Source of the DNA: a virus
Taxonomy: Duplodnaviria > Caudoviricetes
Direction: 5' to 3' (one strand)
Virus record (IMG/VR): IMGVR_UViG_3300031466_000001
Location: 32,001 to 96,000 of that record
DNA length: 64,000 nt
The notes under the pieces were generated by a model that was not told where the DNA came from, did not search any database, and worked only from the letters and a program-made list of their open reading frames with translations. Shown piece by piece: positions 1-64,000 of this stretch; positions within the stretch are counted from its first letter, which is position 1; every line of letters starts with the position of its first letter. The position numbers and the translations under genes were made by a program.

Positions 1-594
1 TTCGACGGTGAAAAGAAGAATCAGGGATTCTTTGATTTTATTATTGGCATTAAAACCACCATGCACCCGGTTCCTTCTGATGAAATGATCACGAATGTTG
101 TTGGTGCTTGTCGCAACAACAATAAAATTTTTAATTTCATCCGGTGGACTACTGGTGAAATTAACTTCTTCAAAGACTTCCTCTTTAATATTAAGGAAAT
201 CAAAGATGATGTTTTTAATCGTAGTGCCGGAGCTTCTCCGTGGTGGATTACTCTGAAACGCCGTCGTGCTCTTGCTAAGATGAAACGGCTTACTTTTATG
301 CCGAATCAGCTTCTCCCGAATACAACGATTGTTATCTCCATGGATGAAGTTGAATACATCAAATCCGAGTACGGATTTGACCTCATGAATCCGGCGTTTG
401 TAGATAAAATCATGAAAGAATACTTCCTCCTTTCGTTTGTTGTAGTTGACAATTCGACTCAAATTGCACACTTTATGTTCGATGGACAGACATCTTATCA
501 ATCCATTACGTTCTCTGCTCTTGAAAAGGAAAACACCAATAAAGCAGATCTTAAAGAAGTTCTCAAAATTCTTAATAGGTCTAATATAGTTTGA
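1..594 (+). CDS. Partial (5'-truncated) probable virion structural protein
   Basis: Frame 1 is open from base 1 (FDGEKKNQGFFDF...) to the stop at 594; first gene of a co-oriented head-protein cluster. Confidence 0.6.
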   Translation, partial: FDGEKKNQGFFDFIIGIKTTMHPVPSDEMITNVVGACRNNNKIFNFIRWTTGEINFFKDFLFNIKEIKDDVFNRSAGASPWWITLKRRRALAKMKRLTFMPNQLLPNTTIVISMDEVEYIKSEYGFDLMNPAFVDKIMKEYFLLSFVVVDNSTQIAHFMFDGQTSYQSITFSALEKENTNKADLKEVLKILNRSNIV

Positions 595-617
595 TGGAAA
601 GGATGGGTGAGAAACCG

Positions 618-1616
618 ATGTTCTATACAAATGAAGCAATTAAGATTCTCTTGGAGAATGCGACAACCCTCTCTGAACGCAATGAAATTACTACATTGAC
701 AGAGCAGGAGTCGGTAAAAGTCAATAATGCGATGGTAACCAACCTTTATAAATCTGCGATCGAAAAGGCTCATGTTGATTTCGAAGATATCCCTAACAGC
801 GCTGGTAATATTACCAGATACTCTGGTTACAAATCCTTGATGGAGACCATTGAACTCCTCAAGTCTCTTGCGGCTAAAGGTGGAACTAAAATTCCCGAAC
901 TCGATACTGTTGAACAGGCAATTAGTAATATTATTGCCGGACGAGAAATCTTCGAAAAAGGATTTGTATTTGAAAAAGATTTCATCATTTTGCAGTACAA
1001 CACCCTTGTTTTTGCAGTTGTAGAAGCAGTTTCTATCATTATTTCTTCGTATGTAGATTTTGTTAAGCGTCCAGATAGGGTCGAATTTGTCATTCTTAAA
1101 TCCAAAGACCGCTCTGGTAGCTTAGCGATTAAGAACCTTGAGAAATTCAATGCAGTATTTAAGTCTGGTGAATTCAGTAAGGTAAATAATGCTGTTATCC
1201 AATCTGGACGTGAAAATCTTGTCGGATCGGTTACTGCGACCACCATTACAACACCTATTCTTGTTGTTGCAGGAGCACTCGCAATCGTTCCGATTATTCG
1301 TGAACTCATTTTCTTGTACTACTATTCTCGCATGAGACTGTCTGATTTCCTGGAGCAACAAGCTGCTCTTCTGGAGATTAACAAAACAAATGTACAAGCT
1401 AGCACTTTGCCTGCAGCCAAAAAGAACCAAGTACTTAAGAAACAAGATGAGACAATTAAAAAGCTCCAACAACTGTCAGATAAAGTAAAAGTTAATAGGG
1501 CTACATCCGAACAATCTACAGTTAAAGAAATCAAGAAAGAAAATACTAAATGGACTATCAATGAGGTTAAAACCCAAGCTGCTTCGACAGATACAACAGG
1601 TTTTCAACTTCTTTAA
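618..1616 (+). CDS. Probable virion head protein with hydrophobic segment
   Basis: ATG 618 follows GGGTGA (track start 591); N-terminal ILLE motif resembles a prohead-protease site; hydrophobic stretch PILVVAGALAIVPII. Confidence 0.55.
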   Translation: MFYTNEAIKILLENATTLSERNEITTLTEQESVKVNNAMVTNLYKSAIEKAHVDFEDIPNSAGNITRYSGYKSLMETIELLKSLAAKGGTKIPELDTVEQAISNIIAGREIFEKGFVFEKDFIILQYNTLVFAVVEAVSIIISSYVDFVKRPDRVEFVILKSKDRSGSLAIKNLEKFNAVFKSGEFSKVNNAVIQSGRENLVGSVTATTITTPILVVAGALAIVPIIRELIFLYYYSRMRLSDFLEQQAALLEINKTNVQASTLPAAKKNQVLKKQDETIKKLQQLSDKVKVNRATSEQSTVKEIKKENTKWTINEVKTQAASTDTTGFQLL

Positions 1617-1661
1617 TTTATAAAAACGGGAAAAAATCGTATAATTGAACTGCTAGCACTA

Positions 1662-1673
1662 AACATATTTATA
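1662..1673 (+). promoter_or_regulatory. Late promoter AACA-N6-TA
   Basis: AACA tattta TA upstream of the head-protein gene; matches the AR9 late consensus. Confidence 0.75.
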
Positions 1674-1692
1674 AAAAATTAAGGAAAGAAAG

Positions 1693-2832
1693 GTGAAAAC
1701 TGTGAGTGCTATTTTCGGCAAACAAAAGTCCCAAAATTGGGATGAAGGTTTCGACGTACCGGTTATCGAAGGGTACGATGTTGAAGACAATGGTGATCTG
1801 ATCGCACTTCAGGAATCCTACGACGATCAACTTAGGATCATTCAAAGCCTCCATGCTATTGATACCGAAGTTATTGATTTCAAGAGCGAATATGACTCGC
1901 TTAAAGAATCTGCTTCGGAACATGAACTGGAAACGTTCGTTGAAGAACGTGAAGCAGTTCTCGAAGCTAGCTTCAAGGATGCATGGGAGAAGGTTAAACA
2001 ATTCTTCCAAAATCTTTGGGCAAAGCTCAAATCGTTCATCCTCACGGCTGTACGTTATTTCGACAAGTACTTCCGTAGCTCCAAAACTTTCATCGAAAAG
2101 TATGAGGATGATCTGAAGAAGCTCAACCTTAACGGATTCAAATTCAAGATGTTCGAATATACGAACCTTGAAACCAATCACTTCACCTCCTATAAGGATA
2201 GCCGTGAAGTGAAGAAGCTGTACGATCTGGTATTCTCGACTGCAACCAACGAGAACCTCATCGAGGATCTTCGTGGGGCCGTCAGATCGACCAAAGAAAC
2301 TCGTGAAGAGTATCTCAATGGTAGACGCGGTCAAATGTTTAACAAACCGTTCCTCACTCCGGACGAATATCGTCGTGAGCTCTATGCATTTTTCCGCAAT
2401 GGTGCAGAGAGCCCTGAGGATCGCAAAGAAATCCCGGTTAATATTGACGATGTTATTTCCGGCCTCAAAAACACGTCGTCTCTCAAGAAGAATATCGAAG
2501 AACTTCAAAAGGTTGTCAATAAGGACTTTGCTGAAGTTCTCCGTGACGTTGAAGCTCTCAGGAAGAACCTGATGAGTGCAAAGGCCGGAGAAAATGGCAC
2601 CGAAGTAGCAAACGTGAAGGACACGGATGGCGAAAGAAAGGACGTTGTCCTCTCCGCTGAAAATCGTGGACTGCGTCTTGAAGGTGTTCGGGCGCTGGCT
2701 TCCATGCTTTCTGGTGCACAAGATATTTCTCTCACGTATTTCCGTGCATGGCGCGAAGCTGTGATGGAACGTGACCGTACCTATCGTTCGGTTGTAATGG
2801 CCGCATTCCGCTATAAGCCGGACAAGAAATAA
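1693..2832 (+). CDS. Internal head (ejection-type) protein, paralog 1
   Basis: Acidic propeptide, VLE/A site, then amphipathic helix KDAWEKVKQFFQNLWAKLK typical of phiKZ-like internal head proteins; true start may be GTG 1702 (MSAIFG). Confidence 0.7.
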   Translation: MKTVSAIFGKQKSQNWDEGFDVPVIEGYDVEDNGDLIALQESYDDQLRIIQSLHAIDTEVIDFKSEYDSLKESASEHELETFVEEREAVLEASFKDAWEKVKQFFQNLWAKLKSFILTAVRYFDKYFRSSKTFIEKYEDDLKKLNLNGFKFKMFEYTNLETNHFTSYKDSREVKKLYDLVFSTATNENLIEDLRGAVRSTKETREEYLNGRRGQMFNKPFLTPDEYRRELYAFFRNGAESPEDRKEIPVNIDDVISGLKNTSSLKKNIEELQKVVNKDFAEVLRDVEALRKNLMSAKAGENGTEVANVKDTDGERKDVVLSAENRGLRLEGVRALASMLSGAQDISLTYFRAWREAVMERDRTYRSVVMAAFRYKPDKK

Positions 2833-2889
2833 TATCACATTATAAAATTAACGACAGTATGTCGGATTAAATAAAGGAGGAAAAGGAAA

Positions 2890-4032
2890 ATGTCGATTAT
2901 CTTTGGTAGTCGTCAAAGACCGTCTGCTGATGAGGCGGTCCTTGAATCTCTCAATACCATTAAAACCGGCTTCATCGATGAAACTCCGGCCGGTCTGCAG
3001 CAAATTGTTACCGAATCTGCTGAAGAAATGTACCGTCTGTCCGGAAGTCTGTATATTTCCGACGTCATGATTACCGAGTCCGTTGTTATGGAAGGGGCTC
3101 AATTGGAACCCTTGGTTGAAAATTTCGTAAAGAACACCTGGGACAAACTGAAAGAAGTTTTCATGAAGCTTTGGGCAAAGCTTCGTGAGTGGTTCAACAA
3201 GGTCAAAACTTTCCTGAAGCGCGTGTTCCTGAGTGGCGAAAAATTCATCAAGGAATTTGGTGAAATTATTCGCAGCAAGAGCGACGAAGGCTTTACTTAT
3301 ACTGGCTATCAGTACAATGTAGATGCCGGTGATAAAGCTGTCGACGCAAAACGTCGTATTATCGACGGCTTCCTCGCTGAACAAATCAAGTTTGAAATCA
3401 GCGACGCTCAGAAAGAAGTAATCGGTATTAACACCGATGGTGAAGGTCAAGAAGGTTCTATCCGTAAGAATGCGGCTACGCTGGACCAAGATAAACTGAA
3501 GACCGATCTCCGCAAGAGCCTGGGTGATGAAAACTTCACCGAAGTTCTCAAGGAAATTCGTCTTATTTATCGTGGCGGCAAAGATGAGCCGGTTGAAATC
3601 AAGGGTATTGACAAAGACCGGATGATCAACTTTATCCAAAAGAATGCAAGCAGCGTTAAAGAAATTGAAGAAAGACAAAAACGTATGGATGCTGACTTCA
3701 AGCAAGTCTTGGGAGCTATCGACAAAGCTCGTTCCAAGATTCAATCCAACAAAGAACTCAGCGAAGCTGAGAAGGCTAAGCTGACCACGTATGCTACGAC
3801 CAAGTATCGCGTAGCTCACTACGCACTGGGTCTGCAACAATCGCTGACCTCGGTCACGGTTGACATGTATCGTGAAGTGGCGTCGAAGTATGAGTCGGTT
3901 CTCAAATCTTTCCTCCGATTCAAACCGGCTAAAGAAAGCTACGGTTTTGACAATGAGGAAGAAGAAAATGCATCGGCTCAACAACATTCGACTTCTCAAT
4001 CCATTCTGGAATCGGCCGCTAAGTGGCTGTAA
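2890..4032 (+). CDS. Internal head protein, paralog 2
   Basis: MSIIFG N-terminus, LVE/N site, helix KNTWDKLKEVFMKLWAKLREWF; strong RBS AAGGAGG. Confidence 0.7.
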   Translation: MSIIFGSRQRPSADEAVLESLNTIKTGFIDETPAGLQQIVTESAEEMYRLSGSLYISDVMITESVVMEGAQLEPLVENFVKNTWDKLKEVFMKLWAKLREWFNKVKTFLKRVFLSGEKFIKEFGEIIRSKSDEGFTYTGYQYNVDAGDKAVDAKRRIIDGFLAEQIKFEISDAQKEVIGINTDGEGQEGSIRKNAATLDQDKLKTDLRKSLGDENFTEVLKEIRLIYRGGKDEPVEIKGIDKDRMINFIQKNASSVKEIEERQKRMDADFKQVLGAIDKARSKIQSNKELSEAEKAKLTTYATTKYRVAHYALGLQQSLTSVTVDMYREVASKYESVLKSFLRFKPAKESYGFDNEEEENASAQQHSTSQSILESAAKWL

Positions 4033-4043
4033 TACCTGAACCC

Positions 4044-4087
4044 AAAGTACACTAGATGACTTAAATTGTCATCTAGTGTACTTTTTT
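4044..4087 (+). terminator. Rho-independent terminator
   Basis: Perfect inverted repeat AAGTACACTAGATGAC/GTCATCTAGTGTACTT plus T-tract. Confidence 0.85.
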
Positions 4088-4094
4088 CTGTTTA

Positions 4095-4106
4095 AACAGA
4101 ATATTA
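4095..4106 (+). promoter_or_regulatory. Late promoter AACA-N6-TA
   Basis: AACA gaatat TA. Confidence 0.75.
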
Positions 4107-4133
4107 ATAATTCGTTAGAGGGAGTGTATTAAG

Positions 4134-5213
4134 ATGATCATTAATGAACCTATTTTTGGAAGGAAACCAGTCGAGGTTTCTAGGATTTCTTATGAAGACG
4201 ATGATTTTAATGCAACTAGCTCGATGCTGGAAGCTTTGATTCCTTTGGAAGAATCCTTTATGGAAATTACCAGGGAGCAAATCGAAGCAATGTACTATGG
4301 AATTATTGATGATAATATTGAGATTTTAGAAGAGGGTCTTGGGGATACATTGGTAAAGGCAGCAGGATTTTTCATCAATTTAGTTAAAAAATTTGTCGGC
4401 CTCCTCAAGAAAATTTTCATGGTGATTAGAGCATTTATTGGAAATTTCGAAAATTTCATCAAAAAATATAAGAAAAAAATCGAAGAAGCTAATCCCGATT
4501 TTACAATTAAAGGGTATAACTACGACTTCGAGGCGAGTATCCCTCGAACGGATAGAGTATCTGCTATTGTTCAGCATTTTAATAACGAACTTAGCTCTAT
4601 TGATAAGATGAGTAAAGAAGATATTGCAAAAGAAAGAGAAGAATTCATTAGTGATCACACTTTGAATAAAATTAGGGGCGAAGTTATTGGTGCAGGTGGT
4701 CCTGTCACCAAAGAAGATTATGTTTCGGAATTGAAAAAGAAATATCGTAGCGGAACCACAGATCCTATTGAGATTAAAGTCGATAAAGCATATCTCAATA
4801 AAGTATTAAATGGTTATTCGGATCTTAAGAAGGTTCTGAATGATACAGTTAAAGAACAAGACAGAATTGTCCTTTTGATCAATAGTATGAAAACGTTCTT
4901 TGAACGCGGTGTTAAATACTCTAGATCTGGAAATCTGACCACTGTACAGGCACATAAAATTGATTTTAATGAAAGTAAATCCGGTGTAAATAAATCGGAA
5001 ACTATTGCGGCAGAGGGAACTACGGAAAACTATGAAAAGCTCAATGTCTTCTATAACTTTAAATTCTATCAAGCTAAAGAAATTGGATCTATTGTAACAA
5101 TTGCACTGGTTCAAAAGGTTGACGCACTTAAAGAGGCTCTGAAACAATATGAGGGTGTGGTTCGTAAAGCTGTTTTTACTAAGAGTGATCCGGTAAAATC
5201 CGTAGAAAAATAA
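4134..5213 (+). CDS. Internal head protein, paralog 3
   Basis: EPIFG motif, ILEE/G site, amphipathic helix FFINLVKKFVGLLKKIF; shares the F-x-x-x-GYxY motif with paralog 2. Confidence 0.65.
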   Translation: MIINEPIFGRKPVEVSRISYEDDDFNATSSMLEALIPLEESFMEITREQIEAMYYGIIDDNIEILEEGLGDTLVKAAGFFINLVKKFVGLLKKIFMVIRAFIGNFENFIKKYKKKIEEANPDFTIKGYNYDFEASIPRTDRVSAIVQHFNNELSSIDKMSKEDIAKEREEFISDHTLNKIRGEVIGAGGPVTKEDYVSELKKKYRSGTTDPIEIKVDKAYLNKVLNGYSDLKKVLNDTVKEQDRIVLLINSMKTFFERGVKYSRSGNLTTVQAHKIDFNESKSGVNKSETIAAEGTTENYEKLNVFYNFKFYQAKEIGSIVTIALVQKVDALKEALKQYEGVVRKAVFTKSDPVKSVEK

Positions 5214-5235
5214 GTGGGAAAATGGAGGGTAATAT

Positions 5236-6402
5236 ATGGATTATACGATTGATGCTCTCAATCATAGTCTGGAACTCAATAGTAGTCTTTCCGAAGCTCT
5301 TATTGAAGGGTATATGCAAATTTATAAGCAATTCACAGGTGTAGTTGAATCATATGTGTATCTGCTTGAAGCGGCAGAGGGAAACAATAATCAGAACCAG
5401 AATGCAGTTCGTACCGGTGTCAAAAAATTTAGTGTTAGAAATATCGTTGAAAAAATTAAGGAATTTTTTAAACGTATTCTTGGCACGTTTAAAGAGAAAG
5501 CACGAGCAATTGCAAAGAAGAATGAGAATTGGCTCGATTCGAATAAACAGGTTTTTGAAACCATGAGCTACGATGGTCTGCAAATTGAGATGATTCCTTT
5601 TTGGGAAATGGACCCTAGGACTATTGTCAATACGGTAAAAAATAGCGTCAATTTTGTTGCGAATGTTGTAAATGGTAATAAATTTGAAGAAAAATATAAA
5701 AATATTGAAACGGTTAAAAAAGAGCTGTTTGATTTTTATCTTGATGAGAAAGGTAATATTTCTAATGGTGCGAAGAACTATTTCAGGATTGGTAAAAGTA
5801 AAAACTCTGATGTTAAACCTGTAAGACTCGCTGGTGATGATCTTAAGAGAAGAATCCTTAACAATTTTTACCCGTACTGTAAAACGTATGAAACTGATAT
5901 TGTTAATAATTTGACCAATGCAATCAATACTTTAAATAATAGAATGGATGCTATTATTAACAGATTGGGCGGCGACAATGAAGCCACAGCAACAAAAGAA
6001 TCTTTTGTTGACGATGGTTTTATCAACGTTCTCGATTTTTCTATTCTGCTTGAGGCTGAAAGACCTGCCGCGAATGCTCAAAATAACAATAATAACCAGA
6101 ATAAATCTACAAATGATCAAGATGATAAACCTTCTCCTACAGAAGTAAAATTACAAGATAATTCAAATAATGCCGAAACCAAAGTTCGGAATGCTATTTC
6201 TGACATGTCTAGTAATAATCTGACAATTGTTAAAAATATTCTCCAATGTGAGCAAATTGTCATTGCAGCGGCTCTGACTGCCGCTGAGGAACGTTTTAAC
6301 GCATACATGAACGCAATGAGACAAATTCACGAAGCTAGGAAAGATACAGCACAATCTCAGCAGCAAGGAGAAGGAAACAATCAGAACAACCAAAAGAAAT
6401 AA
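5236..6402 (+). CDS. Internal head protein, paralog 4
   Basis: LLE/A sites, helix NIVEKIKEFFKRILGTF, N/Q-rich linkers. Confidence 0.6.
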   Translation: MDYTIDALNHSLELNSSLSEALIEGYMQIYKQFTGVVESYVYLLEAAEGNNNQNQNAVRTGVKKFSVRNIVEKIKEFFKRILGTFKEKARAIAKKNENWLDSNKQVFETMSYDGLQIEMIPFWEMDPRTIVNTVKNSVNFVANVVNGNKFEEKYKNIETVKKELFDFYLDEKGNISNGAKNYFRIGKSKNSDVKPVRLAGDDLKRRILNNFYPYCKTYETDIVNNLTNAINTLNNRMDAIINRLGGDNEATATKESFVDDGFINVLDFSILLEAERPAANAQNNNNNQNKSTNDQDDKPSPTEVKLQDNSNNAETKVRNAISDMSSNNLTIVKNILQCEQIVIAAALTAAEERFNAYMNAMRQIHEARKDTAQSQQQGEGNNQNNQKK

Positions 6403-6403
6403 A

Positions 6404-6451
6404 AAGTTAGATATGAGAGGTAAAATCCTCTCATATCTAACTTATTTTTTT
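6404..6451. terminator. Bidirectional terminator
   Basis: AAGTTAGATATGAGAGG/CCTCTCATATCTAACTT inverted repeat between convergent genes. Confidence 0.85.
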
Positions 6452-7693
6452 GAAGAGAGCCGATGCACTGATTGCGAAAGCCTCACCTTGTTTTGTGAAA
6501 GTAAAAACAGATCTCGACAGTCTATAGTTACCTCCACGAGTACTAGAGATGGATTTGTCCTCAAAGGTGAACACAAATTCTTTGTTGGGAGTAATTGCAT
6601 CTATATCAAAGTCGCCCATTGTTACTTCAATAATGTTTTTCATTTCCTCACGCCTTAATCTTTGTGAGGTTCGGATGAATACATTATTATATTTATCAAC
6701 CATCACGCGATAGCTTCCTTCTCCGCGCTCATAAGTTTCAGCTTTATGCATATTTACCGCACCAGTTACAGGGTCAACGAAATAAATATTATTACCTTCG
6801 ATGTGGTCTGCAGTAAATGAGGGACTTTTCATAACTATGCCGCCTGGAAAGATGTTGATATAATATGTTTTTTGATTTTCGTCATTAAATAGACCGGGTG
6901 AAAGATTATCTGGGTTAGTGTCATATTTGACGTTAAAAACAGTCTTTTTATATTCTCCTTTAGCCCAAGCTTTACATTTACCACTGTAGTCAATCATATA
7001 GGTTCTATCTAAATCAAAAAAAGCAAGTAGTCCCGCATAAAAAAATCCATATTGATTTTCCAAATACTCCAAATTACCAAGTAACGTAAATGGAGGTAAT
7101 AAGACATCTTTGTAGGATCTTTTATTGTCAAGAGGAGCGAGAAGTATATTTTTAATTCCTGCTGTAGCCAAGCAGTATGTCAGGGCCCCAGTCATAGTAA
7201 CTGGTCCAATGACGTTATTTATGATTTTTTTTGAATTGGTAAGGTCAGATTCTTTGAATAAAAATAATGTGAACTCCTTACCGCCAACATCCTGTGGGGC
7301 AGACCCTTCACCCAGCATACTTTTTGTTCTTTCGTACATCTGTTTTTCGATAAACGGTGTATTTTCATCTAAAAAAATAGTGAAAATATCATTAAAGACA
7401 TCCTTTTTAAATGGAGGAGTTGAACTATTGGGGTCGTAAATATATTTTTGCATTCTAAATCTAAATTTAACACTATCTTTATTTTCTACGATCCGGAAAT
7501 ATAAATCAGATGTCAACATAACCTTTACTGCTAAAATAGGAAAGTAATCAACATCAAAGTCTTTCTCGATCATTACTGAATTGACCATTGAAGGAGGAAT
7601 GACCACAGGTTGATCATCCCCCTCAAAAAGAACGTTAAAGGATTCTACTGTATAGCGATAGAATCTCTGGTTAAGAGGAGTTATATTCGCCAC
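6437..7693 (-). CDS. Probable baseplate hub/tail structural protein
   Basis: 418 aa, beta-rich; N-terminal 'VMIEKDFDVDYFPIL' and C-terminal 'GNYRLSRSVFTF' resemble gp27-like hub patterns (inference). Confidence 0.45.
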   Translation of the reverse strand: MANITPLNQRFYRYTVESFNVLFEGDDQPVVIPPSMVNSVMIEKDFDVDYFPILAVKVMLTSDLYFRIVENKDSVKFRFRMQKYIYDPNSSTPPFKKDVFNDIFTIFLDENTPFIEKQMYERTKSMLGEGSAPQDVGGKEFTLFLFKESDLTNSKKIINNVIGPVTMTGALTYCLATAGIKNILLAPLDNKRSYKDVLLPPFTLLGNLEYLENQYGFFYAGLLAFFDLDRTYMIDYSGKCKAWAKGEYKKTVFNVKYDTNPDNLSPGLFNDENQKTYYINIFPGGIVMKSPSFTADHIEGNNIYFVDPVTGAVNMHKAETYERGEGSYRVMVDKYNNVFIRTSQRLRREEMKNIIEVTMGDFDIDAITPNKEFVFTFEDKSISSTRGGNYRLSRSVFTFTKQGEAFAISASALFKKIS

Positions 7694-7891
7694 TTAATTA
7701 ACACCCCCGCAAACCACTTCAGGTAAATATCATAGATACTTTCAAGTATCACGAAGATGATGAGAACTACCGCGAATATTATTATCAATGTAGGTAGATT
7801 TACATCTTTCTTCAAAAGATAAATAGATTAACTTATATAAGAGATAGCATAATGTCAGCGTGACTATTACATCTAATAAGAGAGCGAGCAT
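7681..7891 (-). pseudogene. Small two-TM membrane protein split by a 1-nt frameshift
   Basis: RBS GGAGG and ATG 7891 give MLALLLDVIVTLTLCYLLYKL (stop at 7742); the +1 frame carries a second TM, LKKDVNLPTLIIIFAVVLIIFVILESIY...KWRI* (7681). Confidence 0.55.
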
Positions 7892-7912
7892 TTTTTATAC
7901 CTCCCTAGTTAT

Positions 7913-9019
7913 TTATTGTAAAAATATATCTTTTTTCGGTCCTTTTAATAGTTTGTTTGCCTCGGTCAATTCAATCAAGTGAATAGGATAAAGTCTGAAG
8001 AATTGATCGTTCAATCTTTTGAGAGAAACATTGTCGAATTTATCCTTTATTTGAGATAAAATGTTGTGTTTTACTCTAATATTTAGTCTCATGTATTGAG
8101 CATCAACATCAGTACATAGGTAATTTGTACGTAAGATAGGTATATAATCAGACCTAACTATCTTTTCCAGAAGGTTTATATTGGTAACATCTTTACTTAT
8201 TAGATTTTCCTCAATTGCTTTATTTAAAATCTTGAGAATTCCTCCAACTCCAACACCTTTCAATTTCCCAATGTTTCTATATTTATCACCCGTCAGAGAA
8301 AGAATGAAGGGAAGGAAGTTGCTACCAACTTCGATTTCATTAAGCAGTTTTTCTTCTAATTTAATCATTCTTATTGCATTTTCTTTAGATAGTAAATAAC
8401 TATCGTTTTGCTTTGGACGAAGGATGTAACACAATTTATTTACATACTGATATTCATATCTATCAGTAGTTAGAATGAAGTTTAATGAATCGCTTTTATT
8501 TTCTTCTATAATTAATTTTGGAACTACCGACGGTTCGACTGTATCGGATGTTATAAAATACACACCCTCTACATACTCTAGTATTGTTTTGACGTGATCT
8601 ATTGCATACTCAATAGTTTTAGACAAGTGAAAGTTTTTCCTATCCTTGGTGTATTTATGTTTATATTCCGAACGATAATCCGGAATAATTTCTTGATTGA
8701 GGTAATTCGTATTGAACGGGTAACCCATATACACATAGATCTTTGAATAAAGTTTATTCTTAGTAAAGTACATGCGATAGTGGCTAATAAGATTAATTAT
8801 TTCAGCAATCATTTCATATATTTTCTCCGAGTTTCGCACCTTAAGATACTCATCTATATTCGAAGCAGAAAGTTTCTTTAGTACTGATTCAAAGTTGATA
8901 AAAAAATTAACCCTAGATTTAGGGTTAATTTCTTTGCAATACTTCATGATAAGCTCATCTAACTTCACATATTTAATTTTGAACAAGTTGAATATGATTC
9001 CAAGATCAACTCCGCTCAT
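7913..9019 (-). CDS. 5'-3' exonuclease / RNase H (T4 RNase H/FEN-like)
   Basis: ILTTDR motif and H3TH motif LTGDKYRNIGKLKGVG. Confidence 0.75.
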   Translation of the reverse strand: MSGVDLGIIFNLFKIKYVKLDELIMKYCKEINPKSRVNFFINFESVLKKLSASNIDEYLKVRNSEKIYEMIAEIINLISHYRMYFTKNKLYSKIYVYMGYPFNTNYLNQEIIPDYRSEYKHKYTKDRKNFHLSKTIEYAIDHVKTILEYVEGVYFITSDTVEPSVVPKLIIEENKSDSLNFILTTDRYEYQYVNKLCYILRPKQNDSYLLSKENAIRMIKLEEKLLNEIEVGSNFLPFILSLTGDKYRNIGKLKGVGVGGILKILNKAIEENLISKDVTNINLLEKIVRSDYIPILRTNYLCTDVDAQYMRLNIRVKHNILSQIKDKFDNVSLKRLNDQFFRLYPIHLIELTEANKLLKGPKKDIFLQ

Positions 9020-9023
9020 ATTA

Positions 9024-9347
9024 TTATGACACTCCTTGTTGTTCCTGACGAATTTTAATCGCTTTTTCAATGATCTTTACACGCTCATCCGTTTCATTAA
9101 GAGAGTTCTCAACTCTTTTTAGAAAATCCAATGACTCACGGCGAAGATGTTCAGCCTTATCGACATTTTCCTTAGATTTAGCAAGAATTTCTACAGCATC
9201 ATCATTAAATTTTTTAGCTTTGGCAGATTCCTTTTTACCCATTTCAAAATAAATTTTACTTTGACGCAAATTCCAAATTGAAAATGCCAAAAAAGCAGAT
9301 GAGCAAATAAACAGAATGATCGAAATTACCATGATGAATTCTTTCAT
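9024..9347 (-). CDS. Membrane-anchored coiled-coil hypothetical protein
   Basis: N-terminal TM helix, RBS GGAGA, early promoter upstream. Confidence 0.6.
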   Translation of the reverse strand: MKEFIMVISIILFICSSAFLAFSIWNLRQSKIYFEMGKKESAKAKKFNDDAVEILAKSKENVDKAEHLRRESLDFLKRVENSLNETDERVKIIEKAIKIRQEQQGVS

Positions 9348-9380
9348 TATAACCATCTCCTTATTATTTATTACAATGAT

Positions 9381-9389
9381 ATAATATAT
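9381..9389 (-). promoter_or_regulatory. Early promoter motif ATATATTAT
   Basis: Recurrent motif upstream of non-structural genes; resembles phiKZ/AR9 early consensus TATATTA(C/T). Confidence 0.65.
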
Positions 9390-9427
9390 ATTTATATAGT
9401 AGTTCATGTGCATTTACGAAAGAAAAA

Positions 9428-9471
9428 ATAAAGTGATATCCATAGTAGAGATCCTATGGATATCACTTTAT
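9428..9471 (-). terminator. Rho-independent terminator
   Basis: ATAAAGTGATATCCATAG/CTATGGATATCACTTTAT inverted repeat. Confidence 0.8.
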
Positions 9472-9474
9472 CTA

Positions 9475-9783
9475 TTATTCCATTAATTCTGTGTAAACGT
9501 ATGAGATTTGATTTGAATTGGGAATACTACGCTTTTCAATCCTCTTGATTTTAAACATGATTTTATCTTTGGGAGCTCTAGGAGTAATTTTTGTTTTACT
9601 AAAAAGTTCTATTTTCACAATATCATCAGGCTTGGTAGCATTTCCCAACCTATTACTTATTACCATACCATGCTTGATAAATCTTTTTATGAGCCAAAAT
9701 TCCCGTCTAATCTTTCCAGATCCTCCACCATATTTACTATGGACTCTATCATTGATTGTGATTTTCATATACATGTTTATCAT
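9475..9783 (-). CDS. Hypothetical protein
   Basis: ORF with RBS in a tightly packed minus-strand operon. Confidence 0.5.
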   Translation of the reverse strand: MINMYMKITINDRVHSKYGGGSGKIRREFWLIKRFIKHGMVISNRLGNATKPDDIVKIELFSKTKITPRAPKDKIMFKIKRIEKRSIPNSNQISYVYTELME

Positions 9784-10204
9784 CTCCTAATATGTGTTTG
9801 GTTATTTCCCACAGAGCATCACACAATTCCACGTTAGATGATTCATATGTTTGGTCAGTTGTACCGATAAGGGTGATTTTTGGATTCCAGATAATACCAT
9901 CTTTAGCCTCATGTCGAGTGATAATTAAGGTTGAGGAAAATTCAGAAATAAACTCGATCATTTGACCAATAGTTAGGAGTGGAAGGGCTTCACACTCGTT
10001 AAAATGATTGAATAATTCGGAAGGTTTGTTATCTAAGAAGTAATCTCCATAGTATGCAGTTTTACAAAGTTCTCCTCTGTCGAAATAAATGTATTGATCC
10101 AATAATCTTACTTTATTAGGATAATACCAGTTTCGTAAATTTATTTTTTGTTCGTCACTCAATTCACCAAATTGCTCAGGATAGATTCTTTGTCTCAAAT
10201 GCAT
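9749..10204 (-). CDS. Hypothetical protein
   Basis: RBS GGGGAG; 'LPLLTIGQMIEFI...ELCDALWE' motif seen in Firmicutes phage proteins. Confidence 0.6.
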   Translation of the reverse strand: MHLRQRIYPEQFGELSDEQKINLRNWYYPNKVRLLDQYIYFDRGELCKTAYYGDYFLDNKPSELFNHFNECEALPLLTIGQMIEFISEFSSTLIITRHEAKDGIIWNPKITLIGTTDQTYESSNVELCDALWEITKHILGDDKHVYENHNQ

Positions 10205-10228
10205 TTAAATCTCCCCTACAATGATTTT

Positions 10229-11431
10229 TTAAATTAAATTCCAGAATCTATTTCTCCAAGGATTAAGTCTCCAGCCCCAATTAGCGCGTGATCCATGGTT
10301 GAACTCTCGCCGCCAAAATAGACCGTCTGCCCGACTAAGACCAAGCTCGGCACACCATTCAGAATATACAAAGTATTCAAAAGGATGATTCCTAGCCCAC
10401 TTGTTAAGAATCTTATAATATTCTTCCCAATTCATGTCTTTCTTCCACTCTGGTTTATTACGAACAATCAGACGTTTGATTTTTTCAGTTAACCATTTAT
10501 TATAGTAATAGAAGTGAATACCAAAAATACAGAATTGAAAACCGTATCCATCTTCTCCGTGACTTTGGATTTTGAAAGAAAGAAGATGGGTATGTCCTGA
10601 AAGATCATGATTGAGAAAAGGAAAGATCGCAGTAAAAATACCAAATCTAGTATTCTTAGTATAACCGTTCACCAACATCCTATTTCTCCAGGATTTTTTC
10701 TCAGCACGTTCTTTTTTATATTTTTCTTTTTTATATAGTGGGTCGTAATCTTTTAAGATCAGTTCCAAATTTTTATAGACGTTTTCATATGAAGTGTCAA
10801 ACTTCCCATCATCTGATGGATCTAGTCTAAAACTAAATTCATATACAGCGTCGTTACCTTCTTTAGTAAACGGCCCAAGAAAATCTTTATCACGATTTTC
10901 TCTGATGGGAGAAGACGGTTTAACTTCGACGTAAAAAGAATGGTCCGGCTGTTTAAATACATATTTTTCAACAGCAGTAATATGATTCTTATCGAAGAAT
11001 CTTTTAAAAACTTCACATTTGAAAGTTATTATTTGTAAACCTACATTGGTCTTTACCGGAACTTCGTGAAAGAAATACGACGTTACGAAAATATCAGGTT
11101 GACTTTTAAAATTAACCATAACGTTATAGTTATTCTGAATATACGAAGAAATAATATTTCCTAAGTGGGTAAAAGTTTTACCTTTATTGAAATCCAATTC
11201 TTTTTTCTCTATAAGTCTAAAGACTGTACTCGATTTCCCATTAAATATATTTTGTTCTTCGTTATCAGAGTTAGTTGCTCTTACCCTGATGGCATATGTA
11301 CTAGGAGTACCTTGAAAGCTCTTTTTCTTAAAAACCTCGATAGGAAAACGCAGGTAAACTAATTTTTTGTCGATAGTTACCGAAGTATTGTGGACAAACT
11401 TAACAATTGGTTCTTTTGTAAACACAAACAT
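10229..11431 (-). CDS. Hypothetical protein
   Basis: 400-aa ORF with RBS GGAGG. Confidence 0.6.
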   Translation of the reverse strand: MFVFTKEPIVKFVHNTSVTIDKKLVYLRFPIEVFKKKSFQGTPSTYAIRVRATNSDNEEQNIFNGKSSTVFRLIEKKELDFNKGKTFTHLGNIISSYIQNNYNVMVNFKSQPDIFVTSYFFHEVPVKTNVGLQIITFKCEVFKRFFDKNHITAVEKYVFKQPDHSFYVEVKPSSPIRENRDKDFLGPFTKEGNDAVYEFSFRLDPSDDGKFDTSYENVYKNLELILKDYDPLYKKEKYKKERAEKKSWRNRMLVNGYTKNTRFGIFTAIFPFLNHDLSGHTHLLSFKIQSHGEDGYGFQFCIFGIHFYYYNKWLTEKIKRLIVRNKPEWKKDMNWEEYYKILNKWARNHPFEYFVYSEWCAELGLSRADGLFWRREFNHGSRANWGWRLNPWRNRFWNLI

Positions 11432-11472
11432 CGGTTTGACCTCCTATTTATATCTTTTTATATTGAGATTAA

Positions 11473-11967
11473 CTATCTATTTCCCCATATCTCAGGATAT
11501 ACTCTGCGTAGTATTCGAAGGGCGATTATCTGCTGACAATTACGTATTCCTGAAGTATAAACGCTGGTATCTATCATAGTGATTCCGTTCAATTTTTGAA
11601 ATAATTTCCAGGAATCTGAGAGATGATTTAAAATTTGCCTCTCATCATCTTCTAGATTTTCCTTTAAAAAAGAAAAAAGTTCAGAATCAATATCAAATAT
11701 CCTACCCTCTAACAAATATCGAATCGCATTCCATTGTTTTTCATCAGGTAGGGAAGAACATTCATCATCATTTACTTCAGCTGCTTCTATGTCATTAGCT
11801 CTACCGGCATAAATACCACCACAAATTAAATTAATTTCGGGACTATTTCTGGCATTTGTGAGAACTACATTGTCTGTTATGATAGCAGTCCACTTAAAGT
11901 CATCGTGAATGAATTTTGCATCAGGATAGAACTTCAAAACTTTAGCCTTAAATTTGGCTAGTTCCAT
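11473..11967 (-). CDS. Hypothetical protein
   Basis: 164-aa ORF in operon. Confidence 0.55.
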   Translation of the reverse strand: MELAKFKAKVLKFYPDAKFIHDDFKWTAIITDNVVLTNARNSPEINLICGGIYAGRANDIEAAEVNDDECSSLPDEKQWNAIRYLLEGRIFDIDSELFSFLKENLEDDERQILNHLSDSWKLFQKLNGITMIDTSVYTSGIRNCQQIIALRILRRVYPEIWGNR

Positions 11968-11972
11968 CCATT

Positions 11973-12350
11973 TCAGCTCCCGACTTTAATTTCGATTTTT
12001 AAGATTTTATTGTCAACATCTTCCCCAAATGCATTGACTGCATCAGCAAGAACAGTAAATCGAGATTTTTTACGTCTAAGGGCTTCTTCAAGAGCTTCGA
12101 TACTACCATAGTCTTGATCAAGCAAAATATCTGTCAATCTATCCGCTTCTTCGTCTGTCAAGCTGATTCCAGACGGCCAGATTTCCGGTTTGGACATATT
12201 TCTCTTTCTAATATCAAGTGTTGCAGGTCGACCATTCCAGGAGATTCTGTCGACCGCTTTAACCCAATCGTTTTTATCATTTTCAGACAATACTGCAATA
12301 TGCTCTTCAATGTTAAATGTAACTTCGTCTTTTTTAATTCTTTTGCTCAT
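11973..12350 (-). CDS. PC4/YdbC-family ssDNA-binding protein
   Basis: 'FNIEEHIAVLSE...ISWNGRPATLDIR...GISLTDEEA' is the YdbC/PC4 signature. Confidence 0.8.
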   Translation of the reverse strand: MSKRIKKDEVTFNIEEHIAVLSENDKNDWVKAVDRISWNGRPATLDIRKRNMSKPEIWPSGISLTDEEADRLTDILLDQDYGSIEALEEALRRKKSRFTVLADAVNAFGEDVDNKILKIEIKVGS

Positions 12351-12940
12351 TTGGTAATCTCCCTCCATATGTTAATTATTTCTCCTAATGAATTGTACCT
12401 CCAAAAACTATTTTTGATGACATCTGTTTCCATATTTTTAGAAAATAGTGTAAAAGTATATTGAATGGAGCCTTCAAAGAAAGGTTCAGATCTTATGATA
12501 GGACGAAAAACTTTTATATCAAAGTTTGGAAAGAAAGCATCCCCTTCACATTCAGTATATACCTCAGTCAAATAAATTCTATCTGTATATGGAAGAAACA
12601 AATTGTATATTTCTCCACCACCAATGACAAAAACTTCATTGATTTTATCGGGGTAAACACTGTTTTTATAATTCTTTGCTTCTTCAATAGCTTCTTCGAT
12701 CGAGCAAACTTTGTATGATCCGTCAAGTATAGAGGCATTGGGATTTTTTGTGAGAACTATATTTTTTCTATTAGGAAGAACTCGTCCCAAAGATTCATGT
12801 GTTTTTCTTCCCATTATTATAGGACAATGGGTAGTAAGAAGCCCAAAGTATTTCAAATCTCTACCCAGTTTCCATGGAATAATCCCATTAGAGCCTATTA
12901 CCATATTTCTACTAACTGCAGCAATCATGGAAATAATCAT
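12347..12940 (-). CDS. folA: Dihydrofolate reductase
   Basis: ISMIAAVSRNMVIG, IPWKLGRDLKYF, IIMGRKT, LPNRKN, VIGGGEIY, GDAFFP. Confidence 0.95.
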   Translation of the reverse strand: MIISMIAAVSRNMVIGSNGIIPWKLGRDLKYFGLLTTHCPIIMGRKTHESLGRVLPNRKNIVLTKNPNASILDGSYKVCSIEEAIEEAKNYKNSVYPDKINEVFVIGGGEIYNLFLPYTDRIYLTEVYTECEGDAFFPNFDIKVFRPIIRSEPFFEGSIQYTFTLFSKNMETDVIKNSFWRYNSLGEIINIWREITK

Positions 12941-12975
12941 TAAATCCCTCCTCATATTCTCTAGTATAAAAAAAA

Positions 12976-13018
12976 TAAGAAAGATATGTGGAAGTTTTAA
13001 TCCCACATATCTTTCTTA
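12976..13018 (-). terminator. Rho-independent terminator
   Basis: TAAGAAAGATATGTGG/CCACATATCTTTCTTA inverted repeat. Confidence 0.8.
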
Positions 13019-13031
13019 CCATGAAGTGTGA

Positions 13032-13640
13032 TCAATATCTTTCTTCCCGAATCATTTGGGTGAGGCGATCATATTTGTCAGTGATAACGGTCGCTTTCTC
13101 GGACAGAGATTGAATCTTTGCGACCATGAACACGCAGTTGTTCTTGCCCACCCGTTTGACATCAAGTACACGGACCATGTGGATTCCGCGTTTCACGGCA
13201 AACATCAGGGCGAGAACCTTGATCAGGTCAAGGTGTGCATACGCAATGTTATCTTTCACGCTCGCATCCAGGTTCAGGCCCTTGGTGATCGGCAACAGTG
13301 CGTCAACCAGCTTTTGAGAAGGCTGGAGCGAAGACGGAGCCATCAGCTTCCGCAGGTGCTGAGGAATCCGATTGATATCGCTGACGATATCCTCAGAGTT
13401 CAGATCCATGAACAAGATGAAGTTCAGATCCGGAGCAACGCCTTTCTCAATATGGCCCTCATTATGCACAAAGAGGCGAGCCGTTTCAACGCCACGAATG
13501 CCCTTGACGTCACGCAGGTACGATTCCACGAATTCTTCGATTTGTTTGTTGGTTACATTGTAGATAGCTCCGATCGGGTCGATATCCACAACCCTCTCCA
13601 TAACATCTACTGCAGCGACAGCACTTTCTTGATTTGCCAT
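13032..13640 (-). CDS. Hypothetical early protein with GC-richer codon usage
   Basis: RBS AGGAGG, own early promoter (13711-13719) and terminator. Confidence 0.7.
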   Translation of the reverse strand: MANQESAVAAVDVMERVVDIDPIGAIYNVTNKQIEEFVESYLRDVKGIRGVETARLFVHNEGHIEKGVAPDLNFILFMDLNSEDIVSDINRIPQHLRKLMAPSSLQPSQKLVDALLPITKGLNLDASVKDNIAYAHLDLIKVLALMFAVKRGIHMVRVLDVKRVGKNNCVFMVAKIQSLSEKATVITDKYDRLTQMIREERY

Positions 13641-13710
13641 CTTTTTTAACCTCCTAGTTTTGATTTATATTCTTGTTTCCAAGAATATATTTTTATATTG
13701 ATACTCTCAA

Positions 13711-13719
13711 ATAATATAT
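13711..13719 (-). promoter_or_regulatory. Early promoter motif ATATATTAT
   Basis: Exact motif upstream of 13640. Confidence 0.65.
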
Positions 13720-13721
13720 AT

Positions 13722-14795
13722 TTATAAAAAGTTTTTCTTTTTGAGCTTATCTAGATCTTTCTTAATTATTGATGAAACTTTATTTTTCCAATTTTGATCC
13801 GATGCATATTTCTTATTTATCTGAGATATGGTTGTACGACCTTTTTCGATATAACGTTCATTTATGATCTCACCAAATTCTAGAACACATTCTTCCATAC
13901 TTTCATAAGATGAAGCATTTTTATATGGATCAGAACCATAAGCATTTAGACCAAATAGATTATTTTTATTCTTAGCCAGTTTGCTGTTTCCATTTGCACT
14001 TTCAAGTTTAGCAACCGCAACGGTAAACAGAGCATTTACGTTTTCGTTCTTCTCAGCTTCAATAATAGCTTCTTCAATACCAGCAAGATTTGTTCCTTCG
14101 AGAATAAACTCAATTTGTTCTACGGTCAGATTAGAAATAGTATTAACACCATGTTCGATCGGGTTAATAATTTCGTCGTAGATTACATTTGTGTTAATTG
14201 CGTGAGTAGGCTCATAAGAAAGAATTTTGACTTCCGGTTTCTTTGTATTCGTTTCGATAACCGATTCATCTTGAGCTTGAGCTTCTTCTTCCTCTACAAG
14301 TTCTACGTAATTAGAGTGGACAAAGCCGCCCCTTACCAATTCAAGCCACGTTCCGTTAGATTCAGGTTTAATTTCAATAACGGTATCCTTTTCCAACACA
14401 TCAAGAATCTTGGTTTGGCTACTAGGACCTTCCCGAAGATTGAGATAATACGCCGTTACCATATATTTTTTAGCGGAAATAATTTCCACCGGATTTTCCT
14501 CTATAATAACGGATTCCTGTTCTTCCAATTGAGAAACATCAACATCGGTGTTATCCTGCATCACATCTTCTGCAGGAACATCTTCTTGAATGAAAAGATC
14601 AACAGGTTGTTGTTGAAGAGAAATATCTTCAACTTTTTCTTCTTCAATAATATTAGGTTGTACAGCAGCCGTGCTACCTTGTGCATAACCAGAATTGACA
14701 TTATTATCGTAAAGGAGAACCATCGTGGTAAGAAGCAGGAGTAGAGAGGTAACATATGCGAAATAATTTATATTATTTCGTTTCATGTCAAACAC
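13722..14795 (-). CDS. Cell-wall hydrolase: signal/TM + SH3b + GH73 glucosaminidase
   Basis: N-terminal hydrophobic segment; LNLREGPS...GFVHSNYV (SH3b); AKLESANG, KNNLFGL, KYASDQNW (GH73). Confidence 0.85.
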   Translation of the reverse strand: MFDMKRNNINYFAYVTSLLLLLTTMVLLYDNNVNSGYAQGSTAAVQPNIIEEEKVEDISLQQQPVDLFIQEDVPAEDVMQDNTDVDVSQLEEQESVIIEENPVEIISAKKYMVTAYYLNLREGPSSQTKILDVLEKDTVIEIKPESNGTWLELVRGGFVHSNYVELVEEEEAQAQDESVIETNTKKPEVKILSYEPTHAINTNVIYDEIINPIEHGVNTISNLTVEQIEFILEGTNLAGIEEAIIEAEKNENVNALFTVAVAKLESANGNSKLAKNKNNLFGLNAYGSDPYKNASSYESMEECVLEFGEIINERYIEKGRTTISQINKKYASDQNWKNKVSSIIKKDLDKLKKKNFL

Positions 14796-14890
14796 CCCTT
14801 AAAAGTTTTTACTTTATCTGTTCGGTCCTCGTAAAAAATAATTTTCCCGTATGTAGGGGACACTTTCCTACATACGGGATTTTGCATGTT

Positions 14891-15451
14891 TTATACTGTG
14901 GGTCCGTGAATCACATTTTTAATTTTTTGAAGGGTTCTAATTGTTTTATCAAGTTCTTCTCCCAACTGCTCTCTGAAATCAAAATCTACTGTAAATGAAT
15001 AGATGTTATTAGACGACAATGGGAAGCAGTTATTCACATTTCTATCATCCGGAGAATCATGCACCTCACGGGTTTCGAATCCATCAGACAGAGTGATATT
15101 GAGCACACCGTCCTCAGAATTAATAGTGAAATAAATGTTAGGGAGATTGACTTCTGATCTAACATTTACCTTTTGGAAAGAAATTTTCTCACTAAAAGAA
15201 TCGGATATAAATTTTACTTCTTGAACGATATCATCTTCATTAAAAATTTCTGCTTTATATTGAGGCCTTCTGGTAAGGTCATCATAATACTTATTACCGT
15301 CATAAACAGCAAGTGCAAGAACCCTTTTGTGTGTAACACCTTTTTGCATAAATACAATATTGGGAAATCTTTCACTTTTAAACAGAGCAAAATTGTCAAG
15401 TTCGGAGAGTTTTACAGGCTCGCCAACTCTTTCAATTTTGATTACGGGCAT
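14891..15451 (-). CDS. Hypothetical protein
   Basis: RBS AGGAGG before MPVIKIE at 15451. Confidence 0.55.
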   Translation of the reverse strand: MPVIKIERVGEPVKLSELDNFALFKSERFPNIVFMQKGVTHKRVLALAVYDGNKYYDDLTRRPQYKAEIFNEDDIVQEVKFISDSFSEKISFQKVNVRSEVNLPNIYFTINSEDGVLNITLSDGFETREVHDSPDDRNVNNCFPLSSNNIYSFTVDFDFREQLGEELDKTIRTLQKIKNVIHGPTV

Positions 15452-15482
15452 TTTTTTAATAACCTCCTGAAGCGATTTGTGA

Positions 15483-17444
15483 TTATGAATAAAGTATGGT
15501 TCGCAGTAATTTTTTAAGACCCACAATTTCCTCTTTTTTGACACTGACTACAAATTTACCATAGTCACTTTCTTCATAGTATTTCATAAAATCGAAATTA
15601 GGTTCAGCTTTCTGAATTTCTTTCATATAGGTTTTGAAATCATTGATTGCAAACATCCTTGCTTTCTTGGCATTTTCAATATATTCTTTGGAAAATTTAC
15701 TTGTATCACCATGAATTACTTCACGCTCAATTTGATTAATAAGAGCGAAAAGGAATGCAAGATTGTTTTTCATACCTTCGTAATTCTTTCCTTTACTATT
15801 CATGACGAGAATTTTATGATTTTCAGCATATTCATCCATATAAGTCTTACGAGGTTTGAATTTAAATTTCATATTTCCATCTTCGTCAATAAAGAATCCT
15901 TCGGTAACAGGATTCATTAAGAATTCCTGTAATTCTTTATTGATCGGAGAAATTTTTATTGCTTTCAATGAGTGTGATTTATCAAAATCAATCTCTCTGC
16001 AAATTAGGTTGATATCATTACTCAGCTTTTCTCCGTTCTTATAAAGAACCAACAGGTAATAATCTTTATCGTTTCTTTCATCCTTTGTCAAAAGATATAA
16101 TCTATCTTTACAAATACCAAAATAGATTGGTTCGTTATTGTAATCGTGGGCCACAAATAAACGTTGGTACTTATTGGTTTTATTCATAAACAAAAGATCG
16201 GAACCGTCAAGTTTAGTTGTAAGATGTTTATTATACATCTTAATATTTTCATCACTAATTGCACTATCGAGATAAGTGATAGTGTTAATAATTTCGGCAT
16301 CCGCAAAGTTTACCAAGTCATCAAGCGAGAAGAAAGACATTTGTAATTCACTATCAGAACCATCAATGTTTGCGGCCATTTTAATAATATCTATTTCATT
16401 ATCAAGTTCTTTTTTGAGCGTCTTGAGATTTGTTTTAAGAAGAGAAAGTTTAAAATCTCTTTCATTTATGGAATTAATATATGAATTAGCAATATTGGGA
16501 TCAATAACTATCACAGAATCTTCCAATTTGTCTTTAATCCCAAGTAATACATCATTGATATCACTGGTGACTTTACTAAGGAAAGAAGCAACCGTATACA
16601 TTTCGGGTTTTGTAGAATCATGTACTTCATTATCAATAAGATTGATTGCTGAAGTAAAATACAGTTCGATCAATTTCCTACGTACGTGGTAGTAGTTACA
16701 GGGATAGTTATTAATGATTTCTTTAAACTTAGTAAATTGCTGATCAAATTTTTCTTTGTTATTAATAAGAATGCTATCACCTAAGCTAAAACTAATGTCT
16801 TCGATAATATCATAGATAAGCCTACTATTTTTCGTATCGAAATCGGAATTATACTCAATAAATTTAAAGATCATTTTATACGAATCTTTCATTGCATTAT
16901 TGATAAGTTTAAATGGATTGATACAGTGTACTTTTCTTTTAACTTGCTCAAGGCTTTTATTGTAAAAGATTCCGTCAAGGTCAAATATTTTTTGCATATC
17001 AATTTCGATTTTCTTAATTGCATCAATTGAAGATTTATCAAAAAGTTGGTCGAACATACCCGACAAAGAAAGACCAAATTCTTGATTTATTTTGTCCAGA
17101 ATCTCCTGAATTTCTTCAGTGCCAGATTCGATTAAACGATTAACCAACTCTTCCGGAACACCATAAGATTCAATCAGAATGGATTTGTCTGCGTATTTAT
17201 AAAAGGGACTATCTTTACTAATTCTGAGTTTCATACCAAGTTTAACGGCTCTTTTATTAATATTATTAGCAAGCTCGTTACGCTTTCTAGGCGGTGCGTA
17301 ACGAAAGAATTGAATGGCTTTCCTTACATGCTCTTCATCTGTAAGAGGGTACTTTCTTTCCCTAGGAAGACCGAACAATTCATCCGGAAGATTTTTTCTT
17401 TCTTCCGTAGACAATTTACTCTCGATAGTAATAAATGTTTTCAT
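15483..17444 (-). CDS. Probable virion head protein (DUF6582-like N-terminal domain)
   Basis: 'LSTEERKNLPDELFGLPRERKYPLTDEEHVRKAIQFF' motif; MKTFITIE/S N-terminus; late promoter upstream. Confidence 0.6.
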   Translation of the reverse strand: MKTFITIESKLSTEERKNLPDELFGLPRERKYPLTDEEHVRKAIQFFRYAPPRKRNELANNINKRAVKLGMKLRISKDSPFYKYADKSILIESYGVPEELVNRLIESGTEEIQEILDKINQEFGLSLSGMFDQLFDKSSIDAIKKIEIDMQKIFDLDGIFYNKSLEQVKRKVHCINPFKLINNAMKDSYKMIFKFIEYNSDFDTKNSRLIYDIIEDISFSLGDSILINNKEKFDQQFTKFKEIINNYPCNYYHVRRKLIELYFTSAINLIDNEVHDSTKPEMYTVASFLSKVTSDINDVLLGIKDKLEDSVIVIDPNIANSYINSINERDFKLSLLKTNLKTLKKELDNEIDIIKMAANIDGSDSELQMSFFSLDDLVNFADAEIINTITYLDSAISDENIKMYNKHLTTKLDGSDLLFMNKTNKYQRLFVAHDYNNEPIYFGICKDRLYLLTKDERNDKDYYLLVLYKNGEKLSNDINLICREIDFDKSHSLKAIKISPINKELQEFLMNPVTEGFFIDEDGNMKFKFKPRKTYMDEYAENHKILVMNSKGKNYEGMKNNLAFLFALINQIEREVIHGDTSKFSKEYIENAKKARMFAINDFKTYMKEIQKAEPNFDFMKYYEESDYGKFVVSVKKEEIVGLKKLLRTILYS

Positions 17445-17472
17445 TTAGAGTCACTCCTCGTTTTTACTTACT

Positions 17473-17484
17473 TATTTATTTGTT
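17473..17484 (-). promoter_or_regulatory. Late promoter AACA-N6-TA
   Basis: AACA aataaa TA on the minus strand. Confidence 0.7.
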
Positions 17485-17594
17485 TCATAGAAAATATTTG
17501 CCTCTACATTCATTCACTCGTAAATTAAATCCTTGATTTTATTTATTATATCATTGATATACAATAAAAAACTATTTTAAAGGGGATGAAATAA

Positions 17595-17909
17595 ATGAAA
17601 ATCTTTAAAATTCTTTATTTGATTCTGGCCGTTGCGGTAATTTCGTCATTCAGTACCGCGGCCGTCGCTGAAGCAGCATCAATAAAAGTCGTATCTGTCA
17701 AAGTCATAAAGAAAAAAAACGACTGGCGTGCTAAACTTACCAAGGAGCAAATTAGAGAAAAGGAAAACTATGCAAAGACAGTAAAAATTTATGTTAAAAA
17801 AGAAATTGATAACGTTGAATATTTGATTACTTATGGTGCTGGTTTCCGATTGGCTAATGGTTATATTGTTACAAATGAACACGTTGTTTCCAATGGGGGG
17901 TACTTATAG
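17595..17909 (+). pseudogene. Truncated secreted trypsin-like (HtrA-type) protease
   Basis: Signal peptide, then GAGFRLANGYIVTNEHVV (catalytic His motif); stops immediately after, with no Asp/Ser motifs. Confidence 0.65.
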
Positions 17910-17941
17910 GGTGGGGGAGCTTTCCTACGAGATATCTCTCT

Positions 17942-18439
17942 ATGTTCCCTATGGCTGGCTATACGTCTATCAATAACTACGAGCAACCAGCGATTTTTGT
18001 ACCGGCTGTCTTTGATCAATTTTCTGAAAAAATGCAACGGTTTTTCCTTTATCATGAATTGGGTCATATCGTTAACAATCATGTTCCAGTACCGACTCAA
18101 GAAATGATGGAGAAAATCCATAACGTAAGCCATCAGGAGATTCTTCAAACGCTCGAACAACATCTATTAAGCGAAGAAGTCGACCCGAACGAGCTTATCG
18201 CTGACGAATATGCCGCAGAACATTGTGGCGTCGGTGATGTTATCGACTCCCTGAAAGATGCTATAGGCATTTTGGAAGAGATCAATCAGGGAATAGTACA
18301 AGGAGAATTTCTGGGTTTCGATGAGCAAACAAAGAAATATTTAATTGAAACTCACAATAAATCCATTGAGGAATTGAAAAAACGCATAGACCACCTTCGT
18401 AAAAAATATTTCTACTTCGATGATTTTGAACACGTATAA
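17942..18439 (+). CDS. Zincin metallopeptidase-like protein (possibly 5'-truncated)
   Basis: FFLYHELGH and ELIADEYA motifs; no clear RBS. Confidence 0.65.
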   Translation: MFPMAGYTSINNYEQPAIFVPAVFDQFSEKMQRFFLYHELGHIVNNHVPVPTQEMMEKIHNVSHQEILQTLEQHLLSEEVDPNELIADEYAAEHCGVGDVIDSLKDAIGILEEINQGIVQGEFLGFDEQTKKYLIETHNKSIEELKKRIDHLRKKYFYFDDFEHV

Positions 18440-18488
18440 AAAATAAAGGTGTCGAGGTAAGGTACAAACCTCGACACCTTTATTTTTT
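18440..18488. terminator. Bidirectional terminator
   Basis: AAATAAAGGTGTCGAGGT/ACCTCGACACCTTTATTT inverted repeat. Confidence 0.85.
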
Positions 18489-20740
18489 TAATAAGATATT
18501 TTACGAATATCATCAATCTTGTATCTAAATGGTAAAAGGACCGCAATCATATCATAATTTTCATCAAATTCCACACTATCGTCCACATAAAATTTACTGA
18601 CAGGAATTCTGCTATAGTACTTGATTTTATCCGTCAAGTCGTTATCTTTAAGGAATTTAATAAGACCATCTAAAGATAAATTAACGCCTTTTAATGAATA
18701 TCGTCTGGTAATAAAGTAGTTTATTTCTTTCAGTTCTTTTTCTTTCTCGGTCAGTCCGAAATAAACCATAGGGTTGGGATCATTTTTAAATCTAGCTGGA
18801 AGGGCCGGAATGCTCCTGAACTTTCTCAAAACTTCCTGCTCCATTTCCTTTTTTATTTCAGAATATCTATTGATGAAATTTTCTCTAACCGCTTGATCAT
18901 ATGAATTTAGTGCCTCAATCGATTTTTCGATGTATTTAACCTTTTTATCTACAAGATCTTTATTGTAGTTCTTAAGTTTACCCCTAGTTACGAAATGTAC
19001 ATCTTCGATTTCAGACAGATCATATGGTGTATATAAACTGGTATCCTTTTTCAACAAATTGGGATCTCCGGCTTTAATAATTTCGGCAACGAATTGACTA
19101 CAAAAATATTCATTTTCCCTTGAGGTTTCCTTACCTCTAGCGATATTAAATAAACCGATAAAGCTAAATTTGAGTTTGTTGGCGTTTTTCTTAAATTCTT
19201 CGAGCCTCTTTTTCATCAATCTGTATTTATCGTCATTGACAAACATAACATATAGCGAATAATTAGCATGATCTGATACGTCTTTGAAGATACCATCCCG
19301 GATATCTTCGTTAATAAAAGTCATTTTGTCATCTTTATATTTACGCCCAAAGCTATAAACATCCCTCATACTACTATCGAAACTAATACTTGCATGACTA
19401 TAAGGATCTCCGGTGAAGAATCGTATCAGTTTAGCCATATTAGTGTTGGTATATGTCAGGAGTATGAATACAGGGTGTCTCTTTTCTTTTGAGTCCATTC
19501 TTTCTAATAAAATTGTCCTATATTCTAATGCCATTTCTAAGGTTTTCTCCATGAAAATAGATTCATCGACTTTATAATTTTCTTCTACCATATTCTCTTG
19601 ATGATTGACAACTTGTGGCATCAATTCTGTATCAATAAAAATAACATGTTCTTGAGAATATGGTGATTTAGAATGTTGGAGAGCATAGGCTCTTTCACCA
19701 CGTAGAGTTGTTTCGAAACGTCTAAGAACATCTTTATTATTTTTATACTTATTCACAAATTCTTTTTGCTTTCTTTGATATTCGGAGAGAATTTCTCCGC
19801 CGTTTATAACACCCATAACAAAATCATTATTTGTATTTCTAATAAAATCATTAACAATTTCTTTTGCCGCTCTTTTTCCCTGATTAATTAACATATTCTC
19901 GTTCACAGGTTCTGCATCAGAAATAGCAGATCTACGATCGGTTAAAGTATTTTTAACAATGAAGATAGGTTTGAATTTAGGTTCAGATCCATCTGTTTTT
20001 TCATTCATTTCACTATACTGCTGTTTTAATCTATAAAGGAATTCGAAGAACGGATCATAATTTTTATTAGTTAACTTAATATAGCTGAACTGATTTTGGC
20101 TCATGATCACAGCATCTTTAAGCTGCTCTTTCTTCTTGTCAACATTTTGAATTTTATGATGTTTGTTTGGATTATCTCCACCGTCTTTGATCTCGATTTC
20201 GAGGCCAAGAGACGGAATGAAGAAATCTGGGATATAGAATTTCTTCTCTCCTTCATACTCATAATAATAAGTATGGGGTGAAGGAGACATTATGTCATCG
20301 GAGTCAAAATCCATAAATACGTCAAGAAATTTCAAAAAATCTAATTCATATGAGCCAGTATAGGGAATTTTTTTGCCATCAGACCAAGTATATTCACCGG
20401 AAATAGATCTCTTTGAAAGCATTTCTCGTTGTTTATCAGGATCGCTGAGAAGATGAACCTTACCATATTTACCAATCATACGGTTCTTAAAAATATTCCG
20501 GTATGTTTCTTTACATTTAGGATTTTTACAAAACCGATGGTATTTACCGGTTTTTTCATTCCATTCGGTAGGACGTTTGTCAATTACACATCGTCCTTCG
20601 GTTTTTCCAGTTCTTAGGGCATATTCGAATTGTGCGACAGTGAAATTTTTGGGAATTTTATCTTCATGCTCGTTGCCAATATGATCGATAAGTGATTCGT
20701 AAGAATTATATTTCTCATCACATAATTTACATTTAAACAT
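18488..20740 (-). CDS. Multidomain late protein: C2H2 Zn finger + PD-(D/E)xK (TnsA/head-completion-like) nuclease + permuted papain-like NlpC/P60 domain
   Basis: CKLC...HIGNEH; YIPDFFIPSLGLEIEIKDG; PYSHASIS...YFCSQFVA (His before Cys). Confidence 0.75.
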   Translation of the reverse strand: MFKCKLCDEKYNSYESLIDHIGNEHEDKIPKNFTVAQFEYALRTGKTEGRCVIDKRPTEWNEKTGKYHRFCKNPKCKETYRNIFKNRMIGKYGKVHLLSDPDKQREMLSKRSISGEYTWSDGKKIPYTGSYELDFLKFLDVFMDFDSDDIMSPSPHTYYYEYEGEKKFYIPDFFIPSLGLEIEIKDGGDNPNKHHKIQNVDKKKEQLKDAVIMSQNQFSYIKLTNKNYDPFFEFLYRLKQQYSEMNEKTDGSEPKFKPIFIVKNTLTDRRSAISDAEPVNENMLINQGKRAAKEIVNDFIRNTNNDFVMGVINGGEILSEYQRKQKEFVNKYKNNKDVLRRFETTLRGERAYALQHSKSPYSQEHVIFIDTELMPQVVNHQENMVEENYKVDESIFMEKTLEMALEYRTILLERMDSKEKRHPVFILLTYTNTNMAKLIRFFTGDPYSHASISFDSSMRDVYSFGRKYKDDKMTFINEDIRDGIFKDVSDHANYSLYVMFVNDDKYRLMKKRLEEFKKNANKLKFSFIGLFNIARGKETSRENEYFCSQFVAEIIKAGDPNLLKKDTSLYTPYDLSEIEDVHFVTRGKLKNYNKDLVDKKVKYIEKSIEALNSYDQAVRENFINRYSEIKKEMEQEVLRKFRSIPALPARFKNDPNPMVYFGLTEKEKELKEINYFITRRYSLKGVNLSLDGLIKFLKDNDLTDKIKYYSRIPVSKFYVDDSVEFDENYDMIAVLLPFRYKIDDIRKISY

Positions 20741-20767
20741 AGCTATCCTCCGTTCTTACGTTAGTAT

Positions 20768-20779
20768 TAACTAATTGTT
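20768..20779 (-). promoter_or_regulatory. Late promoter AACA-N6-TA
   Basis: AACA attagt TA. Confidence 0.7.
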
Positions 20780-20850
20780 TCTTTGCTTAAATAGTGTATT
20801 TTTGATTATATATTGTTAAAATAACAAATAGATATATCTTTGGGTGGTGA

Positions 20851-21432
20851 TTGTTAATGAGACTTTCTACTACCGAAGCTCATACGTTATATGTGTTGAT
20901 TAAAACGGTAAAAGATTTAATAAATGAAAATGATTTTTCTACACTGAATAGGATTAATGAAAGGTATATCGAATTGATTCCTATGTGGGAATCTTTGCTA
21001 AATAAATATAATTCTAGAATTATGGACTATCTAAATATTATAGGTCATCAATTTATAGAAGATTTTGAAGACGGTTATAGAATTTATCATGATAGAGTCA
21101 TATTGGTAGATGATAATTATATGAGAGATATATCAGAATTCGTAGACGATTTCAAACAGTATTCCTTATTGATCTTAGAAGGATTTAAAGGACTAAAAAA
21201 TAAACTTGACCAATTTATTGATCAATTAAAAGAAATAAATAAATCGATGAAGGAAATCGGTGTTCAGGTAGATTTTGAAATATCTTCTATCATAGAAGGA
21301 AATTTATTTTCTAGTGGGCAAAATGGGTGGTATGATCTATACAAAATGGCTACCTTTATCTTTAGCGAAATTGAAAAAGTGGAAAAAATAACTGAAGAGT
21401 GGAAATGGTCTTATATTCAAAATAATAAATAA
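20851..21432 (+). CDS. Hypothetical protein (paralog of next gene)
   Basis: STTEAHTLY, LKEINKSM and NGWYDLYK motifs shared with 21533..22084; AACA-N6-TA at 20823-20834. Confidence 0.6.
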   Translation: MLMRLSTTEAHTLYVLIKTVKDLINENDFSTLNRINERYIELIPMWESLLNKYNSRIMDYLNIIGHQFIEDFEDGYRIYHDRVILVDDNYMRDISEFVDDFKQYSLLILEGFKGLKNKLDQFIDQLKEINKSMKEIGVQVDFEISSIIEGNLFSSGQNGWYDLYKMATFIFSEIEKVEKITEEWKWSYIQNNK

Positions 21433-21464
21433 GGAAGAGAAGTACTTCTCTTCCTTATTTATTA
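21424..21464 (+). terminator. Rho-independent terminator
   Basis: AATAAATAAGGAAGAGAAG/CTTCTCTTCCTTATTTATT palindrome. Confidence 0.75.
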
Positions 21465-21532
21465 TTGGAAATTTATATATTTTATTTATATATAATAATT
21501 TTGAATAACGAATAGGAGGATAAATAAAAAAT

Positions 21533-22084
21533 ATGAGTACGAGAAATATTACAACAAAAGAAGCCGGTAAGATCTATAACTTCTTATGCATTACAATTCT
21601 TATCATCGACAATAATGATTTTCGTATTCCCGGAAAGGAAGGTAAAACTAAGACTAAAAGAAACGAATTATTACATAACAAACTCAAAGAACTCAATAAA
21701 TTTTATGTGGATAATTTTAACCATATTGATAAATTTAAAAATGCTCTCAACTTATATATCGGTGGAAGTTACAGTGTATCTGATTTGGAAAAAATGATGT
21801 TGGAGCGAGATGCGACCATTGACTTCATTAATCAGGCACGCTCATATTTCAAGTTATATCTACTAACATTTAAAACATCAGCAGAAAGATTTGGCATGAT
21901 CTTATTTCGTCTCAGACAAATTAATGCAATGATGAGAAAGAATCTGGATGTTGAATTTGATGAAGATGCAATAATAAATGTTGATGAAGATGGAAATATC
22001 AACAACTGGCTCACTATATATAAAAGAATAGAGCCTCTATATAGAGACAGCAATCTAGTCCTGAAGTTCCTTAAGAAAATATGA
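21533..22084 (+). CDS. Hypothetical protein (paralog of previous gene)
   Basis: TTKEAGKIY, LRQINAMM, NNWLTIYK; RBS AGGAGG. Confidence 0.6.
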   Translation: MSTRNITTKEAGKIYNFLCITILIIDNNDFRIPGKEGKTKTKRNELLHNKLKELNKFYVDNFNHIDKFKNALNLYIGGSYSVSDLEKMMLERDATIDFINQARSYFKLYLLTFKTSAERFGMILFRLRQINAMMRKNLDVEFDEDAIINVDEDGNINNWLTIYKRIEPLYRDSNLVLKFLKKI

Positions 22085-22211
22085 GAGGGTAATAAACCCC
22101 TCTCATATTTTTTTGTTTTTTTTTTCTCTATATACAGGAAACGCTTATATATTTTTTCATTAGGGAGACATATTAATAAAATTCTATATCTAAGAAACGA
22201 GGTGATGTAGT

Positions 22212-22637
22212 GTGGCTAATGGAATAGGGAGGGAAGTGCTATTCGGTCTGGATAATTTCCATAAACCCAAAATGCTCTCCCTGAAAGATAGCATCGCCCA
22301 GCAATTAATTAATCTGCTCCTTATGAGGCCGGGTAATATTCCTTCTCAGCCTAATTTGGGTATTAACATAAGCAAGTATCTTTATAGTATTCAAGATGGG
22401 TTTGATGCTGAGATAATAAAACAGCAAATATACAGCCAGTGTTCCCAACTCATGCCATATATTTCTCTTGGTGAAGTTATGATTTTTGTAACCACATATA
22501 AAGGATTAGACTTACTTTTGGTTTCTATCCCAATCGTTTTACCTAACGATCAAACAAATCTTCTCATCGGTTTTTCAAATACTCAAAATGATATAAATAT
22601 CGCATATCAATTCGAAGAAATGTCGGCCGCGGTTTAA
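22212..22637 (+). CDS. Baseplate wedge protein (gp25/gpW-like)
   Basis: 'SIAQQLINLLLMRPGNIPSQPNLGINISKYLY' gp25 signature. Confidence 0.75.
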   Translation: MANGIGREVLFGLDNFHKPKMLSLKDSIAQQLINLLLMRPGNIPSQPNLGINISKYLYSIQDGFDAEIIKQQIYSQCSQLMPYISLGEVMIFVTTYKGLDLLLVSIPIVLPNDQTNLLIGFSNTQNDINIAYQFEEMSAAV

Positions 22638-22675
22638 TACCCTGAAAAAAAATAAAAGAAGAGAGGTAGAACCAC

Positions 22676-24307
22676 ATGTCCAACGAAAATCTCAATTCTA
22701 ATGGAATGAATTTGAGCGACATTAAAAGACAGGCTATGGAGCAAGAAGCTCAAAGGCAACAAGAAGAGAATAATGAAGCAGTAAACAACTCTAACTCTTC
22801 GCCTAATGAACAAGAAAACGAAAGCTCTGCAGAAAATTCATCTGTTAATTCTAAACCCGTTGATGAAAAAGGGAGTTCTGTTGTTCTCCCCAAAGACGAT
22901 TCGTTTATTATGGCAGTCGATACCAAAAAAGGTTTCCATGTTGTTCATGCTGATCAAGCACAACCCCCAGAATCCCCTTCGGGTTCGGGTCTGATCATCG
23001 AGAATAATAGAGAAGAAAATGCACAACATGGAGCCCTTGCAAATGCTCTCCCTTATGGTGTTATGCCTGAAACTGCTGAAAGTATTGCCAACTATATGAG
23101 GGAAATGGATAAGCAAATTGAAGAAGAACGACAAAAAGCTTTGGCTGCAGGTTACAATGAAGAAGCTGCAGCAAGAGGAGAAAAACAAACTCCCAAAAGA
23201 AGTGACGATGAAACCGATGAAGAGGAAGAATTTGATCAAGAGAAGTATGATAAAGCTATTGTCATTATTGATAAATCTGGAATGGGTCAAGTTATTAACT
23301 TCACCGACGAAGAGCGTGAGAAACTTAAAAAGGTTCGCTCCATAACTCTCAAAGAAGTCGAAGTACAACAACTTGAAACCCTGAAAATCCGTAAAGCTAA
23401 GAAGAATTCGGTTGATAAAATTCTCAATTACACTTCGCACGTACACACTACCCCCATCGTTCTTACGGCATCTGGCTATACTGCTGTGATGAAGGGACTC
23501 TCTACCTATGAGCTTATTTCCCTCATGAGCAGCAGCCAAAATGCTCTCATTGATGCTAGGACCAGATGGAGTTTGTTGCACAGCAAGATTGTCGATAGTA
23601 GCATTGGTAAAATGGATTTCGACGCATTCCTCAAAAATACTGCTGCTGTTGACTATAACACCCTCATTTACGGTGTGCTTGTTGCAACATATCCGGATGA
23701 TGACAAATATCCTCTCAAATGTCCTAAATGTGACAAGAACTTTGAACATCCGTACAGTCCACGCTCTCTCATTAGAGCCGAGAAGATGTCTGACAGGCTG
23801 ATGGAGCTCGTTAAGACCATTGTTGACGGTTCTCATACTGCCCAATCCGCTAAGGAAGTTCATGAGAGCTCTCCGCTCAATACGGTTAAACGTATTCTCC
23901 TACCTGTTAGTGGCTTCTATGTGGATCTCCATGTCCAAAGCGCATACGATCTTATCAATAATTCCATTGAAGCACTTACCAGAAATAATGAAGAGAAATA
24001 TAACCAAGCTGCGGTTCTGGGTACGGCAGTTAAGCAATTTATTACTCCTGACCCGGAAAATCCTGGCGAATGGCTTGGATATGAAGACGCACTTGATATC
24101 ACCAAACTCATTTACAATCTGAGGGATACTGACATTCTCGCATTGACGAAACAAACCGAAATTATTATGGGTGATCTCTCGTTTGATTTCGGTCTGATGG
24201 ATGTTAGATGTCCGCATTGTGCACATCACGAAAAAACCATTCCGATTGACATTGAATCTGTCCTTTTTTACCGGTATCGACAGGCGATGAATACAGAAAT
24301 CGAGTAA
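22676..24307 (+). CDS. Baseplate hub/tail assembly chaperone (T4 gp26-like)
   Basis: Follows gp25-like gene; CPKC and CPHC zinc knuckles; acidic disordered N-terminus. Confidence 0.6.
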   Translation: MSNENLNSNGMNLSDIKRQAMEQEAQRQQEENNEAVNNSNSSPNEQENESSAENSSVNSKPVDEKGSSVVLPKDDSFIMAVDTKKGFHVVHADQAQPPESPSGSGLIIENNREENAQHGALANALPYGVMPETAESIANYMREMDKQIEEERQKALAAGYNEEAAARGEKQTPKRSDDETDEEEEFDQEKYDKAIVIIDKSGMGQVINFTDEEREKLKKVRSITLKEVEVQQLETLKIRKAKKNSVDKILNYTSHVHTTPIVLTASGYTAVMKGLSTYELISLMSSSQNALIDARTRWSLLHSKIVDSSIGKMDFDAFLKNTAAVDYNTLIYGVLVATYPDDDKYPLKCPKCDKNFEHPYSPRSLIRAEKMSDRLMELVKTIVDGSHTAQSAKEVHESSPLNTVKRILLPVSGFYVDLHVQSAYDLINNSIEALTRNNEEKYNQAAVLGTAVKQFITPDPENPGEWLGYEDALDITKLIYNLRDTDILALTKQTEIIMGDLSFDFGLMDVRCPHCAHHEKTIPIDIESVLFYRYRQAMNTEIE

Positions 24308-24534
24308 AACAGTACTATCAGTTTTACGACGAATTCCTTGAACTCTTCAAGGGACAAATCAGTCTTGATCAGGTGAAGCATGAGCTTCCCTATAGGGAAG
24401 CTCTCCTTCTCCGAGATGTGAGGATTGAACGTCTCAAAAAGGAGAGAGAGGAATTGGAAAAAGAGCGCAAAGAAGAGGCTGCTAGACAGCAAGCTGAAGC
24501 TGCGCGCAACAAAATTTACATCGCCAGACGGTGA
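24256..24534 (+). CDS. -1 frame extension of the chaperone (G/GT-type frameshift product)
   Basis: Open -1 frame with no ATG: ...KQYYQFYDEFLELFKGQISLDQVKHELPYREALLLRDVRIERLKKE...RR*; overlap contains CCTTTTTTA (24262-24270). Confidence 0.65.
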   Translation: MCPFLPVSTGDEYRNRVKQYYQFYDEFLELFKGQISLDQVKHELPYREALLLRDVRIERLKKEREELEKERKEEAARQQAEAARNKIYIARR

Positions 24535-24582
24535 GCACCCCTTCCTGTCGATACTGAAAGCTTTTGAAAGGGGTAAAGAGAA

Positions 24583-24882
24583 ATGGCGAGAACCTCTGTT
24601 GATTCTTCCGCAGATAGTACTCATACGCTTATTTCGACCAATATTGTGAGAACTCCGGTTAACCATTTCTGGCTTGTGAAATTATCTGGAGGTTATCTCA
24701 CCTATACTGAAGTAAAAGCAATGGAAGATTACGAGTTCTATGAGATCTTGAATCATTTATTACACTATGGTAAAGAATATATGTCCAAACAAGTAAGACC
24801 CTCCCAACAGGCTTCGATTGAAAATCCGGAGGAGAATGATACATTGGCTTCTTCTCTGGAGGAGGGAGGGCATCATGCTTGA
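24583..24882 (+). CDS. Hypothetical protein
   Basis: RBS AAGGGG; 99 aa, overlaps next start. Confidence 0.45.
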   Translation: MARTSVDSSADSTHTLISTNIVRTPVNHFWLVKLSGGYLTYTEVKAMEDYEFYEILNHLLHYGKEYMSKQVRPSQQASIENPEENDTLASSLEEGGHHA

Positions 24883-25267
24883 TGTAATTACACTTTTCAA
24901 TCAGCTAACTCACGATGAGTTAGCTGATTATTCACTATTCGAAAAAGTTTTGGATTCGCACTACGAAAAATTTAAATATTTCTATCGTTTGATGGAAAAT
25001 ATTTCCCTTGAAGGAGTTAATAAGATACGCTGTTCTAATTCTGACAGTCCGGGAGCAATTGAATTTAGAATCGACTTCGAAAGTAATAAAAATCTCAGAG
25101 AATTTAATAAGGAATTTTCTAATATTGCAAAAACCTTTAAAGGTTATCCTGCAAAGTATTTTTCAGTCGATATTAAAGTCGATAAAAAATCCCTCTACAT
25201 CACTATAGAGAACAAAAACATCTGTAGTGAGGAGGATATTTATGAAGATAGATTTAATTCCAACTAA
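24875..25267 (+). CDS. Hypothetical protein
   Basis: Strong RBS GGAGG before ATG 24875. Confidence 0.6.
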   Translation: MLDVITLFNQLTHDELADYSLFEKVLDSHYEKFKYFYRLMENISLEGVNKIRCSNSDSPGAIEFRIDFESNKNLREFNKEFSNIAKTFKGYPAKYFSVDIKVDKKSLYITIENKNICSEEDIYEDRFNSN

Positions 25268-26822
25268 AGAATTTATAGTTATAAACCGCTTAAAAGAAGT
25301 ATCTGATCCCATTCTCTTTGAGAAGGGTAATATTCCAACAGCAAAGGGTTTGTTGTCTACTGAAATTTTCGGTGTATCTGTAAAAGAAAGACAAGAAAAC
25401 TGGGGTTTTATTGACCTCGGTGGTCATTTCCTTCAACCTTTCATCTACAAACTTCTCAGAAGAATGAATAGAAACTTTGAGCATATTGTTCACGGTACGA
25501 AACGCTTCAAAGTCGAAAAGGGTAATCTTGTTGTAGATGAAGAAAATGGAGACACTGGCTTAGAATTTCTCTATAAAGTATGGGATGAATTAAATTTTGA
25601 GAAAAATAACAGTATGATGCGTAATGAGCGTATCGACGTTTTGAACGCATATAAGAAAGACACAATTTTTACGACCACATGTATCGTTATTCCCGCATTT
25701 TATCGGGATGTTAATCTTCAGTCTTCCCAGGTGGGTAAGATCTCCCACCATGAGATCAACGACAAATACTCGAAACTGATTCGCAATGCATCAATTCTCA
25801 AAAACGGAAACAGTTTTGAATTTGAGCTTAATGGTGTAAGAGCAAAAATTCAAATGACCTTAGTAGAAATTTATGATCTCTTGAAATCTAGAATTGAGAA
25901 AAAGCATGGTCTTATAAAGAAATCTCTTCTCGGTAAATCAATTGACTACGGTGCTCGCTCAGTTATTTCTGCTCCTGTATTTAAAGCAGAAAGACCTGAG
26001 GACATGATGGTGGATTTCTACCATTGTGGTATTCCTCTGGCCCAATGTTGTTCCTTGTTCACTCCATTTATTGTGGCATGGGTGAAAAGGTTCTTCCAGC
26101 GGGAGATTGAGAGACTTGGTAATAGATACCCTGTGATGAAGAAAAACGGAGAAATCAAGTATGTGCATTTAAAAGATCCTGAGCTTTATTTCAACGAAGA
26201 ATATATAAAGAAACAAATCGACAAATTTATTTTCAGCTATGGGGACAGATTCGAACCCATCATGCTTCCTGTAGATGATCCTGAGTTCAAAGATGGCGTC
26301 TATATGAGTTTTGCAGGACGTTTCTTCAAACAAGGTGTACCTGAAGAAGAATCACCTCTTGTTGATCGTCCCGCAACATGGTGTGACGTATTGTTCCAAG
26401 CTGCAGTTGATGTTACATCTAATAAAATGGTATATATCACACGATATCCCGTACTCGACTATTTCGGAATGTTCCCTTCGAAAGTTACAGTACTTAGCAC
26501 GCATGATACGGTGCCTATGTATGTTGGTTCTAAACTCTATAAAAATTATCCCAATGTTGATATCAAAATGCCCAAAGATAAAGTATCTGTATATTTCGTC
26601 GATACCATAACAATGTCAAATCTTTTCCTTCATGGTCTCGGTGGGGACTACGATGGGGACCAGGTTACAGTAAAAGGTCTTTATTCGCAGGAAGCTAATA
26701 GAGAGGCTGAAGAGATAATGATGGGGAAACATCACATCTTGAATATCTACGGACAGAATATGCGTAAAACGACCAACGAAGGTATTCAGACGCTTTACAT
26801 GCTTACTAAATTTGAAAAATGA
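25242..26822 (+). CDS. rpoC: Phage multisubunit RNAP beta' N-terminal/catalytic subunit (probably virion RNAP)
   Basis: GLLSTEIFG, GLIKKSLLGKSIDYGARSVI, ITRYPVL, catalytic GGDYDGD; sits in a structural operon. Confidence 0.9.
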   Translation: MKIDLIPTKEFIVINRLKEVSDPILFEKGNIPTAKGLLSTEIFGVSVKERQENWGFIDLGGHFLQPFIYKLLRRMNRNFEHIVHGTKRFKVEKGNLVVDEENGDTGLEFLYKVWDELNFEKNNSMMRNERIDVLNAYKKDTIFTTTCIVIPAFYRDVNLQSSQVGKISHHEINDKYSKLIRNASILKNGNSFEFELNGVRAKIQMTLVEIYDLLKSRIEKKHGLIKKSLLGKSIDYGARSVISAPVFKAERPEDMMVDFYHCGIPLAQCCSLFTPFIVAWVKRFFQREIERLGNRYPVMKKNGEIKYVHLKDPELYFNEEYIKKQIDKFIFSYGDRFEPIMLPVDDPEFKDGVYMSFAGRFFKQGVPEEESPLVDRPATWCDVLFQAAVDVTSNKMVYITRYPVLDYFGMFPSKVTVLSTHDTVPMYVGSKLYKNYPNVDIKMPKDKVSVYFVDTITMSNLFLHGLGGDYDGDQVTVKGLYSQEANREAEEIMMGKHHILNIYGQNMRKTTNEGIQTLYMLTKFEK

Positions 26823-26965
26823 TAGAACCAAAATAAAAAAAGATAATAGACTATATGCATAAAGCATTTATAGTCTATTATCTTTTTTCGTATTTTATTG
26901 GTTATTAAATATACATTATAGACACGAGTATAAGAAATAAAAACCAATAACGCGGGAGGTGCCGT

Positions 26966-27040
26966 ATGAGAATTACACTCACGGACAGGATTCTGAGAAG
27001 CGGTCCCTATGAGGGCGAGACCGTTGGTAGACCGGCTTGA
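26966..27040 (+). CDS. 24-aa micro-ORF or gene remnant
   Basis: RBS GGGAGGTG, MRITLTDRILRSGPYEGETVGRPA*, flanked by terminators, early-like motif ATACATTAT upstream. Confidence 0.4.
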   Translation: MRITLTDRILRSGPYEGETVGRPA

Positions 27041-27057
27041 TTAAAGTTTGGTCGTCG

Positions 27058-27096
27058 AAATATCCCATAGGGGGTCTTCCCCCTATGGGATATTTT
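27058..27096. terminator. Bidirectional terminator
   Basis: AAATATCCCATAGGGG/CCCCTATGGGATATTT inverted repeat. Confidence 0.85.
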
Positions 27097-27097
27097 C

Positions 27098-27562
27098 TTA
27101 TTTCTTAGTAACCTTATCCGGCTTAATATCTTTTTTTTCTTGATTTCGTGCATTTGCATTATTCTTATTGGAGTTATTTTTTTCTTGTTGTTTATTTTCT
27201 TCCGAGGAAGGTTCATTTCCCTCTACCTTATTATTTTCTTCACTTTCTTCAGGTTTTTTGTCAACTTCAGTATCCTCAACCTTGGTAAAATCAGAGGGTA
27301 CAGGAATTTTGGGGTTTTTGTCAACGGTAACTTTTTCTTCTTGTTCTTGCTTAGTAAAATCTTGCTTGAAGTTACTAAGGGTAAGTTTAATTTCTCTTCC
27401 GTCAACAACTTCGTACACAGGGATTCCTGCAACCAGCATTTGTTGGATCACATCAAGATCTTCCTTGTAAGGAGTGACAATAGGTCCATAGACGCCTTGT
27501 TTGGCATAAATGGGACCATTATATGGAATATGAATACGTTTCGTTGGTTTCATTTGTTCCAC
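27098..27562 (-). CDS. Hypothetical late protein
   Basis: Folded N-terminal domain (GPIVTPY) plus low-complexity tail; end of a late operon. Confidence 0.6.
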   Translation of the reverse strand: MEQMKPTKRIHIPYNGPIYAKQGVYGPIVTPYKEDLDVIQQMLVAGIPVYEVVDGREIKLTLSNFKQDFTKQEQEEKVTVDKNPKIPVPSDFTKVEDTEVDKKPEESEENNKVEGNEPSSEENKQQEKNNSNKNNANARNQEKKDIKPDKVTKK

Positions 27563-27571
27563 CCTTTCATA

Positions 27572-28036
27572 TTAGTTATTACGGATGTCTTCTTCGATGC
27601 GATTGATCCGTCGCTCGTTTTCTTCAATCTCTCGCTGACAACGCATGGACTGCATAGTGTTACCACGTTTACGGAAGAATTCTAATTCTCCACGAAGACG
27701 TTCATTTTTTGCCTTGAGTTTGTTAATTTCCCGCTTCAGCTCTTCAATATGTTGAGGTGAGAGCTTCGTTACTGTAGCAGCAAGATTTTCTACAAGGGTA
27801 GAAATCTCTTGCTCAACCTCTGCTTCCTCGACTTCAGAGCCACTATACTCGGGAATAGTCTCTACGAGTGCTTTGATTTCAGGATCATTTTCAGCACCGA
27901 TTACAACATAGTCAATATCATCGAGAAATGCATCACGGACTTCATCAGAAGCCTCGCTTGCATTTTCAAGAATAGCATCAAAGAGAAAATTTTCATTCTC
28001 TTCAGAACGCAAGGCTTTCTTCAATCCTTCAATCAA
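27572..28036 (-). CDS. Probable head protein: acidic propeptide + basic coiled coil
   Basis: N-terminus shared with 28113..28382 (IGAENDPEIK); late promoter 28072-28083. Confidence 0.6.
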   Translation of the reverse strand: MIEGLKKALRSEENENFLFDAILENASEASDEVRDAFLDDIDYVVIGAENDPEIKALVETIPEYSGSEVEEAEVEQEISTLVENLAATVTKLSPQHIEELKREINKLKAKNERLRGELEFFRKRGNTMQSMRCQREIEENERRINRIEEDIRNN

Positions 28037-28112
28037 ATTACCCCAACCTCCTTTCAGGTAGACATAAAGATTAAGGATTTGTTTAATTAATATACGAGAT
28101 AAATTAGTTTGA

Positions 28113-28382
28113 TTAGTTATTATCTTTTACCAATGACGTCTCAGTCAAACTTTCAGAAACAGACTTGATTTCATCTTCGATCTCTTCTTCTTCGCCCCCA
28201 TATTCAGGGAGATCATTGACAAGCGACTTAATTTCCGGATCGTTTTCAGCACCAATGGTTACAACATCCGGATCGTCCAAAAACATACTCTTAATTTGGT
28301 CTGCAGAATTTTCCAGCAGAACGTCATTAAAGAGCTCAGCCTGCCGATGTTCGTTAATAGCCTTTTTCAGACCGATAAGCAT
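28113..28382 (-). CDS. Small acidic probable head protein
   Basis: Paralog of 27572..28036; VLLE/N site; late promoter 28414-28425. Confidence 0.6.
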   Translation of the reverse strand: MLIGLKKAINEHRQAELFNDVLLENSADQIKSMFLDDPDVVTIGAENDPEIKSLVNDLPEYGGEEEEIEDEIKSVSESLTETSLVKDNN

Positions 28383-28433
28383 TGCTTTATTCCACCTTTC
28401 TCCTAAATCTTTTTATGGTAATGTTTCGATAAT

Positions 28434-29642
28434 TCAATTAGTTCCCATAAATTCAGCATATTTTTTCTTAATAATGAATAATACGATGGGAAGTAGTATG
28501 AAAGTTTCAAAGTTATAATCCATATAAGTATTATAGTCTCGTAATTTATCTATATCAATTGTATAAACGGAATCAATTCCTTTGTTGAAGTATTTAATGA
28601 TGAGTTCCCATACAATATTATCATCATCCACGATTTCATTCTTTGCAATTTTCGTGATTAATTCATATGGAACATAGAAATTATCCCCTCTACCTAGCAC
28701 TATATCACGAGCTCTATGCTCACGATAGACTGAGAAAATTGAGGTAGGATTATTAATATAATCTATACGATACATATATTTTTTGTTATAATCTATTTTA
28801 CCCATTTCCAATGCTTTATAAATACTATCATTATATTCAATAAGGAATCTATGGTCTTTCCGTTCAGCCGTTAGATAGCAAGTCATATAATTATTCTTCT
28901 CTCTAAAGAGTTCATTGCTGTTAATAAATTCCGATTGATATCTGTCATAAAGTAAATTATACGTGAGTTTACCTGCTTCAGCTTCATTAAATAAGAAAGC
29001 GTTATATTTTTTATTATAGAAGAAAATTTTGTATCGTTCAGCGATTAAAGTATAGACTTTATTCAATTCTATAAGACGAGAGACATCTTCTTCTTTGATG
29101 AGGCACTTTTCCGCTGTCCCAATGTTAGTAAAAATACAATTATATTTATCAGTTACTTGTTTTTCGATTTCATTTTTATCATTATCTGTATATTTTATCT
29201 TAAAACCAATTCTATAAAAATTGTTACTCTTGATAGTGTCATATGAAATAGTCGTTACTTGGAAAAGATATTGTTTACCAAGATAATCGATGATAAAAAA
29301 ATCATAAGGGAGGGGTTTAACTGTATTAGGGAGAATAATACCTTCTCCGTCATATTCACTGTCAAGACCTTGATCTTCATCTTGTAAATCAAGAATTATT
29401 TGCTCTATTCCGTAAATAGGGAAATTTGTAACCTTATTGTATCGAATAGGTGAATCGGCCCCAATAACCCTTTCTACTGATTGGAAACCACTATCGGCGG
29501 TGCTTTCGATATTGTTAACATTGTAGTATGTTGTAAACGTAGGAGTTTTATCTAGAAATCTTGAGTATTGTGAATTTAGTCTATCTTCCATCATGAAGAC
29601 ACTGTCATTTATAAACTTTCTCTCATCTAAGAGAAAAGCCAT
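28434..29642 (-). CDS. Probable neck/head-closure protein (T4 gp14-like)
   Basis: 'TPTFTTYY', 'SPIRYNKV', 'ILPNTVKPLPYDFF' pattern; late promoter 29675-29686. Confidence 0.5.
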   Translation of the reverse strand: MAFLLDERKFINDSVFMMEDRLNSQYSRFLDKTPTFTTYYNVNNIESTADSGFQSVERVIGADSPIRYNKVTNFPIYGIEQIILDLQDEDQGLDSEYDGEGIILPNTVKPLPYDFFIIDYLGKQYLFQVTTISYDTIKSNNFYRIGFKIKYTDNDKNEIEKQVTDKYNCIFTNIGTAEKCLIKEEDVSRLIELNKVYTLIAERYKIFFYNKKYNAFLFNEAEAGKLTYNLLYDRYQSEFINSNELFREKNNYMTCYLTAERKDHRFLIEYNDSIYKALEMGKIDYNKKYMYRIDYINNPTSIFSVYREHRARDIVLGRGDNFYVPYELITKIAKNEIVDDDNIVWELIIKYFNKGIDSVYTIDIDKLRDYNTYMDYNFETFILLPIVLFIIKKKYAEFMGTN

Positions 29643-29809
29643 TATAACCTCACCTCACAGATTTTACACTTAATTATATACTTGTTCCCCTTTAATATTT
29701 TCCATGGAATCATTGCACAAAAATAAAAAAAAAATAAAGTACAGTCACTATGATGACTGTACTTTATTTTTTCACTCATTTCTTTTATTAATTTATTACC
29801 CAGTTTATA

Positions 29810-30207
29810 TTAATCATCAACCCATGGACCTTTCATTTTCCAATAAAATGGTCTAAAAAACTTATAACGTGAATCTCTAACTAATATACACTCATCTTCA
29901 ATACGAATGTAAACGATAACTCCATTGTAATATTTATATTTATCGCTTACAGCGGCATTATATGGCACTAAAACAAGATTTTTCTACTAAAACTATTTTA
30001 GAAAAATGAAATGCTGGACGATAATTGCTATCAAATGTACGCATTTTATCATAAATTTTACCCGGTAAAGCAGAGATATTTAATTTCTTCATTTCCTTTA
30101 AAGTTACTAAACCTTTTTCTTCGATTATTTTTGTCAGAAAATAAATGTGTATAAAATTTTTTAAAATTATCCAAAGCATTAAACAGTCTGTAATTAAAGA
30201 TAATCAT
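29810..30207 (-). pseudogene. Hypothetical gene with two apparent 1-nt frameshifts
   Basis: ATG overlaps the primase stop; three consecutive frame segments (MIIFNYRL..DK / IIEEKGL..VEK / NLVLVPY..WVDD*) can be joined at A5 runs. Confidence 0.45.
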
Positions 30208-31259
30208 ATCCGCACCCTCTTTATTTTTATTTTATTAGCAGGAACTCCATAGTCAGCTTTACCATTTACAAATATTTCGTTATAAAATACATTGAATTCA
30301 GAAACCCATACCTTAAGTTCATCAATCATTTTTCTATAAATCCTAGGACTGACATTACTATCTGAAAATATATTTACTACCACATTTCCTACAACGCCCA
30401 TCTGAATAAAGTACTTTATAACATTTGTGAAAGCCGCACCATTTACTGCGGCATAAATCATATTTTCTTTTTCCCCGTTAAATATGTGACTGTATATTCC
30501 GAGGATGTCAAATATACCTTCCGCCACATTCAAATAAATGGCTTTATTTGAAAGAAGATCGATTTCGTTCGGAATTGTATAGAATTTTCTAGTGTTGTCT
30601 ATATTTTGGTAAATCGAATATTTTTCATATCTTCTGAGTTTATTGTCAAATATATTTCTAAAGTTTATAAATTCGTTTCTAGTTGTCAAGAACCCAACAT
30701 AGTTTTCATGAAGTAATAATGCTTTCTCTTTAGAAACAGTCAACTTTTCTATCCCATTATGTCTAAGAAACTGGGGAAAATTAAATATAACTTTCATTTT
30801 AGTTAACTCACCGAAAGAGAAATCTGTCCCGAGCCGATTGTTAATATAATCTCTCTTTAAAATATTCAATTTATTATTTACATCAACATCCGGCACTTCA
30901 AGATCAAAATTGTTGTCTTTAATACCGAATTGCTTGTTAACTGACTTCATAGCTTTTTTGTTATAAGAGATGAGATTGCTGTTAAGTTGTAAATCATTAA
31001 TTTTCAGAGTTCTGAGGATCGAGGGGGTCAGTATTCCCGACATCCCACAATCAGCTCTGAAGCAATTGAACAATACTGGTTCATCATCCATTAGATTTAT
31101 TCGTATATAAAAGTGAGCACTTCTTTCATTTTTCTGACTGTCCCCACAAAAAGGACATCTTATTGCAACCTCAGTTCCTTTTGGATAGAAAACATCAAGT
31201 TCAGAAAGTTTATTATACAGACGAAGTTTAAATTCTCTGTTATTCATTATTATCACCAC
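30204..31259 (-). CDS. DNA primase (T4 gp61-like)
   Basis: RCPFCGDS...CFRADC zinc ribbon; TOPRIM VAEGIFD and FSD; early promoter 31308-31316. Confidence 0.85.
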   Translation of the reverse strand: MVIIMNNREFKLRLYNKLSELDVFYPKGTEVAIRCPFCGDSQKNERSAHFYIRINLMDDEPVLFNCFRADCGMSGILTPSILRTLKINDLQLNSNLISYNKKAMKSVNKQFGIKDNNFDLEVPDVDVNNKLNILKRDYINNRLGTDFSFGELTKMKVIFNFPQFLRHNGIEKLTVSKEKALLLHENYVGFLTTRNEFINFRNIFDNKLRRYEKYSIYQNIDNTRKFYTIPNEIDLLSNKAIYLNVAEGIFDILGIYSHIFNGEKENMIYAAVNGAAFTNVIKYFIQMGVVGNVVVNIFSDSNVSPRIYRKMIDELKVWVSEFNVFYNEIFVNGKADYGVPANKIKIKRVRI

Positions 31260-31345
31260 CTATCTCATATTTGTTGATCCGTTTATATAAATCTAGGTTT
31301 CGATTTAATAATATATAAACTAAAAAAAATAGAGGGGAGAACTAT

Positions 31346-32119
31346 TTAGGTTCTCCCCTCCTTTTTATAATTGAAACCGAGCATGAAGTATCTTCCTGTT
31401 GACGGATGAACTACACCTATTTCATATACCACAGTTTCATCATCTCTTGCTTCCTCAGCAATTCGTTCATATATGAACTTATCTTCTTCATTACCGAGTT
31501 CATAAATTCGATGATGTGTGACGGTTTGTACCCTATTTTCTGTGACAACTTTAATCGTATTACTGAGTACGTTAAACAACCATTGACCAATCTCTTTTCC
31601 ATATTTATCGATAATAGAGTCAAGATTTGTTGTTACACTTTTCATTTTTTGATCAAAAGCTTTGAAAGATATATTTTTGAATTTATGTGGTGTGTTTAAG
31701 TAATAAGGGTTAATACCCAGACAACCTTTCAAAATGTCTCGGTATTGATACTTATAAATAGTTTCAGCTTGTTTTAGACGCAGATTGATGTAATTGTATA
31801 GTTCCCTCTTTATCTGTTCATCTATAAAAGAATAAGAATATCTTTCTTCTAACTTTTTTATATCGATATTGGCGTCAATAAATACTTTTTCAGAGAATGA
31901 TTCTATAATGGCTTTTATTTGATTTGTGTGCTCATCAGAAATTAGATCAGTTAATTCATCGAAGGCACTAATGTCAAACAAGGTTATGTAAATTCGATTT
32001 GGTTTATATGGGAGTTCAAAAGCATGAGGTCCATAAAATTGGTCGACCATCTGATTTAGGATCTTATTTGCTTCAAACCATTCTGGAAAAATTCTATTTG
32101 AAGTAGAATCAATATTCAT
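31346..32119 (-). CDS. Hypothetical protein
   Basis: 257-aa ORF with RBS. Confidence 0.55.
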   Translation of the reverse strand: MNIDSTSNRIFPEWFEANKILNQMVDQFYGPHAFELPYKPNRIYITLFDISAFDELTDLISDEHTNQIKAIIESFSEKVFIDANIDIKKLEERYSYSFIDEQIKRELYNYINLRLKQAETIYKYQYRDILKGCLGINPYYLNTPHKFKNISFKAFDQKMKSVTTNLDSIIDKYGKEIGQWLFNVLSNTIKVVTENRVQTVTHHRIYELGNEEDKFIYERIAEEARDDETVVYEIGVVHPSTGRYFMLGFNYKKEGRT

Positions 32120-32146
32120 TATATATCACCATCTTTCTTTTACTAT

Positions 32147-32386
32147 TCATTTATTTTTCAATTCAAAATATTCCTGTAATGATGCTAAGTGTTTAGTCCT
32201 CCTCATGAAAGTTTGTTTTGTAAAAAGCGCAAGTTCTTTATAATCTTCATCACCAAATAATTCATATAGGGTCATGAAGTCATTATATTCATCGAGCAAT
32301 TCGTCCACTTCTTTTCTAATATACTCGATCATTTTTTCAACATCGAAATTAGGTGAATCTTCATACCACTTGCTAATTTTAATCAC
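32147..32386 (-). CDS. Hypothetical protein
   Basis: 79-aa ORF in operon. Confidence 0.5.
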   Translation of the reverse strand: MIKISKWYEDSPNFDVEKMIEYIRKEVDELLDEYNDFMTLYELFGDEDYKELALFTKQTFMRRTKHLASLQEYFELKNK

Positions 32387-32453
32387 CCCACTCTTATTTA
32401 TTATAAAAAAAATAAGGAGAAAGACAGTCGAATATCTGTCTTTCTCCTTACTG

Positions 32454-33971
32454 TTATATCTGATTTAAAAAGTTCAAGAATTCATCAGACAGGATATCCG
32501 GCGTATTGATTTCAATCTTATTCCCAAGCTTTTCTGGATAATCATAATCCACTATCGTGAAATGAGAGTTGAGAAGGATTGAGAGTAGATTTATGATAAT
32601 GTTGTTTTTATTCAGCTCATCAACTACTATACCGAATTTTTCTTGGAGAATAGATTGATACACCGGAGAGTTACGAACCTTTTCCAGAAACTTCTGATTC
32701 TGAATAGTCCGTTTGATAAGCTTTTCAACGTTTCCGGATAAGATCATAGGAAGATAGATGAATCCTTGATATTGGAGACGTTTTTTCAGTATCAACATGA
32801 GCTTGATATATTGAGAGCGTGTCAAGAGATTAATATCTCTATACCCACCGAAATACTTCGCATAGAAGTAACCTACGAGCTGAACTTGAAATTTGTTGAT
32901 CTTGTGATGTTGCTCGTAGAATCTAAGCTCATCTTTGTCGATATCGATACCGAATCGTTTTTTTATCTTTTTGATCGTCTTCTTTATATTAACAGAAGAC
33001 AAGATAACCAAGGACTCATCGATTTTGGCCGAGTTCATTTCAAGCTTATCAATACCGCTCAAACCCTCTGAGTCCTTCGTTGTGGTCAATTCTCTCATCG
33101 TATAATTGTATGGTGTTATTGAAAAGAAGCCAAGCTGTTTATCCAAGACAACGGAGTTGAAACTGATGATGTTTTTGTGGAATCTATATTTCACCATCGT
33201 CTCGGAAATGATGTTCTCTTTCAGCAATGTGTCCATATAGATAAGCGGGTCCATACCCATGATCTCCCGCTGATTCCATATGACACTGTTATTACTATAG
33301 TGCCGTTTTATCTTCGACTCTACAGTTATTCGAAGTTTCAGATAGATATCAACCTTGTCGTCCCACATATAGAACAGATGTTCATAGAAGATGAACAATG
33401 GGGTCTCTTTGTCCTTGATGATGTTATTCCTATTGATATAGTGGAACAACACCGGAACCATGAGTTTCATTCCCATTGAAATCTTCATCATGATTTTTGC
33501 GTGCTCATTGGTGAATTCCAATGTCTCCGCATACTTGATGTTGTTTTTGGACTTAAGGTCGATATAATAATTATCCTCAACCATACGGTTAATTTTCTCT
33601 TTCATCGATTCGGTAAACAATACCGAGTAAAGCATTTTGATGAAAACTTTTCTTTTGATGCGTTTTTTCTTGTTGTCGATTTGATGCTTGAGCATCAGGT
33701 AAGCCATAAGCAGCTCATTATCCGTATCGTAAAACTTGATGAAATAGTTAATATACAAAGCAATTTCGGGCAACTGTTTAACATACGAATCTTTCTTGAT
33801 TACGAATACGTTAAAACCTTTGTTACCCTTCTTGAAAATTTCATCAAACGGAATAATCAGAAGCTTTCCGTCACAACGAACAATCTCGTCTTTAGGATTC
33901 TTATAGACGATCTCATTTTCACTCGCTCCTTTAGCCCATTCATCAACCCTTATAAAATCCTGCTTATTCAT
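32454..33971 (-). CDS. Probable non-virion RNAP promoter-specificity subunit (AR9 gp226/phiKZ gp68-like)
   Basis: 505 aa; 'EFTNEHAKIMMKISMGMKLMVPVL' motif; two genes from the chaperonin as in AR9 (gp226/gp228); early promoter 34025-34033. Confidence 0.6.
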   Translation of the reverse strand: MNKQDFIRVDEWAKGASENEIVYKNPKDEIVRCDGKLLIIPFDEIFKKGNKGFNVFVIKKDSYVKQLPEIALYINYFIKFYDTDNELLMAYLMLKHQIDNKKKRIKRKVFIKMLYSVLFTESMKEKINRMVEDNYYIDLKSKNNIKYAETLEFTNEHAKIMMKISMGMKLMVPVLFHYINRNNIIKDKETPLFIFYEHLFYMWDDKVDIYLKLRITVESKIKRHYSNNSVIWNQREIMGMDPLIYMDTLLKENIISETMVKYRFHKNIISFNSVVLDKQLGFFSITPYNYTMRELTTTKDSEGLSGIDKLEMNSAKIDESLVILSSVNIKKTIKKIKKRFGIDIDKDELRFYEQHHKINKFQVQLVGYFYAKYFGGYRDINLLTRSQYIKLMLILKKRLQYQGFIYLPMILSGNVEKLIKRTIQNQKFLEKVRNSPVYQSILQEKFGIVVDELNKNNIIINLLSILLNSHFTIVDYDYPEKLGNKIEINTPDILSDEFLNFLNQI

Positions 33972-34024
33972 TATCCCTAACCGCCACCCTCTATTTTAAA
34001 TTTGTTTCTCCACATCCTACCATT

Positions 34025-34033
34025 ATAATATAT
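34025..34033 (-). promoter_or_regulatory. Early promoter motif ATATATTAT
   Basis: Exact motif upstream of the sigma-like subunit. Confidence 0.65.
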
Positions 34034-34036
34034 AAT

Positions 34037-34882
34037 TTATTTAGGTCTTATTCTCGATATGGATGATTTGCGAGGTTTAATTTTTCCTTTGTCCATAAAT
34101 TTTACTAAATCATCATCCTTGGATTGTCTAGATGTGGAAGTGGCAGTTCTCTTTGTGATGCCCGTTGTTTTATTAGAGGATCTGTTTTTGGAAGAAGTAT
34201 CTTTCTTGGATTTCCTTTTTTCTTCCTCTTCTTCGCGCTTAATTCTATTATTTTCACGCTGGATTTCTCTTTCAATAGTCTCAGTATGTCTAATCTTTTT
34301 AAGAAACTCATCCTTGTTAAATTTTTTAGCTATGAGTTCAATAGCCGACTTTACCATATACTTAGAAGCATTATTCAAAATATGCTGACAAGCAAAAAAG
34401 ATGGTTTTTTCATAACTGACGATTTCACCAGGATTTCGAGTAACCGGAGGATTTTCGAATACCCTCTCATCAAATTTACCAGCAAGTTCTTCCACAAAGA
34501 GTCCGTTGAGGTTAAAAGCATAAGCATATGTGTACGTAAAACTAGGGCTGTTTGAGAAGAATTTTACATAGTATTGATTGAGATTTTTATGTTCTGTGGC
34601 ACCCTCAGATGGTATGAAGTGAAGGACTACGTCATATGTATTCCTTCTTTTAGTATTTTCACTAGGTATAATCAAATGAAAAAAATATGATTGACCATAG
34701 CTATAAATCGTCACAGAGATTTTTTTATCAGGTTTTGAAAGCAACAACTCCAGGCGATTTCGTAAATCATTTTGAATTAACTGTCTACCGGGAATGGCAT
34801 TGCTGCCTTTACCCATCGGATTGTCAACAAACTCCCTAAGCGTTTGGAGGATAAACATAATAAACCCCCTTGTATATATCAA
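34037..34882 (-). CDS. Conserved jumbo-phage hypothetical protein
   Basis: 'VKFFSNSPSFTYTYAY' motif and basic C-terminal tail. Confidence 0.55.
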   Translation of the reverse strand: MIYTRGFIMFILQTLREFVDNPMGKGSNAIPGRQLIQNDLRNRLELLLSKPDKKISVTIYSYGQSYFFHLIIPSENTKRRNTYDVVLHFIPSEGATEHKNLNQYYVKFFSNSPSFTYTYAYAFNLNGLFVEELAGKFDERVFENPPVTRNPGEIVSYEKTIFFACQHILNNASKYMVKSAIELIAKKFNKDEFLKKIRHTETIEREIQRENNRIKREEEEEKRKSKKDTSSKNRSSNKTTGITKRTATSTSRQSKDDDLVKFMDKGKIKPRKSSISRIRPK

Positions 34883-34922
34883 TAGGGGATGGTGGTTCCA
34901 TCCCCTATTGATATTTATTTTT

Positions 34923-36680
34923 TTATTCGATGTCTGTGTCGCTTTTGATGGTCAAGAATTGGTTACTGCCCATGATCAGCGCAACAATAGAAGTTGCGGC
35001 CTTTGTGATTTCGATATCGGTAAAGCAAGGATTGATAACATCCGAGCTATATTGGTGTGTTATAAGGTTGTAGACTTTTTGATCTTCAACACACTTATCT
35101 ACGATTTGCATAATTTCTTCATCACTCAACGAAGTTCCTTCAAAACCATTTTTCAATACAATAGAAAATACCGAACGAAATGCTTTACTAAAGAGAGTGT
35201 AGATAGTTTCTTCATATTCGACTTCCATGGTCTCTTTTATAAGATCTTTGATAATGATCGGAATAATCAAATTACCACCAATGTTGTAACCATAGTTGAA
35301 CGCAGATTCACATGCGCGAACTGCGTCTTCAACAAGGTCAAAATTTGCACCTTTTTCGAGCGAAGAATTACCACCAACATGAATAACACCCATTTTTCCG
35401 GCAAGCTTAGAAACACGTTTCTTGAGATCGTAAACTTCCGGATTGGGCACATTGAGTTCCATATTGGTCTCTTCGGCTTTTTTATATTTGGTGATTGCAT
35501 CAGTCAACGCAACCTTATAAAGTTCTTCATTTCTCTTTACGAACCCGCTAATCGTCGTTACAGACGGGCCGATCGTGATCTTCTTGGCTTCACCAACGAA
35601 GTCGTCGAGGGGGAACAATTTTTCTTTCTTATTTTCTTGCCCTTCTTCACTCTCATCCTCTTCATTGAGTCCAAGAAGTTCCCTCATATCATTTTCCCGG
35701 AAGATACGGCATCCGGCCATGATTGAAAAATCGTTGTAGAATTCGTGTTGAAGATTATTCACCAACGTTGCACGAGCATAGACAACCTGAGTGGTGCGGG
35801 ATGCTTTAACCTCAAGTTGTACAGTCGAACGAAGGTAGTTCAAGAAAGTTTCATCGTATCTAGGAGCGATAACGACAAGTCTGCGTCCAGATTGCATTGC
35901 AACTTGAATCACATGTTGGATAACATGCTCGAAATGATTTTCCCTATCGACCCTATGATCAAACATGAGAATCAACGGGTTATTAATTTCACATGTTCCA
36001 TCGTCAGAGTTATTGATATAGATGGTATCCAAATAGGAAATCGGAGCTTGATAACCGTCAATGATTTCAAAGAATGTACGATTTGTTCTCGATTTAACAT
36101 ATTCGATGGATGGATTCTTTGTTTTCTCATAGATTTCTCGAATCATACGGGCGATTTTATCGTCCCCGTTAGTGGAAACGAATGCCAATTTATAAATCTC
36201 ATTGAGACCTTCCGTAGTTTCAATGTCGATCTTCTTGGACCGTTTAAGGATTTCCACAGAAATTCTTTCTGCAACCTTAGTGAGAGAGTCAATGAGATCT
36301 TTGGGACGAATTTTGCTCAATACAGGGTCGGATTCGATAGTTTTGAGAAGTTGGTTAGCAGCAACGATAGAAGAAGTACTACCATCGCCGACTTTGATAA
36401 CTACTTGTGCCGCAATATTCACAAGAAGTTGCATAATCGTGTTGTCAATGCTTTCAGAAAACTGAATTTTTTTGAGGATGTTCCAACCGTCTTTCGTAAT
36501 GTGAACATCCCCAAACCTCTCAATAATTGTATTAGAACCGGCGGGACCCAGAGTATTTTTGAGCATTCCTGCCACAGATTCAAAAACAGCACGCACTCTG
36601 TTTCTGAACGTATCCCGATCGATTACATTCCATTTACTCAATACCTTAACATTTTCGGGAGTTGCAATAGTTTCGCTCAT
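34923..36680 (-). CDS. groEL: Phage GroEL-like chaperonin
   Basis: TLGPAG, ITKDG, VGDGSTS, IHVGG, VEDAVRA motifs; late promoter 36781-36792. Confidence 0.92.
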   Translation of the reverse strand: MSETIATPENVKVLSKWNVIDRDTFRNRVRAVFESVAGMLKNTLGPAGSNTIIERFGDVHITKDGWNILKKIQFSESIDNTIMQLLVNIAAQVVIKVGDGSTSSIVAANQLLKTIESDPVLSKIRPKDLIDSLTKVAERISVEILKRSKKIDIETTEGLNEIYKLAFVSTNGDDKIARMIREIYEKTKNPSIEYVKSRTNRTFFEIIDGYQAPISYLDTIYINNSDDGTCEINNPLILMFDHRVDRENHFEHVIQHVIQVAMQSGRRLVVIAPRYDETFLNYLRSTVQLEVKASRTTQVVYARATLVNNLQHEFYNDFSIMAGCRIFRENDMRELLGLNEEDESEEGQENKKEKLFPLDDFVGEAKKITIGPSVTTISGFVKRNEELYKVALTDAITKYKKAEETNMELNVPNPEVYDLKKRVSKLAGKMGVIHVGGNSSLEKGANFDLVEDAVRACESAFNYGYNIGGNLIIPIIIKDLIKETMEVEYEETIYTLFSKAFRSVFSIVLKNGFEGTSLSDEEIMQIVDKCVEDQKVYNLITHQYSSDVINPCFTDIEITKAATSIVALIMGSNQFLTIKSDTDIE

Positions 36681-36828
36681 CTGATCTTTCTCCTCCTGTA
36701 TTTTTATGGTCTTTCTTCATAATTACTGGCTATATTTACCAGCATCCGGTAAAAATATTAGCCCTGTAACTATGAATCTCTAATAAAATGTTAGGGGAGT
36801 AGTAGAATATTATCTACTACTCCCATTT

Positions 36829-37545
36829 TTAACCGAATGCAAAATGTTCTTCTGTCAAGTCTAGAGGCACGAATTGAGCAAAGTCGAATCCGTATTTTTT
36901 GGCCATTTCTTTGCTGTCTATTTTAAGACTGAGCTCCCCATTTTCATCAAGCTTAAAATTGTAGCCATAAGAAGCTAAGAGAACCGTTGTATTTTTTAAT
37001 TTATCTGTAGGAGCTATTTTCATAAGCTGTGTAATGTCATTTAAGACAAAGGCAGTTATAGGTTGATCCACCTTGGATACAACTTCCGCTAAATCTCCAA
37101 CAACATATGAGATTTTTTCCATAGTCCCTGCAGTTGTTTGAATATCTAGATGTATTCTTGGATCATATTTGGGCGAATAGATGTAGATCTTCTTTGTAAA
37201 ACGTTGTGATATTAATAACGGTAGTGATTGACCAAATTTAAGCAGTTCTGAAGCACTATATAAATTTGGAATGCGCGATTTGAGTTCTATTAAGGTCCCT
37301 TCATAGTCAAATTCTTTTTTTGCTAAATATTCAAACACATTGACTTCCGATCTTTGTACACACAATCGGGTCAAGTTTTTAAAATTATAGTCTGAAATTT
37401 CTTCTAGATTAAGGTAATCAGAATAAACATCTTTATATTTTTCGAGTATGGTATAGAGTAATATAGGATATGGACTTTTAATGACTTCCTCGTAAATCAT
37501 AAAAAATGTTTCGGTTTTATATCTTTCGGCTGTAGGGTCCCACAT
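36829..37545 (-). CDS. Hypothetical protein (possibly degenerate HAD fold)
   Basis: 238 aa; C-terminal 'LLASYGYNF' pattern; catalytic motif not evident. Confidence 0.45.
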   Translation of the reverse strand: MWDPTAERYKTETFFMIYEEVIKSPYPILLYTILEKYKDVYSDYLNLEEISDYNFKNLTRLCVQRSEVNVFEYLAKKEFDYEGTLIELKSRIPNLYSASELLKFGQSLPLLISQRFTKKIYIYSPKYDPRIHLDIQTTAGTMEKISYVVGDLAEVVSKVDQPITAFVLNDITQLMKIAPTDKLKNTTVLLASYGYNFKLDENGELSLKIDSKEMAKKYGFDFAQFVPLDLTEEHFAFG

Positions 37546-37560
37546 CCGACATCACCTATT

Positions 37561-38595
37561 TTACTCGACATTAAGCATCCGTTTGAAGTGATCCAGCGCA
37601 TATTGTGCTCTGGAAAGCCAGGAATTTTTCTTGGCAATAGCTTGACGTGTTACTACCTTATCCGGCGAATTTTCTCTAATTGCTTGAGAAATTACATTAA
37701 TGATATTATTTACATCTCCGAAGTAAACCACGTCGCGGAACTTTTCAAGCTCTTGCATCTTAGATGCAACAACAGGTTTACCTGCACTGAGATATTCATA
37801 ACATTTAACCGGGTCGCAACCCGAAATCATTTTGGTAAGTTTAAACGGAATAATTGCGACATCGAACCAAGAAAGATACCTCGGAAGCTCATTGTATTTC
37901 TTCATCGGTAAGGAAGTAATATTTTTATGCTCGATGGGGATATTGTAGAGGTTATTCCTGCCGATCATTACCACAGGGAAATAGTCGGCAATGGTTTTTA
38001 CCAACTCTACATCCAACCAGGTATAAATTGCTCCATAATAGCCGATAAGGAATCTATTTCCTACCGTCGGCATATCTCTAGGACGTTCCAGTCTCTTTAC
38101 AGCAGGTGAGAAATGGTCATAGTCTGCGCCATTGGGAACCAGAATTGTATTTACACCACGTCTAATATGTTCATCATAGATCACCTTAGCGCTTGCACAG
38201 GTAAGATCTGTTTTTTGCTCCATAATAGGAACTACATTTTTCCAAGCAGAAAATTCATCGGTAGCGAGATCGCACGAATCAAACACAGACAGATCGTGCG
38301 GTGTTTCGTCGATAAATTTTCCTTGATTTACAGCAGCGTAAATAACAACTTTACCCTTAATGAGATGCTTATAATCTACACCCTGCTTGACAATTGTGAA
38401 GTTTGGAAGATCCTTAAATGGTCTAACAATGTCCGGTACGTTTGGAAAGATATTTGCGGGATTGATATAAATAACATTGGCCCCTGCTTGGGCAAATGCT
38501 TTCATAAGTTGCTGAGGTCTTTGATGCATAAAGTTATAATCCATGGACGGCGGATAGATTATCGTGATGGTCTCTTTCCCCATTGGGTGATTCAC
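37561..38595 (-). CDS. GT-B glycosyltransferase (GT4/TuaH-like)
   Basis: QRPQQL, VPNGADYDHF, IGYYGAI, FDVAIIPF, DPVKCYEYLSAGKPVV. Confidence 0.9.
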   Translation of the reverse strand: MNHPMGKETITIIYPPSMDYNFMHQRPQQLMKAFAQAGANVIYINPANIFPNVPDIVRPFKDLPNFTIVKQGVDYKHLIKGKVVIYAAVNQGKFIDETPHDLSVFDSCDLATDEFSAWKNVVPIMEQKTDLTCASAKVIYDEHIRRGVNTILVPNGADYDHFSPAVKRLERPRDMPTVGNRFLIGYYGAIYTWLDVELVKTIADYFPVVMIGRNNLYNIPIEHKNITSLPMKKYNELPRYLSWFDVAIIPFKLTKMISGCDPVKCYEYLSAGKPVVASKMQELEKFRDVVYFGDVNNIINVISQAIRENSPDKVVTRQAIAKKNSWLSRAQYALDHFKRMLNVE

Positions 38596-38603
38596 TCCCT
38601 CAG

Positions 38604-39284
38604 TTATTTTTGAACCTCAGGTAAAAGATATTTACCCGGAGCAAATACATGGGTTGCCTGAATACTAGTGTCACAATATAGTTTATAGCCGGCTTTTTGC
38701 GCCTCTTCACAGAATACATAGTCTTCCCCATATGTTTCATTAAGTCCATAACGCACACCGGCTTCAATAACATCTCGACGAATTATGTAAACTGCACCGG
38801 TTGTATCCACTTCTAATATTCCAGATCTGAGATTTTTTGGCTGTCTACCTTTAATTAAGATATTGTGCGCATAAATAACATCAGAATTTTTAATTAATGC
38901 AGAAATAATAGCTTTTCCAGACATAATGAGATCAATAATAGTAGTTGGACTATCGAGTATGATATCACTATCTATAGAGAATGCGTATTCACAATCAGAT
39001 TTGAGGAATTCCTCAAGAAATACATTGCGAACTGTCGCAAGATCTTCGAAAGAATAATGACCTCTTGTCCATTGTTTTCTGGGATGTTCGATATCATGAA
39101 CTACATAATTAATCCCGTTCTTTTTAAGAATCATTTCCGTATCGTCAGTGCTGTTATTCAATACATAGCAATATTTTGGAATGATTCCTTGTTGTTTGAA
39201 GAGTGAGTCTAAATGCTCTTGGAAGACCCACCCTCTATTACGAACAGGACCGCCAATGAAGACTTTATACATGGGATACACCAA
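38604..39284 (-). CDS. GT-A (GT2-like) glycosyltransferase
   Basis: GGPVRNR, NNSTDDT, FSIDSD (DxD), TGAVYII, GEDYVFC. Confidence 0.85.
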   Translation of the reverse strand: MVYPMYKVFIGGPVRNRGWVFQEHLDSLFKQQGIIPKYCYVLNNSTDDTEMILKKNGINYVVHDIEHPRKQWTRGHYSFEDLATVRNVFLEEFLKSDCEYAFSIDSDIILDSPTTIIDLIMSGKAIISALIKNSDVIYAHNILIKGRQPKNLRSGILEVDTTGAVYIIRRDVIEAGVRYGLNETYGEDYVFCEEAQKAGYKLYCDTSIQATHVFAPGKYLLPEVQK

Positions 39285-39390
39285 CCTCGCCCCGTTTAAG
39301 TATAATTATAGGTTTGTACGTTTATTAACGATTTATATTTTAACAAAAAAAAGAGACTATGATAGGAATAGCTATCATAGTCCCTTTTTG

Positions 39391-40197
39391 TTAAGACATA
39401 TAGTTATCAATGTCGTCGAGGTTAGCTAATGTAGCAGTAGGAGCTTCATAGCTACTTTCTCCACGGGAGGGCGATTGATTCACATGGCTAGTAAATACTC
39501 CACCTCCACCACTATTGCGACCATAACCATAACGTTGTTGGCTAGGTACGCCAACTTTGGTGGCGATATCTTCAATTCTTCCCATGAGTTTATCACGGAA
39601 GAATTTGTTTACGAAGCGATCCGCATGAACGGTGGAATTGGACAAACCAATTTTAGCAGCCTTGAGTACTTCATAGAAGGTAATGAACTCACTCTGAATA
39701 TTTTGAGTGATTTCAAATTCACCTTTTTCTGCATCATAGTTATCCACCGTATATGAAGTACGGAAATTATATTTGATAAACTCCTTAGGAAGCATGGTCT
39801 TCTCATCCAGACCTTTGAAAATAGCGAAATATACAACTGGAGTATCATCCTCAATTTGTACACCGACACCAACCAGGGTGTCACCACCAACGGGAACACC
39901 TTTAAAGATCTTCTTCTTGTTTTCAATAGCCGGAAGAATGTGTTCCTCGATTTGTTTGATGATTACAAGCAACTTTTCAAGAGTAATAGCAGTCGAGATG
40001 ACTTTCGAATAATCGAAAAATTCATTTTCCGACCGTTTCGATTCATCCAACGGAGGATGAAGTTTAATGGAAAGAAGTGAATTCCAGTAACCAATAACCA
40101 TTGTCGACGGGGAAGACCCCTGGCTATTTTTGAATTGAATTGCGGTAGTGTTTATGTTGACTTGTTCACGGTTGTTTGAATTCGATTGAAGATTCAT
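39391..40197 (-). CDS. Conserved hypothetical protein, possible ssDNA-binding protein
   Basis: Beta-rich N-terminus, G/S-rich linker, acidic C-terminal tip (LDDIDNYMS); function is inference. Confidence 0.4.
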   Translation of the reverse strand: MNLQSNSNNREQVNINTTAIQFKNSQGSSPSTMVIGYWNSLLSIKLHPPLDESKRSENEFFDYSKVISTAITLEKLLVIIKQIEEHILPAIENKKKIFKGVPVGGDTLVGVGVQIEDDTPVVYFAIFKGLDEKTMLPKEFIKYNFRTSYTVDNYDAEKGEFEITQNIQSEFITFYEVLKAAKIGLSNSTVHADRFVNKFFRDKLMGRIEDIATKVGVPSQQRYGYGRNSGGGGVFTSHVNQSPSRGESSYEAPTATLANLDDIDNYMS

Positions 40198-40260
40198 CTG
40201 GTTAGCCTCCTATATTTTTTTAATTATTATAAAGTTTTAAATATAGTATATTATTATTAT

Positions 40261-40558
40261 TTATGGCGACAATTTTCCCTTATTCTTCCTATTTGGTAGA
40301 TATGGATAGAGCTTTGTCCAATCGTCATCTAAAACGTTCTCAACCCATCTCTCACAAACAAGGGTGCTTGTTATCCATTGAAGGACAATCTTCTTTCAAT
40401 TCCCCACTTTTATATGCATCAATTACTTCAAGTGCGATATATTTTTTAATACTGTCGAAGTGTTTATCCATGTCAATTCCTTTTTCCAATGCGGCAATAC
40501 GTTCTTCTTGATATTGTCTACACAGTTGAATAATACGTTTTAATCTATCAGGTTTCAT
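40261..40558 (-). pseudogene. Small hypothetical gene with apparent 1-nt frameshift
   Basis: MKPDRL...GELKE stops at 40352, while the +1 frame continues IVLQWITSTLVCERWVENVLDDDW...LSP* to 40261. Confidence 0.45.
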
Positions 40559-40624
40559 GTAATGTCACCTCTTTATTTTAGAAAAATTATTAAAATAAAG
40601 GAATTTTAAAAAGCCCAAGAGTGT

Positions 40625-41080
40625 TTACCTCTTGGGCTTTTTATTCATCTTTCTAAGTCGTTTTTCGAGTTCCCTACGTTGCTTGCGATTCATAAATGGA
40701 ATAACATTCCCGGCATCATTTACAATATCTCCGCCTGGAATCGAGTCAGCCACAAATGAATTATCGTGCGCTATACCATACATTGATGCAGCTTGATTTT
40801 TTCTAATATTTCTAGCCATGAATTCAGGCATCTGAATATCATTCCTAGAAATAATTTTGCTCTCTTTTAATACTCTTTTATTGATTTCCCTCATGGCTTC
40901 ATTATCTTCCAGTTCGGAAATATTTTCTACGGTATCATTATGAATTTTTACTTGAGTTTTAAGATATTCTCCCATGTCAGTCTCAAGTTCTTCTTTGGAC
41001 AAATTTTCATCAGCCAATCTTTTTTCAATTTCTTCCCGCATGAGTTCTTGTTTATCGATAGACATTTTTATCCTCCTCAC
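40625..41080 (-). CDS. Hypothetical protein
   Basis: RBS GAGGAGG; C-terminal MNRKQRR motif. Confidence 0.6.
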   Translation of the reverse strand: MRRIKMSIDKQELMREEIEKRLADENLSKEELETDMGEYLKTQVKIHNDTVENISELEDNEAMREINKRVLKESKIISRNDIQMPEFMARNIRKNQAASMYGIAHDNSFVADSIPGGDIVNDAGNVIPFMNRKQRRELEKRLRKMNKKPKR

Positions 41081-41104
41081 GGTTATTATAGAGAATAAAA
41101 AATG

Positions 41105-41407
41105 CTATTTTCTGACATCCTTAATTTTAAATCTCTCTATCGATTCATTGTAATCCCTCTGCATTATACGCTTTATCCAAAATTTGTACGGCCACGGGAA
41201 GATATTGACAGGTTCCCCATTTTTCATGAATGCTCGTTCTTGAATTAAAAACGTATGATTTAGGATGTAATCGTATCTGTGATAAAAATTAAGAGCATCC
41301 CATTCACTTTCGAATATATATGTGGCTTCGGTATATTTGTCAAATTTAATATATACTTCCCAGATATCGGGTTTTTTCTTAAAAAAACTGAAGATTCTTT
41401 TTATCAT
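41105..41407 (-). CDS. Hypothetical protein
   Basis: RBS AGAGGT before MIKRIF. Confidence 0.55.
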   Translation of the reverse strand: MIKRIFSFFKKKPDIWEVYIKFDKYTEATYIFESEWDALNFYHRYDYILNHTFLIQERAFMKNGEPVNIFPWPYKFWIKRIMQRDYNESIERFKIKDVRK

Positions 41408-41537
41408 ATATTTAACCTCTTTCTTGGATTCCTCCTCTTGAATAGGAAAAATAAAGGAATTTAAGACAATGTATATTGAAAAATTAATTTTATCGATGTA
41501 AACATACCAAACCAATCATCAATTATTTTTTTTATTA

Positions 41538-43484
41538 CTAAACTTTCAGAATGTTGCTGATATATTCTCTCTTGCTACTTCTTATAGTTTGAATACCGAG
41601 AGACTCCAATACTGAATAGAATCTCTTGAGATTGTCTGTCACAATTGTCCGATAGTCAATGAATGGAATAATCCAGTCTGGAATCTTTTTAACGTTTCGA
41701 GGCAATGCAATCACTTGCACACCTTTTTCTGCAATTTTCTTTTCTTTATTATTTAATATTTTCTCAACGATGATCCCGTAGTGTTCCGGACTAACGGCCT
41801 TAACCTTTTCAATTTCTGTCGGAGTTGCAAGTTTAACTTTAATGAGGTCAGGTTTTTCAGGTAATTCAATAATATTGACCGGATACAAATAGTTCCAAGC
41901 AATTACAGCTCTGACCCCTTGCATTCTCAAAGGATCGGCATATGATTCAAGTTCCTTAACCGATGTCGGGATAAGGAAACTTTTTTCGCCATTTTTCAGA
42001 GAGTTAATGATAATCTCTTCAAATTTCTCAAGATCTCTCAGAATTTCACCAACGTTAATCTTATTGGCTTTCAAGATTCTTTCTTCAATAATTTTAGTGA
42101 AATATTCTTTGGTTTCTTCCCTGGTTGTAGACTTAATGAAGTCCATACCTTTGATCTCGGTTTTCTCAGGGAATATTTCTTTACCTTCACGAAGTCTGAC
42201 GCTTGCAAAATATCTTTTCTTCTTAGTCGACAAAACAATCCGGCTAAGAAGATATTCGTTTTTCATATTAATCTTAGGACGATATTCTTTGGGAATATTT
42301 GCCGTCTTCGTATATTTCTCAAGAACTTCGGTAATCATATTTGTCAAGATATAACACATCGTGTTGATAGCAATAAATCTAAGTTGTTGATAATCTCTCG
42401 ACGCGAGATGATTGTGAGGTTTAATTACGAAATTAAACATGAACTCGACCCAAGGATTGAGATTCAAAAAGTTCGAGTCTGTATCAACAATTATGACAGT
42501 CTTACGTCTAACGTTTTTCAAACGTTGAATTCTGTCAAAAGAAGGATAATTGTAGAATACAAACTCTTTATAGAAATCCCAGAGATCTTCAAGATTAAAC
42601 TTAATAGATTCGGGAATTTTATTCGGATTCTTGAATTCCTCAACGTTTTCTACAATCTTAACGAGTTTAGTACGAATTTTCGGCAAATAAGAAAACTCGT
42701 AAAGATTGTTTTTGAAATATGCTCGCTTGATATATTCGTCGGATTGATTATTCAGATAGTTAATGAGAAGAGGTTCATATTCTTCTCTATATTCATAAAA
42801 CATTCCTCTCAGTCGATTAAGAATTTTATCTACTGAGATAAAGGGTAGGAAAGAAGCATCCAGCTCATAATCTTCTTTCCGAATATTTTCCAAGAAATTC
42901 ATACAGTCATCCAAATCGATAAACGGTGTGTTGTTGGACATGAATGCTTCAAACGCTTGTTGTGTAGTACTTATAAGAGATTGACCCGCAGCGGTTACAC
43001 TGGTTGCAGTATAAAGATTGAAAAAGTTTGATGTCTCTGCACCAGATGCACCATAATAACTATTCGAATTAACTTTTTCTGTCATTTGAAGTCTGTCGAA
43101 AGTTTGATATTCGTAACTACCTTCTTTATGATTGGCCAATTGAGATTTATACTCTTTCCGGAGAGCCATGAATTTCTCCAACATCACAGCCGCCGGATTC
43201 AACGCTTGCCCTTGATCCTTAAAGAACACACCAAAACCACCCATAACGGGGTTGGTGCGCTCGATCCAATTGACCACACTCAGCAAATCATCACTAACCG
43301 ACTTGTGGATGTAGTTATTATGGATTTCAACTTTAGGGTTAACCAAAGTTTCATCGATAATACTGTCGAGAAATTTATTCAATTCTTTTTTATCTAAGTC
43401 GGGATACATCTGCATCAAAATATTTCTTTGATGTTTTCTCCATTCTTTAAGAAAAGTGTACCTATCTACGAGTTTGTTACCCAT
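41538..43484 (-). CDS. Family B DNA polymerase, polymerase-domain subunit of a split enzyme
   Basis: KVNSNSYYG (motif B), IVDTDSNF (motif C), KKRY, EIKGMDFIKS; exonuclease domain and motif A not evident. Confidence 0.85.
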   Translation of the reverse strand: MGNKLVDRYTFLKEWRKHQRNILMQMYPDLDKKELNKFLDSIIDETLVNPKVEIHNNYIHKSVSDDLLSVVNWIERTNPVMGGFGVFFKDQGQALNPAAVMLEKFMALRKEYKSQLANHKEGSYEYQTFDRLQMTEKVNSNSYYGASGAETSNFFNLYTATSVTAAGQSLISTTQQAFEAFMSNNTPFIDLDDCMNFLENIRKEDYELDASFLPFISVDKILNRLRGMFYEYREEYEPLLINYLNNQSDEYIKRAYFKNNLYEFSYLPKIRTKLVKIVENVEEFKNPNKIPESIKFNLEDLWDFYKEFVFYNYPSFDRIQRLKNVRRKTVIIVDTDSNFLNLNPWVEFMFNFVIKPHNHLASRDYQQLRFIAINTMCYILTNMITEVLEKYTKTANIPKEYRPKINMKNEYLLSRIVLSTKKKRYFASVRLREGKEIFPEKTEIKGMDFIKSTTREETKEYFTKIIEERILKANKINVGEILRDLEKFEEIIINSLKNGEKSFLIPTSVKELESYADPLRMQGVRAVIAWNYLYPVNIIELPEKPDLIKVKLATPTEIEKVKAVSPEHYGIIVEKILNNKEKKIAEKGVQVIALPRNVKKIPDWIIPFIDYRTIVTDNLKRFYSVLESLGIQTIRSSKREYISNILKV

Positions 43485-43495
43485 AACCAGCCCTC

Positions 43496-43864
43496 CTATC
43501 TTATAGTACAAATAACTTGATACGCGTCTCTATATTTTATATCTGAAACTTTCTTACTTTGCTTTTCTACTATTTTTAATTCAGGAATATTGTTATTTAT
43601 AAATTTAATAATTCTCTCTATATGCTGCATGTTCTTTTGGTAGCCATATAGCGTAAACCAACTCTTTGTATCTTCTTTGAAAATATCTTTTAAAGGAAGA
43701 GGTAATGTGGTGTCTAATGAGTGTAATAAATCATCAAGAATTGATATCTCCTTTTTAACACTATTCTTTTTATATTCATTTTCAAGATACTTATCGATTA
43801 CCACAAATAACCCATACATTTTATTTTTATATTTTAACTTCAAAGCGATAATACATAAATTCAT
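43496..43864 (-). CDS. Hypothetical early protein
   Basis: Early promoter 43916-43924; 'SWFTLYG' motif. Confidence 0.55.
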   Translation of the reverse strand: MNLCIIALKLKYKNKMYGLFVVIDKYLENEYKKNSVKKEISILDDLLHSLDTTLPLPLKDIFKEDTKSWFTLYGYQKNMQHIERIIKFINNNIPELKIVEKQSKKVSDIKYRDAYQVICTIR

Positions 43865-43993
43865 CCTTCCTTATTTTTTTAAAGTTTATTTTTTCTTCTC
43901 AATTGTGTCTGATCTATAATATATATTTAGATTCCTGCTTAGTAAACTGTTAAAAAGAACATTAAAAATCATGTTCTTCAAAAAACTCATACG

Positions 43994-44005
43994 AACATTA
44001 AGGTA
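43994..44005 (+). promoter_or_regulatory. Late promoter AACA-N6-TA
   Basis: AACA ttaagg TA. Confidence 0.75.
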
Positions 44006-44031
44006 AAAAAATGAGGAAAGGGATGAATCTA

Positions 44032-44556
44032 ATGGCTAAATCGCTTCTTTTCGGCTCTACCGGTCAACCCGTAGCCGACAATGACGATGTTGAACTCGGT
44101 CTTGAATCTGAAGCCCTCATCATGGAGGCTGCTCTTCTGGAGAATCTGAATCCAGAAGAACTCGACGAATTTATCTCCGATCACAATGAAGTAAATGCTG
44201 CATATCAAGATGAAGTCTTGCTTGAAAAATCTATTGTGCGTCTGGACCGCAATGCACGTTTGTCGCAGGCGCAAAAAGTGGCTGTCTTCACGATTGCAAA
44301 ACAGAAGAACGACCCTATGTTCCGTAAGTTGTTGACGGTATGGCGCATGGAACGCTACCTGGAAGCTGAGCTCTTTAAGAAGTACGGCAATCAGGCTATG
44401 CGTCTTGCTCGCCAAACTGTCAGCAAGGCATCAAAATCGCGTTCGTCGACTGTTAAGAAGGTTGCTCAACGTGCACAGAGTCAATTCAACAAGCCGATTG
44501 CTCCGAAACGAATGACGCAAATGCCGAGCGTAATTGTACCCAATAGTTTCAAATAA
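44032..44556 (+). CDS. Probable internal head protein (acidic propeptide + basic mature domain)
   Basis: SLLFG motif, acidic N-half ending VLLE/K, K/R-rich C-half. Confidence 0.6.
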   Translation: MAKSLLFGSTGQPVADNDDVELGLESEALIMEAALLENLNPEELDEFISDHNEVNAAYQDEVLLEKSIVRLDRNARLSQAQKVAVFTIAKQKNDPMFRKLLTVWRMERYLEAELFKKYGNQAMRLARQTVSKASKSRSSTVKKVAQRAQSQFNKPIAPKRMTQMPSVIVPNSFK

Positions 44557-44611
44557 AAAAAATAAATCCCTGAATAGGCTAAAACCTATTCAGGGATTTT
44601 AATGTCTTAGT

Positions 44612-45370
44612 TTATGTAAGATTCATTTTCATGAAGTCGTTGTTGATGCGATCGAGAAATATTTTTCTCATTTTTCTCTCACGATCTTCTGTGTAAATTC
44701 TGTCGTAGATCTTTCTGCCATTTTCATCAACAGGGAGTTTTTCAAAAGCGACCATGATGTTACAGAGGTTCTCGAATGGAATCTCATCGATTCTTTCCCT
44801 GACTACGTCATACATATCATCCCGCATGAATGCAATTTTCATGATGTTGAATTTATACGGGGAGATGTGTTTGGCTACGAAATCCCGACTAAAATATGTG
44901 ATACATTCATTGATAATTTCCGTAGTCTCATTCTCCCATCCCTGATCACTGTTAGAAAAATTATCTGTACCGATTTTTTTGACAGCATCGTCAAGAAGGG
45001 AGAACAGTTCGCCGAAAACAATATCATACGCCCTACTACTATAATTACAAATAAAAAATTGTCGCACCAGATCGTCAGAACTACCAGGCTCACCACTGAA
45101 CATACGAACTTGTTCGATAAGGATCTCCGAAGCAATGTGGAAAGCATTTTCGATGATGATATCTTCTGTTACTTCATTGAACGTAAGAAGATCTTTGAGA
45201 TTGAGTTTGGTAAAATTCTTTCTAATGAAATCCATGGGAAGACGGAACGAACTCAGAACGAGATAGCCGTATTCTTCTGGGGTCCCATTGAATTTTTCGG
45301 GCATAATCTCTTTCAGAGATTCTTGATTGAAAGAACCGTCTTCGTTGAAAAACCCTTTAAGTGCTTCCAT
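44612..45370 (-). CDS. Hypothetical early protein
   Basis: RBS GGAGGT; variant early motif at 45417-45425. Confidence 0.6.
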   Translation of the reverse strand: MEALKGFFNEDGSFNQESLKEIMPEKFNGTPEEYGYLVLSSFRLPMDFIRKNFTKLNLKDLLTFNEVTEDIIIENAFHIASEILIEQVRMFSGEPGSSDDLVRQFFICNYSSRAYDIVFGELFSLLDDAVKKIGTDNFSNSDQGWENETTEIINECITYFSRDFVAKHISPYKFNIMKIAFMRDDMYDVVRERIDEIPFENLCNIMVAFEKLPVDENGRKIYDRIYTEDRERKMRKIFLDRINNDFMKMNLT

Positions 45371-45492
45371 TGATAGTCTCTACCTCCATACATGATTTTT
45401 ATTTATTACCGTATTTATAATATGTATTTAAAAGAAATTAGTAAACCAATATGTCAATTTCTATGATCCGATTAATCTATCGTTGTTCAATT

Positions 45493-45563
45493 ATATATTA
45501 TAAGGGTGTTAAAGAGGAGATGGTGGATAAGTAGAAAAATACTATCCAGTTAACAAATTAGTG
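45493..45563 (+). promoter_or_regulatory. Tandem early (45493-45501) and late (45552-45563) promoters
   Basis: ATATATTAT and AACA aattag TG upstream of beta'C. Confidence 0.6.
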
Positions 45564-45594
45564 AGAGATATAATAAATAGGAGGTTGGGATTGG

Positions 45595-47604
45595 ATGATA
45601 GTGCAACCTGGTTTAACAGAAGAAGCAAAGAAAACAATGGAGTTCCTTTCAAATAATATTTTGATTATTGAAAATCACACAAAGAATAAAAAGTCATATA
45701 ATGAGTTCATTGAGAAGATCTATGATTTCGTTAAACAGGGTTTTGAACATAAAGAGTTCCGAACCCATCCAGTTTACTTTAAATTCTTCAATCGAGAAAA
45801 CGAGTATATTCACACACTTCAACTTAGACATTTTTTGACCAATATAATGATGTGGGAACCGTTGGTAAGATTGGAACGGTTCTCACATATCAACCCTCAT
45901 TACATTGTAGACTGCTCAAAGATATCTGCAAATCTCATTAAGTCATATATTGACAATATGATTATAATTCCATTCAGGAAGCAATTCGACAATAAAAAAT
46001 TGAATAAAGTTATTCACGACATGATTCATAATCTGTCTAGGATTTCGACAGATTTCAATATGATTCTTGGTTTGTCAATTAATGTTGAGACATTCATTCA
46101 AGTTGCAGAAAGAAATCCACGATTCAATGAAATAATCAGAACCAAAATCGATGAAAGTATGCAACCGAAGGAAATTGAGGATTATCTTGATCAACTCATG
46201 AATGAAGAAATTGAAATTTTGAAAACAGAAGATAACTTCCTCAAACCCATTCTGATGGCTGGGACAGGTATAAAGCCAAAGCAGCTTACCGAGTTCTCTA
46301 TTAATGGTGGGTTGAAACCGGACCTCTATGACAACACGATTCCTATTCCGATTAACTCGAACTTCATCGTTGGTGGACTGGGTAATGTAACCAATTATTA
46401 TCTGGATTCCCTTGGCGGTCGTAAGGCTGCCATTATGAATAAGCACGTAATGGGCAAATCAGGACACTTTGCCAGAATGGTTATGCTTCTTGCGTCTGAC
46501 ATTGAATTGAAGAAAAAGGGTGAGGGTGCTCTCGACTGCGGAACTCTCTATACTGTAAAGATAGAGGTGAAAACTCGTGAGCATCTTAAGAAACTTATTG
46601 GACGTTATTATCGTTTCCCTCACACTAGGGAATACAAAGTGATTAAAGCCGAGGATGAACATCTTATCGGCAAAACCATCCTGCTCCGTACGCCTGTAAG
46701 ATGTGCAGGAAAGAAAATCTGTATGAAATGTTACGGGGAACTGTATTACACGAATAAAAACCTCAAGTCTGTAGGTGGTTATGCAGGAACTCAGGTCACA
46801 AACCCACTATCACAAAATATTTTGTCAGCAAAACACTTGCTAACTACACAATCAGAAGAAATAAAATTCAACGAAGAATTTTATAAATTCTTCTCGATAA
46901 ACGTTAATGAAATTTATCTGAACACCGAGAATGAGGATGTTGATATCAACCAATATAGCATGATCATTATGAAGGATAACGTTCAGACAATTGATCAATT
47001 CGATGATAGTGAGTTCAACTCATACATCTTGTTGTTCGAATTGAAAAACCGTAAGACCGGCGAGGTCATCGAGATCCGTGAGCAAAACGGAGGAGAAATG
47101 TATATCTCTGAAGATCTCAAAAGGTTACTGGACAATAACAGATCATCCAGAGACTATTACGAGATTCCATTAAGCAATCTGTCTTTTGACGACAGATTGT
47201 TTGTCATGGAAATTGCAAATAATGAACTTACGAAGCCCCTATATAGCATCATGAACCTTCTTAATAGAAGTGATCATGAAGGATGTACTACTGTGGACGA
47301 GATGGTTCAAAAGTTTCTTGATCTACTTATCGAATCGAAATTCTCAGTAGACTCTGTTCACGCTGAGATTTTGATTAGACCGTTGATTAGGAGTACGAAA
47401 GATATACTTCAACCGCCGAATTATCGAAAATATGTAGAAGGTAACGAATATAGGATCTTGACAGTAGACTCTGCTCTTCAAAACCATCCGTCTGTTCTGA
47501 TCAGTCTGTCGTTCCAGGATCTGAGCAGACAATTGATCAAGCCCATCACATTCAGAAAGAGTGGATCTTCGTTCATCGATCCGTTCTTCAAAGAAAAAAT
47601 TTAA
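45595..47604 (+). CDS. rpoC: Phage RNAP beta' C-terminal subunit (probably non-virion RNAP)
   Basis: Bridge helix GGRKAA...SGHFARM, DCGT, RTPVRC...ICMKCYG zinc site, trigger loop PLSQNILSAKH. Confidence 0.9.
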   Translation: MIVQPGLTEEAKKTMEFLSNNILIIENHTKNKKSYNEFIEKIYDFVKQGFEHKEFRTHPVYFKFFNRENEYIHTLQLRHFLTNIMMWEPLVRLERFSHINPHYIVDCSKISANLIKSYIDNMIIIPFRKQFDNKKLNKVIHDMIHNLSRISTDFNMILGLSINVETFIQVAERNPRFNEIIRTKIDESMQPKEIEDYLDQLMNEEIEILKTEDNFLKPILMAGTGIKPKQLTEFSINGGLKPDLYDNTIPIPINSNFIVGGLGNVTNYYLDSLGGRKAAIMNKHVMGKSGHFARMVMLLASDIELKKKGEGALDCGTLYTVKIEVKTREHLKKLIGRYYRFPHTREYKVIKAEDEHLIGKTILLRTPVRCAGKKICMKCYGELYYTNKNLKSVGGYAGTQVTNPLSQNILSAKHLLTTQSEEIKFNEEFYKFFSINVNEIYLNTENEDVDINQYSMIIMKDNVQTIDQFDDSEFNSYILLFELKNRKTGEVIEIREQNGGEMYISEDLKRLLDNNRSSRDYYEIPLSNLSFDDRLFVMEIANNELTKPLYSIMNLLNRSDHEGCTTVDEMVQKFLDLLIESKFSVDSVHAEILIRPLIRSTKDILQPPNYRKYVEGNEYRILTVDSALQNHPSVLISLSFQDLSRQLIKPITFRKSGSSFIDPFFKEKI

Positions 47605-47717
47605 GAATAATGTCTCGGGTTATCCCGAGACATTATTTTTTTTATTTACATAAACTCAAAGATTTTAAGTATATATTATAATAACGTAATAAATAATAAT
47701 CATATTGGAGGTATTAT

Positions 47718-48248
47718 ATGGAGAAAGTAATGGCAACTGGAATTCCTCTTGGAAAGTGGGCACGTCAAAATGATCCGGGTGATCATAAGTTTAAGCAATA
47801 TTACTGGGATCAGATCAACTTTGTTGCAAATAAAATTGGCCTTCTGTTCTTCGATGATCGACTGACAATCAACGGACTCGGTTTGAGAATAAAAGTAATC
47901 GAGTCTCATGTAGCCAAATCTCTGAGACTCCCAGTATTCTTCTTGGATTTCAAAGATATTTTCGGGGTCGAATTCATACTCGCAAACAATCTCCTCGGAT
48001 GGAGAGTCAGCGTGAATAGTGTTATACCCCTCACTGTCGATTTCTATGATATAGTCGACACCAGAAATAGAAATCATCTGATCTTCGATGCTGGTTATAG
48101 TGAGGATATGGTATATGAATCCCATGAAGATAACAAGTATCGCTTCACTTTCAATTGCTCTGACAGCTTTGACCTCTATGTCGCATTAACCATCATCAGG
48201 AGTCATCTTATCCACACGAATAACTTCATTCCTAAAAAAGCTGGTTGA
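47718..48248 (+). CDS. Hypothetical early protein
   Basis: RBS GGAGG; early promoter 47671-47679. Confidence 0.65.
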   Translation: MEKVMATGIPLGKWARQNDPGDHKFKQYYWDQINFVANKIGLLFFDDRLTINGLGLRIKVIESHVAKSLRLPVFFLDFKDIFGVEFILANNLLGWRVSVNSVIPLTVDFYDIVDTRNRNHLIFDAGYSEDMVYESHEDNKYRFTFNCSDSFDLYVALTIIRSHLIHTNNFIPKKAG

Positions 48249-48261
48249 GGTGATCTATATA

Positions 48262-48432
48262 ATGAATAAAAGAATACGATTTGTAAAACGATACAATCCC
48301 AGTGAATGGACTCCTAAAAAAGAAACTTATGAGGATTATTGTGAACGTCATAGAAAGGCCGGCACGGAACCGTTGAATGAGATTCAATGGAGAAGAACAA
48401 TCGTCGATAGAAATTGGCCTATTTTACACTGA
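48262..48432 (+). CDS. Small hypothetical protein
   Basis: RBS GAGGTG; 56 aa, followed by terminator. Confidence 0.5.
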   Translation: MNKRIRFVKRYNPSEWTPKKETYEDYCERHRKAGTEPLNEIQWRRTIVDRNWPILH

Positions 48433-48544
48433 TCATTAAAAACAAGGATGGATAGAGATAACCATCCTTGTTTTTTTTATTTTTATAAAAACTTTATTAT
48501 AAAGTGATATCTCTTAGTTTTTTTTTGGAGGTGTCTATGATTAT

Positions 48545-49984
48545 ATGAAAAAAACTATAACTGTACGCCATACATCTATCATAGTCACTAACTATGAGCT
48601 TGGTGAAAATAAAAATCTGGAAAATATGCTATCAATTTGGGACCCCATCTATTATAAGATGGACACCCCCGGATTTTTTTATAATGCTGAGAAGAAACAA
48701 CTTTATTTACCCAGAGGTATAGATTTAAATTATCTTGAAAGAGCTTTCGGCGTAAGATGTAAGATTAGCTATGAGCATGATCCCGTAGAACCTGCATCTT
48801 TTCGTCTTTTAAAAGAGCCTAGAAACGATATACAGCGTAAATCTATTTCATTCCTGTTGGGTGAAGGTGAGTTTAGATATGCGAAAAAATATTCCCAACA
48901 GGCTCTTGATTTGGATACCGGTGATGGGAAAACATATTGCGTAATTGCAGCTTTGACTTTCCTTAAAATGAAAGCGATTATTATAACTCCCAATGATAAT
49001 ATTAAGAAACAGTGGATAAAATCTATTATAAATATGACGGATTTAAAAGAACCTTTCATATTTAATATAAGCGGAAGTGATGCTATCAGGAAACTTCTCT
49101 CTATGAAGAAAATTCCTTATAAAGTATTTTTTGTTAACCACCAGACCATCCACAGCTTTGCTAAAAAAGAAGGATGGGATGCTGTTGGTGAATTCTTTGT
49201 AAAATTGGGTATTGGAGTGAAGGTTTATGATGAGGCACATTTCAACTTTGAAAACATGAATTACATCGACCTTCATACCAATACAAAGAAAACAATATAT
49301 CTTACTGCTAATTTCGAACGTTCACATTTCCGTGAAAATATAATTTTTGAAAGATGTTTTAAGAACGTCCCTAAATTCGGTAAAGAAATGGCAGATGAGA
49401 AGAGAAAGCATATCATAGCAGTTATTGTGAGATATAAAACACGTCCGGACATGGGCACTAAGGCCGCTGTTAAGGGTGTACATGGTTTTGACAGAAATAG
49501 ATATATCGACTATCAAATTGGACAAGAATTATTTTATAAAAAGATAATGGAAGTTCTCAATTTTATCGGAGATAAAGAAGGTAAAATAGTTATTTATTTA
49601 TCAAAAAACGATGCAATTGACACATTGTATGATTTTCTGATGGAGAATTATGATAAGAGAACCCCGATGAAATACAATTCGACAATAAGTCCAGAAGAAA
49701 AAGAAAAAGCTTTGAACTCTGAGTTAATTTTGACAACACCAAAGTCACTTGGTACAGGCTCAGATATTCCCGGACTGCGATTTATAATCAATACTGAGCA
49801 ATATACTTCACCTATTACAGCAAATCAAATGCAGGGAAGATTGCGGGAATATGCCAAAGATAAATTTACATTCTATTTTGATTTGGTTGATGTTGGTTTC
49901 CCTCAAACTGAGGGAATGTTAAGAAAGAGAATGAAAACGTTTAAAAAGAAATGTGCTCAGATTATTGAATTAAAACAAAAATAA
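48545..49984 (+). CDS. SF2 (UvsW-like) helicase
   Basis: LDTGDGKT, VYDEAH, LTAN, GTGSDIPGL, QMQGRLR. Confidence 0.9.
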   Translation: MKKTITVRHTSIIVTNYELGENKNLENMLSIWDPIYYKMDTPGFFYNAEKKQLYLPRGIDLNYLERAFGVRCKISYEHDPVEPASFRLLKEPRNDIQRKSISFLLGEGEFRYAKKYSQQALDLDTGDGKTYCVIAALTFLKMKAIIITPNDNIKKQWIKSIINMTDLKEPFIFNISGSDAIRKLLSMKKIPYKVFFVNHQTIHSFAKKEGWDAVGEFFVKLGIGVKVYDEAHFNFENMNYIDLHTNTKKTIYLTANFERSHFRENIIFERCFKNVPKFGKEMADEKRKHIIAVIVRYKTRPDMGTKAAVKGVHGFDRNRYIDYQIGQELFYKKIMEVLNFIGDKEGKIVIYLSKNDAIDTLYDFLMENYDKRTPMKYNSTISPEEKEKALNSELILTTPKSLGTGSDIPGLRFIINTEQYTSPITANQMQGRLREYAKDKFTFYFDLVDVGFPQTEGMLRKRMKTFKKKCAQIIELKQK

Positions 49985-50069
49985 TTAAAATACGGGGTTT
50001 ATCAAAACCCCGTATTTTAATTTATATATTATATTTTTGATATTAATAAATAATTAAGGAGGAATTAAA

Positions 50070-50822
50070 ATGACTGGACAACAATCGGCAACCGAAATGA
50101 AAAAACCGAAGCTTCTTTTCGGCCAAATTCGTGAAAGAGACGATGAATATGTTGACGAGGCTTTTGTTGTAATTAAATTGACGAATAACAGCTATGTTGC
50201 CGTCAAATTGTCTGATGATGGTGAACATGGTCCTATTCGTGAATGTGAACATTTTGAAGAAGTGTTTAAAGTTGTGAATAAACGAATTTTTGCAGAATAT
50301 TGCACCATTGAAGGTTTTATGGAAGCCTTCCCAAATTTACTGAAAAAGAGAGGGAATATAGTCGAACCAGCATTTTTCTCTCTATTCAATAAGATTGTAG
50401 AAAGTGTGCTTAATGATAAAGGTTCATTCAATCGGGGGAAAAATAATGAAAATGCTCAAATAGATGTCGATATCTATTCAGTTACCTTTCATTTGAAGGG
50501 TGAAGTCGTTGAGTGTTGGTATAACGACCGTAACAAAAATAAAACTGGAAATTCTGTAGAGATACCCCTCACTGTTTTCTTGGCAAACAACATTACCAAA
50601 GATGTGACAGAGAAAATCGTTGAAAATATGAAAAAGAAAAAATATTCTATGGCATCCTTTGGTAGGAGTAAGATGAGGAACGCTGATGACGATTTCTCCA
50701 ATGCAAGAAATGTTCATTGTCGAAAGACAAATAGGGTTTTATCTGAAAGAGAAGCAGAAAATGAATTTAGATTGCCTATAGTTGAGCCCAATACCGTTTC
50801 ATTATATGAATTCTTTTCGTAA
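50070..50822 (+). CDS. Hypothetical early protein
   Basis: RBS AAGGAGG; early promoter 50024-50032. Confidence 0.65.
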   Translation: MTGQQSATEMKKPKLLFGQIRERDDEYVDEAFVVIKLTNNSYVAVKLSDDGEHGPIRECEHFEEVFKVVNKRIFAEYCTIEGFMEAFPNLLKKRGNIVEPAFFSLFNKIVESVLNDKGSFNRGKNNENAQIDVDIYSVTFHLKGEVVECWYNDRNKNKTGNSVEIPLTVFLANNITKDVTEKIVENMKKKKYSMASFGRSKMRNADDDFSNARNVHCRKTNRVLSEREAENEFRLPIVEPNTVSLYEFFS

Positions 50823-50953
50823 GAATAATGTAAAGAGATAGTACAAAAAATATTTTATGATAAGGATATAGGATTTTTACCGTATCCTTTATTTTTTTAT
50901 TTATTATATCATAATAATGAAGATAATTAATAAAAAAATTAGGAGGTTAAAAA

Positions 50954-51180
50954 ATGGCTTTCAAAGGTTATAATACTATACAAGAATTACTGGAAAAGGA
51001 CAGGACTACACGGACGGAGAAATTATCAAAATATGGGAAGCAATTAAATACTGCTTAAAAGAAAAGTTGTATTCTTTGGATGAACCGTATGATACGGTAT
51101 ATTTCCCCGGTGTTACTATGGGTGATTGGGTGGAAGCGGTATATTGTGAAATGGAAAGAAGAAAATTAAAGGTCTCATGA
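50954..51180 (+). pseudogene. Small early gene with 1-nt frameshift (or -1 recoding)
   Basis: RBS AGGAGG; MAFKGYNTIQELLEK then the -1 frame GQDYTDGEIIKIWEAIK...LKVS*; junction GGAAAAG. Confidence 0.55.
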
Positions 51181-51237
51181 CCTTTTTTTTATTTCTATCT
51201 TTTATTTTTTTTTTCACTAAAAAATAATTAAATTAAA

Positions 51238-51249
51238 AACATAAAGGTA
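51238..51249 (+). promoter_or_regulatory. Late promoter AACA-N6-TA with no downstream ORF
   Basis: AACA taaagg TA. Confidence 0.7.
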
Positions 51250-51317
51250 ATTATCCCAACCCATCCCCAACCCCCCTCAAAGCGGATGCACTCAAATGTG
51301 CATCCGCAATTTTTTTT
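51249..51317 (+). ncRNA. Predicted ~69-nt C-rich late small RNA
   Basis: Late promoter, single-stranded C-rich body (ATCCCAACCC ATCCCCAACCCCCC), then 10-bp hairpin GCGGATGCAC/GTGCATCCGC plus T8. Confidence 0.6.
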
Positions 51318-51348
51318 GTTAAAAAGGTATATTTTTGGAATATAAATT

Positions 51349-51357
51349 ATATATTAT
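51349..51357 (+). promoter_or_regulatory. Early promoter motif ATATATTAT facing the GC-rich insert
   Basis: Exact motif; no RBS-led ORF follows on the + strand. Confidence 0.55.
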
Positions 51358-51377
51358 ATTTTTGGAAATACTTATTT

Positions 51378-52052
51378 GGTATAAAGTCCTGCGGCTCGTA
51401 GGGCCGACGGCGCCGCTTTTGGTCGCGGTTCGCATTCGCAACCGTCGACGCGATGAGGCCAGCGCGCGCCCAGCCCTCAAGGCTAAAGTGCGGATCGCTG
51501 ATCAGACCGCCGAGATCGCCGCTGCCGAATTGATCCACGAACCACTTCGGCGCCGGCACGTGCTCAGTCAGCGATTCGGCGATTGCTATTTTCTTCGAAT
51601 CAATTTAGTGTTCTTATCCCAATTTTCCATTTGCTTTTTTATAGAATCAAAACGTTCATCCTGTTCTTTTGAAAACTTTTCGAATTTCTCAATATCATCC
51701 ATAACTTTCTTGTGCACAAACCCTATGAATTGTTTGGTTTTAGAGAACATGCGAAATGCCTCCTTTTTCTGAACTTTATTATACGCAAAAAGTATTAATT
51801 ATACCACTGTCAAACAACCCCGCCCAGCCACACGGCCAGGCGGGGTTTCTTCCCGTTCACTTCCCGATGATGTTTTTCGTTCCACTCCAAAGCCCCATCG
51901 CGCTGAACGCCATGACAAAACCGGCCAGTACAGCGTATTTCGGATCGTCCGGCGCCACGTACACGAACTCGGCGATCTGGTCAGTCGCGCGGATCAGGTT
52001 TCGATGCACCGCCTCCGCGAGCTTCACAGCGGCCGCCGGGCGGGTGGTGTAT
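51378..52052 (-). mobile_element. Foreign GC-rich mosaic of temperate-phage fragments
   Basis: Abrupt GC rise. Minus-strand pieces: amidase-like ~51983-52051, holin C-terminus 51857-~51982, terminator 51815-51851, 54-aa gene, lysin C-terminal-like ~51468-51585, tail-chaperone-like ~51378-51468. Confidence 0.7.
51586..51750 (-). CDS. 54-aa moron-like protein inside the foreign insert
   Basis: RBS AAAGGAGG; MFSKTKQFIGFVHKKVMDDIEKFEKFSKEQDERFDSIKKQMENWDKNTKLIRRK*; host-type TGnTATAAT upstream. Confidence 0.7.
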   Translation of the reverse strand: MFSKTKQFIGFVHKKVMDDIEKFEKFSKEQDERFDSIKKQMENWDKNTKLIRRK

Positions 52053-52073
52053 ACTATTAGTCCAAATTAGTAA

Positions 52074-52112
52074 AAAATAAAGGGATGGTTAATATACCAT
52101 CCTTTATTTTTT
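52074..52112. terminator. Bidirectional terminator
   Basis: AAAAATAAAGGGATGGT/ACCATCCTTTATTTTT near-perfect inverted repeat. Confidence 0.8.
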
Positions 52113-52563
52113 ATGTTAGCCGCATTTTATTCTTATACATAAATTCTTTTCTTACAAAATAACTATGTTCCTGAAGTTTATTTCGAATATCTTCAGGTAT
52201 AGCTTGGTTTTTACTGACCATTTCATAAACAGCAATGATAGTATCAAACATAACATTTGCCGCTTCAAATGCTTCCTTAGAAGTATAATTTCTATCTGCA
52301 TCGGCTATAAAATATTTAAATAACGAATCTTTTTCCAAAACATCTAATGCAAAACTATAGCTAACGGGATTTGTATTTAATTGAATACAAATTTCAGCAA
52401 CTTCATCTACAAATTCATTTAATTTTTTTGCATACTCGTCAAATACTGAATGTGTAGGATCAAAATCCGTTCCGGTCACTTTCCAATGAAGAACCTTCAT
52501 GTTGTGAGCGTACACGACAAGTACAGACAAAAGACGTTGAATTGGATTAAACATTTTTTTCAT
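52111..52563 (-). CDS. dps: Dps/ferritin-like protein
   Basis: LHWKVTGTDFDPTH...VDEVAE ferroxidase motifs. Confidence 0.8.
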   Translation of the reverse strand: MKKMFNPIQRLLSVLVVYAHNMKVLHWKVTGTDFDPTHSVFDEYAKKLNEFVDEVAEICIQLNTNPVSYSFALDVLEKDSLFKYFIADADRNYTSKEAFEAANVMFDTIIAVYEMVSKNQAIPEDIRNKLQEHSYFVRKEFMYKNKMRLT

Positions 52564-52574
52564 CCTCCATTTTA

Positions 52575-53300
52575 TTATGCAATTACAAATTGATCCACGT
52601 CAAGATGGAATACATCTTTCCATCTCTCGATGAGATCTTTTCTTTCGCTTTCAGCATTCGACCATTCATCAATCTTCAAACTAAAGTTACCGTATGCCGT
52701 TTGAATATCAGTATAATGCTTCATTGCATTATATAAAAATATCTTTACGTCAAGAAGGGCTAATTCATAGAAAGATTGCCAAGTCGAATTAGAAATAGAT
52801 GCGAAATTGTCTAGATGTTGTAATGCAAATTCAATCTTAAGTTCATCTGCAATGGTAGTTAAATTATATAAGTATAAGAGATTGGGATGTCTAAATTTGA
52901 ATGTGAAAGAAGGAGTCGAAATAGATTGAAGGTTTGCATATGCTTGAGTTAACATGAGATCATTATATGCGTAATAGTCTGCTGTTAATTCGGGACTAAA
53001 GTATCCATTTCCGAGCATTTTATTACGCGGAGTAATCTTTCTAATATAAAGAATTTTATTGTCGCCAAAAATATCAGGTAATTCATAGATAGATTCTTGA
53101 TAGTCGGTCTTTAGTGCTCTCATTTCCTTCAAATTCATATCCACTTCAAGTATATACGGAGAATAAGTGCTAAAAACAGGGAGAGTTTTTATTCTAAGAA
53201 CATTGATGATGGCTTCATCTTCTTTTTCAAACGGAATCACCAATCCGTAAATTCCTAAATCAATTTTTATAGACGTTAAAAGGTCACTTGTGTTGAGCAT
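52575..53300 (-). CDS. Probable neck protein (T4 gp13-like)
   Basis: 'LLTSIKIDLG' N-terminus; next to the prohead protease; late promoter 53327-53338. Confidence 0.5.
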   Translation of the reverse strand: MLNTSDLLTSIKIDLGIYGLVIPFEKEDEAIINVLRIKTLPVFSTYSPYILEVDMNLKEMRALKTDYQESIYELPDIFGDNKILYIRKITPRNKMLGNGYFSPELTADYYAYNDLMLTQAYANLQSISTPSFTFKFRHPNLLYLYNLTTIADELKIEFALQHLDNFASISNSTWQSFYELALLDVKIFLYNAMKHYTDIQTAYGNFSLKIDEWSNAESERKDLIERWKDVFHLDVDQFVIA

Positions 53301-53413
53301 TTTTATCACTCCTAAGCACAATATATTACTTATCTGTTACTAAAAACAGCTATTAAAGGAAAAGAGATATAAATAATACCTAGTTACCGTCTGGCAACTA
53401 GGTATTATTTTTT

Positions 53414-54253
53414 TTACAGTTTACTCATGAACGAACGAATATCTTGTTTGATACGATCTTCGATTTTAACTACGAAAGTACGGTTACCTTCACGGACGAT
53501 AACGTTCTTAAAATCCTTAGAGACTTCCATGGACTCCATTGCTACTTCATATACATTGGAGACAGCACGCAGGTTCTTGGATTCCATTTTAATGAAGTCT
53601 TTGATCTGAGACTCATTTACAGGTATGAGAGTACCTTCGGATACAATATTGGTGCCACTATTGAACGACTTAACGATTTTTTGAATTGGTTTACTTTTAT
53701 CACGATAAGCCTCAGGATGGCTAGGAAGAATAACCCAGTCGTAACATACGATATGGCAACGAGATTGCATTACCGCACTACCGTCTTGGAATTTGGTCAA
53801 CTGAGCAAGGGCTCTAAGACTAAACGCCGGTTCCATTCCCTGAAGAATCATCCGGGTAAATTTAGATCCGGGACCATTATCGTCAAATGTATCAATGTTA
53901 CCCATCAATACATTGTCGCCTTTATACCAGAATTTATTAATCCTATGAGAAACGTTGTTAGGGTCAATGGTGAGAATTCGTTTGACATCATCGCTCATAG
54001 GATGACCTGCTTCCCCACACCATGTGCGATTTTCGATAAGTTCGGAAATGTGAGGAGCCGACAAAGAGGCTTTCATAGGAGCGGATCGATATTCGCGGCG
54101 GTTTCTATTTTGACGGTCGAAAACTTGGAGAACAGTATCAAAATTAACGTAGAAAAGACCGTTTTTATCAACGACTTGTACGTTTTGAGGCTTAACAGGA
54201 TCAGATGCGGCCTCCATAATGAGGTACGCTACTACCTCACCTCTATTTACCAT
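53414..54253 (-). CDS. Prohead protease (T4 gp21-like)
   Basis: NRNRREY, GEAGHP, AFSLRA, YDWVILPSH; late promoter 54287-54298. Confidence 0.85.
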   Translation of the reverse strand: MVNRGEVVAYLIMEAASDPVKPQNVQVVDKNGLFYVNFDTVLQVFDRQNRNRREYRSAPMKASLSAPHISELIENRTWCGEAGHPMSDDVKRILTIDPNNVSHRINKFWYKGDNVLMGNIDTFDDNGPGSKFTRMILQGMEPAFSLRALAQLTKFQDGSAVMQSRCHIVCYDWVILPSHPEAYRDKSKPIQKIVKSFNSGTNIVSEGTLIPVNESQIKDFIKMESKNLRAVSNVYEVAMESMEVSKDFKNVIVREGNRTFVVKIEDRIKQDIRSFMSKL

Positions 54254-54383
54254 ATTTATTCACTCCCGACTTTCTTGTATTTTTATTATTTAAATGTTGA
54301 TATTTGAGGACTATACCTGATCTTTATTTTTTGGAAAAATCAACAAATACTTAAAAATAACACGAAAGGAAGAGAATGAGTAT

Positions 54384-56630
54384 ATGGGAGATAAAATGTT
54401 CCAACCCGCCAATCATAGCGTTTCATCTGTCCCTACAGGAAATCGTGCGGTTTCCATTAAAGAAGCATTTGAGACATTGAAAAAAGATTATAGTCCTTTA
54501 AAGGTCATAGAATTTATGGATATTGTAAAATCCAAGAATCTTAATGAGGTTCTTGAAAATGCTAAGTTTATATTTTCCGAACCTACAGTCGGTCACAAGT
54601 TTATTTCAAATGTTATTAAAACCTGCGAAATCCCGACAGAAAAACTTGTTTATCTCCAAGAAAAAATGAACCACTTCTACAATAATGCATTAAAAGGCGG
54701 CTATAATAATAAAGAGCATCTTGAAAGTATAAAAGAATCGCTCAATTATTTAGACCAGATTTTGATCGATAAAGATACTGAAAAGTACATCGCAAACGAA
54801 ACCATTTATGAAATTTACAAACAGTATCTTCCCAGACAAACCCTGACAGGAAATTCTGTTTCTGACGAATTGGATATCATTGTGTTTAATATTGGTGAAT
54901 CTCCGTCGATCGTAATCCCCTATGCAAAAGGATTAGAAGAAATTAGATGTGCAGATGATTTCCTGCGCAATGATCCATCGGCAATTATTATTAAAAATAC
55001 ATCGGTTGTTCTTAATATCCCTAATAATTTAAAGGATGAATACAAAAACCATATTGAGAAACTCATCAATCTTCCTGTAAAAATTGCTGATATGTTCCAT
55101 GAGGCTGAAAATGAAAAATATTGCAATAATGCTACGATTGAAAGTGTTAAAGCTGTAATGAAAGTTCAGCTTCAGAGGATTGATATTGCTCTCGGACAAG
55201 GAGTAGGAGTTGTAGAATTCCTTAACCAATATGCTGAAAAATTGAAAGAAGCTATCGGAAAGCTTTGTGAGCTTTCTGAGAAGAAGCTTCAAGTAATGAA
55301 AGAGGGTTTCGATGGTCTGATAGCAAGTTTTGCTGCAGATGGTATTTATGAAGACCTCTTCCCGGATGAATTGGATGAATATGATAATTTGGATGAAGAA
55401 GATGAGGATATCGAAGAAGAAATCGAGGACTGTGAAGATGATGACGAGGAAGAAGAAAATAAAATTGACTTTAGATTGATGGAACAATCTTTTGCGATTC
55501 AGTTCGTTAAAGCTTTCTTCAATGACAATGAAGAGATAAATCTGGAAGCATTTAATAAAATGATCGATATTGCAAATCTTTACGAATTGGTACTGGAAGC
55601 AGCTGAAAAGAAGAAAAGTTTAATTCTACATTCCCTTAATTTACGGAGATATAATTTTACTCCGGGCCAATGGTTGATTTATCTTCTTCTTACTGATCCC
55701 ATTAATTTCTATATGACATATACTGCATTTGCGAAAGATAAAAAGGGAAGTTCTTTTTACAAAGAAGTCAATAAAGTATATTATGAATTTAAAAAAGAAT
55801 GTAAAAAGGCGAAAACAAAAGAAGAAATTGGAAAGAAAATTGCCGAATGTGATAAGCTGATTAGTAAGTTGGAATCTGGTAAGGAAAAAATTGCACAAAA
55901 AGTGGGACCTGATTCGATGGGTCGTATAAAAGAAGGATCAATTCCTTATAAATTTAGAATGGATGCAATTGATACTACCTTGATCAAACTTAAAAACCTT
56001 AGAATTGATCTTAAGAAAAAGCTGGAAACGGTTAAAGAGTCGTTTGAACCTGATATCAATATTTCGTTTGACGATATCGACGCAATGTATGACGATAAAA
56101 TCTTTGAAGCGGAAATTATCCGAAAAGCAGCGATTGCTGCCGATAAAGGAACAAGAAAAATTATCCATGGCATACGTCGTAAAAATTTAAATAGAAAACG
56201 TATAACAGCTATTGCGAAACGTGTTCCGCAACGCATTGATAGAATGACTGACACCGTTATTAACAGCCTTGTAAAACTTGATCGTGAAGAACGACGTAAG
56301 CGTATTATCGAAGGCGGTTATAAACTTAGACTTTTTAAACTTATTAGGAAAGCAGCCATGACGGGGGCTCTTGCTTTTATTCATCCTGCCATTGCAGCAG
56401 TAGGTCTTATCGCAAGTATTGCTCGTGATAGAAAATTAGATAAAAGGGTCCGTATGCGTATTGTGGATGAACTCGAAGCCGAATTAACCATTGTTAATGA
56501 AAAAATTGAAGATGCAAAAGCTGCCAATGAGCGTCAGAAAAAGTATCAGTTGATGAGACTTAAAAATAAACTTGAACGGGACATTGTTCGAATTCGTTAT
56601 AATATTAAGGATATGGAGGAAAATCTATGA
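54384..56630 (+). CDS. Probable head/core protein
   Basis: Late promoter 54342-54353; several I/L/V-x-E sites; acidic centre and basic C-terminal domain with hydrophobic segment. Confidence 0.55.
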   Translation: MGDKMFQPANHSVSSVPTGNRAVSIKEAFETLKKDYSPLKVIEFMDIVKSKNLNEVLENAKFIFSEPTVGHKFISNVIKTCEIPTEKLVYLQEKMNHFYNNALKGGYNNKEHLESIKESLNYLDQILIDKDTEKYIANETIYEIYKQYLPRQTLTGNSVSDELDIIVFNIGESPSIVIPYAKGLEEIRCADDFLRNDPSAIIIKNTSVVLNIPNNLKDEYKNHIEKLINLPVKIADMFHEAENEKYCNNATIESVKAVMKVQLQRIDIALGQGVGVVEFLNQYAEKLKEAIGKLCELSEKKLQVMKEGFDGLIASFAADGIYEDLFPDELDEYDNLDEEDEDIEEEIEDCEDDDEEEENKIDFRLMEQSFAIQFVKAFFNDNEEINLEAFNKMIDIANLYELVLEAAEKKKSLILHSLNLRRYNFTPGQWLIYLLLTDPINFYMTYTAFAKDKKGSSFYKEVNKVYYEFKKECKKAKTKEEIGKKIAECDKLISKLESGKEKIAQKVGPDSMGRIKEGSIPYKFRMDAIDTTLIKLKNLRIDLKKKLETVKESFEPDINISFDDIDAMYDDKIFEAEIIRKAAIAADKGTRKIIHGIRRKNLNRKRITAIAKRVPQRIDRMTDTVINSLVKLDREERRKRIIEGGYKLRLFKLIRKAAMTGALAFIHPAIAAVGLIASIARDRKLDKRVRMRIVDELEAELTIVNEKIEDAKAANERQKKYQLMRLKNKLERDIVRIRYNIKDMEENL

Positions 56631-57400
56631 CTGATTTTATAGATATTCTTTTGGAAGCGAGAGGTGGAAGAACTAGACCTAGAAGAAGAGTAATCAAAGT
56701 TAACACCGATGAACAAAATGTGACTGATTACAGTGAAGAAGTAAATGAAGAAGAAATTGAAAATGAACAAGATGGACAAGAAGATCAAAACGAAGACAAT
56801 GAAGATATCGATCAAGATGAAGAACCTATCGACTATACAGAAGAAGAATCTGAGCTTAATCCCGAAGACAATCAAGAAGACGAAGATTCTGATAACGAAG
56901 AAACAACCGGTGATGAAGACGGTGAGACCGAATCGGGTGGTTCCGATGAAGATGGGTCAACTGACTACACTGAGGAGACATCTGATGGAGATAATGATGT
57001 AGGGGACGAAGTTGATAATTTTGGAGAAGACGAAACTGAAGCCGATGAAGGGGGTGGCTCCGGTGAAAATTCAGAAGAAAATAATGAAAACGATGATGAG
57101 AAGACGAATAAACGTCTTCTGTTAGCAGATTTTACAACTTTCTATAATTTGAATAGAAATGTTATACGAAAATTATCTTCGACAAATAAACCAGATGTTT
57201 TGATTAATAAAATCATTAACCAAGTGAAAATTAATTTGATCAAACTTGATGGTTTACTTTTTGATTACATTGTATACCAATTTCCAAAGGAGAGTTATGT
57301 TAATAATCTCTATAAATATAATAGTTTCATCGAAGCTTTTAGATTGAATGCTGAGATGCTTAAAAAAATAAGGGTTTTGACTGACAATGATAAAACATAA
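56627..57400 (+). CDS. Highly acidic head protein (scaffold-like)
   Basis: ILLE/A N-terminus, D/E-rich region with repeated DY(S/T)EE, directly before the capsid gene. Confidence 0.55.
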   Translation: MTDFIDILLEARGGRTRPRRRVIKVNTDEQNVTDYSEEVNEEEIENEQDGQEDQNEDNEDIDQDEEPIDYTEEESELNPEDNQEDEDSDNEETTGDEDGETESGGSDEDGSTDYTEETSDGDNDVGDEVDNFGEDETEADEGGGSGENSEENNENDDEKTNKRLLLADFTTFYNLNRNVIRKLSSTNKPDVLINKIINQVKINLIKLDGLLFDYIVYQFPKESYVNNLYKYNSFIEAFRLNAEMLKKIRVLTDNDKT

Positions 57401-57405
57401 TTATA
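57394..57405 (+). promoter_or_regulatory. Late promoter AACA-N6-TA
   Basis: AACA taatta TA before the capsid gene. Confidence 0.75.
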
Positions 57406-57433
57406 AAAAAATAAAGGAAGGAAGTGTAAATCT

Positions 57434-59173
57434 ATGGCGTCCTTTGATTACCTGGACGACGAATTCCAAACCACTAACGTGGTTGGTAGTTTTGTAACAG
57501 ACCGTGAGCATGATTTCAAAGCATCCATCAAAGCTGTACTTGAGGGTTTCCGTAATGCTACGCAAACGGACCCGATTGAGGACATCGCAAAGATCCTCAA
57601 AATCGAATCTCTGACTGAGGACTACAAGAATCGTCTTATCGGTGACGTTCTCACGGAAAGTGCAATTAAAGACGATCCGTATCTGTCGCTGATGCCGGAG
57701 AAACTGGAACAGCTTTTCGAAAACACGAGGGTGGAAATCCTGCGCGAATCTTCGGTTGGTCAGCTGGCCCCGATCGTTGGTATCTCGCTGCCGGTTCTGA
57801 AGAAGAACTATCTGCAATGTCACTCGAAGGACATTGTGATGACGGAAGTTCCGGCTAAGCCGATCGTGAAGGTTTCTTTCGAACGCCGTTTCCTGAAGGA
57901 TAAGAACGGCAACAGGTACTACATCCCGGAAATCTTCTACGATGACAGCTACAAGAATGTGCTCGGTGAAATGCGCGGCAAACCGATCAGTAACAAATGG
58001 TATCCGGAAGTTGGCAGCCTGCCGTTCCAAGACCTCGACCTGCTGACGGAATCCGGCGGTTCGATGCAAATGCGTGACTCGCTGGGTCTGGACTTCGTTA
58101 TTGACGCTGTTCAAATCGAAGTTATGGGTCCGGCCGCTACGCCGACGCCGGTTCTGAAGACCATCGAAGGTCTGAACATTGTTCCGGATACGGGTGTCAA
58201 TGGTGGTGCCGGTATCGGTTCCTTCAGCTATCGTATCAACACGGAAGACGAGCAAGGCAACCCGGTAAGCGACGTTATTGTCGGTCAAATCAGCTTCTAT
58301 GACGGCAAAGTCTCGGTCGCTTCGACAGGTGGCAAGATCAAGAAAGTTCGTTTCGGCGGTCATCTGTCGAACCAAAACAACGTTAACACGGTTGACTTGG
58401 ACCGTGAACGTGAGAACCTGACGTGGCAAATTCCGGACGGCTATCGTCTGAACACGGGTCTGACCATTGAGAAGATCAAGGACTACAAGGCTCTGTTCAA
58501 CACGGATATCACGACGGAAATCATCGCCGATATTTCGACGGTTCTGACGCAACTGGAAGACTCGACGATCCTGGACTTCCTGGATTCGAGTCTGGCAAAA
58601 TGGAAAACCAAGAAGAATCTGCCGTTTGGTTACACGGATGGCTTCGTAGAATCCTACCGGTTCTCGGCTACTCCGCCGGCAAACATCTTCGTTACGGTTT
58701 CGCAATGGATCGGTTCTGAACTCAAGTACTTCCTGAACCGTGAAATTGACCAACTCAAAACGAAGCTGCGTACCGAAGACATCATGTTCGTGGTATATGG
58801 CCACCCGAACAACATCACGCTGATCCAAGATGATGTTCGTTGGGTCATCGACGAAGACACGAAGATTGGCGGTATTCAACTGGACTACAAGTTCGGTGTT
58901 ATGACCGCTAACAAGAACCGTGTCCATGTTGTCTCCACGCTTAAGGTGCCGAAGTCGAAGGGCATTCGGATCGTTGCGTATCCGCTGTCCAAAGAAGTCA
59001 TCACCTTCAAGCATTACAAGTACAGCCTGAACATCGAAAACGTCTACCGGAATCCGTTCACGCCGCTGACGCCGAACGTAATGGGTGTATCCCGTTACCT
59101 GACGACGGAAGTTCTGCCGGTTCAAGGCGAATTCATCATCTACAACGACGATTTCGGTCGTCAAGAGCTGTAA
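57434..59173 (+). CDS. Major capsid protein
   Basis: 579 aa, strongest codon bias in the window, propeptide ending ILRE/S, own promoter and terminator, between protease and terminase. Confidence 0.8.
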   Translation: MASFDYLDDEFQTTNVVGSFVTDREHDFKASIKAVLEGFRNATQTDPIEDIAKILKIESLTEDYKNRLIGDVLTESAIKDDPYLSLMPEKLEQLFENTRVEILRESSVGQLAPIVGISLPVLKKNYLQCHSKDIVMTEVPAKPIVKVSFERRFLKDKNGNRYYIPEIFYDDSYKNVLGEMRGKPISNKWYPEVGSLPFQDLDLLTESGGSMQMRDSLGLDFVIDAVQIEVMGPAATPTPVLKTIEGLNIVPDTGVNGGAGIGSFSYRINTEDEQGNPVSDVIVGQISFYDGKVSVASTGGKIKKVRFGGHLSNQNNVNTVDLDRERENLTWQIPDGYRLNTGLTIEKIKDYKALFNTDITTEIIADISTVLTQLEDSTILDFLDSSLAKWKTKKNLPFGYTDGFVESYRFSATPPANIFVTVSQWIGSELKYFLNREIDQLKTKLRTEDIMFVVYGHPNNITLIQDDVRWVIDEDTKIGGIQLDYKFGVMTANKNRVHVVSTLKVPKSKGIRIVAYPLSKEVITFKHYKYSLNIENVYRNPFTPLTPNVMGVSRYLTTEVLPVQGEFIIYNDDFGRQEL

Positions 59174-59202
59174 TTTTCCTTTGTCCGATAATGAATAAAA
59201 AT

Positions 59203-59241
59203 AAAAGACGGCAACTCTTATATAAGGAGTTGTCGTCTTTT
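59203..59241 (+). terminator. Rho-independent terminator
   Basis: AAAAGACGGCAACTCTT/AGGAGTTGTCGTCTTTT hairpin. Confidence 0.8.
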
Positions 59242-59273
59242 ATAATTCTTTAATTAAGGAAGGGTGACAGATA

Positions 59274-60512
59274 ATGAGTAAGAGCCAAGATATGATCCTC
59301 CTTGAGGAATGTTTTTATGATATCAAAAGTAAGAATAATGTCAATGGTGCAATACTTAGAATCCAACGTGTGATTAAGCGGAATTTTGATATCAACTTCA
59401 CAATCAATATCGTCAATAATGATACTAGAGAATTTTTTGGTATGAGTATTTATCCTAATAAAAATCAAATAGAAAAGATCATTGATGCTATTGTCAATAA
59501 AAAGTCCAGTACAGATGTAGTTATTGATCTTTGGCAAAAGACCGACGAGTGGGTTCTTGAAATTGATTCTATTTTGCTCTATGATAAGAACCTTAATGCT
59601 AATCCTGCGGAAATTGTGGCAGTTCTTCTTCATGAGATTGGTCATGTTGTTTATTCCAACTCTATCCCTCAGAGGGTAAACCGCATTCTCCGCTATAAAA
59701 TGATGCACGCTAATCTTGCTTTGAAAAAGCTGATTAGCTGGCCCAAAGCACAAAAAATTATTCAACTTGTTTTTGTGGATGCTTGTAGCTCTAAGAACTT
59801 TCGTTATACAAATCTTAAAACTGAAAGAGTTGCCGACCAGTTCGTTGAGAAAATGGGTTATGGTGAGAACCTTAACAACTTCATTGATAAACTCGTTGCA
59901 ACCCAAGGAAATCGTCTTGTAAATCGAACTGAAGAACAGGTCGATCAAGACATTACTGCTACGGTAAATTGGACTTTTGTTAATATTGCAGAACTTGAAT
60001 TCCGTAGAAGTAATCTCAGAACTACTTTACAAACAGAACTCCTGAAAAATCCGAGTCGTTTTGTAAGGGATATCGTTTACGATATTCGCAGCACATTCTT
60101 TGGTAAGGGTGAGAGTGAAAATCCCTATACTGACGCGGTTAGAGAACAATATCTTACCAATGAATTTAACGTCATTGTAAAAGAGGGTCTGCTCAGTATC
60201 TTTGATAAAAATGGAAAAGTAAAGAAAATCACCCAAGCAGATATTGATATTCTCTCAGTTGAAGTTGGTCGTATTGAGAATGAAGACGACAAGATCTATG
60301 TATTGGATCTTATCTATGATAAACTTTCGGTCATTAATGCTGCACTTGATCTTATTAAAAATGGTCAAAAGGAAAAGGTTCCTGTATCTAAGGATACTCT
60401 CGAATCTTTCAAAGCCCAACTTGAACGAATGAGAATAATGGCCCTCGAAACTCCCATCAAACCCAAACAATACGGGGTCTTTATTAAGTACCCTAAGGGC
60501 TATGAGGGTTAA
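59274..60512 (+). CDS. Zincin-like metallopeptidase, probably virion-associated
   Basis: VLLHEIGH...ERVADQF; ILLE/E N-terminus. Confidence 0.65.
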   Translation: MSKSQDMILLEECFYDIKSKNNVNGAILRIQRVIKRNFDINFTINIVNNDTREFFGMSIYPNKNQIEKIIDAIVNKKSSTDVVIDLWQKTDEWVLEIDSILLYDKNLNANPAEIVAVLLHEIGHVVYSNSIPQRVNRILRYKMMHANLALKKLISWPKAQKIIQLVFVDACSSKNFRYTNLKTERVADQFVEKMGYGENLNNFIDKLVATQGNRLVNRTEEQVDQDITATVNWTFVNIAELEFRRSNLRTTLQTELLKNPSRFVRDIVYDIRSTFFGKGESENPYTDAVREQYLTNEFNVIVKEGLLSIFDKNGKVKKITQADIDILSVEVGRIENEDDKIYVLDLIYDKLSVINAALDLIKNGQKEKVPVSKDTLESFKAQLERMRIMALETPIKPKQYGVFIKYPKGYEG

Positions 60513-60532
60513 GGTCGGGGAGTTGGTCTCTC

Positions 60533-62596
60533 ATGTCCGGTAAGAAAAGAACTTTTATTTACGATATAAAAACACGTAATCTATCGTTCCTTCAGGTTGC
60601 AGTTGATTTAAAAAGACTCGGTATTAAAAATAATATGTTTTTTCTTCGACTCTATGATGAAACACTCCAAGGGGTTGATCCGTTCTCTCCCTATTTGACA
60701 GAGGACCAAATGGTTCGTATTATTAATGAATGTATGGTAAACCCCTGGTATTTCCTGCGTGAATGTGTGAGAATTCCGGACCAAGGTGGTAACGGCATAC
60801 CTTATCAACTTCACCGGGCCAATCTGGCACAAACATTCTGCTTCCTTCTTGGTATAGACCATTATGTGGTCATACCTCGTCAGAAAGGTAAAACACAATC
60901 AGCCATAGCAATTATAGACTGGGCATTTCTGTTTGGTACAACTAACTCTGAAATTGCATTCATTAATAAGAGATCTGAGGACGCTATCAATAACTTGGCA
61001 CGTCTCAAAGCTCAAAGAGATCTCTTGCCTTCTTATATGCAAATGAAGATTGCATATGATGAAGATGGAGATGAAGTTAAAGAACGTAATAATGTCAAGT
61101 CTCTTATGAATCCCACGAATAAGAATAGAATCGTCACCAAACCCTCGGCCACATCTATACAAGCAGCGGATGGTATTGGTCGGGGTAATACGCAACCCAT
61201 CCAATATTACGATGAAGTTGAGTTCACTCCGTTTATTAAGACAATTATTGAGGCTGCCGGTCCTGCATTTGTCACGGCGGCACGGAATGCAAAAAGAAAT
61301 AACTCTGCATATTGTCGTATATTTACATCTACTCCTGGCGACTTGGATACTCAACCAGGTCAAGACGCTATGGAGATCATCTCTAAGACCTGTAAATGGA
61401 CTGAAAAGTTCTATGACTGGTCTTTGGATGACATTAATGAATATATCGAAAAATGTTCCGAGAATAAAATCGTTTATATCGAATACAGCTACATCCAATT
61501 GGGTGAAGGTGAAGAATGGTTTAACGAACAATGTCGTATTCTTAACAATAACCCACAGAAGATAAAGCGTGAAATTTTGCTGAAACGTATGCGCGGTTCT
61601 CAGGATTCGCCATTTGATCCTGAAGATCTCGATGCATTGCCTGATATGAAAGGTATAATTAAAGATGAAATATTCATTAATAAACTATTCCCTCTGTATA
61701 TTTATGAAGAGCTGGATAAAGAAAGAATTTATATGGTTGGTGTTGACGTAGCAAGTGGTTATGGTGACAGGCGGGATAATTCAGCACTGACTATAGTTGA
61801 CCCTTATACTCTTAAAGTCGTAGCAGAATTTAAATCGCCATACATCAGTGAGGCTGAATTCACAAAATTCATCTATACGTTAGTCAGAAGATATATTCCT
61901 AGGGCTATCGTTATCATCGAACGAAACAAAGGTAGTGCTATTATTGAATTCTTGCGTCAAACTGAAATTGCTAGAAATATTTACTTTGAAAATGTAAAAG
62001 ACCCGATGGAAGAAAGTGTCGTCGACCGTCTTGACAATAAAGGATTCCTCAAGAAAGAAGCCAACAAACGTCGTATGTTTGGTGTCTGGACTGGTCCTAA
62101 ATCACGCGAAAGAATGTTCGAACTTCTTTATGTACATGTCAAAGAGAAAAAAGACAAACTCATTGGCCAATTCTTGATAGACGATATCTTGAGTCTTGTT
62201 GTTACAAAAGGTGGAAAAATTGTTGCAGGGCAAGGATTCCATGATGACAACGTAATGTCATATTTGATGGTCCTTTATGTGTATTATCACGGCAATAATC
62301 TTTCCAGGTTTGGATTCACTAAAGGATCTCTTCCTGATGAAAACGAACGAAATAAAGGTCTCGATTATGAAGATATATATGAGGAATTACCTGAGGATTT
62401 AAAAGAGGCATTTAAGAACGTAGGATCAAAAACACTGGCAGATTATCAAAATGATATGGCAATGGAAATAATGCGTGCACGAAGAGAATCCAATATGATT
62501 GATGCAATGCTTAGACCTAAAAACTACGTAGAAGATCAAGATGCGTATGATGAGGATATGATAGATATGGATCTTTTTGATGAATTGAATAACTAA
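60533..62596 (+). CDS. terL: Terminase large subunit
   Basis: PRQKGKT Walker A, YYDE Walker B, FTSTP, GVDVASG...DNS and HDD nuclease motifs. Confidence 0.92.
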   Translation: MSGKKRTFIYDIKTRNLSFLQVAVDLKRLGIKNNMFFLRLYDETLQGVDPFSPYLTEDQMVRIINECMVNPWYFLRECVRIPDQGGNGIPYQLHRANLAQTFCFLLGIDHYVVIPRQKGKTQSAIAIIDWAFLFGTTNSEIAFINKRSEDAINNLARLKAQRDLLPSYMQMKIAYDEDGDEVKERNNVKSLMNPTNKNRIVTKPSATSIQAADGIGRGNTQPIQYYDEVEFTPFIKTIIEAAGPAFVTAARNAKRNNSAYCRIFTSTPGDLDTQPGQDAMEIISKTCKWTEKFYDWSLDDINEYIEKCSENKIVYIEYSYIQLGEGEEWFNEQCRILNNNPQKIKREILLKRMRGSQDSPFDPEDLDALPDMKGIIKDEIFINKLFPLYIYEELDKERIYMVGVDVASGYGDRRDNSALTIVDPYTLKVVAEFKSPYISEAEFTKFIYTLVRRYIPRAIVIIERNKGSAIIEFLRQTEIARNIYFENVKDPMEESVVDRLDNKGFLKKEANKRRMFGVWTGPKSRERMFELLYVHVKEKKDKLIGQFLIDDILSLVVTKGGKIVAGQGFHDDNVMSYLMVLYVYYHGNNLSRFGFTKGSLPDENERNKGLDYEDIYEELPEDLKEAFKNVGSKTLADYQNDMAMEIMRARRESNMIDAMLRPKNYVEDQDAYDEDMIDMDLFDELNN

Positions 62597-62647
62597 AAGT
62601 ATAATTGTATAGGGTAAAGATCAGCCCTATACAATTATACTTTTTTT
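62597..62647 (+). terminator. Rho-independent terminator
   Basis: AAAGTATAATTGTATAGGG/CCCTATACAATTATACTTT inverted repeat. Confidence 0.85.
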
Positions 62648-62688
62648 ATTACAAATAGATATATAAATATAGAAAGGACGGTATATTC

Positions 62689-63441
62689 ATGAACGACTTC
62701 CAAGAAGAAGAGTATGAGATTCTGTCCGAGACAGAAACTGATATTTTGATCACGGATTTTCCTGTTGAGCTGATTAAGGAAAACATAAGATATCAAATAA
62801 ATAACCCATTGTCAACCGATGTGAACTATATTTCCAACGTCATTGATAGATACCGCATTGTTAAAGAAACAGTTATTGATGACGAGGAATCTCTCAAGAA
62901 ATTAAATTCATCTACAATGGATTTCTTCAATTTCATTATTTCCCAGATTGATGAAAAATTTGATCTTGGGATCAATCTGGACATGTTTGATAATCTGGAA
63001 GACAGTATGGAGACTGGAATTGCACTTTATCACTTCTTGATTCTCCGATATAGAAAAAATGTAACTAAATTCATTCATAAATATATTACAAAAAATAAGA
63101 AATTCTTCGTAGAGCAATTTGGAGATGAGCAAAGGAAAAAGGATGTAACCTCTGTAGCTACCAAAAAGAAAATTAAAAACAAAGATGATGCATTAATTGT
63201 TTCAAATCTTCCAAAAATTATTAATTTTATCTTAACCATGGATATTGAACCCCTTGACTTTATTAAATACATTGCTAGCGATGATAATTATGATGCATCT
63301 ATTATTAGAAAGCTTATTCTTGAAGGAAATCTTCTCGGTAATTTTGTCAGGGATTATTTGGATATCATTGTAAGCGATTACGATGATGTACTTGACGAGA
63401 TCCAGACCGAGGTAAAAATGAAGCTTTTAAATAAATCTTAA
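62689..63441 (+). CDS. Hypothetical protein
   Basis: 250-aa ORF with RBS; variant late motif TACA-N6-TA upstream. Confidence 0.6.
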   Translation: MNDFQEEEYEILSETETDILITDFPVELIKENIRYQINNPLSTDVNYISNVIDRYRIVKETVIDDEESLKKLNSSTMDFFNFIISQIDEKFDLGINLDMFDNLEDSMETGIALYHFLILRYRKNVTKFIHKYITKNKKFFVEQFGDEQRKKDVTSVATKKKIKNKDDALIVSNLPKIINFILTMDIEPLDFIKYIASDDNYDASIIRKLILEGNLLGNFVRDYLDIIVSDYDDVLDEIQTEVKMKLLNKS

Positions 63442-63477
63442 TATATAAAAAACTAAAGAAAAGGAGTTCAGATCCAG

Positions 63478-64000
63478 ATGGAAAACCAAAATGTACAAAA
63501 CGTCGAAGCTGCTGTTAATGAAACGAATGAAAATCTGCAAGAACAACAAACTGCTGAGCAAGAAGAGTATCAAATCGTTGAAGTTAACGGGGAGAAAGTT
63601 GCGGTTAAGCCCGGAAGTACTGAGGCTGAGATTGCTAGGGTTAAGCATCTCTTTGGCCTTAACAATATGCTCGATTCTGTAAAGAAACTCAATGAACAAA
63701 TGAAAGAACGTCAGCTGCATTTTCTCGGTGACGACGAATCTAAGATCGATCATTTTACTTCTATTCTTGAAAGTAAGACCATAGAAGAAATTAAAAATGC
63801 CTCGGATGAAGAAATTATGGATCTTTTCAAAACCGAGGATGGCGGAACTATTGAGCTTGTTCTGGATATAAATAATCCGGAGGAATCGTTCAAATTCCGT
63901 CGCGATTTCCTTATTTTCATGAAGGAAAGCATTGATGCTCAAAAGGTTATCGATGAGGAAACGGCGAAGATTGAAAAAGAAATTGCTGAATCCAGGGAAG
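63478..64000 (+). CDS. Partial (3'-truncated) acidic hypothetical protein
   Basis: RBS AAGGAG, MENQNVQNVEAAV..., open to the window end. Confidence 0.6.
   Translation, partial: MENQNVQNVEAAVNETNENLQEQQTAEQEEYQIVEVNGEKVAVKPGSTEAEIARVKHLFGLNNMLDSVKKLNEQMKERQLHFLGDDESKIDHFTSILESKTIEEIKNASDEEIMDLFKTEDGGTIELVLDINNPEESFKFRRDFLIFMKESIDAQKVIDEETAKIEKEIAESRE

Follow-up and report, generated by a model that had tools for sequence, protein, structure and literature searches.

We report a predicted small RNA (sRNA) gene of a jumbo phage whose product would act in trans by base-pairing and exert feedback on the sigma-like subunit of the phage's late RNA polymerase (RNAP), a reading that we consider probable. 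The gene lies in the 64,000-nucleotide stretch of DNA analysed here (hereafter the window), and its architecture is found in ten further lineages. Computation establishes its promoter and terminator without an open reading frame (ORF), its conservation, and a complementarity that tracks the cognate target from phage to phage.

The window is an AT-rich piece (about 35% GC) of the genome of an uncultured jumbo phage. Bacillus phage AR9/PBS1 is a distant relative, and the DNA polymerase, beta'C and helicase genes are syntenic in AR9 and the window. An earlier note on this DNA had taken the two proposed target genes to encode subunits of the non-virion RNAP, and homology to AR9 bears this out. Indeed, ORF 45595-47604 is ~31% identical to AR9 g154, the C-terminal beta' subunit (beta'C) of this enzyme. 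The second ORF matches AR9 gp226 in BLASTP (24% identity over 431 aa, E = 2e-23) and phrog_25005 (E = 4e-31), and the gene order GroEL-hypothetical-gp226 is common to the window and AR9. In AR9, gp226 serves the non-virion RNAP as its sigma-like promoter-specificity subunit, and the core of the enzyme elongates without it (PMC9209446). The AR9 early promoter consensus is AAATATATATTAT-N6-G, the late one is AACA-N6-TA/G with the last base as the transcription start site (TSS), and operons terminate at intrinsic terminators (PMC5312081).

Both types of AR9 motif are in use in the window phage. The early-type motif TATATATTAT stands upstream of many window genes, both proposed sRNA targets included, and the early motif ahead of the gp226-like gene (AATTATATATTAT, Table 1) also precedes the orthologous gene in all relatives. 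As for the late motif, AACA-N6-T[AG] occurs 13 times in sense and twice in antisense orientation in 49 upstream regions of the window (shuffles, 3.9 +/- 1.8), with a TSS 20-33 nt before the ATG and often ahead of structural genes; such cores are short and also arise by chance, 46 being present in the window. Two motifs stand ahead of the beta'C gene (window 45495-45595), namely the early AATTATATATTAT (about 45494-45506) and the late core AACAAATTAGTG, whose TSS is 32 nt before the ATG; AR9 uses such an early and late promoter pair for continuously expressed genes. Elsewhere in the window, near full-length ORFs are found on both strands at 1669-2838, 2848-4032 and 57401-59173; in the last case the major head gene (57434-59173, plus strand) is overlapped by a 587-aa minus-strand ORF, which is probably a codon-bias artefact.

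The proposed late promoter, AACA taaagg TA, is present as the earlier note had described it (Table 1), and its motif is the one enriched sense-wise ahead of window genes. Sequence and folding likewise uphold the ~33 nt of C-rich, ORF-less sequence followed by a strong terminator that had been claimed to define a ~69-nt RNA. The spacer, which extends to 51281, consists of 33 nt of A, C and U only, G being absent, and no ORF with a Shine-Dalgarno (SD) sequence and a start codon fits within the 69 nt. The folded RNA comprises these 33 nt, all unpaired, and the terminator hairpin, with a dG of -20.6 kcal/mol and a z-score of -8.2 that none of 200 shuffles equalled. Since only three T follow the hairpin on the minus strand, the terminator is one-directional.

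Table 1. Positions in the window of the predicted sRNA, its proposed targets and the associated promoters
Feature	Position	Strand	Basis or remark
Late (non-virion RNAP) promoter core AACA-TAAAGG-TA	51238..51249	+	AR9 late consensus; predicted TSS A51249
Predicted 69-nt non-coding RNA	51249..51317	+	promoter, no ORF, 33 unpaired nt, terminator
Predicted seed AUUAUCCC-AACC-CAUCC, pairing with the gp226-like start region	51250..51266	+	duplex energy, conserved boxes
Predicted seed sub-part AUCCCAACC, pairing with the beta'C start region	51253-51261	+	complementarity
Intrinsic terminator: perfect 10-bp GC-rich hairpin (51282-51307), AA, T8 (51310-51317)	51282..51317	+	sequence, folding
Proposed main target: SD region and AUG of the gp226-like mRNA (GGGUGGCGGUUAGGGAUAAUG)	33969..33989	-	claimed string GGGTGGCGGTTAGGGATAAT at 33989-33970, ends in AU of ATG
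Second proposed target, specific to some lineages: GGUUGGGAU, flanked by SD and AUG of beta'C	45583..45591	+	9-nt perfect complement
Gene of the sigma-like promoter-specificity subunit (AR9 gp226 homologue) of the non-virion RNAP	32454..33971	-	BLASTP, phrog_25005, gene order
Early (virion RNAP) promoter motif AATTATATATTAT ahead of the gp226-like gene	34025..34037	-	resembles AR9 early consensus

The unit is 100% identical in five contigs from four metagenome samples (compared over 51100-51700), which confirms the sequence but yields no covariation information. Scanning 50000-52500 with the Rfam 15 covariance models (cmscan, E up to 10) gave no match on 51238-51317, RsaE/RoxS, FsrA and C4 included, and a long homologue (L013) gave only sub-threshold hairpin matches. 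No similarity was found between the DNA of the region and GenBank phages or PLSDB plasmids, and an exact search of IMG/VR with the C-tract returned nothing. A search for relatives with the flanking proteins yielded only one near-identical contig, which ends before the unit, and the nearest record (G001) does not span it.

Related loci were gathered through helicase homologues (55-65% identity) from Logan, ENA, JGI and IMG/VR, and the architecture of the unit is present in ten lineages besides the window. In nine of them (L010, L011/L014, L013, L015, which is the complete genome G002, L017, L174, L175, L176 and L177) the helicase stop codon leads directly to an AACA-N6-T[AG] core, 20-60 nt of G-poor unpaired sequence and a strong terminator, next to which come convergent DUF7484 and protease genes. 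In the tenth, G006, the unit lies about 770 nt past the helicase, and in the window the two are set apart by a ~1.2-kb insertion that holds a small frameshifted ORF and one of 250 aa. AACA is invariant and the TSS-adjacent bases nearly so in an alignment of 10 homologous units, and the 11th unit (G006) has the same core. Two boxes are shared by the sRNAs, a 5′ box AU(U)AUCCC (AUAUCCC) and a downstream box ACACCAAC(C) (ACACCAACC). The terminator arms differ by compensatory changes (GGATGCAC/GTGCATCC versus AGATGCAT/ATGCATCT), the window stem showing such changes against its L011 homologue, and the further arms GTAGATACC, CGAGATACC and CTATATACC each have a matching 3′ arm. Shared boxes and compensatory changes together indicate that the units are homologous and that the hairpin is under selection.

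A strict scan for this architecture in 1.7 Mb of related loci gave eight distinct matches, six of them family members, together with a reversed unit (L016) and a dubious one (L042). The L013 homologue is 165 nt long (L013 11503-11667), with three extra hairpins between seed and terminator, and that of L177 is intermediate at 112 nt; the sRNA family thus varies in size while the seed boxes are kept. The unit is, on this comparative evidence, a conserved gene. It displays three features of trans-encoded base-pairing sRNAs, namely a promoter of its own (11 homologous units), its own terminator without an ORF, and an accessible seed whose complementarity to a target start region relatives keep. 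Its AACA-N6-T[A/G] core and the gp226-type subunit encoded by the phage are those of an AR9-type late transcription unit.

The junction between the helicase gene and the convergent DUF7484-protease genes is an insertion hotspot (window 49985-52574 versus L011 11563-11656 and L013 11455-11672). Relatives have there the sRNA unit alone (92-216 nt), whereas the window has 2.6 kb extra, which hold the 250-aa ORF (no relatives outside this phage), a foreign-fragment cassette and a ferritin/Dps-like gene. Upstream of the sRNA, a small ORF (window 50954-51180) is broken into pieces of 34 aa and 37 aa by a frameshift close to the A-run GGAAAAGG (about 50995); without the break it would encode ~75 aa, and the same break is found in the JGI gene calls of identical contigs. 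In window 51343-52105, an early motif AATTATATATTAT (about 51345-51357, plus strand) just past the sRNA terminator points into two GC-rich islands, at 51380-51590 (~65% GC) and 51810-52050 (~60% GC); between them lies an AT-rich gene of 54 aa on the minus strand (51586-51750), which has a strong SD. The first island has a weak Phage_tail_T match on its minus strand (E = 4.7e-5) and the second ends in a GC-rich terminator. As the five independent contigs are identical over a range that includes the first island but not the second, at least the part with the first island is no assembly chimera. On the other side of the helicase, three relatives (L174 4324-4674, L176 6945-7292 and L177 8339-8692) encode between beta'C and helicase a small protein with a match to the Acb2/Tad1 hairpin domain (PF24729, anti-CBASS/Thoeris sponge family); the window ORF at the corresponding position (47718-48248) has no PF24729 match.

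Turning to the targets, the pairing put forward between the 5′ part of the sRNA and 33970-33989, across the ribosome-binding site (RBS) and AUG of the gp226-like gene, is borne out by the sequence, with both strings where they were said to be. In the window this pairing is interrupted (8+4+5 bp). The gp226-like 5′ UTR is unstructured there (MFE -4.3, z = +1.1), so that the expected effect of pairing is to mask the site and not to open it. The predicted seed duplexes reach -24.4 and -23.8 kcal/mol.

To what extent such a match exceeds chance in the window was judged on start regions taken from -35 to +20 (73-74 in the window). The terminase ranks first, followed by gp226-like (2), beta'C (3) and DNA polymerase (4). 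Measured against other RBSs and shuffled controls, the two targets thus rank 2 and 3 of 73-74, with the terminase ahead of them and a per-gene shuffle p of 0.035 for gp226-like (0.027 in a second test) and 0.065 for beta'C. Composition-matched shuffles of the sRNA bring the gp226-like and beta'C sites into the top 3 in 30-34% of trials. The large terminase was rejected as top target; its site is a generic G-rich one, placed among the top 3 by 60% of the shuffled C-rich RNAs. The caution, voiced with the original proposal, that any C-rich RNA partly matches SD sequences was well placed, shuffles often picking the same G-rich sites. Perfect matches of at least 9 nt to the sRNA number 11 in the 64 kb, one of which is in a start region. 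In an inverse scan of all 30-nt windows against the gp226-like site, several gave equally good duplexes, the sRNA being unexceptional both in the window and in G002. With this outcome and the modest shuffle p values, pairing within the phage's own window cannot stand alone: taken by itself, the window makes the targets suggestive, with modest pairing (p about 0.03).

The comparison between lineages carries the case for the gp226-like target. The gp226-like start regions share two blocks, GAGG(U/G)UGG(U/C)G(U) (GGUUGGUGU) and GGG(G)AUA-AUG (GGGAUAAUG), and the sRNA boxes are antisense and colinear to both, the 5′ box facing the AUG-proximal block and the downstream box the upstream one. The target test covered the seven lineages for which both sequences were available (window, L010, L011, L013, L176, G002 and G006). 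In 7/7, complementarity exists between the sRNA and the gp226-like mRNA of the same phage, around the SD and AUG of the latter. Cognate duplexes are longest in L013 (13 nt perfect, 15 with G-U), L011 (11 nt perfect + 4) and L176 (~30 nt, -31.2 kcal/mol); G006 pairs over 9 + 6 bp, L010 reaches -20.1 kcal/mol, and the match in G002 is short (7 + 3 bp). With 1000 shuffles per sRNA, p was 0.027 for the window, 0.075 for G002 and 0.035, <0.001, <0.001, 0.001 and 0.029 for the other five. The rank of the gp226-like site among the available start regions, computed for six lineages, was 2/73 in the window, 4/233 in G002 and first in the others (1/26, 1/28, 1/30 and 1/27).

Each sRNA also fits the site of its own phage. 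In a 6 x 6 matrix of sRNAs against gp226-like sites, the cognate site was the best in every row and the diagonal the best of 720 permutations; with G006 added, the cognate assignment over seven lineages was the second best of 5040. As for the comparison of sRNA and target sites in related phages that the earlier note had proposed, complementarity tracks the cognate gp226-like site. Because the lineages share ancestry, the tests are partly interdependent and the p values overstate their independence. The G006 unit had been found blind, as the best short unit when ORF-less late units were ranked genome-wide against the gp226-like site. From the sRNA boxes of L017, L174, L175 and L177 we predict that a block like AGGUUGGU...GGGGAU precedes the AUG of their gp226-like genes.

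No trans complement of the phage's own gp226 start region was found in AR9, G007 or G008, and the lack of one in these distant relatives points to a circuit confined to one clade. For the reversed unit of L016 there is no match in the gp226-like start region of G005, apparently the same phage as L016. The gp226-like gene shows peculiarities of its own in two of these genomes. In G005 (C1:83772-85798; loci L203 and L205) it is in two pieces ~450 nt apart with stop codons inside the matches, and could have been split by an intron or a homing-endonuclease insertion, or be broken. G008, a 250-kb IMG/VR record, has two diverged copies near its ends (C1:7780-9300 and 235118-236608; L204 and L201), both with similar G-rich start regions (GGGGGUGGGAUAUUA).

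The second target had been proposed on a perfect 9-nt pairing, and this match is real: GGTTGGGAT lies 4-12 nt before the ATG of the beta'C ORF and its start region ranks 3/73 in the window. The beta'C site is the best, or second after gp226, in the window, L010, L011 and L174, and the permutation test of cognate assignment gives p = 0.015. It is however lineage-specific, beta'C being no target in four lineages, L013, L176 (rank 14/27), L177 (20/25) and G002 (209/233), and the low ranks in the last three rule it out as a conserved target. We read beta'C as a secondary target probably gained in one sub-clade. The broader idea that the late polymerase transcribes an RNA repressing its own subunits accordingly keeps its gp226-like half, with complementarity in 7/7 lineages, and is narrowed for beta'C to some of them.

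Could the C-rich strand instead bind or titrate many G-rich start sites of phage and/or host mRNAs, as a broad anti-ribosome-site RNA for global late tuning? We hold this to be unlikely. It would account for the presence of terminase and DNA polymerase beside both RNAP subunits among the four best start regions of the window, for the frequency with which composition-matched shuffles match these same G-rich sites, and for two further C-tracts in the window RNA (51265-51276) that are unused in gp226 pairing. Yet genes with early promoters are no better targets than the rest (p 0.16 in the window, 0.33 in the complete G002 genome), and with no shift of these genes to better pairing in either, a general late attack on early genes was rejected. 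The other top matches in G002 are unrelated structural and QueC-like genes. The conserved boxes also match bases outside the SD in one particular start region, and the best fit of each sRNA is to the site of its own phage.

That the unit is an orphan promoter and terminator without RNA function, a by-product of the convergent junction of helicase and structural block whose transcription is perhaps only insulating, appears very unlikely. In most relatives it does lie exactly at that junction, where the hairpin could terminate the helicase transcript, and late cores are chance-prone, as their number in the window illustrates. Against this, two boxes are kept in the spacer, which in 11 lineages remains unpaired and poor in G and follows a distant start region in sequence, and in the window and G006 promoter and terminator have moved together away from the helicase stop. 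It is slightly less credible still that the RNA binds protein or serves as a decoy, its G-free C/A-rich tract acting like a Rho loading (rut) or other C-binding site to titrate a factor. The unpaired 5′ part is poor in G and rich in C and A throughout the family, and the window tract is the most C-rich 24-mer of the 64 kb; several members (L176, L013) are nevertheless not especially C-rich, and the colinear two-block antisense match and the cognate specificity would be left unexplained.

The least probable alternative is an element acting as DNA, either a template-strand G-quadruplex (G4)/i-motif or an operator inverted at two loci for one DNA-binding protein: the same blocks are present as DNA at both loci and 51255-51276 is the sole canonical four-tract pattern in the window (0.03 expected per shuffle), but none of ten homologous units has four C-tracts, which rules out G4/i-motif formation as the family function, and an operator needs neither placement between promoter and terminator in an unpaired transcript nor antisense colinearity with SD and AUG.

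Under the preferred reading, a base-pairing sRNA with the gp226-like mRNA as its main target, we can propose the following course of infection. Early on, the injected virion RNAP would transcribe the gp226-like subunit gene from its early promoter, and the subunit would join the non-virion RNAP core and turn on the late promoters (AACA-N6-TA). The late promoter at the unit would then give rise to the 69-nt RNA ending at the strong intrinsic terminator, whose unstructured 5′ end (AUUAUCCC-AACC-CAUCC) may pair with the gp226-like mRNA over its SD region and the AU of its start codon. Such pairing would block 30S binding and perhaps expose the mRNA to decay. The outcome would be negative feedback, or a late shut-off, acting on the polymerase's own promoter-recognition subunit. 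In the sub-clade of the window, the same seed also fits the start region of the beta'C subunit. Transcription of the RNA, its binding and the resulting repression are inferred; as its exposed C-rich end matches the gp226-like RBS, synthesis of the subunit is probably switched off late.

Among described systems, the c4 antisense RNA of phages P1 and P7 (Rfam C4; Citron and Schuster 1990), which blocks translation by pairing near an RBS, is comparable (PMC12197685). Like the predicted action of the window sRNA, c4 is a phage RNA acting in trans on a phage mRNA around the RBS, with a specificity that co-evolves and differs between related phages. While c4 is processed from the operon of its target and serves antirepressor control in temperate phages, the window sRNA has its own late promoter and terminator in a virulent-type jumbo phage, its proposed target is a subunit mRNA encoded 17 kb away on the other strand, and it has no match to the C4 family in Rfam. 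In Firmicutes, RsaE/RoxS and FsrA are chromosomal sRNAs that regulate metabolic mRNAs; their conserved hairpins display C-rich loops whose UCCC motifs pair with G-rich SD regions and repress translation. The window sRNA resembles them in being short and in having an intrinsic terminator and unpaired C-rich motifs, and differs by its linear 5′ seed, its viral gene and a lack of sequence or structure homology in cmscan.

AR9 late promoters also drive non-coding or cis-antisense transcripts, and no trans-acting sRNA gene was described there (Lavysh et al. 2017, PMC5312081). Its late units are like that of the window in promoter grammar, early motif and intrinsic termination, but AR9 has neither a unit after the helicase nor a trans complement of its own gp226 start. 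The regulatory logic also has bacterial parallels. The sigma-E-dependent MicA and RybB and the sigma-28-dependent MotR and FliX are sRNAs whose targets are members of the regulon of a bacterial sigma factor or regulators upstream of it. There, as in the circuit proposed here, a promoter-recognition factor drives an sRNA that damps its own pathway; in the phage, the sRNA is predicted to act directly on the mRNA that encodes the specificity subunit, and the enzyme is a non-canonical multisubunit phage RNAP. The AR9 and phiKZ literature describes promoters and structures, and we found in it no post-transcriptional or sRNA control of RNAP subunits; RNA polymerase goes unmentioned in a 2025 review of phage-derived sRNAs (PMC12197685).

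We regard as evenly balanced the wider proposal that, in a clade of uncultured AR9-like jumbo phages, a dedicated sRNA provides autoregulation of the non-canonical late RNAP, with seed and site co-evolving and beta'C added in some lineages. The circuit lends itself to testing, as it consists of a 69-nt RNA and a target site of ~20 nt, with natural compensatory variants in at least seven lineages. If true, it would have no described precedent, among multisubunit phage RNAPs, as a feedback loop based on RNA. Because the AR9 core elongates without the specificity subunit (PMC9209446), this subunit would be a natural control point. The finding also suggests that the many ORF-less late units in these phages are regulators with specific targets, and it would bear on how jumbo phages with two multisubunit RNAPs time and limit their late polymerase.

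What the first reader, a model, noticed from the sequence alone, without database searches (positions are those of the whole stretch)
51349..52112. Scrambled temperate-phage gene fragments lying antisense to an early promoter
Seen: ~675 bp of foreign DNA, GC-rich apart from the small gene, in an AT-rich genome. All pieces read on the minus strand: YTTRPAAAVKLAEAVHRNLIRAT (Amidase_3-like), FVYVAPDDPKYAVLAGFVMAFSAMGLWSGTKNIIGK* (holin C-terminus), terminator, 54-aa gene, PAPKWFVDQFGSGDLGGLISDPHFSLEGW (lysin C-terminal-like), RAGLIASTVANANRD...PYEPQDFIP (tail-assembly-chaperone-like). The pieces are ~70-130 bp, not in native order, and have no repeats between them. An exact early motif (51349-51357) on the + strand points into the block and a terminator closes it at 52074. 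Inference: a repeat-less array giving a multi-target antisense RNA against a resident prophage's lysis and tail mRNAs (phage-phage interference). Simpler alternative: a microhomology/template-switch capture scar that replaced an early gene.
Basis: partly seen in the sequence, partly recalled or inferred. Interest (0 to 1): 0.8.

Follow-up and report, generated by a model that had tools for sequence, protein, structure and literature searches.

The report
Captured temperate-phage moron with flanking debris
An AT-rich jumbo phage related to Bacillus phage AR9 carries 677 bp of GC-rich DNA from temperate phages, made of one intact small gene flanked by four dead gene fragments, and this is most likely ordinary gene capture that replaced an early gene, not a purpose-built antisense weapon.

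Summary
Window 51378-52054 is foreign DNA in a 36% GC AR9-like jumbo phage.

Read on the minus strand, it contains:
- an internal Amidase_3 fragment (96% DNA identity to a temperate-phage contig);
- a holin C-terminus plus terminator (95%);
- an intact 54-aa gene with its promoter (98.9%);
- the C-terminal tail of a glucosaminidase-type endolysin (97%);
- a Phage_tail_T fragment (about 89%).

It is not an assembly chimera. The same block sits at the same locus in at least 9 independent metagenome assemblies.

"Scrambled" is overstated. Amidase, holin, terminator and 54-aa gene are contiguous in natural temperate phages (L122, L121). The full order also fits the circular map of this phage group.

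The 54-aa gene belongs to a 272-bp terminator-promoter-gene module. That module is found behind different lysis genes in several temperate phages and is under purifying selection (dN/dS about 0.1).

The AR9-type early promoter pointing into the block is real in the window. It is deleted in one natural clade and point-mutated in another, while the block itself stays unchanged. A distant relative has an ordinary convergent gene at this position.

Best reading (0.72): capture of a moron with passenger debris, which replaced an early gene and left an orphan promoter. A functional multi-target antisense RNA is not excluded (about 0.07).

The parts
51345..51364 (+). AR9-type early (virion RNA polymerase) promoter-like site, AATTATATATTAT-N6-G, with predicted +1 at G 51364. 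It now has no ORF behind it.
   Evidence: The AR9 early consensus is AAATATATATTAT-(6N)-G (PMC5312081). The 9-mer core occurs 9 times in the window against 2.6 expected, and 8 of 9 sites have G after N6. The core is lost in clade B and mutated in clade C.
51328..51367 (.). Two 13-bp direct repeats (TATATTTTTGGAA, at 51328-51340 and 51355-51367). The 27-bp deletion between them in L032/L034/L038 removes the promoter core.
   Evidence: Repeats. Deletion.
51378..51467 (-). Internal fragment (about 30 codons) of a tail assembly chaperone T-domain gene (Phage_tail_T).
   Evidence: blastn gives 85-89.5% identity to L008-L015, with a sharp end at 51378. Pfam Phage_tail_T scores 4.9e-5 on the fragment and 1.3e-21 on the donor ORF just upstream of a tape-measure gene.
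51457..51568 (-). C-terminal tail fragment (about 37 codons, lacking the last ~10) of a glucosaminidase or Amidase_2 type endolysin.
   Evidence: 97.2% identity to L131 and 91% to L003/L130. In the donors this is the extreme C-terminus of Glucosaminidase or Amidase_2 lysins.
51569..51575 (.). Junction or filler between the lysin fragment and the 3' boundary of the moron module.
   Evidence: No donor homology on either side.
51576..51847 (-). 272-bp moron module: terminator hairpin (51816-51847), promoter region with TGGTATAAT (around 51800), RBS, and the 54-aa ORF (51586-51750).
   Evidence: 97-98.9% identical, with the same two boundaries, in L121 and L123-L129 behind different lysis genes. 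A 75%-identical module in L142 has the same boundaries, with dN/dS 0.10. The protein models as one long helix with pLDDT 90.8.
51848..51980 (-). C-terminal 41 codons plus stop of an 80-aa holin-like gene that lies next to the amidase in the donors.
   Evidence: Part of a 171-bp, 95.3% match to L001 (51811-51980). Contiguous with the moron module in L122 (404 bp, 91.3%). Family assignment is weak: Pfam Hol44-like at 0.006-0.007, below cut-off, and phrog_1299 holin at 0.0097.
51979..52054 (-). Internal fragment (about 24 codons) of an Amidase_3 endolysin, fused in frame to the holin fragment.
   Evidence: 96% identity to L016/L121 and 90% to L002. The donor ORFs score about 1e-50 for Amidase_3.
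52071..52113 (.). Native bidirectional terminator shared by the Dps/ferritin-like gene (52111-52563, minus strand) and the former plus-strand early unit.
   Evidence: The distant relative L040 has the equivalent hairpin between its Dps-like gene and a convergent gene.

Best explanation
The block is a horizontal-transfer scar whose only working cargo is a moron.

Proposed history: a temperate siphophage of a GC-rich Bacillales host (Paenibacillaceae/Thermoactinomycetaceae-like) shared a cell with this AR9-like jumbo phage. Illegitimate, short-homology recombination then put a piece of its DNA between the leader of a jumbo-phage early transcription unit (14 nt after the predicted +1) and that unit's terminator, removing the native early gene.

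What the inserted DNA carries:
- The selected part is a 272-bp autonomous module (terminator, host-type promoter, RBS, 54-aa single-helix protein). This module also moves among temperate phages.
- The amidase, holin, lysin-tail and tail_T pieces are untranslatable passenger debris from the same kind of donor genome. They were left by internal deletions or by template jumps along one donor molecule.

The early promoter was left pointing into the block, convergent with the moron. It is now an orphan and is being lost in the population.

Shown: the foreign origin and identity of every piece; the junction positions; presence in many independent assemblies; loss of the promoter in two clades; purifying selection on the 54-aa gene.

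Inferred: a single donor; the recombination mechanism; that a native gene was replaced; that the debris has no function.
For: 1. Every piece has a temperate-phage source at 85-99% DNA identity, with sharp boundaries.
2. Window 51576-51979 is contiguous in L122 (404 bp, 91.3%). Amidase -> holin -> terminator is native in L001, and amidase -> terminator -> 54-aa gene is native in L121.
3. The 99%-complete provirus G003 has the order tail_T (29.1 kb) ... lysin -> same terminator (38.15 kb) -> moron -> glucosaminidase lysin with the C-tail (40.3 kb, end of the provirus). The window order therefore needs only deletions on a circular or concatemeric donor.
4. The 272-bp module keeps the same ends in at least 5 different contexts. 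dN/dS is 0.10 against the 75%-identical copy.
5. At least 9 independent assemblies carry the identical architecture at 97.7-100% identity.
6. The promoter core is removed by a 27-bp deletion between 13-bp repeats in clade B and hit by a T->A change in clade C. Background is about 1 event per 175-220 bp, so a joint chance of roughly 0.01 (post hoc). The early sites at 47671 and 50024 are exact in clade B.
7. The distant relative L040 has a convergent gene of at least 99 aa next to the shared terminator where the window has the block. That gene has no homolog in the window.
8. The chimeric ORFs have no RBS and are not found elsewhere. No Rfam family matches.
Against: - No single sampled donor contains all pieces at high identity. 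The donor map is a composite of L122, L121, L131 and G003.
- The lysin/tail_T and moron/lysin junctions were not found in any donor.
- With only three independent units, co-orientation plus cyclic collinearity has a chance probability of about 1/8, so it does not prove a one-molecule origin.
- The insertion leaves the promoter and terminator precisely intact. All target-gene pieces lie antisense to the promoter, as an expression cassette would be built.
- Exact complementarity of 29-81 nt to sampled temperate phages exists, so an RNA effect is physically possible.
- The block shows no faster decay than its flanks, but there are only 2 SNPs per clade, too few to judge.
- Evidence that a native gene was replaced rests on one 1.1-kb contig from a distant relative.
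Confidence: 0.72

Rival explanations
1. In phages with the intact promoter, the virion RNA polymerase makes an early chimeric RNA of about 740 nt that is antisense to amidase, holin, endolysin and tail-chaperone mRNAs of resident or co-infecting temperate phages. The RNA blocks premature prophage-driven lysis or competition.
For: - A strong AR9-type early motif lies 14 nt before the block, and a terminator lies just after it.
- All target pieces are antisense to the promoter.
- Exact matches of 29, 54, 81 and 43 nt exist to sampled temperate phages.
- Related temperate phages occur in the same samples as the jumbo phage: 3300031176, 3300031182, 3300031468, 3300033753.
Against: - The promoter is lost or mutated in 2 of 3 natural clades while the block is kept.
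- Content is identical in all variants and there is no second example.
- Most of the block is a collinear donor segment with an intact gene on the other strand.
- The pieces are internal or 3'-terminal, not start regions.
- Co-orientation is expected for one-molecule capture (about 1/4 by chance even for independent units).
Confidence: 0.07
2. The retained arrangement is a cis-regulatory one. Early transcription from 51364 runs convergently through the captured 54-aa gene and delays or silences it, by transcriptional interference or cis-antisense RNA. The debris is only spacer.
For: The promoter and the moron are convergent and about 390 nt apart. AR9 is reported to have antisense transcripts (PMC5312081). 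Natural loss of the promoter in two clades could be adaptive de-repression.
Against: No transcription data exist. Promoter loss is explained equally well by neutral decay. Nothing shows that the moron needs timing control.
Confidence: 0.1
3. The patchwork was already assembled in a decayed prophage or other element of the host, and moved into the jumbo phage en bloc in a single two-ended event. This gives the same functional reading as the best explanation but a different building history.
For: Prophage right ends accumulate lysis-gene debris and morons. One junction (amidase/holin) is a simple 0.55-kb deletion in a native arrangement.
Against: The junction 25-mers for amidase/holin and lysin/tail_T have no hit in IMG/VR. 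Four metagenome contigs with the lysin piece show only intact lysins. The GTDB representatives hold no 54-aa homolog. All of this is absence of evidence only.
Confidence: 0.15
4. Assembly chimera between a jumbo-phage contig and temperate-phage reads.
For: The window comes from a metagenome-type assembly. Two IMG/VR contigs of the same phage end shortly before the block, at window 47507 and about 50783. One low-coverage contig (L029) is chimeric-looking inside the block.
Against: The same five junctions occur in at least 9 assemblies from different samples and two archives, at 97.7-100% identity and with clade-specific SNPs. Junction homologies are far shorter than assembler k-mers.
Confidence: 0.01

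Closest known systems
Morons of temperate phages (Hendrix/Juhala sense: an extra transcription unit with its own promoter and terminator, inserted between conserved genes and differing in composition). This comparison is from my own knowledge of the concept.
   Same: The 272-bp unit has a terminator, a host-type -10 region, an RBS and one small ORF. Its GC content (about 30%) differs from its GC-rich temperate hosts. It occurs behind different lysis genes with identical boundaries.
   Different: Here the moron sits in a virulent-type AR9-like jumbo phage that uses its own RNA polymerases. It arrived with four dead fragments of donor structural and lysis genes.
Illegitimate or microhomology-mediated recombination scars and template-switch (MMBIR/copy-choice) patchworks that generate phage mosaicism (own knowledge).
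   Same: Five novel joints with at most short, imperfect homology (for example GGCC at amidase/holin and about 13 of 18 nt at lysin/tail_T). The patches are short (71-400 bp), co-oriented and from one genome type. There are no site-specific recombination signatures.
   Different: The mechanism cannot be established from sequence. Two joints have unknown partners, and collinearity would also fit a larger insertion trimmed by deletions.
Virus-borne mini-CRISPR arrays, and regulatory antisense RNAs used in phage-phage interference such as P1/P7 c4 (own knowledge).
   Same: Captured pieces of a competitor's genes placed behind a promoter would give sequence-specific interference.
   Different: There are no repeats, no cas context and no conserved RNA structure. 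The promoter is not conserved, and there is no variation in 'spacer' content. No family membership can be claimed.
AR9 early promoters recognised by the virion RNA polymerase (PMC5312081).
   Same: The core ATATATTAT, the 6-nt spacer and G at +1 are present. The motif is enriched in the window and usually precedes RBS-ORF units.
   Different: This copy has no ORF behind it. It has T instead of A at consensus position 3 (two other sites in this phage share that). It is polymorphic in the population.

Membership tests
Moron (autonomous inserted transcription unit) | A discrete unit with the same boundaries in different genomic contexts, absent from relatives | tested here: met
   Window 51576-51847 matches L121 and L123-L129 at 97-98.9% with identical ends, behind Amidase_3, holin or Peptidase_M23 genes. 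L142 has the same ends at 75%. L001, L002 and G003 lack it.
Moron (autonomous inserted transcription unit) | Own terminator and own promoter | tested here: inconclusive
   A conserved GC hairpin at 51816-51847 was seen, but with a weak T-run. TGGTATAAT, an extended -10-like element, was read by eye from the sequence. The sigma-70 scan did not call it. There are no transcript data.
Moron (autonomous inserted transcription unit) | Encodes a real, selected product | tested here: met
   dN/dS is 0.10 against L142, and the 54-aa length is conserved. It models confidently as a single helix. The family is tiny, 4 clusters, and the function is unknown.
Trans-acting multi-target antisense RNA | A promoter that is conserved wherever the element is kept | tested here: not met
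   27-bp deletion of the core in L032/L034/L038. T->A in the core in L035. The block is unchanged.
Trans-acting multi-target antisense RNA | Extended complementarity to the target mRNAs | tested here: met
   Longest exact matches to sampled temperate phages are 29 nt (tail_T), 54 nt (lysin), 81 nt (holin) and 43 nt (amidase).
Trans-acting multi-target antisense RNA | The transcript exists and affects the targets | not testable with these tools
   No RNA data are available, and the host is uncultured or unknown.
CRISPR-like mini-array | Direct repeats separating the captured pieces | tested here: not met
   Only a 13-bp promoter-region repeat and one chance 12-mer were found.
AR9-type early promoter | Consensus AAATATATATTAT-(6N)-G | tested here: met
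   12 of 13 consensus positions plus N6-G at 51345-51364. The core is enriched, 9 sites against 2.6 expected. The nearest cultured relatives of the phage are AR9/PBS1, at 36% aa identity for the helicase. Activity was not tested.
Microhomology-mediated template-switch scar | Short homology or templated filler at each novel joint | tested here: inconclusive
   Amidase/holin: GGCC, with one change. Lysin/tail_T: imperfect homology over about 18 nt plus a 1-nt insertion. Amidase/jumbo: at most 1-2 nt. The other joints lack a known partner sequence.

The most novel reading that the evidence does not exclude
In the clade with the intact early promoter, the jumbo phage makes an early chimeric RNA of about 740 nt from captured DNA. 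This RNA both silences its own captured moron and forms 29-81-bp perfect duplexes with lysis and tail mRNAs of co-resident temperate phages. It would be a repeat-less, RNA-based form of phage-against-prophage interference that arose by co-option of a capture scar.
Probability: 0.07. Interest if true: 0.8.

Novelty: new member of a known kind. Interest (0 to 1): 0.3.

Why it matters
- It documents recent DNA flow from GC-rich temperate siphophages into an AR9-like jumbo phage, with every joint mapped and natural variants available.
- It shows an orphaned virion-RNA-polymerase promoter decaying in a wild population.
- It identifies a 272-bp small-gene module that hops between lysis cassettes and into a jumbo phage.
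- It does not, on present evidence, reveal a new interference mechanism. If the antisense RNA were shown to act, it would be a new way for phages to fight prophages.

Tried and rejected
- DNA searches of GenBank phages with the block and with 16 kb around it found nothing.
- The window's own assembly is not held. G001 is a 29-kb fragment identical to window 18460-47507 and stops short of the locus.
- The Dps-like protein and the helicase found no informative relatives in IMG/VR. Only one distant Dps-like relative exists, on a 1.1-kb contig.
- The 54-aa protein has no relative in the GTDB representative genomes. The donor amidase reaches only 53-73% aa identity there (Paenibacillus, Brevibacillus, Cohnella, Thermoactinomycetaceae MAGs), so the host is inferred only broadly.
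- Junction 25-mers gave no hit in IMG/VR.
- The metagenome scan with a lysin-internal 30-mer returned four intact-lysin contexts. It did not return the jumbo contigs, which are apparently withheld, so there was no internal positive control.
- Rfam gave only sub-threshold noise. PADLOC gave nothing meaningful.
- I tried to link the L016-type tail fibre to a foreign fibre cassette that other readers noted elsewhere in this genome. The records are not held, and the 'longer' protein search was swamped by repeat-domain fibres.
- Contig L029 leaves the block at 51550 and enters a 70% GC glycosyltransferase. Its coverage is 1.5x, so I treated it as a probable chimera rather than a variant.

Full report
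**What the window is.** The window is an AT-rich phage (mean GC 0.36). Around the finding it encodes an SF2 helicase, a prohead protease, a DUF7484 virion protein and a Dps/ferritin-like protein. The nearest cultured relatives by helicase are the Bacillus jumbo phages AR9, PBS1, Goe21 and Internexus, at about 36% aa identity. The 54-aa protein of the finding occurs on contigs of up to 212 kb. The phage also uses the AR9 early-promoter grammar. AR9's consensus is AAATATATATTAT-(6N)-G (PMC5312081). The core ATATATTAT occurs 9 times in the window against 2.6 expected, and 8 of 9 sites have G after the 6-nt spacer. Most sites precede an RBS and ORF.

**Checking the observation.**
- GC rises to 0.58-0.63 in two stretches on either side of an AT-rich 54-aa ORF.
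- Degenerate-pattern scans of IMG/VR, exact-protein look-ups and one metagenome scan recovered sources for every piece. blastn then fixed the boundaries.

| Piece | Window coordinates | Best DNA identity |
|---|---|---|
| Phage_tail_T fragment | 51378-51467 | 85-89.5%, L008-L015 |
| Endolysin C-terminal tail | 51457-51568 | 97.2% L131, 91% L003 |
| Terminator-promoter-54-aa module | 51576-51847 | 98.9% L121/L016 |
| Holin C-terminus with terminator | 51811-51980 | 95.3% L001 |
| Amidase_3 internal fragment | 51979/51984-52054 | 96% L016/L121 |

Pfam on the donor ORFs confirms Phage_tail_T (1.3e-21, just upstream of a tape-measure gene), Amidase_3 (about 1e-50), and Glucosaminidase or Amidase_2 lysins that share the C-tail. 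The holin assignment is weak and rests on size, position and sub-threshold hits.

**Not an artefact.** An exact-sequence look-up of the 54-aa protein returned 16 contigs. The ten shown include nine (L030-L038) from different JGI and ENA samples with the same neighbours (protease, DUF7484, Dps-like | block | 34-aa, 250-aa, helicase). They are 97.7-100% identical to the window across 50800-52700 and carry all five junctions. They fall into three clades separated by about 0.4-0.8% divergence. Junction homologies are a few bases long, far below assembler k-mers. Assembly chimera is excluded.

**Order of the pieces.** The block is less scrambled than it looked.
- In L001, an Amidase_3 gene is followed directly by the 80-aa holin and the same terminator.
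- In L121/L016, the amidase is followed by that terminator and the 54-aa gene.
- In L122, amidase, holin, terminator and 54-aa gene are contiguous, and window 51576-51979 aligns to it in one 404-bp piece.

So 51576-52054 is one native donor segment with a single in-frame deletion of about 0.55 kb between the amidase and the holin. That junction sits at a GGCC shared by both genes. A 99%-complete provirus from one of the samples that also contains the jumbo phage (G003, sample 3300031176) shows the rest of the map. The tail_T gene is at 29.1 kb. A lysin is followed by the same terminator at 38.15 kb, then a moron, and then a glucosaminidase lysin with the C-tail at the very end of the provirus. 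On a circular or concatemeric genome of this type, the window order (amidase, holin, terminator, moron, lysin tail, tail_T, all on one strand) is collinear and needs only deletions or forward template jumps. With only three truly independent units, this agreement has a chance probability of about 1/8. It removes the need for scrambling but does not prove a single event. The lysin/tail_T joint lies in about 18 nt of imperfect homology (both proteins read W-R-A there) with a 1-nt insertion. The moron/lysin joint has about 7 nt of unassigned filler. No donor with these two joints was found.

**The cargo.** The 272-bp module has the same two ends wherever it occurs. It is found behind Amidase_3, holin, Peptidase_M23 and other genes in at least five temperate contexts at 97-99% identity. 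It also occurs at 75% identity in L142. Between the window and L142, dN/dS is 0.10 and the length is conserved. AlphaFold2 models a single long helix spanning residues 2-53 with pLDDT 90.8. The family has only four clusters among 5.8 billion proteins, and no Pfam, PHROG or PADLOC assignment is credible. This is a classical moron in form. Its function is unknown; I infer that it is the part of the block that selection retains.

**The insertion site.**
- The predicted +1 of the early promoter is G 51364, and foreign DNA begins at 51378.
- Native sequence resumes at 52055, 16 nt before the bidirectional terminator at 52071-52113 that also ends the Dps-like gene.
- In the only more distant relative found (L040, Dps-like protein 62% identical), the equivalent hairpin is followed by a convergent gene of at least 99 aa. 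That gene has no homolog in the window.

The simplest reading is that the block replaced the body of an early gene.

**Test of the antisense idea.** If the plus-strand RNA mattered, its promoter should be kept.
- Clade B (L032, L034, L038) has lost 27 bp between two 13-bp direct repeats, which removes the motif core.
- Clade C (L035) has T->A inside the core.
- Only clade A, which includes the window, has the motif intact.

Background change is one event per 175-220 bp. Two independent hits on a 20-bp element have a joint chance of roughly 0.01, though this is a post hoc calculation. The two other early sites covered in clade B are exact. The block itself is invariant apart from two SNPs per clade, and its fragment content never varies. 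There are no repeats and no Rfam family. The fragments are internal or 3'-terminal parts of their genes, not start regions.

In favour of the idea, exact matches of 29-81 nt to sampled temperate phages exist, and such phages co-occur with the jumbo phage in at least four samples. An RNA effect in clade A is therefore physically possible, and I leave it at about 7%. A more modest possibility, about 10%, is that convergent early transcription modulates the captured moron.

**Context from the scan.** Other first-stage notes, which are unchecked, describe a GC-rich foreign tail-fibre cassette with prophage debris and microhomology joints elsewhere in this genome. That would fit a phage that repeatedly picks up temperate-phage DNA. 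I could not test this.

**Verdict.** The interpretation as a built antisense array is not supported. This is a new instance of a known kind of event. Interest is modest: 0.3.

Noticed in passing
window 51328-51367; L032, L034, L038, L035: The orphan early promoter is polymorphic. One clade has a 27-bp deletion between 13-bp direct repeats, and another has a T->A change at 51354. Other early promoters in the same clade are intact.
   Followed up: yes
window 51576-51847; L121-L129, L142: The 272-bp terminator-promoter-54-aa module has identical boundaries behind different lysis genes in several temperate phages, so it behaves as a discrete mobile cassette. In L122, L124, L127 and L142, a convergent DUF6414 gene overlaps its 3' end.
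   Followed up: partly
window 51816-51847; L001 ~6140-6180, L002 6459-6489, L016 4904-4940, G003 38148-38187: The same GC-rich terminator hairpin (95-100% identical over 31-40 bp) follows different lysis genes in otherwise diverged temperate phages. It may be a recombination hotspot that marks the left edge of moron insertions.
   Followed up: partly
window 51979-51984 and 51457-51467: Both internal fusion joints (amidase/holin and lysin/tail_T) keep the donor reading frames in phase, giving stop-free chimeric frames of 68 and 83 codons. No RBS or plausible start is present. The chance of both being in phase is about 1/9.
   Followed up: partly
L029 (ERZ858469 NODE_12171, 2383 bp, cov 1.6): This contig matches window 52197-51550 at 98.6% and then continues into a 63-73% GC glycosyltransferase gene. 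It is probably a low-coverage assembly chimera, but a different recombinant is not excluded.
   Followed up: partly
G001 (= window 18460-47507) and L039 (ends near window 50783): Two IMG/VR contigs of the same phage break within 4 kb upstream of the block. This may be because sequence shared with temperate phages tangles the assembly graphs.
   Followed up: no
L016 2169-3200: The tail-fibre-like ORF of the L016 temperate contig contains the peptide GLGNVQNYGIAT. Another first-stage note quotes the same peptide at the start of a GC-rich foreign fibre cassette elsewhere in this jumbo genome. The same donor lineage may therefore have contributed twice.
   Followed up: partly
window 51238-51317: A late-type AACA-N6-TA motif is followed by a C-rich stretch and a strong terminator with no ORF, immediately upstream of the orphan early promoter. 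Another reader noted it as a small RNA.
   Followed up: no
L141/L140 (G003 37.4-40.4 kb): This provirus carries two different lysins (Rv2525c-like glycoside hydrolase and glucosaminidase) separated by a DUF4352 moron and a 196-aa ORF.
   Followed up: partly
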